From positions 154,881 through 186,880 of the forward strand of contig NZ_BLZO01000093.1 in NCBI RefSeq assembly GCF_014132355.1: a DNA stretch of 32,000 nt, in the 5' to 3' direction. The notes under the pieces are model-generated. The model had not been told where the DNA came from and searched no databases. It saw nothing but the letters and a program-made list of their open reading frames with translations. Shown in pieces: positions 1 through 32,000 of this stretch. Numbering within the stretch: the first letter of the stretch is position 1; each line of letters begins with the position of its first letter. The stretch comes from Okeania sp. KiyG1. GTDB lineage: Bacteria; Cyanobacteriota; Cyanobacteriia; Cyanobacteriales; Microcoleaceae. Both the position numbers and the translations under genes were made by a program.

Positions 1-2
1 TA

Positions 3-191
3 CGAATTTATAACAACCAAGCAAAAGCTGAAGAGTTATTAAAACCGATGGCAGAGCATTTAACGGTACATGGTATTGGCAGCATCAGTGAAATTTTTGA
101 TGGAAATGAACCGATGACACCCCGTGGTTGTATTGCTCAAGCGTGGAGTGTTGCAGAAGTTTTGCGAGCGTGGACGGTAATTAATGGATAA
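3..191 (+). CDS. 3' end of a glycogen debranching enzyme (amylo-alpha-1,6-glucosidase, GDE_C type); the 5' part lies outside the window
   Basis: Frame 3 is open from the window edge to TAA at 189-191. The translation ...HGIGSISEIFDGNEPMTPRGCIAQAWSVAEVLRAWTVING carries the C-terminal GSISEIFDG..P..PRGC.AQAWSVAEVLR motif I recall from GDE_C debranching enzymes. It is absent from the ORF track because it has no start in the window. Confidence 0.65.
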   Translation, partial: RIYNNQAKAEELLKPMAEHLTVHGIGSISEIFDGNEPMTPRGCIAQAWSVAEVLRAWTVING

Positions 192-238
192 TTGATAATT
201 AATAATTATTAATCAAATGAGTTAAAAGTACTCCAGTA

Positions 239-301
239 GGGTGCGTTAGACGGCAAAAATATAAGCTTTCAAAGGCATTTAACAATCCGTCGTAACGCAC
301 C
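239..301. repeat. Hairpin repeat (TAACGCACC class), possible terminator after the debranching-enzyme gene
   Basis: Inverted arms GGGTGCGTTAGACGG (239-253) and CCGTCGTAACGCACC (287-301) are separated by ~33 nt, about 50 nt after the stop codon. Confidence 0.5.
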
Positions 302-350
302 ATTTTAGCTATCTGTTATAATCAAACCAAAAAAGTTGGTGAGTTGAACA

Positions 351-683
351 ATGCTTAAAATAGCTATTGATGGTTTAAATGCTGTCCAATTTACAGAAGA
401 AATTCTGGCAATTGAAGGTATAGAAGGTAGTTATGAAATAGTTGGTATTGAAAGAGAAGCTGATTTAGCAACTATCGCGACAATAGTTGGAATTGGTGCA
501 GGAACTTCTGTTATGATTATTAATACTCTAAATATTGCAGAGAAGATTTCCCAGTGTTTCAAAAAACATGAGACAAAACTAGAGAAGGTAGAATTTGTTT
601 CTAAGAATGGCAACCGAGTTATACTTCACGGGGCAACTGTAGAACAAATTAAAGATATTTTGGAAAGTTTCCTGAAAAAATAA
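351..683 (+). CDS. Small protein with a central hydrophobic segment; candidate EACC1-like (effector-associated constant component) partner of the downstream CHAT-STAND gene
   Basis: 110-aa ORF whose stop (681-683) lies 2 nt before the ATG of the next gene, suggesting translational coupling. Layout: N-terminal KIAIDG strand, hydrophobic IATIVGIGAGTSVMIINTL, C-terminal KVEFVSKNGNRVILHGATVEQIKDILESFL. This resembles my recollection of EACC1 proteins; it was not searched. Confidence 0.55.
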   Translation: MLKIAIDGLNAVQFTEEILAIEGIEGSYEIVGIEREADLATIATIVGIGAGTSVMIINTLNIAEKISQCFKKHETKLEKVEFVSKNGNRVILHGATVEQIKDILESFLKK

Positions 684-685
684 CT

Positions 686-3501
686 ATGCAAATTCTTCAC
701 TTAGACTTGAAATTAATAGGGGATAATTATGCTCAATTCCGATACTTTTGGAATAATCCTAATAATTATCAAACCTCCGAGCAATTACCTCTGACAAAAA
801 TTTCTGCTCTAGTCGAAAAGTCAAACTCATACTATTACACCAGACTGCCAGAAGACCCTGACAAAACTGGTCAAATACTTTATAACTGGTTAGATGGAAA
901 TAGCCGTATTTTGCAAAGGGAAATTGATAAAAATCGACGAGAAGGAATTGTTTTAGCTATTTCTACTTCAGAAAGATTAGCTCATTTACCTTGGGAATTG
1001 CTCCATGATGGTAAAGGATTTTTAGTTAATTCTAAACCTGCCATTATTCCTGTTCGTTGGATGACGGATAGTCAACAACTTTCTTTTCAAAATCAACCTC
1101 ATAACCGAGCATTAAATGTTGTGTTTATGGCAACTTCCCCCCCGCAACATGGGAGACCATTTTTCGGAACTTGATTTTGAAGCGGAGGAGGGAAGTATTT
1201 TAGAAGCAACTAAAAGAACACCTTTGTTTTTAGAAGTAGAAGAAAGTGGTTGTTTGACTGAATTAGGTTATCTGGTGGGAAATCAGGAAGAGAATTTTTT
1301 TTGATGTTATTCATCTCACAGGTCATACAAAATTTCGGAATGATAAACCTTGCTTTGTTACTGAGACAGAATATGGAGAGGCAGAATATAGTAGTGGGGA
1401 AGATATTGCTACACAATTACAATATCGATACCCTAAACTGATTTTTCTATCCGGTTGTCGGACTGGATATGAATATGAAGAAAATATTCCGTCAATGGCA
1501 GAATCTTTATTGAGTGAACGTGTAACAGCAGTTTTAGGATGGGGCGATCGGGTTTTAGATACAGATGCAACAACAGTAGCAGCAAAATTTTATCAGGGGT
1601 TGTCTTCTGGAAAAAGAGTAACGGAAGCATTGGCGGAAACTTACCAGGAATTAATTAAAGTTAATGCTAGAGACTGGCATAAATTACGACTTTATGTGGC
1701 GGGTAGTTTACCGGGAGCGTTAGTAACTCCCTTGAGAAAACCAGGTCGGAAACCTGCACCCCGTTACAACAAAACAATTGATGAATTTAGGGATGAAGAG
1801 CGTAAATTTAGAGTAGTAAATCGTGAAAATTTTGTTGGTCGTCGCCGTCAGTTACAAAATTGTCTCCGTGCTTTTAAGTTAGATGATAAGTTGGGAATAT
1901 TAATTCATGGTATGGGAGGTTTAGGAAAAAGTACCATTGCTTCTCGACTTTGGGAACGTTTCTCGGAATATGAAACAGTCTTATGGTGGCAACAAATAGA
2001 TAGTTCTAATTTAGTACAAAAATTGGCAGATAAATTGAGGGATGCTGACCTACGTTCTAAATTACAAAATAATAAAAATGGACTTAAATATAGGTTGCGA
2101 GATTTGTTTGAAAATTTGATTGAAGCTGGAGCAAAACCTTTTCTTTTCCTCTTTGATGATTTTGAATTTAATCTCGAACCTCGTGAGGGTGGATTTGTTT
2201 TGAAACCTGAAGTGGCAGAAGTTTTAGATGCTTTGGTTTTTGCAATTCGAGAAATAGGTAGGGAAAAAATTATTATTACTTCTCGTTATGAGTTTCAATA
2301 TGATTTATTAAGTGAGTTTTGGGTACAAGGTTTAGACGCATTTCGCAAAGCTGATTTAAAGAAAAAATTGAAACGTCTGGAGAATTTTAATTCGGGAAAA
2401 ATTGATGAAAAGTTAATCGAAAGAGCCTTAAAACTTGCAGATGGAAATCCCCGTTTATTGGAATGGTTGGATAAAGATGTGCTTGCCTGTAAGAATATTG
2501 ATGCCAAACTAACTGAGCATGAATCTAGTTCTGAAGATTGGAAATGGAAAATAACTAGGTCTGAACTTTATGCACAAATTGATGAAAAAGGTATTCAGGT
2601 ATTGAGTAATTGTTTAGTGTTGGAAATTCCTGTACCGATGTTAGCTTTAGATGCGGTTTGTGAGTCTATTTCTGGTTATCAAGAAAAGTTAAATCAAGCG
2701 GTAGATTTAGGTTTAATAGAAACTGGTTCGGAAGTAGAAGAATCTGAGCGTGTTTATCGAGTTTCACGGATTGTACCTCATATTATTTCGAGTATTAAAT
2801 TGCCTGAAGTTCCTGAAGTTTATTCTTTGTATGAAAAAGGTTCGGAAAAGTTGTTTGAGTTATGGGGGAAGAAAGACAATAGAAGTGAGGAAAAATGGCG
2901 TGAGATTTTCCGGTTAAAGTTTGCCAATAAAGAAAATCCTGAGCGATTTCGAGAGGGATTTTCTCAAATGTTGTCCTGCGACTATTATAGTGCAGCTGAT
3001 TCTGCTTATAAGTCTGAACTTAAGCAAATCAAAACGGAACTAACAGAACTACTAAAGAATAATAATTTGGAAGAATATTTGTGTCAAGGTGAATGGAGAA
3101 AAGCTGATGAGCAGACAGTAGTTATTTTTTATCAAGTAATGGCATTAAGGGATATTCAAACATCTTTTATTTATGATGATAAGGAGTTTCCAATGTCAAT
3201 ACTTAAGTACATAGACCAACTTTGGATAAAATATAGTAATGGTAAGTTTGGTTTTTCCGTCCAAAAGAAAATTTATCAGAGTTTGGGTGGAAAAGGAAAA
3301 TATGACAAGGAAGTATACGAAGCATTTGGTAATGAAGTCGGATGGCGTTCAGGAGAAAAACAGTTGCATTATTCAGACCTAACTTTTAGCTTGAATACTG
3401 ATTATACTGGGCATCTCCCGTTTCAGGCATGGCAGTATTGGGAAGCGACAGAATCAATGAGGCCGAAGATAGAATTTGTTAATTTGGGTAAACTTTTATG
3501 A
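686..3501 (+). pseudogene. CHAT (caspase-like) protease - STAND P-loop NTPase (NB-ARC/NACHT-like) - GUN4 domain protein, interrupted by two +1 frameshifts
   Basis: Three collinear ORFs: 686-1174 (frame 2), 1116-1304 (frame 3), and frame 1 open from 1303 to 3501. The CHAT N-region has HLPWELLHD. Catalytic His lies in DVIHLTGH (His codon 1324-1326) and catalytic Cys in IFLSGCRTG (1456-1458). Walker A is GMGGLGKST (~1909-1935) and Walker B is LFLFDDFE. The C-terminal GUN4 signature is IDQLWIKYSNGKFGFSVQKKIY...VGW...LHYSDLTFSL...GHLP (~3088-3420). The frame changes coincide with a C7 run (1137-1143) and a T8 run (1295-1302). Removing one base from each gives a continuous ~937-aa protein (FMATSPRNMGDHFSELDFEAEE and EENFFDVIHLTGH). 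Confidence 0.8.
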
Positions 3502-3596
3502 TTGATCTGGAGGGGTGAATTTGAATATCTGACAACTGAGCAGCTAGTCTCAATAGTCTCCCAATTATCTTCCCGAAGTAATTATTAGAGGTTTTT

Positions 3597-3800
3597 ATGA
3601 ATTTAAAATTAGTTAAATCCTTAGCAGAAATAATTAACAACTTAACTCCAGAAGAAAAACAGCTTTTGGGAAAAATGATTAATTTAATTCAAGATAATAA
3701 CCAACCTGAAAATCAGTCTTGGCATGAGTTTATTGAAAACACTTATGGCAGTATTCAAGATGAAACTTTTGTCAGACATTATCAAGGTAATTTTGAGTAG
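3597..3800 (+). CDS. Small hypothetical protein, antitoxin-like C-terminal motif (function uncertain)
   Basis: 67-aa ORF with AGAGG 8 nt upstream of the ATG. The C-terminal W.EFIENTYGSIQDETFVRHYQG.FE resembles the W..F...T.GS..D..F.R..QG.YE tail I recall from small cyanobacterial antitoxin-type proteins. No toxin partner is visible. Confidence 0.4.
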   Translation: MNLKLVKSLAEIINNLTPEEKQLLGKMINLIQDNNQPENQSWHEFIENTYGSIQDETFVRHYQGNFE

Positions 3801-3820
3801 AAAAAATTATTTGAATAAAA

Positions 3821-3936
3821 GTAGGTTGGGTAGAACGAAGTGAAACCCAACAAATAATACCAAACTCAAAACAGGTAGTTAGAGTTGGGTTTATCCTTCG
3901 GATAAGCTGCGCTAACGTTACCTCAACCCAACCTAC
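3821..3936. repeat. Composite palindromic repeat element (GTAGGTTGGG ... CCCAACCTAC) between convergent genes; possible bidirectional terminator or MITE
   Basis: The termini GTAGGTTGGG (3821-3830) and CCCAACCTAC (3927-3936) are inverted. Internal hairpins: GTTGGGT...ACCCAAC (3825-3851), a second GTTGGGT...ACCCAAC (3884-3933), and a nested TTATCC-TTC-GGATAA. Confidence 0.6.
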
Positions 3937-3947
3937 AAACTAATTAA

Positions 3948-6900
3948 TTAACTATTCTCTGACAATTTCTTAGCTTTGCACAACTGCACCCAATGTTTCC
4001 AACCCATATACAAACCAAATAACAATATCGCCCAAACAAAACTAGGTTCTGGAATACCTACCATCCCATCAGGAGTCTGTTTTTTCACTTTCTCCCGACG
4101 ACTAGAACTACTAGGATCAACTCGTTGCTCGTCACTCACCGCCACAAAAGCAGTATATTTCGACATCAACCGATAACCCAAAGCGACATTTGTCACAGCT
4201 TCAACTTTTTCTGACATCTCCCCATCAGTCATTTCCAACATCAATTCCTTAATTTTGGCTCGTCCCCAAAGTTGAGCGATCGCTTCATTCCCACCATCTG
4301 AGTCGAAGCGCAAGGGAAAGGTCTTACGATATGGTTTTCCACCAGCAGCAACGGCAGTTATTTGCAAGTTTCCACTGAGTCGGTCTTGTTTACGTCCGTA
4401 CAAAATTAAAGGTTCTTGAGCAAATAAGTCTGCAGGTTTGAGTGGGAATATTTCGGGAGCTTCTCCTAAACCCTGCCAAGTTACTTCTATATTGGTCAAA
4501 ACTGGGTTATTAATTTCATTGAAAAACTTTTCTACTACCGCATCGACAGATTCATCGTGACGTACAACATGGACTGTACCCCGTCCTACTTCTGCTAGTC
4601 GGTTTAATAAAAATCGATTTACGGAGCTACCAACACCAAAACTATAGAGACGGTTTCCTGGTTGTAGTTGTTTTTGTATGCGAGAAATGATTTGATTTTC
4701 ATTGCCAATTAAACCATCTGTTACTAGGACAATACTTCGCAGTCGCCCATTTTTTGCTGGTGAAAAGTTCAGTACAGTATCAATTCCATTGAGTAATTCT
4801 GTTCCACCATTTGCCTTTAAGTTATTAACATAATCTATGGCTTTTTTCTGGTTAGCAGGAGTATTAGCTAAAGGTTGGGTTGATAATGTTTGAGCGCTAT
4901 TAGCAAAGTCAATAATTGTGAAGGTATCGTCAGGATTTAATCCCTGAAGAAAACGGCGCATTAATACTTTTGATTGTGCTAAAGGCGCACCGCTTTGGGA
5001 ACCGGATGTATCCATCAAAAATACTACATCTTTCGGTACAATTTCTTTGGTTTGATATTCCAGAGCGGGAATTAAAGAAACTGCAAAATGTCCGCCTTTA
5101 TTATCTGCTTGAGAGAGAACTGTAGATTGGGTTTCTTTGCCAGCTACTTGATAACGAAGAACTAAATCTTTATTGGGAATAGTGTCAGTTTTGTTTAATT
5201 GTACTTGAGTAATAGATGGTAATCCTGACGCAGCAATTTTTTGAATTTGGATTTGATGGGAGGGAGAGATAATATTAGAAATTGGTACTCCGGCATCAAT
5301 TTCAACTGTGACATTAATATCATGACCAGAACGTTCTTTTGGTGGAGTTTTTGCCGTTTGAGAAAGTAAGTTAGTCAGATAATTTGTGGTAGGTAAACTG
5401 GCTAAATGAATTGGTTTTTCTGGAAAACTACTTAAATTAGAATTTCCTGGATTATAACGAGGTCCGACAACCATTGGAAAGACAAATTCATAGTCACCCC
5501 CGGCAAATTTTAAAGCATCAGTGTAGCGAATTACTACCTCTATAGTTTCCCCTGGTTGAATATTAGCTAAAGACTGAGTAAAAATATTAGCTCGTTCTTG
5601 TTCCAGTAAAGCAGCAGTTTTTCCTTCTTTTTTAGCTTTATTGTAGATTTTTTTTGCTTGTTCCCGTTTTTTAATCATGCCTTTAATCACGCGATCGCCT
5701 ATACGAATTTCCATATCATCCACGGCAGATTCATCGGGAAGTGGAAATTGATAAACTGCTTCTAAAGGAGTTTTATAAGGATTAGTAAAACGTTGTACTA
5801 CTTCTACTCTCGATACATTTCCCGCAATTTTAGCTGTAACATCTGTATGTTCTAATGGAAAAGCTTGTACTGTCCCTGTGGGAGATTTTGCATATAATCC
5901 GCCAAATTCTGGAGGCGAAATAACTGGTTTTTGAGGTTCTGATTTAAGTTTTTCTGATTGAATAACAACAGGTTTTTGTCGAGGAGAACTTGAAAATATT
6001 CCTGCTAAAACTATCCCCGTTAAAAATAAGCAAGTTATACCTGCAACTCCACCAATAAATAATTTAGGAAGATTATTTTTGACTGTAGTTAATTCTGGAT
6101 AACTATTCAAATCATGTAAAATTTCCCGTGCTGTTTGATAACGATTTTTAGTCGCAGTTTTCAGCATTTTATCAAGAATTTGACTCAACTGAAGAGAAAC
6201 AGGACTTTTCAAATAATCTCGCCAAACCCAACTATCCTCACTACTATCAAATAAATCAAAAGGTGCTACTCCAGTAAGTAGATAAATACAAGTTATAGCC
6301 AAACTATAAATATCACTAGCAAAGATAGCTTTACCCCTTACTTGTTCCGGCGCAATATATGCTGCTGAACCAATTAAAGTTCCAGTTTTTGCCAAAGCAG
6401 TTTTAGAGGTAAATTTAGCTGCACCAAAATCAACTAAAACTAGAGAATTTTTTTGATTTTCATCCCGCTCGGAGTTAGCAATACGAACAATATTTTCTGG
6501 TTTAATATCTCGGTGTATTACCTGATGGCTATGAACAAACTCCAAGATAGGTAACATTTCATTCAGAAATTCTCGGATTTTAGCTTCACTGAAAACTCCC
6601 TCTGTTGCCAACTCTTCAGCTAAGTTTTGACCAGCAATATATTCTTGTACTAAATATTGATGATTATCTTGAACTAAATGAGCAAAAAGTTCTGGTATTT
6701 GTCGATGTTTGCCGAGGGTTTCTAAACGTATTGCTTCTTGTTCAAATAATTCTGTAGCCTTCTGAATACTTTTAGCATCTTGAACTGTAGAGAAAAATTG
6801 TTTAATTACACATAAAGGTTTTGAAGGTTTGAACTCATCCACAGCTTTAAAAGTTCGACCAAAACCACCCTCACCAATAATTTCTAAAGCACGATATCGT

Positions 6901-7004
6901 TCTGCCAATAATAGTTTTGAACCACATTCCTGACATAGTTCTGTTTCTGCTGAATTCTGATGTAAACAGTTAGGATTAAAACATTTACTCATGGCATTTC
7001 TCAA
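3948..7004 (-). CDS. Ser/Thr protein kinase - TM - VIT domain - von Willebrand A domain - C-terminal PEP-CTERM-like anchor
   Basis: 1018-aa ORF. The N-terminus has a zinc-ribbon-like CFNPNC...CQECGSKL. Hanks kinase motifs: GEGGFGRTF, VIHRDIKPENI, DFG, APE. TM helix: LFIGGVAGITCLFLTGIVLAGIF. VIT-like block: PLEHTDVTAKIAGNVSRVEVVQRFTNP...AVYQFPLPDESAVDDM. vWA MIDAS: VVFLMDTSGSQSG. C-terminal tail: GIPEPSFVWAILLFGLYMGWKHW..KAKK. Confidence 0.85.
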   Translation of the reverse strand: MRNAMSKCFNPNCLHQNSAETELCQECGSKLLLAERYRALEIIGEGGFGRTFKAVDEFKPSKPLCVIKQFFSTVQDAKSIQKATELFEQEAIRLETLGKHRQIPELFAHLVQDNHQYLVQEYIAGQNLAEELATEGVFSEAKIREFLNEMLPILEFVHSHQVIHRDIKPENIVRIANSERDENQKNSLVLVDFGAAKFTSKTALAKTGTLIGSAAYIAPEQVRGKAIFASDIYSLAITCIYLLTGVAPFDLFDSSEDSWVWRDYLKSPVSLQLSQILDKMLKTATKNRYQTAREILHDLNSYPELTTVKNNLPKLFIGGVAGITCLFLTGIVLAGIFSSSPRQKPVVIQSEKLKSEPQKPVISPPEFGGLYAKSPTGTVQAFPLEHTDVTAKIAGNVSRVEVVQRFTNPYKTPLEAVYQFPLPDESAVDDMEIRIGDRVIKGMIKKREQAKKIYNKAKKEGKTAALLEQERANIFTQSLANIQPGETIEVVIRYTDALKFAGGDYEFVFPMVVGPRYNPGNSNLSSFPEKPIHLASLPTTNYLTNLLSQTAKTPPKERSGHDINVTVEIDAGVPISNIISPSHQIQIQKIAASGLPSITQVQLNKTDTIPNKDLVLRYQVAGKETQSTVLSQADNKGGHFAVSLIPALEYQTKEIVPKDVVFLMDTSGSQSGAPLAQSKVLMRRFLQGLNPDDTFTIIDFANSAQTLSTQPLANTPANQKKAIDYVNNLKANGGTELLNGIDTVLNFSPAKNGRLRSIVLVTDGLIGNENQIISRIQKQLQPGNRLYSFGVGSSVNRFLLNRLAEVGRGTVHVVRHDESVDAVVEKFFNEINNPVLTNIEVTWQGLGEAPEIFPLKPADLFAQEPLILYGRKQDRLSGNLQITAVAAGGKPYRKTFPLRFDSDGGNEAIAQLWGRAKIKELMLEMTDGEMSEKVEAVTNVALGYRLMSKYTAFVAVSDEQRVDPSSSSRREKVKKQTPDGMVGIPEPSFVWAILLFGLYMGWKHWVQLCKAKKLSENS

Positions 7005-7026
7005 CTTTCTAGAATGACAGTCATTT

Positions 7027-7060
7027 CAGTTATCAGTTATCAGTTATCAGTTATCAGTAT
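7027..7060. repeat. Heptamer tandem repeat (CAGTTAT)x4 plus a partial copy
   Basis: Direct reading; located just upstream of the kinase start codon on the minus strand. Confidence 0.9.
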
Positions 7061-7177
7061 CTCTGCAATAAGGAGGCTACAAAAATACAGAATCTTCTTT
7101 TCTCTTAGTCTGATGGATATGGTTCTGAGACCTCACTATCCCACCCTATTCTTAAGAGACAATATTGTTGTGTGACT

Positions 7178-8810
7178 AATCAACCCAAAACGATATTACC
7201 TAAGATTTTAAATAAGGAAATAGCATTTTGTTTATCTCCACTGTCAACTTCCTATTTTCCCGAATAGTAGAAAAAAATTTTTGTCTAACTTTTTTTGTAA
7301 AGTGCAAGAGTTACAACAAATTGATAAATTTTTGCTACAAATAGCTAGGATATTTCTTAGGAGTCAGGAGTCAGGAGTCATATGGGAATGACTTTAATAC
7401 CAGTTTTTAGGTCGGAATTTATCTGTTTAGTTCAAGAGATATCTCCGATAAAGTATTTTAATTATCCTCATTATTCGTAACATTCTTTTTCAAATTAGTA
7501 TAATCAACCCAAAACGACATTATCTAAGATTTTAAATAAGGAAATATCATTTTGTTTATTTCCACTGTCAACTTCCTATTTTCCCGAATAGTAGAAAAAA
7601 TTTTTGTCTAACTTTTTTGTAAAGTGCAAGAGTTACAACAAATTGATAAATTTTTGCTACAAATAGCTAGGATATTTCTTAGGAATCAGGAGTCAGAAGT
7701 CAGGAGTTGTATCGGAATGACTTTAATACCATTTTTTAGGTCTGAATTTATCTGTTTAGTCCAAGAGATATCTCCGATAAAGTATTTTAATTATCCTCAT
7801 TATTCGTAACATTCTTTTTCAAATTAGTATAATCAACCCAAAACGACATTATCTAAGATTTTAAATAAGGAAATATCATTTTGTTTATTTCCACTGTCAA
7901 CTTCCTATTTTCCCGAATAGTAGAAAAAATTTTTGTCTAACTTTTTTGTAAAGTGCAAGAGTTACAACAAATTGATAAATTTTTGCTACAAATAGCTAGG
8001 ATATTTCTTAGGAATCAGGAGTCAGAAGTCAGGAGTTGTATCGGAATGACTTTAATACCATTTTTTAGGTCTGAATTTATCTGTTTAGTCCAAGAGATAT
8101 CTCCGATAAAGTATTTTAATTATCCTCATTATTCGTAACATTCTTTTTCAAATTAGTATAATCAACCAAAAACGATATTACCTAAGATTTTAAATAAGGA
8201 AATAGCATTTTGTTTATCTCCACTGTCAACTTCCTATTTTCCCGAATAGTAGAAAAAAATTTTTGTCTAACTTTTTTTGTAAAGTGCAAGAGTTACAACA
8301 AATTGATAAATTTTTGCTACAAATAGCTAGGATATTTCTTAGGAGTCAGGAGTCAGGAGTCATATGGGAATGACTTTAATACCAGTTTTTAGGTCGGAAT
8401 TTATCTGTTTAGTTCAAGAGATATCTCCGATAAAGTATTTTAATTATCCTCATTATTCGTAACATTCTTTTTTCAAATTAGTATAATCAACCCAAAACGA
8501 CATTACCTAAGATTTTAAATAAGGAAATATCATTTTGTTGATCTCCACTGTCAACTTCCTATTTTCCCGAATAGTAGAAAAAAATTTTTGTCTAACTTTT
8601 TTTGTAAAGTGCAAGAGTTACAACAAATTGATAAATTTTTGCTACAAATAGCTAGGATATTTCTTAGGAGTCAGGAGAGTCATAATGAATGACTTTAATA
8701 CCATTTTTTAGGTTTTAATTTATCTTTTTATTCCAAGAGACATCTCGGATAAAATATTTTAATTTCCCTTATTATTCGTAACATTCTTTATTCAAATTGT
8801 TAAAATATTT
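7178..8810. repeat. Tandem array of five ~324-329-bp units (pattern A-B-B-A'-C), non-coding
   Basis: Units start at AATCAACC at 7178, 7502, 7831, 8160 and 8485. Units 2 and 3 are identical (they give the identical ORFs 7624-7809 and 7953-8138). Units 1 and 4 differ by about 2 positions. Unit 5 is diverged. Each unit embeds an (AGGAGTC)n heptamer tract, and a TATAAT box sits at each internal junction (7499-7504, 7828-7833, 8157-8162, 8482-8487). Confidence 0.9.
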
Positions 8811-8921
8811 TGCTCTATCGCTAAGTACTATTCATCCACATATAGTATTACTATGCAGAACTACTAAAAAAATAAATTTCATATTTCAAGCTTCCTACTT
8901 CAGCAGTCGGTAATGATAGTG

Positions 8922-9300
8922 GTGAAAAAAATTTACCCATAAATGTCGATTTGACTAAAAACAGAGTTTGATTCTCATAACTCTAATAAATGATATATAG
9001 GCTATTTCTACTGACTACTGACTACTGACTACTGACTCCTAAAGAATGTAGTGAAAAAAATTTACCCATAAATGTCGATTTGACTAAAAACAGAGTTTGA
9101 TTCTCATAACTCTAATAAATGATATATAGGCTATTTCTACTGACTACTGACTACTGACTCCTGACTCCTAAAGAATGTGTTTAAAAAAATTTACCTAGAA
9201 ATGTCGACTTGACTAACAACAGAGTTTGATTCTAATAACTCTAATAAATTATATATGGGCTATTTCTACTGAATCTTGACTCCTGACTCCTAAAAAATGC
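8922..9300. repeat. Tandem array of three ~126-129-bp units, each ending in (CTGACTA/CTGACTC)n heptamers
   Basis: Units begin at 8922, 9051 and ~9177 (GTGAAAAAAATTTACCCATAAATGTCGATTTGACTAAAAACAGAGTTTGATTCTCATAACTCTAATAAATGATATATAGGCTATTTCTACTGACTA...). The third unit overlaps the 3' end of the methyltransferase ORF. Confidence 0.85.
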
Positions 9301-26253: not shown

Positions 26254-26849
26254 ATGAATGAAAGTAATTTTATCGAAGTTAATGGTATTAGCTTTGAAAT
26301 TCTAGTGCCATAACAGGTATTATTCCTGCCTAAAAAAACCTAATTCATAAAGTTTCGGATATAGGGAAATATCTATCAAAACTACCTTTAAATCTGTCCA
26401 CAGGATATACGGTGGAGATAGTAATTAGGATTATTAACAATAGCGATCGCCCTCTTTACTTTAGTTTTTATTTTGCATTATTTCCTGAAATTTTTAGAGC
26501 TAAAGATGGTGCAAGCGTACCATTTGATATAGGGTGGTATAGCCTAGCTTCACCATTAAAATCAGATTTTATTTTAGCTATACCGGGAGAAAGTATCAGC
26601 TTTTTTCTTGATGCCAAAATATCTTGGCTTTGTGGTAAAAACTATGGTCTTAGTACCTCATTTGGAGGTGAGAGATTACTTATTCAACCTCTCCATTCAG
26701 AACGGTATAAACTTCGGCTGATATATGAAAATCAGAAAGATACTGCAGAATGCTATGACTTTCTTAACAAACAAACTCAAGTAATCGAAGGATTTTGGGC
26801 TGGTCAAGTATTAACTCCATTTGTAGATATTTATTTAGTTCCTAATTAA
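26254..26849 (+). pseudogene. Paralog-array copy a (subtype 1), disrupted
   Basis: ATG 26254 gives MNESNFIEVNGISFEILVP, then TAA at 26311-26313. An A7 run (26332-26338) has one base fewer than the A8 in copy b, shifting the frame. The remainder is the track ORF 26412-26849. Confidence 0.7.
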
Positions 26850-26923
26850 GATTAATTAGAATGACAACTGCTAAAGAATTGTTTGAGATTATACCCCGCT
26901 CCAGATAAATATATTTGAGGAAA

Positions 26924-27520
26924 ATGACTGAAAGTAAATTTAATGAAGTCGATAATATTCGCTTTGAAACCCTAGTGCAAGAACAGGTATTAGTACTGCC
27001 TAAAAAAAATTTAATTCAAAAACTTTCGGACATAGGGAAACATTTATTAACATCACCCTTACATCCATCCCCAGGATATCCGGTGGAGATAGGAATTAGG
27101 ATTACCAATAATAGCGATCGCCCTTTTTTCTTTAGTTTTAATTTGACATTATTTCCAGAACTTATTAGATCTGAAACTGTTGAAGTTGTCGAATTAAGCG
27201 GGGGTTGGATTAGTCTTGCTGGAGCATTATAATCAGATTTACCTTTAACTATGCCTGGAGAAAGTATCAGCTTTTTTATTGATGCCAAAATATGTTGGCT
27301 TTGTGGCAAAAATTACGGACTTAGCACGATTATCAGTGGTGGTCAATTTGTTTTTCAACCTCTTGATTTAGGGTGGTATCAGCTTCGCTTTATATATGAA
27401 AATCAAAAAGGAACTATACAGCTATATGGTTCCCTTATCAATAAAATTCAAGTAATAGAAGGATTATGGACTGGTCAAGTATTAACTCCGTTTGTAGATA
27501 TTTTCTTAGTCAATAACTAA
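26924..27520 (+). pseudogene. Paralog-array copy b (subtype 2) with a single in-frame TAA
   Basis: ORFs 26915-27232 and 27251-27520 are in the same frame, separated only by TAA at 27230-27232 (AGAL*SDLPLTMPGES versus AGVKEADLALTMPGES in copy g). The likely start is ATG 26924 (MTESKFNEVDNIRFE). Confidence 0.7.
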
Positions 27521-27619
27521 GGTTGAAAATTTATATTTTGACAGAAATAAACATCAAGCAATAACTCCATTTTTAGAAGTTAATATAGTTAAAGTTGATA
27601 CAGGTAATATTCAGGAAAT

Positions 27620-28216
27620 ATGAACGAAAAAAACTTTATTGAAGTTAATGGTATTCGCTTTGAAACCATTGTTCCCAAACGAGTATTAACTCTGCCTAAA
27701 AAAGACATTCTTCAAAAACTTTCATACATAGGAAAATATCTATCAAAACCACCCTTACATCCGTCCCCAGGATATCCGGTGGAGATAGGAATTAGGATTA
27801 CTAATAATAGAGATCGCCCTCTTTACTTTAGTTTTAATTTTGCATTATTTCCTGAAATTATTAGAGTGGAAAATGGGAAAAATATTCTATTTGAAGGAGG
27901 GTGGTTTCATCCGGAACAGCCCTTACAATCAGATTTTTATGTAACTATGCCTGGAGAAAGTACCAGCTTTTTTATTGATGCCAAAATATGTTGGCTTTGT
28001 GGCAACAATTACGGACTTAGCATAGATTTTAACGGAGGTGAATTTATTTTTAAACCCCTTAGATTGGGAAGATATAAACTTCGGTTAATTTATCACAATC
28101 AAACAGATAAGAATTGGTTTTATGATTCTGTTAATAAACAAACTCAAGTAATAGAAGGACTTTGGATAGGTAGAGTATTAACTCCGTTCGTAGAAATTGA
28201 TTTAGTCCGGCAATAA
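27620..28216 (+). CDS. Paralog-array copy c (subtype 3), intact; uncharacterised ~198-aa protein
   Basis: Full-length ORF with all family blocks: NFIEVNGIRFETIVP, PVEIGIRITNN.DRPLYF, MPGES.SFFIDAKICWLCG, YKLRLIY.NQ, QVIEGLW.G.VLTPFVEI.LV. Confidence 0.8.
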   Translation: MNEKNFIEVNGIRFETIVPKRVLTLPKKDILQKLSYIGKYLSKPPLHPSPGYPVEIGIRITNNRDRPLYFSFNFALFPEIIRVENGKNILFEGGWFHPEQPLQSDFYVTMPGESTSFFIDAKICWLCGNNYGLSIDFNGGEFIFKPLRLGRYKLRLIYHNQTDKNWFYDSVNKQTQVIEGLWIGRVLTPFVEIDLVRQ

Positions 28217-28265
28217 GGAAGAGTAGAATAACTATTTGAACAGAAAAATGTAGATTGTTTTCCGG

Positions 28266-28490
28266 TAATTACCAAATAATGAATAATGAATAATTAATAA
28301 TTAATAATTAAATAATTCACGCCTTGAAGCCTCTCCTTTTAAGGGTAAAAAAGTGGTCGAGAGATGGCGAGGTCTCAGAGCCATATCCAATCGACAAAGA
28401 GAAGAAATAATATTTCCTTATATTCAATTCTGTAACGGTTTTAACCAGAGGTAATTATCAATTATCCATTATCAATTATCAATTAATGAA
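28266..28490 (+). repeat. Repeat element, inverted partner of 23898-24066
   Basis: The flanks GGTAATTACCAAATAATGAATAATGAATAATTAATAATTAATAATTAAATAATTCA and GAAATAATATTTCCTTATATTCAATTCTGTAACGGTTTTAACCAGAGGTAATTATCAATTATCCATTATCAATTATCAATTAATGAA match the reverse complement of 23898-24066. The ~85-nt centre differs. Confidence 0.7.
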
Positions 28491-28611
28491 TATACTGTTG
28501 TGATTAGATAGTTCTGAGAAAAAATTAAGTCAATTCCTGAAATTAAACCAGAGAAATAAATTAATACTTGATTTCAAGTCGTTGTGTACACCCATTAACA
28601 GGTTAACCTAA

Positions 28612-29790
28612 ATGAAATCAGCAGAACTTTTTGACAATAATAATGAAGCAAATAGGGTACTCTTAGAAATATGGGAACCAAGTTTAATAGTATTGCCCAT
28701 TCCAGAAAGAACTTCACTAGCAAATATTTCTTTTCGATTATGGCTGAAGTTGACTAATCAGACATTAAAACCTTGGAAAATTAATCCCGATGGAATAATT
28801 ATTCCAGAATTAATAGCATCCGATGGTAAACTTTTAGAAAGAGAATTAACTACTGATAATCGAAAAAATGAAGCGAACAGACCCTATCAAGGAGATAACT
28901 TAGTCAATAAAGTAGTCTATTTTATTTCAAATTTAATCGATCATTTTGCTAAAAGAGGTATTTCCTGGGTGAGTACCAAAAGAGCAACATCCATCTCCAT
29001 TACTGCTAATATTTGTTGGAAAAAAGATTTACTACAGTTACAGTTATTAACTAATAGATATCAAGCTTTGAACAGCTCATTTTTTGATGGAATAAAACCG
29101 GAAAATTATCAACTCAGATTCATATATTATTCAAGCAGTAAAATCAAACCTCAGCCAGAAAAAGAAACTTTCCAGACGATAAATAAAAAACCAATAAAAG
29201 GCGATAAATTAACAACTTATTTTGTAAATTTACGCTTGGTTTATCTCACCAATCCAAATGATAAAGTAATAGAAGTAGATGGTATCCGCTTTGAAACTAT
29301 ACTGCCAGAAACGGTATTGACTTTCCCAGAAAAAAAAGGTGATATTAGGATTCCTGTACAGATTGGCATTAGAATTAATAATAATACTCCAAACTCCCTT
29401 CGTTTTAGCTTTTATCGCACATTAAGTGGGGAAATTGTAACACCAAATGGTCAAATTGTGTCTGGAATATATCGACTTCTAGGAGTTAAAAGTCCAAAAG
29501 AATCAGATTTTCCGCTAGTCCTACCAGGAAAGAACCTTACCTTTTTTCCGAAAGCTTTATTCGAGTTTAAAGGCGATCGCTTTACACTAAGTATTGCTTT
29601 AGGAGATGGTGGCTTCCTGAGTTTTGAAATTTTTAAACCGGGAATATATCAGATTCGGTTTACATATAACAACAAGTTTGAAATAGCAACAATATATGAA
29701 CGAGAAATAAAAAATACAAGATTAATAGAAAATATTTGGATGGGAAGAATATCTACCCCTTTTGTAGGGTTTTGCTTCCGTACATTTTAA
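28612..29790 (+). CDS. Paralog-array copy d: two-domain member (divergent N-terminal copy + canonical C-terminal copy)
   Basis: 392 aa. Residues ~205-392 (VIEVDGIRFETILPETVLTFPEKK...PVQIGIRINNNTPNSLRFSF...LPGKNLTFF...YQIRFTYNN...IENIWMGRISTPFV) match the family. Residues 1-200 show the same order of blocks in weaker form (LLEIWEPSLIVLPIPE, ISFRLWLKLTNQT, ICW, YQLRFIYYS, YFVNLRLV). Confidence 0.75.
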   Translation: MKSAELFDNNNEANRVLLEIWEPSLIVLPIPERTSLANISFRLWLKLTNQTLKPWKINPDGIIIPELIASDGKLLERELTTDNRKNEANRPYQGDNLVNKVVYFISNLIDHFAKRGISWVSTKRATSISITANICWKKDLLQLQLLTNRYQALNSSFFDGIKPENYQLRFIYYSSSKIKPQPEKETFQTINKKPIKGDKLTTYFVNLRLVYLTNPNDKVIEVDGIRFETILPETVLTFPEKKGDIRIPVQIGIRINNNTPNSLRFSFYRTLSGEIVTPNGQIVSGIYRLLGVKSPKESDFPLVLPGKNLTFFPKALFEFKGDRFTLSIALGDGGFLSFEIFKPGIYQIRFTYNNKFEIATIYEREIKNTRLIENIWMGRISTPFVGFCFRTF

Positions 29791-29888
29791 CTCTACTACC
29801 CTTAGAGCTTATGTTTGTTTTTGATTAATTTAACTAAGAGAACAGGTAAGAAAAAGTGCAATTACAAAAATACTTTATGACAGGGCTA

Positions 29889-30146
29889 AGTATCAGCTTT
29901 TTTCTTGATGTCAATATCTGTTGGCTTTGTGGTAAAAACTATGGTTTTAGTACCTCATTTAGAGGTGAGAGATTACTTATTCAACCTCTCCATTCAGAAC
30001 GGTATAAACTGCGGTTGAGATATGAAAATCAGAAAGATACTAAAGAATGCTATGACTTTCTTAACAAACAAACTCAAGTAATAGAAGGATTGTGGACGGG
30101 TCAAGTATTAACTCCATTTGTAGATATTTGCTTAGTCAATAATTAA
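29889..30146 (+). pseudogene. Paralog-array copy e: 3' half only (subtype 1)
   Basis: Homology starts abruptly at ...SISFFLDVNICWLCGKNYGFSTSFRGERLLIQPLHSERYKLRLRYENQKDTKECYDFLNKQTQVIEGLWTGQVLTPFVDICLVNN. This is close to the 3' half of copy a. There is no N-terminal half upstream. Confidence 0.6.
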
Positions 30147-30386
30147 GATTGAAAAATTAGATGTTAACAGGAATAGATATCGAGTAATAATTCCATGGAG
30201 TGAAAAAAAGCAAACATTCATTTATTACTATTAAAGGAGAAATAAAAAATGCAATTGCGAGGGTATTTGAAAAAATTCCTGACAACAAACAAGGTTGTTG
30301 TACTTACTCGTCAGTCTGCTGTAGCATTTACGATCGCATACCCACATTTAAAGTCGTTGTGTACACTAATTAACAGCTTAACCTAA

Positions 30387-30518
30387 ATGAAACCAGCAGA
30401 ATCTTTTGACAATAATAATAATGAAGCAAATAGCATACGCTTAGAAATATGGGAACCAAGTTTAATAGTATTGCCCATTCCAGAAAGAACTTCACTAGCA
30501 AATATTTCTTTTCAATAG
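30387..30518 (+). pseudogene. Paralog-array fragment f: 5' stub of the two-domain type
   Basis: MKPAESFDNNNNEANSIRLEIWEPSLIVLPIPERTSLANISFQ* plus ~36 nt of upstream sequence (30351-30517) duplicates 28576-28737. It ends at TAG where similarity stops. Confidence 0.55.
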
Positions 30519-30667
30519 ATTTTATCGGCTAGTATTTATTATTATGATTAGGTAGGAAGCTGAAAAAGCAGTTTAATTCTGGTAATCAACCTACACTAAC
30601 GGCTTTTGTTATTTGTATAATTAATTTCAGATTGTATACTTATACAGATAGAGATATTTTATGAAAT

Positions 30668-31264
30668 ATGAACGAAAGCAACTTTATCGAAGTTAATGGT
30701 GTTCGCTTTGAAACCATTGTACCCAAACGAGTATTAACTCTGCCTAAAAAAGACATTCTTCAAAAACTTTCATACATAGGAAAACATCTATTAACACCGC
30801 CCTTACATCCTTCCCCAGGATATCCGGTAGAGATAGGAATTAGGATTACCAATAATAGCGATCGCCCTCTTTACTTTATTTTCAATTTTGTATTATTTCC
30901 AGAACTTATTAGAGCGGAAACTGGTGAAATTGTAGAAATAAGTGGGGGTTGGATAAGTCTTGCTGGAGTAAAGGAAGCAGATTTAGCTTTAACTATGCCT
31001 GGAGAAAGTACCGGCTTTTTTCTTGATACCAAAATCTGTTGGCTTTGTGGCAACAATTATGGAATTAGCATGGTTATAAGTGGTGGTCAGTTTGTTTTTG
31101 AACCTCTTGATTTAGGGTGGTATCAGCTTCGATTTACATATGAAAATCAAAAAGAAACTAAACAGCTATATGATTCCATTACCAAAAAAACTCAAGTAAT
31201 AGAAGGGTTATGGACGGGTCAAGTATTAACTCCGTTTGTAGATATTTGGTTAGTCAATAATTAA
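30668..31264 (+). CDS. Paralog-array copy g (subtype 2), intact
   Basis: Full-length 198-aa ORF, closest to copy b in the variable middle (ELIRAETGEIVEISGGWISLAG...SGGQFVFEPLDLGWYQLRF). Confidence 0.8.
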   Translation: MNESNFIEVNGVRFETIVPKRVLTLPKKDILQKLSYIGKHLLTPPLHPSPGYPVEIGIRITNNSDRPLYFIFNFVLFPELIRAETGEIVEISGGWISLAGVKEADLALTMPGESTGFFLDTKICWLCGNNYGISMVISGGQFVFEPLDLGWYQLRFTYENQKETKQLYDSITKKTQVIEGLWTGQVLTPFVDIWLVNN

Positions 31265-31571
31265 GGTTTAAAAATTATATTATTACAGAAATAAACATCA
31301 AGCGATAACTCCATTTTTGGAACTTAGGATACTCAAAGCAGAACAGTTTTTTAAATGGAAAGCTTTGGAAAGGAATGGTGTTAGTACCCCTTGTAGAATT
31401 ACATTTATAAATTTAGTCATTTGTGATTGGCAAGCAGTTTTCTGATTATTATGACAAATAAATCGGTAAAACTAGAGAGGAAATACAGATGTTTAGAGAC
31501 ATTAAATAAATCTAAAGTTTGGTAGAATTACTGTAGATTTTATTGGCTGATACAAGTAATATTTAGGTAAT

Positions 31572-32000
31572 ATGAATGAAAACAATTTTATCGAAGTTAA
31601 TGGTGTTCGCTTTGAAATCATTGTACCCAAACGAGTATTAACTCTGCCTAAAAAAGACATTCTTCAAAAACTTTCGGACATAGGAAAACATCTATCAAAA
31701 CCACCCTTACATCCGTCCCCAGGATATCCGGTGGAGATAGGAATTAGGATTACTAATAACAGCGATCGCCCTCTTTACTTTAGTTTTTATTTTGCATTAT
31801 TTCCTGAGATTATTAGGGCTAAAGATGGTGTAAGTGTACCATTTGATATAGGGTGGTTTAGCCCCGTTTCACCACTAAAATCTGATTTTATTTTAGCTAT
31901 ACCGGGAGAAAGTATCAGCTTTTTTCTTGATGCCAATATCTGTTGGCTTTGTGGTAAAAACTATGGTTTCACTACCTCATTTGGAGGTGAGAGATTACTT
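31572..32000 (+). CDS. Paralog-array copy h (subtype 1), open to the window end
   Basis: ATG 31572 gives MNENNFIEVNGVRFEIIVPKRVLTLPKKDILQKLSDIGKHLSKPPLHPSPGYPVEIGIRITNNSDRPLYFSFYFALFPEIIRAKDGVSVPFDIGWF... The frame stays open for 143 codons to position 32000. It is absent from the ORF track because no stop lies inside the window. Confidence 0.75.
   Translation, partial: MNENNFIEVNGVRFEIIVPKRVLTLPKKDILQKLSDIGKHLSKPPLHPSPGYPVEIGIRITNNSDRPLYFSFYFALFPEIIRAKDGVSVPFDIGWFSPVSPLKSDFILAIPGESISFFLDANICWLCGKNYGFTTSFGGERLL

Follow-up and report, generated by a model that had tools for sequence, protein, structure and literature searches.

A two-gene module of a small EACC1-like protein and a CHAT-STAND-GUN4 protease, frameshifted in the assembly of the cyanobacterium Okeania sp. 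KiyG1

Related systems and the architecture of the KiyG1 locus

The closest described system is EACC1-caspase System 4 (Kaur, Burroughs, Iyer and Aravind, 2020, PMC7159879), with the EACC1-KrAvs12 pair of Ktedonobacter racemifer as its characterised case (bioRxiv 10.1101/2025.11.14.688446). This preprint provides the experimental precedent for EACC1 being cut by its neighbouring caspase to give a pore-forming fragment, and shows that KrAvs12, the EACC1 partner, senses a phage protein; it outdates the statement in the initial annotation that such systems are largely uncharacterised experimentally. The fragment that the partner protease yields is the C-terminal part of EACC1, which is toxic and forms pores (Evans et al., 2025). 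Two further groups of systems are of relevance, these being the Avs/STAND antiviral NTPases together with the CHAT proteases of CRISPR- and CBASS-type defence, where sensor-driven assembly activates a protease that cuts a dedicated substrate, and the bacterial gasdermin-protease pairs, where an autoinhibited pore-former is encoded beside the caspase-like protease that releases it.

The locus lies within a window of 32,000 nucleotides of the KiyG1 genome (contig NZ_BLZO01000093.1). On the + strand, a 110-aa ORF (351-683) is followed after a gap of 2 nt by a larger gene (686-3501, ATG at 686), whose product after frame repair has 937 aa and possesses, in order, a CHAT protease domain, a STAND NTPase, a helical region and a GUN4 domain. 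The two-gene arrangement and the domain order given in the initial annotation are thus borne out. As assembled, the locus is a frameshifted copy of a probable cell-suicide module of two genes that is common in cyanobacteria. It resembles the EACC1-caspase system in having a gene of approximately 110 aa immediately 5′ of a second gene, whose product begins with a caspase-superfamily protease, continues with a STAND NTPase and varies in its C-terminal domain. Like that system, which is enriched in filamentous or multicellular bacteria, the module is commoner in filamentous, differentiating cyanobacteria. Unlike in that system, the C-terminal domain here is GUN4 and not a phage-protein-binding Avs sensor or a repeat region.

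The CHAT caspase-like domain (residues 60-328; 863-1671, + strand) is recognised in the repaired protein by Pfam CHAT (PF12770, E-value 2.5e-18, 67 bits against a cut-off of 24), and its catalytic dyad, His213 (1324-1326) and Cys257 (1456-1458), is invariant in 25 sequences; the reading frame through the domain is interrupted in the assembly. The STAND NTPase module (residues about 381-600; 1828-2487, + strand) matches both AAA_16 (residues 381-493, 39.2 bits, cut-off 32.6) and NB-ARC (30.4 bits, cut-off 23.5), with the P-loop GMGGLGKS (G408-S415, 1909-1932) and the Walker B pair D490/D491 lying in family-invariant columns, where the conserved patterns are GxGGxGKS and DD. Between the NTPase and GUN4 lies the helical region (2488-3060, + strand), the winged-helix/helical arm of the STAND core; residues 570-790 are mostly helical in the AF2 model (pLDDT 65-94), and the TPR-bearing paralogues share the region as far as residue 750 or so. 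The large protein has what defines a STAND protein, namely a P-loop NTPase with Walker A and B motifs that is followed by a helical/winged-helix arm and, at the C-terminus, by a sensor region.

Foldseek searches with the predicted structure matched the CHAT part to SAVED-CHAT, Csx29 (Craspase), separase and caspases, and the STAND part to the STAND-TPR protein 6mfv, Avs3 (8dgc), SAMD9 and an NLR. The predicted CHAT and STAND modules thereby resemble those of Avs3 (8dgc), SAVED-CHAT (8tl0) and Csx29/Craspase (8eey, 7zoq). Unlike these systems, the KiyG1 module has no cyclic-nucleotide or CRISPR component, and none of the PADLOC Avs models matches the large protein. The proposed substrate also differs, being a small, putatively membrane-active protein and not Csx30 or a sigma-factor regulator.

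In the assembly, two +1 frameshifts inside the CHAT domain, at codons about 152 and 205, divide the large gene among three frames (686-1174, 1116-1304 and 1267/1495-3501). DNA alignment with intact orthologues (L005, L006, L009) places the first in a C7 run (1137-1143, + strand), where the orthologues have C6 or TC5, and the second in a T8 run (1295-1302, + strand), where they have T7. Shortening the C7 and T8 runs by one base each restores a 937-aa ORF free of stops, which is collinear with the intact orthologues across both junctions. With two +1 homopolymer frameshifts in its protease gene, the KiyG1 copy is inactive as written; these may be residual Nanopore errors or the result of very recent inactivation. 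The two runs were also considered as sites of programmed ribosomal frameshifting or of phase variation. This was set aside, since the orthologues, having C6 and T7, stay in frame through the same tracts and a bypass would be needed at each of two separate +1 events. Scans for promoters, terminators and inverted repeats around the operon gave nothing above chance.

The small upstream gene

The 110-aa product of the intact small gene (351-683, + strand) is a proposed latent pore-forming effector and matches, with 100% identity, a protein listed by NCBI as hypothetical in Okeania sp. KiyG1. It belongs to a family with 204 representatives at E<=1e-3; no significant PDB match was found for it. Its AF2 model (pLDDT 83) has the order beta1-alpha1-beta2, a loop, a hydrophobic Gly-rich segment, alpha2, beta4-beta5 and alpha3, so that a beta-alpha-beta unit precedes the hydrophobic segment and an alpha-beta-beta-alpha unit follows it. 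In this model the N-terminal strands share one compact alpha+beta (ferredoxin-like) fold with the C-terminal strands, and the hydrophobic segment of the monomer is drawn as a low-confidence strand. This segment with its patch of small residues, LATIATIVGIGAGTSVMIINTLNIAE, lies at 465-542 (+ strand). Within LATIATIVGIGAG, the family alignment shows that the residues T41, I42, I45 and G51 are invariant and A43, T44, G47 and I48 nearly so.

Just before the hydrophobic segment lies an acidic/basic loop (residues 33-41, IEREADLAT; 447-473, + strand) which is modelled at low confidence (pLDDT about 59-62) and keeps a basic residue (R/K) across the family alignment. By analogy with K. racemifer EACC1 and its cleavage site at Asp49, this loop may be the region cleaved by the protease; it sits about 10 residues earlier than Asp49. 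The pairing of a candidate autoinhibited pore-former with a caspase-like protease recalls that of the bacterial gasdermins, from which the small protein differs in both fold and size, being a predicted ferredoxin-like alpha+beta unit of roughly 110 aa.

Compared with published descriptions, the small protein matches EACC1 in size, topology and gene context. The central hydrophobic segment with its small-residue/Gly patch, which suits the TM helix with a glycine patch described for EACC1, lies between short alpha+beta extensions, and the gene lies directly 5′ of, and co-directional with, a gene for an N-terminal caspase-superfamily protein with a variable C-terminal region. The EACC1-like label of the initial annotation stands on these grounds and fails on the Pfam test it had proposed: against Pfam EACC1 (PF19953, gathering score 23.6 bits) the 110-aa ORF has no match even at E<=10. 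Nor did two consensus sequences of the family match this profile, and when the ORF, these consensus sequences and 20 individual relatives were scanned with Pfam and NCBIfam, none gave an EACC1 match at threshold level. EACC1 is nevertheless the Pfam family that recurs among the relatives in a broad scan (n = 76), although with matches at E<=0.01 in just 6 of the 76, all sub-threshold and the best having an E-value of 3.4e-4. Two relatives that were examined at E<=1 align collinearly and over nearly their full length with the profile, P0295 with 13.3 bits (residues 10-99 on profile positions 7-90 of 107) and P0250 with 13.7 bits (residues 39-105 on positions 38-104), both against the cut-off of 23.6. 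The KiyG1 protein thus differs from EACC1 proper in lying under the Pfam threshold, and its relatives match weakly. A database search with the 76-sequence profile of the family returned no protein bearing a precomputed EACC1 annotation, and none of the NCBIfam and PADLOC models recognises the small protein. Pfam EACC1 misses a large family of small partner genes, both cyanobacterial and actinobacterial.

The actinobacterial case is that of Luedemannella, where a 119-aa gene is followed after 2 nt by a gene for a 1490-aa CHAT-AAA_16-TPR protein. Separately from this, on three other contigs, a small gene precedes one for a large AAA_16/NACHT-TPR protein, for one of which, on scanning, no CHAT match is listed. 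A tblastn search of plasmids with a small-protein relative of the actinobacterial type found nothing.

The GUN4-type domain at the sensor position

The architecture is common, with 264 relatives found among the GTDB species genomes. Among the best 80 of these, 40 end in GUN4 and 39 do not; in all nine full-length non-GUN4 relatives that were read, TPR arrays occupy the position of GUN4. The earlier placing of GUN4 at the STAND sensor position is supported by these sister proteins, which bear TPR arrays there behind a CHAT-STAND core that is 48-52% identical. The suggestion that the small gene is a constant neighbour also holds: among the same best 80 of 264, 65 of the 77 loci that could be assessed have it immediately 5′ of the large gene and in the same orientation (32/38 with GUN4, 33/39 with TPR). 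Most gaps between the small gene and the protease gene measure 3-11 nt where the protease ends in GUN4, and most measure 60-90 nt where it ends in TPR. A scan of the IMG/VR viral contigs for both genes found no relatives.

The module diverges faster than its surroundings, with dS of 0.27-0.29 and dN of 0.13-0.14 as against 0.08-0.11 and 0.006-0.016 for syntenic flanking genes in the same genomes. This pattern may be counted as defence-like evolution. The GUN4 region has a nearest relative that differs from that of the CHAT-STAND core, and is itself mosaic and fast-evolving (dN/dS up to 0.6-0.8).

The GUN4 domain (PF05419, residues 792-918; 3061-3441, + strand) is of the paralogue type and scores 100.2 bits against a Pfam cut-off of 29.2 (E-value 1.4e-28), with sequence matches to PDB 7e2r, 4ykb, 1z3x and 1y6i. 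The protein does contain the GUN4 signature quoted in the initial annotation (IDQLWIKYSNGKFGFSVQKKIY...GHLP), which can be aligned with GUN4 domains of solved structure. In core fold and signature the domain is like canonical GUN4, the Mg-chelatase cofactor (Synechocystis Sll0558, PDB 1Y6I, 4XKB), from which it differs in being fused to a protease-NTPase, in having no N-terminal helical bundle and in lacking the LxNxLR motif. It groups with the "paralogue" GUN4s, which have been reported without this motif (PMC10156173).

The alignment of the domain with Synechocystis Gun4 spans residues 98-209 of the latter and ends at GHLP-L209, where L209 corresponds to F912. From there on (3409-3438, + strand) GHLP is followed by FQAWQY in place of the canonical porphyrin/bilin motif, with Asn211 replaced by Ala (A914), Leu213 by Gln, Arg214 by Tyr (Y917) and Arg217 by Ala (A920). 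Arg214 is essential for porphyrin binding in Synechocystis Gun4, where its substitution by Ala or Glu abolishes binding (PMC1084334), and Asn211 is essential for bilin binding (residue roles in PMC1084334 and PMC10156173). None of the 43 family tails examined has Asn at the position equivalent to Asn211. Arg is found at that of Arg214 in about 11 of the 43 tails scored, and several unscored others show the pattern LPxLIYTR. Throughout the Okeania/Trichodesmium clade Arg214 is replaced, by Tyr in KiyG1 and one Trichodesmium MAG and elsewhere by His, Phe, Gly and others. The C-terminal segment bearing the motif is modelled at pLDDT <50. Conserved on the other side of the balance is the core motif W846...FGFSVQ...W886, which corresponds to parts of the hydrophobic "palm" (PMC1084334). 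LxNxLR after GHLP, Arg214 and Asn211, the features of a functional porphyrin/bilin-binding GUN4, are thus all absent. With Asn211, Arg214 and Arg217 replaced by Ala, Tyr and Ala, porphyrin sensing by the KiyG1 domain is unsupported, and a GUN4 label on such fusions is not to be taken as meaning that Mg-protoporphyrin is bound.

Proposed mechanism and alternative readings

The domain identities, the catalytic and NTP-binding residues, the close and conserved pairing of the genes and the alternation of GUN4 with TPR at the sensor position are shown by the sequences; with oligomerisation, cleavage and pore formation added by analogy with the Ktedonobacter EACC1-Avs12 system, the following mechanism is proposed. 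The large protein would be kept inactive as a monomer until its C-terminal GUN4-type domain, placed where sister proteins have their TPR sensor, receives a signal. This would free the STAND NTPase to oligomerise and so unite the N-terminal CHAT domains, activating the protease. The latter would cut the 110-aa product of the co-transcribed small gene within the loop that immediately precedes the Gly-rich hydrophobic segment, and the freed C-terminal fragment would build a membrane pore, leading to cell death. That the locus is an NTP-dependent, abortive-infection-type suicide module of the EACC1/caspase kind, operating by this mechanism as a whole, is held with slightly better than even confidence. 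If active, it would be a cyanobacterial case of immunity in which a protease licenses a pore-former, with the sensor borrowed from the regulation of chlorophyll synthesis.

What the GUN4-type domain responds to can be read in several ways. The initial annotation inferred a trigger by tetrapyrrole status, an idea already put forward by Kaur et al. (2020, PMC7159879), who proposed GUN4 as a tetrapyrrole-status sensor fused to caspases. The domain would then bind protoporphyrin IX, Mg-protoporphyrin IX or another tetrapyrrole, and the protease switch would kill the cell when intermediates build up through photo-oxidative stress or through phage or toxin interference with chlorophyll synthesis. 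The strong fold match, the retained "palm" residues, the location in the sensor position and the family members that keep Arg at the Arg214 position all speak for this. It is weakened by the loss of Arg214 and LxNxLR in KiyG1, by the replacement of Arg214 across the Okeania/Trichodesmium clade, by the complete absence of Asn211 from the tails, by Ala at Arg217 and by the poorly modelled motif segment; moreover, Verdecia et al. (PMC1084334) argued that a Synechocystis paralogue with Tyr at the Arg214 position is probably inefficient at binding Proto/Mg-Proto. Without the canonical porphyrin/bilin residues, tetrapyrrole sensing is just one possibility for the trigger, and we regard it as unlikely. 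Alternatively, the domain may be a protein-recognition or decoy module which triggers the STAND in the manner of an Avs/NLR integrated decoy, either by monitoring the Mg-chelatase H subunit or by serving as the binding partner of a phage protein directed against the GUN4 of the host. Canonical GUN4 binds ChlH (PMC2757182, PMC10156173), the fold is kept here with the ligand-binding residues lost, and KrAvs12 offers the example of phage-protein sensing. The mosaic, rapidly evolving GUN4 region with a nearest relative of its own is of a kind often seen in immune sensor surfaces, and the sole PADLOC match of the large protein is that of its GUN4 part to the PD-T4-6 model PDLC04062, in which the same paralogue-type GUN4 is fused to kinases. 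Against this, no phage-related gene context was found at the locus and high divergence fits relaxed constraint equally well, and the decoy role too is judged improbable. It is quite unlikely, again, that the paralogue-type GUN4 is a metabolic sensor whose non-canonical pocket takes up a tetrapyrrole, a product of bilin breakdown or some other metabolite of the pigment pathway. Were this so, derangement of the pigment pathway by high light, iron stress or cyanophage takeover would directly license release of the pore-former, giving a defined route from photo-oxidative stress to programmed cell death in the mat- and bloom-forming Trichodesmium and Okeania. An active module would make it a concrete, testable question what is sensed by the many cyanobacterial GUN4 paralogues that are joined to caspases, kinases or TIR domains, a question that bears on cell death in Trichodesmium and other bloom formers.

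The remaining alternatives concern the small protein and the state of the locus. A membrane-sensor role for EACC1 was proposed by Kaur et al. (2020, PMC7159879), and the small protein might likewise sit in the membrane as an anchor or sensor and switch the protease on. The protease would then have other substrates, for instance in proteolysis that serves development or regulation, as with the CHAT protein HetF. The enrichment of the module in filamentous, differentiating cyanobacteria would suit this, as would a weak NCBIfam match of the CHAT region to HetF; at 25 bits the latter is far under its cut-off of 1200. A bona fide EACC1 has been found experimentally to be the cleaved, toxic component (bioRxiv 10.1101/2025.11.14.688446), and the tight pairing and rapid co-divergence of the two genes suit a protease and its substrate, making the anchor role very unlikely. 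A stronger contender, which we place a little short of even, is that the KiyG1 locus is a functionless, decaying remnant in which the frameshifts of the protease gene are genuine and the small gene has persisted only because it does no harm once its activator is gone. The two independent +1 frameshifts fall within 160 bp, no further homopolymer-linked ORF break was found among 113 runs of at least 6 bases in the window, and the syntenic neighbours are unbroken. One-partner decay is also seen elsewhere: the small gene of Okeania sp. SIO2C9 is 5′-truncated, locus L045 keeps only a short C-terminal CHAT fragment before its STAND region, and domains are split at several other loci. On the other hand, the genome is a Flye assembly of Nanopore R9 reads from MDA-amplified single cells, polished with Pilon at low, uneven Illumina coverage (PMC7660993), and such an assembly is expected to retain some homopolymer errors, which can lie close together where polishing did not reach. 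Outside the two runs no stop interrupts the gene, and it departs from the family in 3 of the 185 invariant columns, within the range of 1-11 for intact orthologues.

Death of the gene in all related strains, named at the outset as a result that would count against the module, was not observed. Intact orthologues occur in Okeania, Dapis, Nostoc punctiforme and Trichodesmium erythraeum IMS101, the last with an intact orthologous pair (L014). The KiyG1 copy is usable experimentally only after a check of the two homopolymers, and these intact orthologues are the better choices.

Organization of the gene pair and distribution of its architecture

The small gene (351-683, + strand) codes for a product of 110 aa, for which NCBI has a 100% identical entry, a hypothetical protein of Okeania sp. 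KiyG1, and its end at 683 is separated by 2 nt from the ATG at 686 of a large gene (686-3501, + strand). The latter is spread over three frames (686-1174, 1116-1304, and 1267/1495-3501), and removal of one C from a C7 run (1137-1143) and one T from a T8 run (1295-1302) gives a stop-free protein of 937 aa; at NCBI just a 730-aa C-terminal piece is annotated, as "GUN4 domain-containing protein." The repaired protein possesses the Pfam domains CHAT (residues 60-328, 67 bits, cut-off 24), AAA_16 (residues 381-493, 39.2 bits, cut-off 32.6), NB-ARC (30.4 bits, cut-off 23.5), and GUN4 (residues 792-918, 100.2 bits, cut-off 29.2), with His213, Cys257, the P-loop G408-S415, and D490/D491 being invariant across a 25-sequence alignment. 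The ORFs, the Pfam matches and these invariant catalytic and NTP-binding residues confirm the gene pair and the CHAT/STAND/GUN4 anatomy where the initial annotation had placed them. In Foldseek comparisons of a model of the full-length protein (pLDDT 70.8), the CHAT side matched SAVED-CHAT (8tl0), Csx29/Craspase, separase, and caspases, and the NTPase side matched a STAND-TPR protein (6mfv) and Avs3 (8dgc).

Databases contain many examples of this architecture, which the literature had anticipated. Among 5.8 billion proteins searched, 1415 clusters matched at E ≤ 1e-10, and 118 of the best 120 combine CHAT, AAA_16/NB-ARC, and GUN4 in 913-1083 aa. Their sources include Okeania, Dapis, Nostoc, Microcystis, Tolypothrix, Kamptonema, and Lyngbya, and the name given to most of them is "CHAT domain-containing protein" or "GUN4 domain-containing protein." When one genome per GTDB species was scanned, 264 relatives were found, including that of T. 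erythraeum IMS101, and the best 80 loci were analysed with local profiles. A GUN4 C-terminus is present in 40 of these, while 39 have the CHAT-STAND core in common (48-52% identity to approximately residue 750) with an end that is not GUN4. Ten of the non-GUN4 proteins were read; nine have long TPR_12-type arrays in the GUN4 position and the tenth (locus L088) is a short form of 800 aa with no repeats. As TPR arrays replace GUN4 in these sister proteins, GUN4 occupies the position of a repeat sensor, as had been proposed from the sequence. Intact orthologues that can be pointed out for experiments are those of T. erythraeum IMS101 and Nostoc punctiforme, which is one of three useful outcomes of the analysis.

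Relatives P0097 and P0111 (1427-1463 aa) have an added FtsK/TraG/DUF87-type ATPase region (PF10412, PF01935, PF02534, PF12696), reminiscent of the EccC-like fusions described in EACC1-protease modules; P0111 and a member of the small-protein family, P0353, probably come from one and the same 5763-bp contig. In many CHAT-STAND-GUN4 proteins from outside Okeania, the C-terminus is formed by a conserved tail, [LF][LF]SRx[DE]L or ...SRA[EK]TC[KR]V (family alignment of the large protein; loci L018-L044). The tail carries a Cys three residues from its end and is absent from the window copy.

The small protein and its relation to EACC1

Relatives of the small protein form 47 clusters in a single-sequence search and 204 representatives at 50% identity in a profile search. 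The small gene lies directly upstream and on the same strand in 32/38 assessable GUN4 loci and 33/39 assessable TPR loci, and its family is well conserved. In the GUN4 group most intergenic gaps measure 3-11 nt; in the TPR group most are 60-90 nt and the longest approximately 220 nt. Among the inspected loci with no small gene upstream, one is near a transposase-like ORF, several have unrelated upstream genes and others lie at contig edges. The family is not confined to cyanobacteria: Luedemannella helvata, an actinobacterium, has a 119-aa member whose gene lies 2 nt before that of a 1490-aa CHAT-AAA_16-TPR protein. On three further contigs a related small gene precedes a large AAA_16/NACHT-TPR protein, with no CHAT match listed for the one of these that was scanned.

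The EACC1-caspase two-gene system was defined by Kaur et al. 2020 (PMC7159879); in it the caspase can be followed by as many as 50 alternative domains, including STAND NTPases and repeats. The small protein resembles EACC1 as published in its size, its central hydrophobic segment with a glycine patch (LATIATIVGIGAG), its alpha+beta flanks and the placement of its gene 5′ of a caspase-family gene. Within the hydrophobic segment T41, I42, I45, and G51 are invariant in the family alignment. An AlphaFold model (pLDDT 83) has the order beta1-alpha1-beta2, loop, hydrophobic segment, alpha2, beta4-beta5, alpha3, with low confidence in the loop (residues 33-41, IEREADLAT). The N- and C-terminal strands are modelled in one compact alpha+beta fold, which would be comparable to the autoinhibited EACC1 monomer of Evans et al. 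(10.1101/2025.11.14.688446).

The initial annotation had called the small ORF EACC1-like, with a profile search as the test, and here the outcome went against it: neither the window ORF nor the family consensus sequences match Pfam EACC1 even at E ≤ 10. At E ≤ 0.01 the profile matches 6/76 relatives (best 3.4e-4), and two members examined score 13.3 and 13.7 bits (cut-off 23.6) in alignments that are collinear and nearly full-length on the 107-position profile. No precomputed EACC1 annotation was found among the database matches of the small protein, and none of the NCBIfam and PADLOC models recognises it. It is read here as a divergent sister family of EACC1 rather than as a demonstrated member, and probably works in the same way. 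Recognition of this large EACC1-like family, missed by Pfam, is a second useful outcome. The description of such systems as largely uncharacterised experimentally is overtaken by a preprint (10.1101/2025.11.14.688446), in which Ktedonobacter EACC1 is cut by the neighboring caspase-Avs12 at the putative site Asp49, toxicity is limited to the C-terminal fragment and cleaved EACC1 permeabilises liposomes.

The GUN4 domain and a possible mechanism

In the best-supported reading, a signal would be received by the GUN4-type C-terminal domain and the STAND-controlled CHAT protease activated; the protease would then cut the neighboring small protein within the loop that precedes the hydrophobic segment, and the cut would release a membrane-permeabilising fragment. 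Cleavage, pore formation and oligomerisation are proposed here by analogy with the characterised EACC1-Avs12 system.

The initial annotation had further suggested a switch triggered by tetrapyrrole status. This idea is not new, as Kaur et al. 2020 (PMC7159879) described cyanobacterial GUN4 fused to kinases, caspases, trypsin, and TIR and suggested it as a reporter of tetrapyrrole status. The GUN4 assignment itself holds, since in addition to the Pfam match solved GUN4 structures (Arabidopsis 7e2r, Chlamydomonas 4ykb, Thermosynechococcus 1z3x, and Synechocystis 1y6i) align through GHLP, and the fold is, judged by sequence, that of GUN4. The alignment to Synechocystis Gun4 stops at GHLP-L209 (window F912), and by ungapped extension past this point Asn211, Leu213, Arg214, and Arg217 correspond to window Ala914, Gln916, Tyr917, and Ala920, respectively. 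Arg214 is "absolutely essential" for both porphyrins according to Verdecia et al. (PMC1084334), who reasoned that Proto and Mg-Proto are probably bound poorly by a paralogue in which Tyr takes its place. The LxNxLR motif is kept in GUN4 orthologues and lost in paralogues, and its Asn211 is essential for bilin binding (Rockwell et al., PMC10156173). Among 43 family tails, Asn is found at the Asn211 position in 0/43, and Arg at the Arg214 position in about a quarter, none of them within the Okeania/Trichodesmium clade. The tail from residue 894 is the least confident part of the full-length model (pLDDT < 50). Porphyrin cannot be assumed as the ligand of the window GUN4, and sensing of a tetrapyrrole is considered unlikely; a protein or decoy target for the domain is regarded as about equally unlikely. 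This corrected view of the GUN4 domain is the third useful outcome.

Positions 299-428 of the PADLOC model PDLC04062 (PD-T4-6, a kinase defence candidate) match the window GUN4 (E-value 7.7e-28), and kinase-GUN4 fusions of this paralogue type are therefore part of the PD-T4-6 set.

Frameshifts, evolution, and surroundings

The module is possibly broken in the KiyG1 assembly. In three intact orthologues, those of Okeania sp. SIO2C9, O. hirsuta, and a Logan contig, the same two sites read C6 (or TC5) and T7, and the repaired protein aligns to the family across both junctions with no gaps. The three frame pieces tile the family CHAT profile contiguously (positions 1-153, 151-201, and 198-341), so nothing has been deleted. 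For the KiyG1 genome (11 Mb), single cells were amplified by multiple displacement, their GridION Nanopore reads were assembled in Flye, and the result was polished using Pilon with approximately 116-145 Mbp of MiSeq reads per cell (PMC7660993), and leftover homopolymer indels are expected in such an assembly. However, among the 113 homopolymer runs of ≥6 bases in the window, a one-base correction lengthens an ORF only at C7 and T8, one further correction being trivial in that it merely joins the two adjacent genes, and the syntenic neighbors (kinase-VIT-VWA gene, methyltransferase, ABC ATPase, and PhnD-like gene) are unbroken, which counts against a generally error-ridden region. Of 185 columns without variation in the other 24 sequences, the repaired protein departs from 3 and intact orthologues from 1-11, and apart from the two frameshifts the repaired protein bears no sign of decay. 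The data are compatible both with two local errors left unpolished and with a very recent inactivation.

Compared with the same Okeania genomes, the module has dS 0.27-0.29, dN 0.13-0.14, and dN/dS of approximately 0.5, and four syntenic flanking genes have dS 0.08-0.11, dN 0.006-0.016, and dN/dS 0.06-0.21. The Pkinase-VIT-VWA gene is 98.6% identical to its SIO2C9 orthologue and the neighboring CHAT gene 76-80%. For the CHAT-STAND part the nearest relative is contig L009 (dS 0.18), but the GUN4 region (3061-3501) is far from L009 (dS 0.72) and nearest to Trichodesmium MAG L010 (dS 0.25). By these comparisons the large gene is mosaic, and recombination swapping its C-terminal region is suggested. 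SIO2C9 (L005:4560-5010) reverses the situation of the window: its protease gene is intact, and its small gene, in which unrelated sequence has replaced the 5′ half, carries an early stop. In the window it is the protease gene that is frameshifted and the small gene that is intact. Several MAG loci have split domains, and either partner of the module can decay. Conflict systems typically evolve fast and as mosaics and are lost sporadically. IMG/VR scans with both genes found no copies of the module on viral contigs.

The module does not sit in an obvious defence island; its context in the window consists of a ptx/phn-like transport cluster, kinases, a methyltransferase, and an Hsp70-like gene. 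Genes in a row at 10369-16126 (+ strand), for an ABC ATPase, a PhnD-like phosphonate-binding protein, a permease, and a D-2-hydroxyacid dehydrogenase, look like a ptxABCD-like cluster for phosphite/phosphonate uptake and oxidation. A 318-aa ORF (16263-17219, − strand) has a NACHT/NB-ARC/AAA_22 NTPase module only, with no effector or sensor domain, and may be a truncated STAND gene. The window also encodes two large fusions with a Ser/Thr kinase (21016-23184 and 3948-7004, both − strand); one is Pkinase-FGE-sulfatase, the typical architecture of cyanobacterial DGR targets, and the other Pkinase-VIT-VWA. No EACC1-like or CHAT profile matches were found near the gene for a 530-aa HSP70/MreB-like protein (24248-25840, + strand); EACC1-protease modules fused to DnaK-like domains were described by Evans et al. 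(10.1101/2025.11.14.688446). A 67-aa ORF (3597-3800, + strand) that lies downstream of the module and matches no family is conserved in Okeania sp. SIO2C9 (88% identity), where its distance from the gene differs.

Follow-up and report, generated by a model that had tools for sequence, protein, structure and literature searches.

The PAR array of Okeania sp. KiyG1

The window analyzed here is a 32,000-nucleotide stretch of Okeania sp. KiyG1 DNA, in which positions 26254-32000 carry a repeated family of ~198 aa that we name PAR. The eight copies or fragments on one strand listed in an initial annotation were recovered at all of their coordinates. The window copies matched the PAR HMM with E-values of 1e-43 to 1e-109, far exceeding chance, and the array is therefore genuine. 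Beyond these eight, the array contains two short PAR 3' remnants (~27554-27592 and 31298-31407) and a stub of a SEC gene, whose intact homologs encode the exported protein described below.

24248..25840, + strand: Hsp70-like gene, syntenic left flank of the array in Okeania-like genomes
26254..26849, + strand: PAR copy 1, type A, pseudogene with a stop after ..EILVP and then an A-run frameshift (PAR HMM)
26924..27520, + strand: PAR copy 2, type B, pseudogene with a single in-frame stop (..LAGAL*SDL..)
27554..27592, + strand: short PAR 3'-end remnant (..QAITPFLEVNIV..), weak PAR HMM match (E 1.3), 79 nt downstream of its matching part in PAR copy 2
27620..28216, + strand: PAR copy 3, type C, intact, 198 aa, 100% identity to an Okeania sp. 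KiyG1 protein
28612..29790, + strand: two-domain PAR, intact, 392 aa, PAR HMM at residues 31-210 (degenerate N-terminal domain) and 216-389 (full C-terminal domain)
29889..30146, + strand: PAR fragment, type A, 3' half only (PAR HMM)
30249..30356, + strand: SEC gene remnant, 36 codons, signal-peptide end (MQLRGYLKKFLTTNKVVVLTRQSAVAFTIAYP..), SEC HMM E 1.1e-5; by tblastn, 36 aa align at 56% identity (E 3-5e-6) with the SEC genes of L044 and L045
30387..30518, + strand: 5' stub of a two-domain PAR, 43 codons, 96% identity over 103 nt with the start of the gene at 28612; the upstream leader is duplicated too (30346-30419 equals 28571-28644 at 91%)
30668..31264, + strand: PAR copy 7, type B, intact, 198 aa, 93.8% nucleotide identity to the single Dapis copy
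31298..31407, + strand: short PAR 3'-end remnant (..QAITPFLELRIL..), PAR HMM E 0.0022
31572..32000, + strand: PAR copy 8, type A, ORF open at the window end (PAR HMM)

The subtype order given initially (1, 2, 3, double, 1, double, 2, 1) corresponds to A (pseudogene), B (pseudogene), C, double, A-fragment, double-stub, B and A. Three intact PAR genes are left in the window (type C, double type and type B), together with the one open copy. An N-terminal hydrophobic segment is absent from every window copy, in agreement with the earlier statement that no signal peptide or transmembrane segment is visible; across the family, leaderless PARs occur alongside others that carry a signal peptide or membrane anchor. 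The CxxC motif, contained in one of the shared blocks of the array, is not kept across the wider family.

The PAR sequence had no match in Pfam, NCBIfam, PADLOC or PDB, as expected from the first description of the family as unrecognized. The AlphaFold2 model of PAR copy 3 (27620-28216; pLDDT 72, pTM 0.72) showed the beta-sandwich that had been anticipated, and a fold search with this model returned generic Ig/FN3/MG-like matches only. As modeled, PAR is a beta-sandwich of ~180-200 aa. The beta-sandwich protease inhibitors (chagasin I42, BsuPI) are likewise small and all-beta, with leaderless forms, and PAR gave weak recurrent matches to Inhibitor_I42 (Pfam) over one beta-hairpin (13.6-23 bits). 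Every one of these was under the curated cut-off of 27.2 bits, neither chagasin nor BsuPI was among the top 50 fold matches, and no protease signature was found in SEC.

Genomic context of PAR genes

PAR neighborhoods were compared across 49 loci from filamentous cyanobacteria. The paralogs had initially been proposed to be diversifying cassettes in an undescribed system with an Hsp70-like ATPase and a kinase-FGE gene. The array neighborhood does hold genes of conflict-system type (STAND-GUN4, kinase-VIT-vWA, NACHT and kinase-FGE), a setting in keeping with the immunity-like role considered below. Hsp70, FGE-type (FGS) and GUN4 domains occur in cyanobacterial NTP-dependent conflict systems (Kaur et al., 2020, PMC7159879). 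Genes of these kinds flank the array, but PAR is not a described component of such systems and its linkage to such genes is not conserved. The Hsp70-like gene adjoins PAR in the window and, among the 49 loci, only in L004 and L006, two near relatives' versions of a single syntenic locus (92-94% identity). At the remaining 47 loci, among them another Okeania locus (L005), the two genes are not adjacent. No other locus has the kinase-FGE gene next to PAR, and even L004 and L006 show no synteny for it. This absence of conserved linkage largely refutes the Hsp70/kinase model, against which dN/dS values below 1 (see below) also count, and we regard it as highly improbable; the Hsp70-like gene at 24248..25840 is outside the conserved module.

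The partners that are conserved lie downstream. PAR was followed by SEC, on the same strand and at a distance of at most 200 nt, in 27 of the 49 loci, and SEC by a Wzy_C gene in 18. One to five PAR genes are followed by SEC 4-112 nt downstream on the same strand. SEC is a Sec-exported surface protein with a signal peptide, a ~260-aa N-terminal domain, a linker rich in Pro, Gly and Ser, and a recognizable PEP-CTERM tail of the form VPE(S/P)-hydrophobic-basic, and the Wzy_C (O-antigen-ligase-like) membrane protein scored 37-46 bits against the Pfam cut-off of 31.7. No exosortase gene was found within the PAR loci, and no Wzy_C gene lies in the window. We are confident that the window array is made up of PAR copies, PAR being the opening gene of this PAR-SEC-Wzy_C module.

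A tagged protein followed by a Wzy_C-family protein is also the arrangement of PEP-CTERM/exosortase proteins with an O-glycosylation-ligase-like gene (TIGR03097 type), to which the uncharacterized SEC N-domain and the upstream PAR gene or genes are additions; the TIGR03097 match is far under the cut-off (21 vs 188 bits). Pairs of a substrate and a Wzy_C-family O-oligosaccharyltransferase, such as pilA-tfpO, offer a parallel. The SEC N-domain showed no match to known toxin or enzyme folds. Three Asp, one Gln and one Asn make up its invariant polar residues, amid many Trp and Tyr, with His, Ser, Glu and Lys nowhere invariant; this pattern resembles that of a glycan- or Ca-binding domain more than that of a hydrolase.

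Variation within PAR and co-variation with SEC

Identity between PAR types was 31-38% at aa 81-109, 26-53% at aa 132-150 and 44-56% at aa 161-176, whereas intact copies share 91% identity over aa 1-70, and aa 110-131 retain 73-86%. The array thus has the conserved frame, variable segments and pseudogenized spares described initially, but variation is not confined to the ~30 residues named there. Values of dN/dS in the variable part were 0.3-0.6 and never above 1, so that positive selection, as the term diversifying cassettes would imply, was not demonstrated, and the variation is attributable to old shared types and recombination. Codons 1-70 group by genome (dS 0.02-0.19 within and 0.3-0.6 between genomes), whereas codons 71-180 group by type, across genera and orders. 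Over the latter codons, Okeania type B differs from Roseofilum type B by dN 0.06/dS 0.16 and from the Dapis copy by 0.03/0.05, while different types are separated by dN ~0.3 and dS 0.6-1.3. Window types A and B were also found in another order (Roseofilum), each there upstream of its own SEC. The PAR subtypes are old classes common to different genera and orders, to which gene conversion of the 5' part is added.

Distances between PARs were correlated with those between SEC N-domains (Mantel r 0.805, 31 adjacent pairs, 0 of 2000 permutations as high), with the caveat that co-divergence is expected of any two co-inherited genes. In Roseofilum L001, three SEC genes are 100% identical over the C-terminal ~330 aa and have different N-domains, and upstream of two of them the PARs agree completely over aa 1-70 and diverge thereafter. 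The variable DNA cassette in Roseofilum comprises the 3' two-thirds of PAR and the 5' domain of SEC, with homogenized flanks on either side; within a genome, it is the 5' third of PAR and the 3' half of SEC that have been homogenized. The pairing of PAR type with SEC type holds across genomes. PAR probably binds the SEC N-domain, judging from these sequence patterns, and would be a specificity-matched partner for this variable domain.

It is unlikely that PAR is instead an independent ligand-binding beta-sandwich merely co-inherited with SEC, its ligand being for example a glycan or envelope component from the Wzy_C-like enzyme, and the array a lineage-specific expansion of the ordinary kind, now in decay. 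The L001 mosaic, with divergence running from mid-PAR to mid-SEC, is hard to explain without functional coupling, and the pairing of types persists from genome to genome. The generic fold is in line with such a ligand-binding role, and one UniRef record labels a PAR member 'Wzt C-terminal domain-containing', although Pfam supports neither Wzt_C nor any other carbohydrate-binding family. Two further observations favor an independent role and also weigh against the immunity-like function considered below. Planctomycete-type ECF-sigma fusion proteins use the PAR domain as a module in their extracytoplasmic part, suggesting that it serves more generally in binding or sensing, and Nostoc has single PARs at syntenic housekeeping positions, conserved without SEC, which may have a function of their own.

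PAR could also be a dedicated helper of SEC (chaperone, escort, assembly factor or co-displayed subunit) that keeps the N-domain inactive or unaggregated until exosortase sorting and Wzy_C-like glycosylation; the window array would then be a leftover of modules after SEC deletion. The tight, same-strand gene order and the co-divergence would fit this role, anchored PARs would share a compartment with exported SEC, and in L051 a PAR domain is joined in frame to a SEC N-domain with an internal deletion, although this fusion resembles a deletion by-product. A helper should vanish without its client, yet PAR is kept without SEC in 18 loci and intact PARs are retained in Okeania-like genomes. A single SEC may, moreover, be preceded by as many as five divergent PARs. 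Because SEC has a Sec-type leader, a leaderless PAR would not be expected to reach the folded domain before its export from the producer. We consider a helper role unlikely.

Orphan PARs and a possible immunity-like role

The 18 loci without SEC each have at least 2.5 kb of sequence after the last PAR. At the Hsp70-flanked locus, the number of PAR copies or fragments is eight in the window, five in L004 and one in L006. Among annotated proteins, SEC homologs were found in Okeania SIO2F4 and SIO3C4 and none in KiyG1, and in the window, up to position 32000, SEC is reduced to the 36-codon stub inside the array. Given this absence from the window and the annotated-protein searches, the array is best read as an orphan repertoire, a reading that the position of the stub and the pairing of types A and B with their own SECs in Roseofilum also support. 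That it is decaying PAR-SEC debris with no present function, maintained only through recent duplication, seems very unlikely. Such decay would account for the two pseudogenes, the three truncated copies, the two or three tiny remnants and the SEC stub, as well as for the differing copy number of close relatives, but three full-length ORFs are retained (types C, double and B), all with full-length counterparts elsewhere (L004, L003 and L001), and the two single-domain types have dN/dS of 0.1-0.6 against theirs.

Orphan partner genes are familiar from polymorphic effector-immunity loci, such as the CDI cdiA-CT/cdiI orphan modules, Rhs, T6SS orphan immunity arrays and the acquired interbacterial defense islands of Bacteroidales. 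As in PAR-SEC, a variable effector domain and a small neighboring partner co-vary, constant regions permit cassette exchange, effector-less partner arrays occur with truncated remnants and pseudogenes, and types are common to distant taxa. Unlike in these loci, the variable domain of SEC is N-terminal on a PEP-CTERM protein rather than C-terminal on a large exported toxin, and PAR-SEC has no recognized toxin fold or activity and no dedicated secretion system nearby. PAR also sits upstream of its partner and has both leaderless and anchored members, either of which would be unusual for an immunity family and argues against such a role, as does the resemblance of the SEC N-domain to glycan- or Ca-binding domains. 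TraA of Myxococcus similarly combines a polymorphic N-terminal recognition domain with a C-terminal sorting tag, on a MYXO-CTERM-sorted surface receptor with a Cys/Gly-rich linker in a social, multicellular bacterium; unlike PAR-SEC, it is not known to have a small co-varying partner upstream or to occur with orphan arrays, and no homology to TraA was detected. The cyanobacterial PEP-CTERM proteins studied have a role in polysaccharide adhesion, not killing, and these adhesion factors are probably glycosylated (PMC12188702), which weighs against an immunity-like role for PAR and would suit a helper role.

An orphan repertoire of SEC-binding, immunity-like partners is, as a whole, the best explanation we can offer, although a tentative one. 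The immunity-like role itself is the more doubtful part. PAR would most likely neutralize the SEC N-domain, as an immunity protein or antagonist, with leaderless PARs acting in the cytoplasm and those with a signal peptide or membrane anchor outside it; binding of an incoming or extracytoplasmic SEC domain would fit the leaderless forms. The array may have been assembled by lateral cassette transfer and unequal recombination, with decay now partial, and in Okeania it would protect against SEC variants from neighboring filaments.

The PAR array and its surroundings in the window

Eight same-strand copies or fragments of the ~198-aa family, here called PAR, occupy window positions 26254-32000. 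The coordinates and lesions reported for them in the initial annotation were confirmed by listing open reading frames, searching for repeats, translating each frame and running a profile search; the profile, built from 19 homologues, matched the window pieces at E 1e-43 to 1e-109. The intact copy at 27620-28216 encodes a product 100% identical to a protein of Okeania sp. KiyG1. Two short PAR 3' remnants were added to the list, together with 36 codons left of another gene, that of the secreted, PEP-CTERM-like surface protein found downstream of PAR elsewhere (here SEC).

Features of the window: PAR copies and fragments (all eight on the same strand), the SEC remnant and conflict-system-type genes
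1495-3501, conflict-system-type gene
3948-7004 (minus strand), conflict-system-type gene
16263-17219 (minus strand), conflict-system-type gene
19631-20035 (minus strand), conflict-system-type gene
26254-26849, PAR pseudogene with a stop and a frameshift
26924-27520, PAR pseudogene with a single in-frame stop
~27554-27592, short PAR 3' remnant
27620-28216, intact PAR, 198 aa
28612-29790, intact two-domain PAR, 392 aa
29889-30146, 3' half of a PAR
30249-30356, 36-codon remnant of SEC
30387-30518, stub of a two-domain-type PAR
30668-31264, intact PAR, 198 aa
31298-31407, short PAR 3' remnant
31572-32000, PAR copy open at the window end

The order of subtypes also matched the one first described: A and B (both pseudogenes), C, double, A-fragment, double-stub, B, A. 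The intact window copies share 91% identity over residues 1-70. The hypervariable central segment initially proposed was recovered in part: the types differ most from one another at residues 81-109, where they are 31-38% identical, but residues 132-150 and 161-176 are also markedly variable. The base composition of the array resembles that of the remainder of the window, and a scan for promoters and terminators gave no signal above shuffled expectation.

Genes of conflict-system types are abundant in the window (STAND NTPase-GUN4, kinase-VIT-vWA, NACHT NTPase and an HNH-type gene with PtuB-like matches). On the plus strand at 10369-16126, genes for an ABC ATPase, a phosphonate/phosphite-binding protein and a permease are followed by a D-2-hydroxyacid-dehydrogenase-family gene (15113-16126), a layout that looks like the ptxABCD operon for phosphite uptake and oxidation. 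The kinase-FGE gene (minus strand) contains a 168-nt tandem duplication at 21825-22160 (80% identity) that doubles a Pro/Thr-rich linker and a hydrophobic segment (ILGGLAGGGFVAAIL / ILGGLAVGGFVAAIL); with two membrane helices, the FGE-type domain and the kinase of this protein would share one side. A diversity-generating retroelement near this gene was considered and rejected, as no template/variable repeat pair was present within 16-25 kb. The kinase-FGE start and the Hsp70-like start are both preceded by a 75-nt direct repeat (88%; 23240-23314 and 24133-24207), and a dispersed element of ~190 nt occurs at 23355-23548 and 13006-13161 and also in Okeania SIO2F4 (locus L005, 28-218).

The PAR family and its predicted fold

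The initial description of PAR as an unrecognised family was borne out, with no match to Pfam, NCBIfam or PADLOC models and no relative of solved structure in PDB sequence searches with either a single protein or the profile. An AlphaFold2 model (pLDDT 72, pTM 0.72) predicted an all-beta sandwich, as had been guessed, into which a single helix is inserted (residues 30-42); the lowest-confidence loops of the model coincide with the variable segments. Foldseek comparison of the model with the PDB gave no matches beyond Ig/FN3/macroglobulin-like sandwiches of a generic kind (best E 7.7e-3, TM ≤0.36).

Two inhibitor families were tried as identities for PAR, and neither was supported. Weak matches to the chagasin family (I42, PF09394) recur, with a best E of 0.004 in 2 of 19 PAR members, but score below the gathering cut-off of 27.2 bits (13.6 bits for the window two-domain PAR, 23 bits for the homologue P0144), and a chagasin-like fold was absent from the top 50 Foldseek matches of the model to the PDB. 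For the BsuPI inhibitor (PF12690), no window copy matched in Pfam; the sole match (17.2 bits, cut-off 22.9) falls in another domain of the homologue P0171. The CxxC was discarded as a functional motif, being conserved only within the Okeania-type PAR subfamily.

An exhaustive profile search recovered 542 cluster representatives; 313 had E ≤1e-10, and many are two-domain proteins. Many cyanobacterial PARs carry an N-terminal hydrophobic signal peptide or anchor (MRNF...), and those of the Okeania type have the helix insert instead of a hydrophobic N-terminus. PAR domains also occur in long, planctomycete-type ECF-sigma fusion proteins (P0070 at L053 1125-3938, P0079, P0102, P0109, P0132 and P0171), some of which end in TIGR03067 or WD40 C-termini. 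The position of the PAR domain after the membrane helix in these fusions suggests that it lies outside the cytoplasm.

Genes adjacent to PAR in other genomes

The initial annotation had proposed that PAR belongs to a system with the Hsp70-like gene (24248-25840) and the kinase-FGE gene. In a context scan with one genome per species (48 loci, almost all labelled filamentous cyanobacteria), the Hsp70-like gene was adjacent to PAR only in loci L004 and L006, and the kinase-FGE gene nowhere. These two are a single syntenic locus in close relatives, where the Hsp70-like gene is 92-94% identical and even there the kinase-FGE gene is not syntenic. The restriction of the linkage to syntenic near relatives argues against this rival explanation. 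The number of PARs at the Hsp70-flanked locus differs, with 5 in L004, 1 in L006 and, fragments included, 8 in the window. In L006 (Okeania hirsuta), a duplicated Hsp70-like 3' fragment (9456-9737) separates the full-length Hsp70-like gene from the only PAR, a further sign of recombination at this locus.

A different neighbour was found to recur. At 27 of 49 loci a SEC gene follows the last PAR by 4-112 nt (adjacency being scored on the same strand within ~200 nt downstream), and at 18 loci SEC is followed in turn by a gene for a polytopic membrane protein of the Wzy_C (O-antigen ligase) family. Scores against PF04932 (cut-off 31.7 bits) were 37.1 in L001, 44.2 in L022 and 46.4 in L005, with L033 below it at 19.2. 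A further 18 loci have PAR without SEC despite ample sequence past the last PAR. At 8 loci, among them L014 (8397-8891 and 13290-13769), L016 (3329-3766), L017 (7973-8563) and other Microcoleus-type loci, the genes upstream of PAR include one for a Cys-rich protein of ~150 aa that has a membrane helix at its C-terminus (..GKLFWLMVIGAAVWFWFFR) and no Pfam or NCBIfam match; at several, e.g., L016, it directly precedes an anchored PAR.

SEC consists of a Sec-type leader, a conserved N-terminal domain of ~260 aa (N-domain), a Pro/Gly/Cys-rich linker and a PEP-CTERM-like tail; in some cases the linker is accompanied by additional domains, NIDO among them. The tail motif is visible (SVPESTSALGLLALGAWGIVKALKIRFDK), PF07589 matches at 16-19 bits (cut-off 20.7), and one homologue carries the NCBI name PEP-CTERM. 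Filamentous cyanobacteria have many PEP-CTERM proteins (35 in Nostoc punctiforme), and most are without a known role (PMC12188702). The N-domain had no Pfam, NCBIfam or PADLOC match, and SEC had none in a PDB profile search or by Foldseek against PDB and BFVD. The core of the N-domain model is confident (pLDDT ~90). Invariant polar residues across 45 sequences (D152, Q164, N169, D187 and D212) stand amid many Trp/Tyr and look lectin-like. The 27-kDa PEP-CTERM zinc exoprotein ZepA was rejected as an identity for SEC, which lacks its H-x-H-F/Y-H site.

Descent of the window array from PAR-SEC modules is shown by the stub at 30249-30356, which the SEC profile recognises at E 1.1e-5 and which shares 56% identity with SEC of L044 and L045 across 36 residues. 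A full SEC gene was absent from the window up to 32000, tblastn found no Wzy_C remnant there, and searches of annotated proteins with SEC recovered homologues in other Okeania strains and none in KiyG1. Up to position 32000, the window array is a set of partner-less, partly decayed cassettes that derive from a conserved PAR-SEC-Wzy_C module. Plain decay would be a rival account of an array in which intact genes stand beside pseudogenes and fragments.

Co-variation, recombination and possible function

Distances between PARs correlated with those between the adjacent SEC N-domains (Mantel r 0.805, 31 pairs), a value reached in 0 of 2000 permutations. Modules inside one genome are 62-73% different in both PAR and SEC; the one closer pair is formed by the modules of types A and B in the Roseofilum locus L001 (32% different in PAR, 19% in SEC). 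Here, three SECs share identical C-terminal ~330 residues and have different N-domains, and the two upstream single-domain PARs are identical over 70 residues and divergent beyond. This mosaic indicates that the variable unit is one contiguous DNA stretch from mid-PAR to mid-SEC. The Roseofilum two-domain PAR (L001 8205-9461, L029 9260-10516) opens with ~20 codons from the beginning of the single-domain type (MNENNFIEVDGIRFETLVPK), joined to a two-domain start (..MKSHEPFSN..), and this chimeric 5' end points to cassette recombination. Locus L051 (4354-10746) has the order double PAR, double PAR, SEC-PAR fusion, SEC (310 aa), Wzy_C (443 aa). The fusion (P0024), seen in two samples, combines an internally deleted SEC N-domain in frame with a PAR domain; its use as strong 'Rosetta stone' evidence was rejected, since it resembles a deletion product.

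In Nei-Gojobori comparisons, PAR codons 1-70 group by genome, which is a sign of concerted evolution, whereas codons 71-180 group according to type, beyond the limits of genera and even of orders. Over the latter stretch Okeania type B differs from Roseofilum type B by dN 0.06 and dS 0.16, and from Dapis by 0.03 and 0.05. The dN/dS ratio in the variable part was 0.3-0.6 and never above 1. Together with the grouping across orders, this shows old, laterally shared types plus recombination; diversifying selection, as first suggested, is not demonstrated. What stands of the initial interpretation is an unrecognised beta-sandwich family in cassettes, without the partners and the selection proposed for it.

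PAR may be a binding partner of the variable SEC N-domain, and possibly its immunity-like antagonist; the Okeania array would then be an orphan PAR repertoire against SEC variants of neighbours. As in polymorphic effector-immunity systems, PAR and the adjacent N-domain vary together (the Mantel correlation and the L001 mosaic), and as in orphan immunity arrays, PARs persist without SEC and with cassette remnants (in the window and the 18 SEC-less loci). Variable copy number with remnants and pseudogenes, types common to distant taxa at low dS, and surrounding genes of conflict-system types also favor an immunity-like role, as does the expectation that a Sec-exported domain would be out of reach of a leaderless PAR before export. 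However, unlike the effectors of such systems, the N-domain matched no known toxin family or fold in the databases searched; it has no toxin-like feature, its conserved residues look lectin-like, and the cyanobacterial PEP-CTERM proteins studied so far serve adhesion (PMC12188702). The unusual gene order and the mixing of leaderless and anchored members in one family also speak against antagonism, and PAR could instead be a helper or chaperone. Another possible role is that of an independent ligand-binding protein; stand-alone PARs are conserved in Nostoc and the PAR domain is modular in the sigma-factor fusions, both of which again count against an immunity-like function.

A wider form of the immunity-like proposal, speculative and in our estimate rather improbable, would be an undescribed polymorphic PAR-SEC system in filamentous cyanobacteria. 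Here SEC, sorted as a PEP-CTERM protein and probably glycosylated, would act on neighbouring filaments through its variable N-terminal effector or recognition domain, the upstream PAR would be the type-specific antidote, and mat genera such as Okeania would accumulate orphan PAR types through lateral transfer between orders and so acquire protection from competitors.

The PAR-SEC-Wzy_C module was not described in the literature searched, in which we also found no work on PEP-CTERM proteins together with O-antigen ligases in cyanobacteria, and it is apparently undescribed so far. Two uncharacterised families are defined by the analysis (PAR and the SEC N-domain), along with a three-gene module that is conserved and shows cassette-like variation, with types common to several orders. 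If PAR and SEC are only a helper-client pair, they would offer a testable entry into PEP-CTERM glycoprotein maturation. If they are an effector-antidote or recognition pair, they would tie exosortase sorting to inter-filament conflict and give a first handle on cell-surface discrimination or competition in mat- and colony-forming cyanobacteria.
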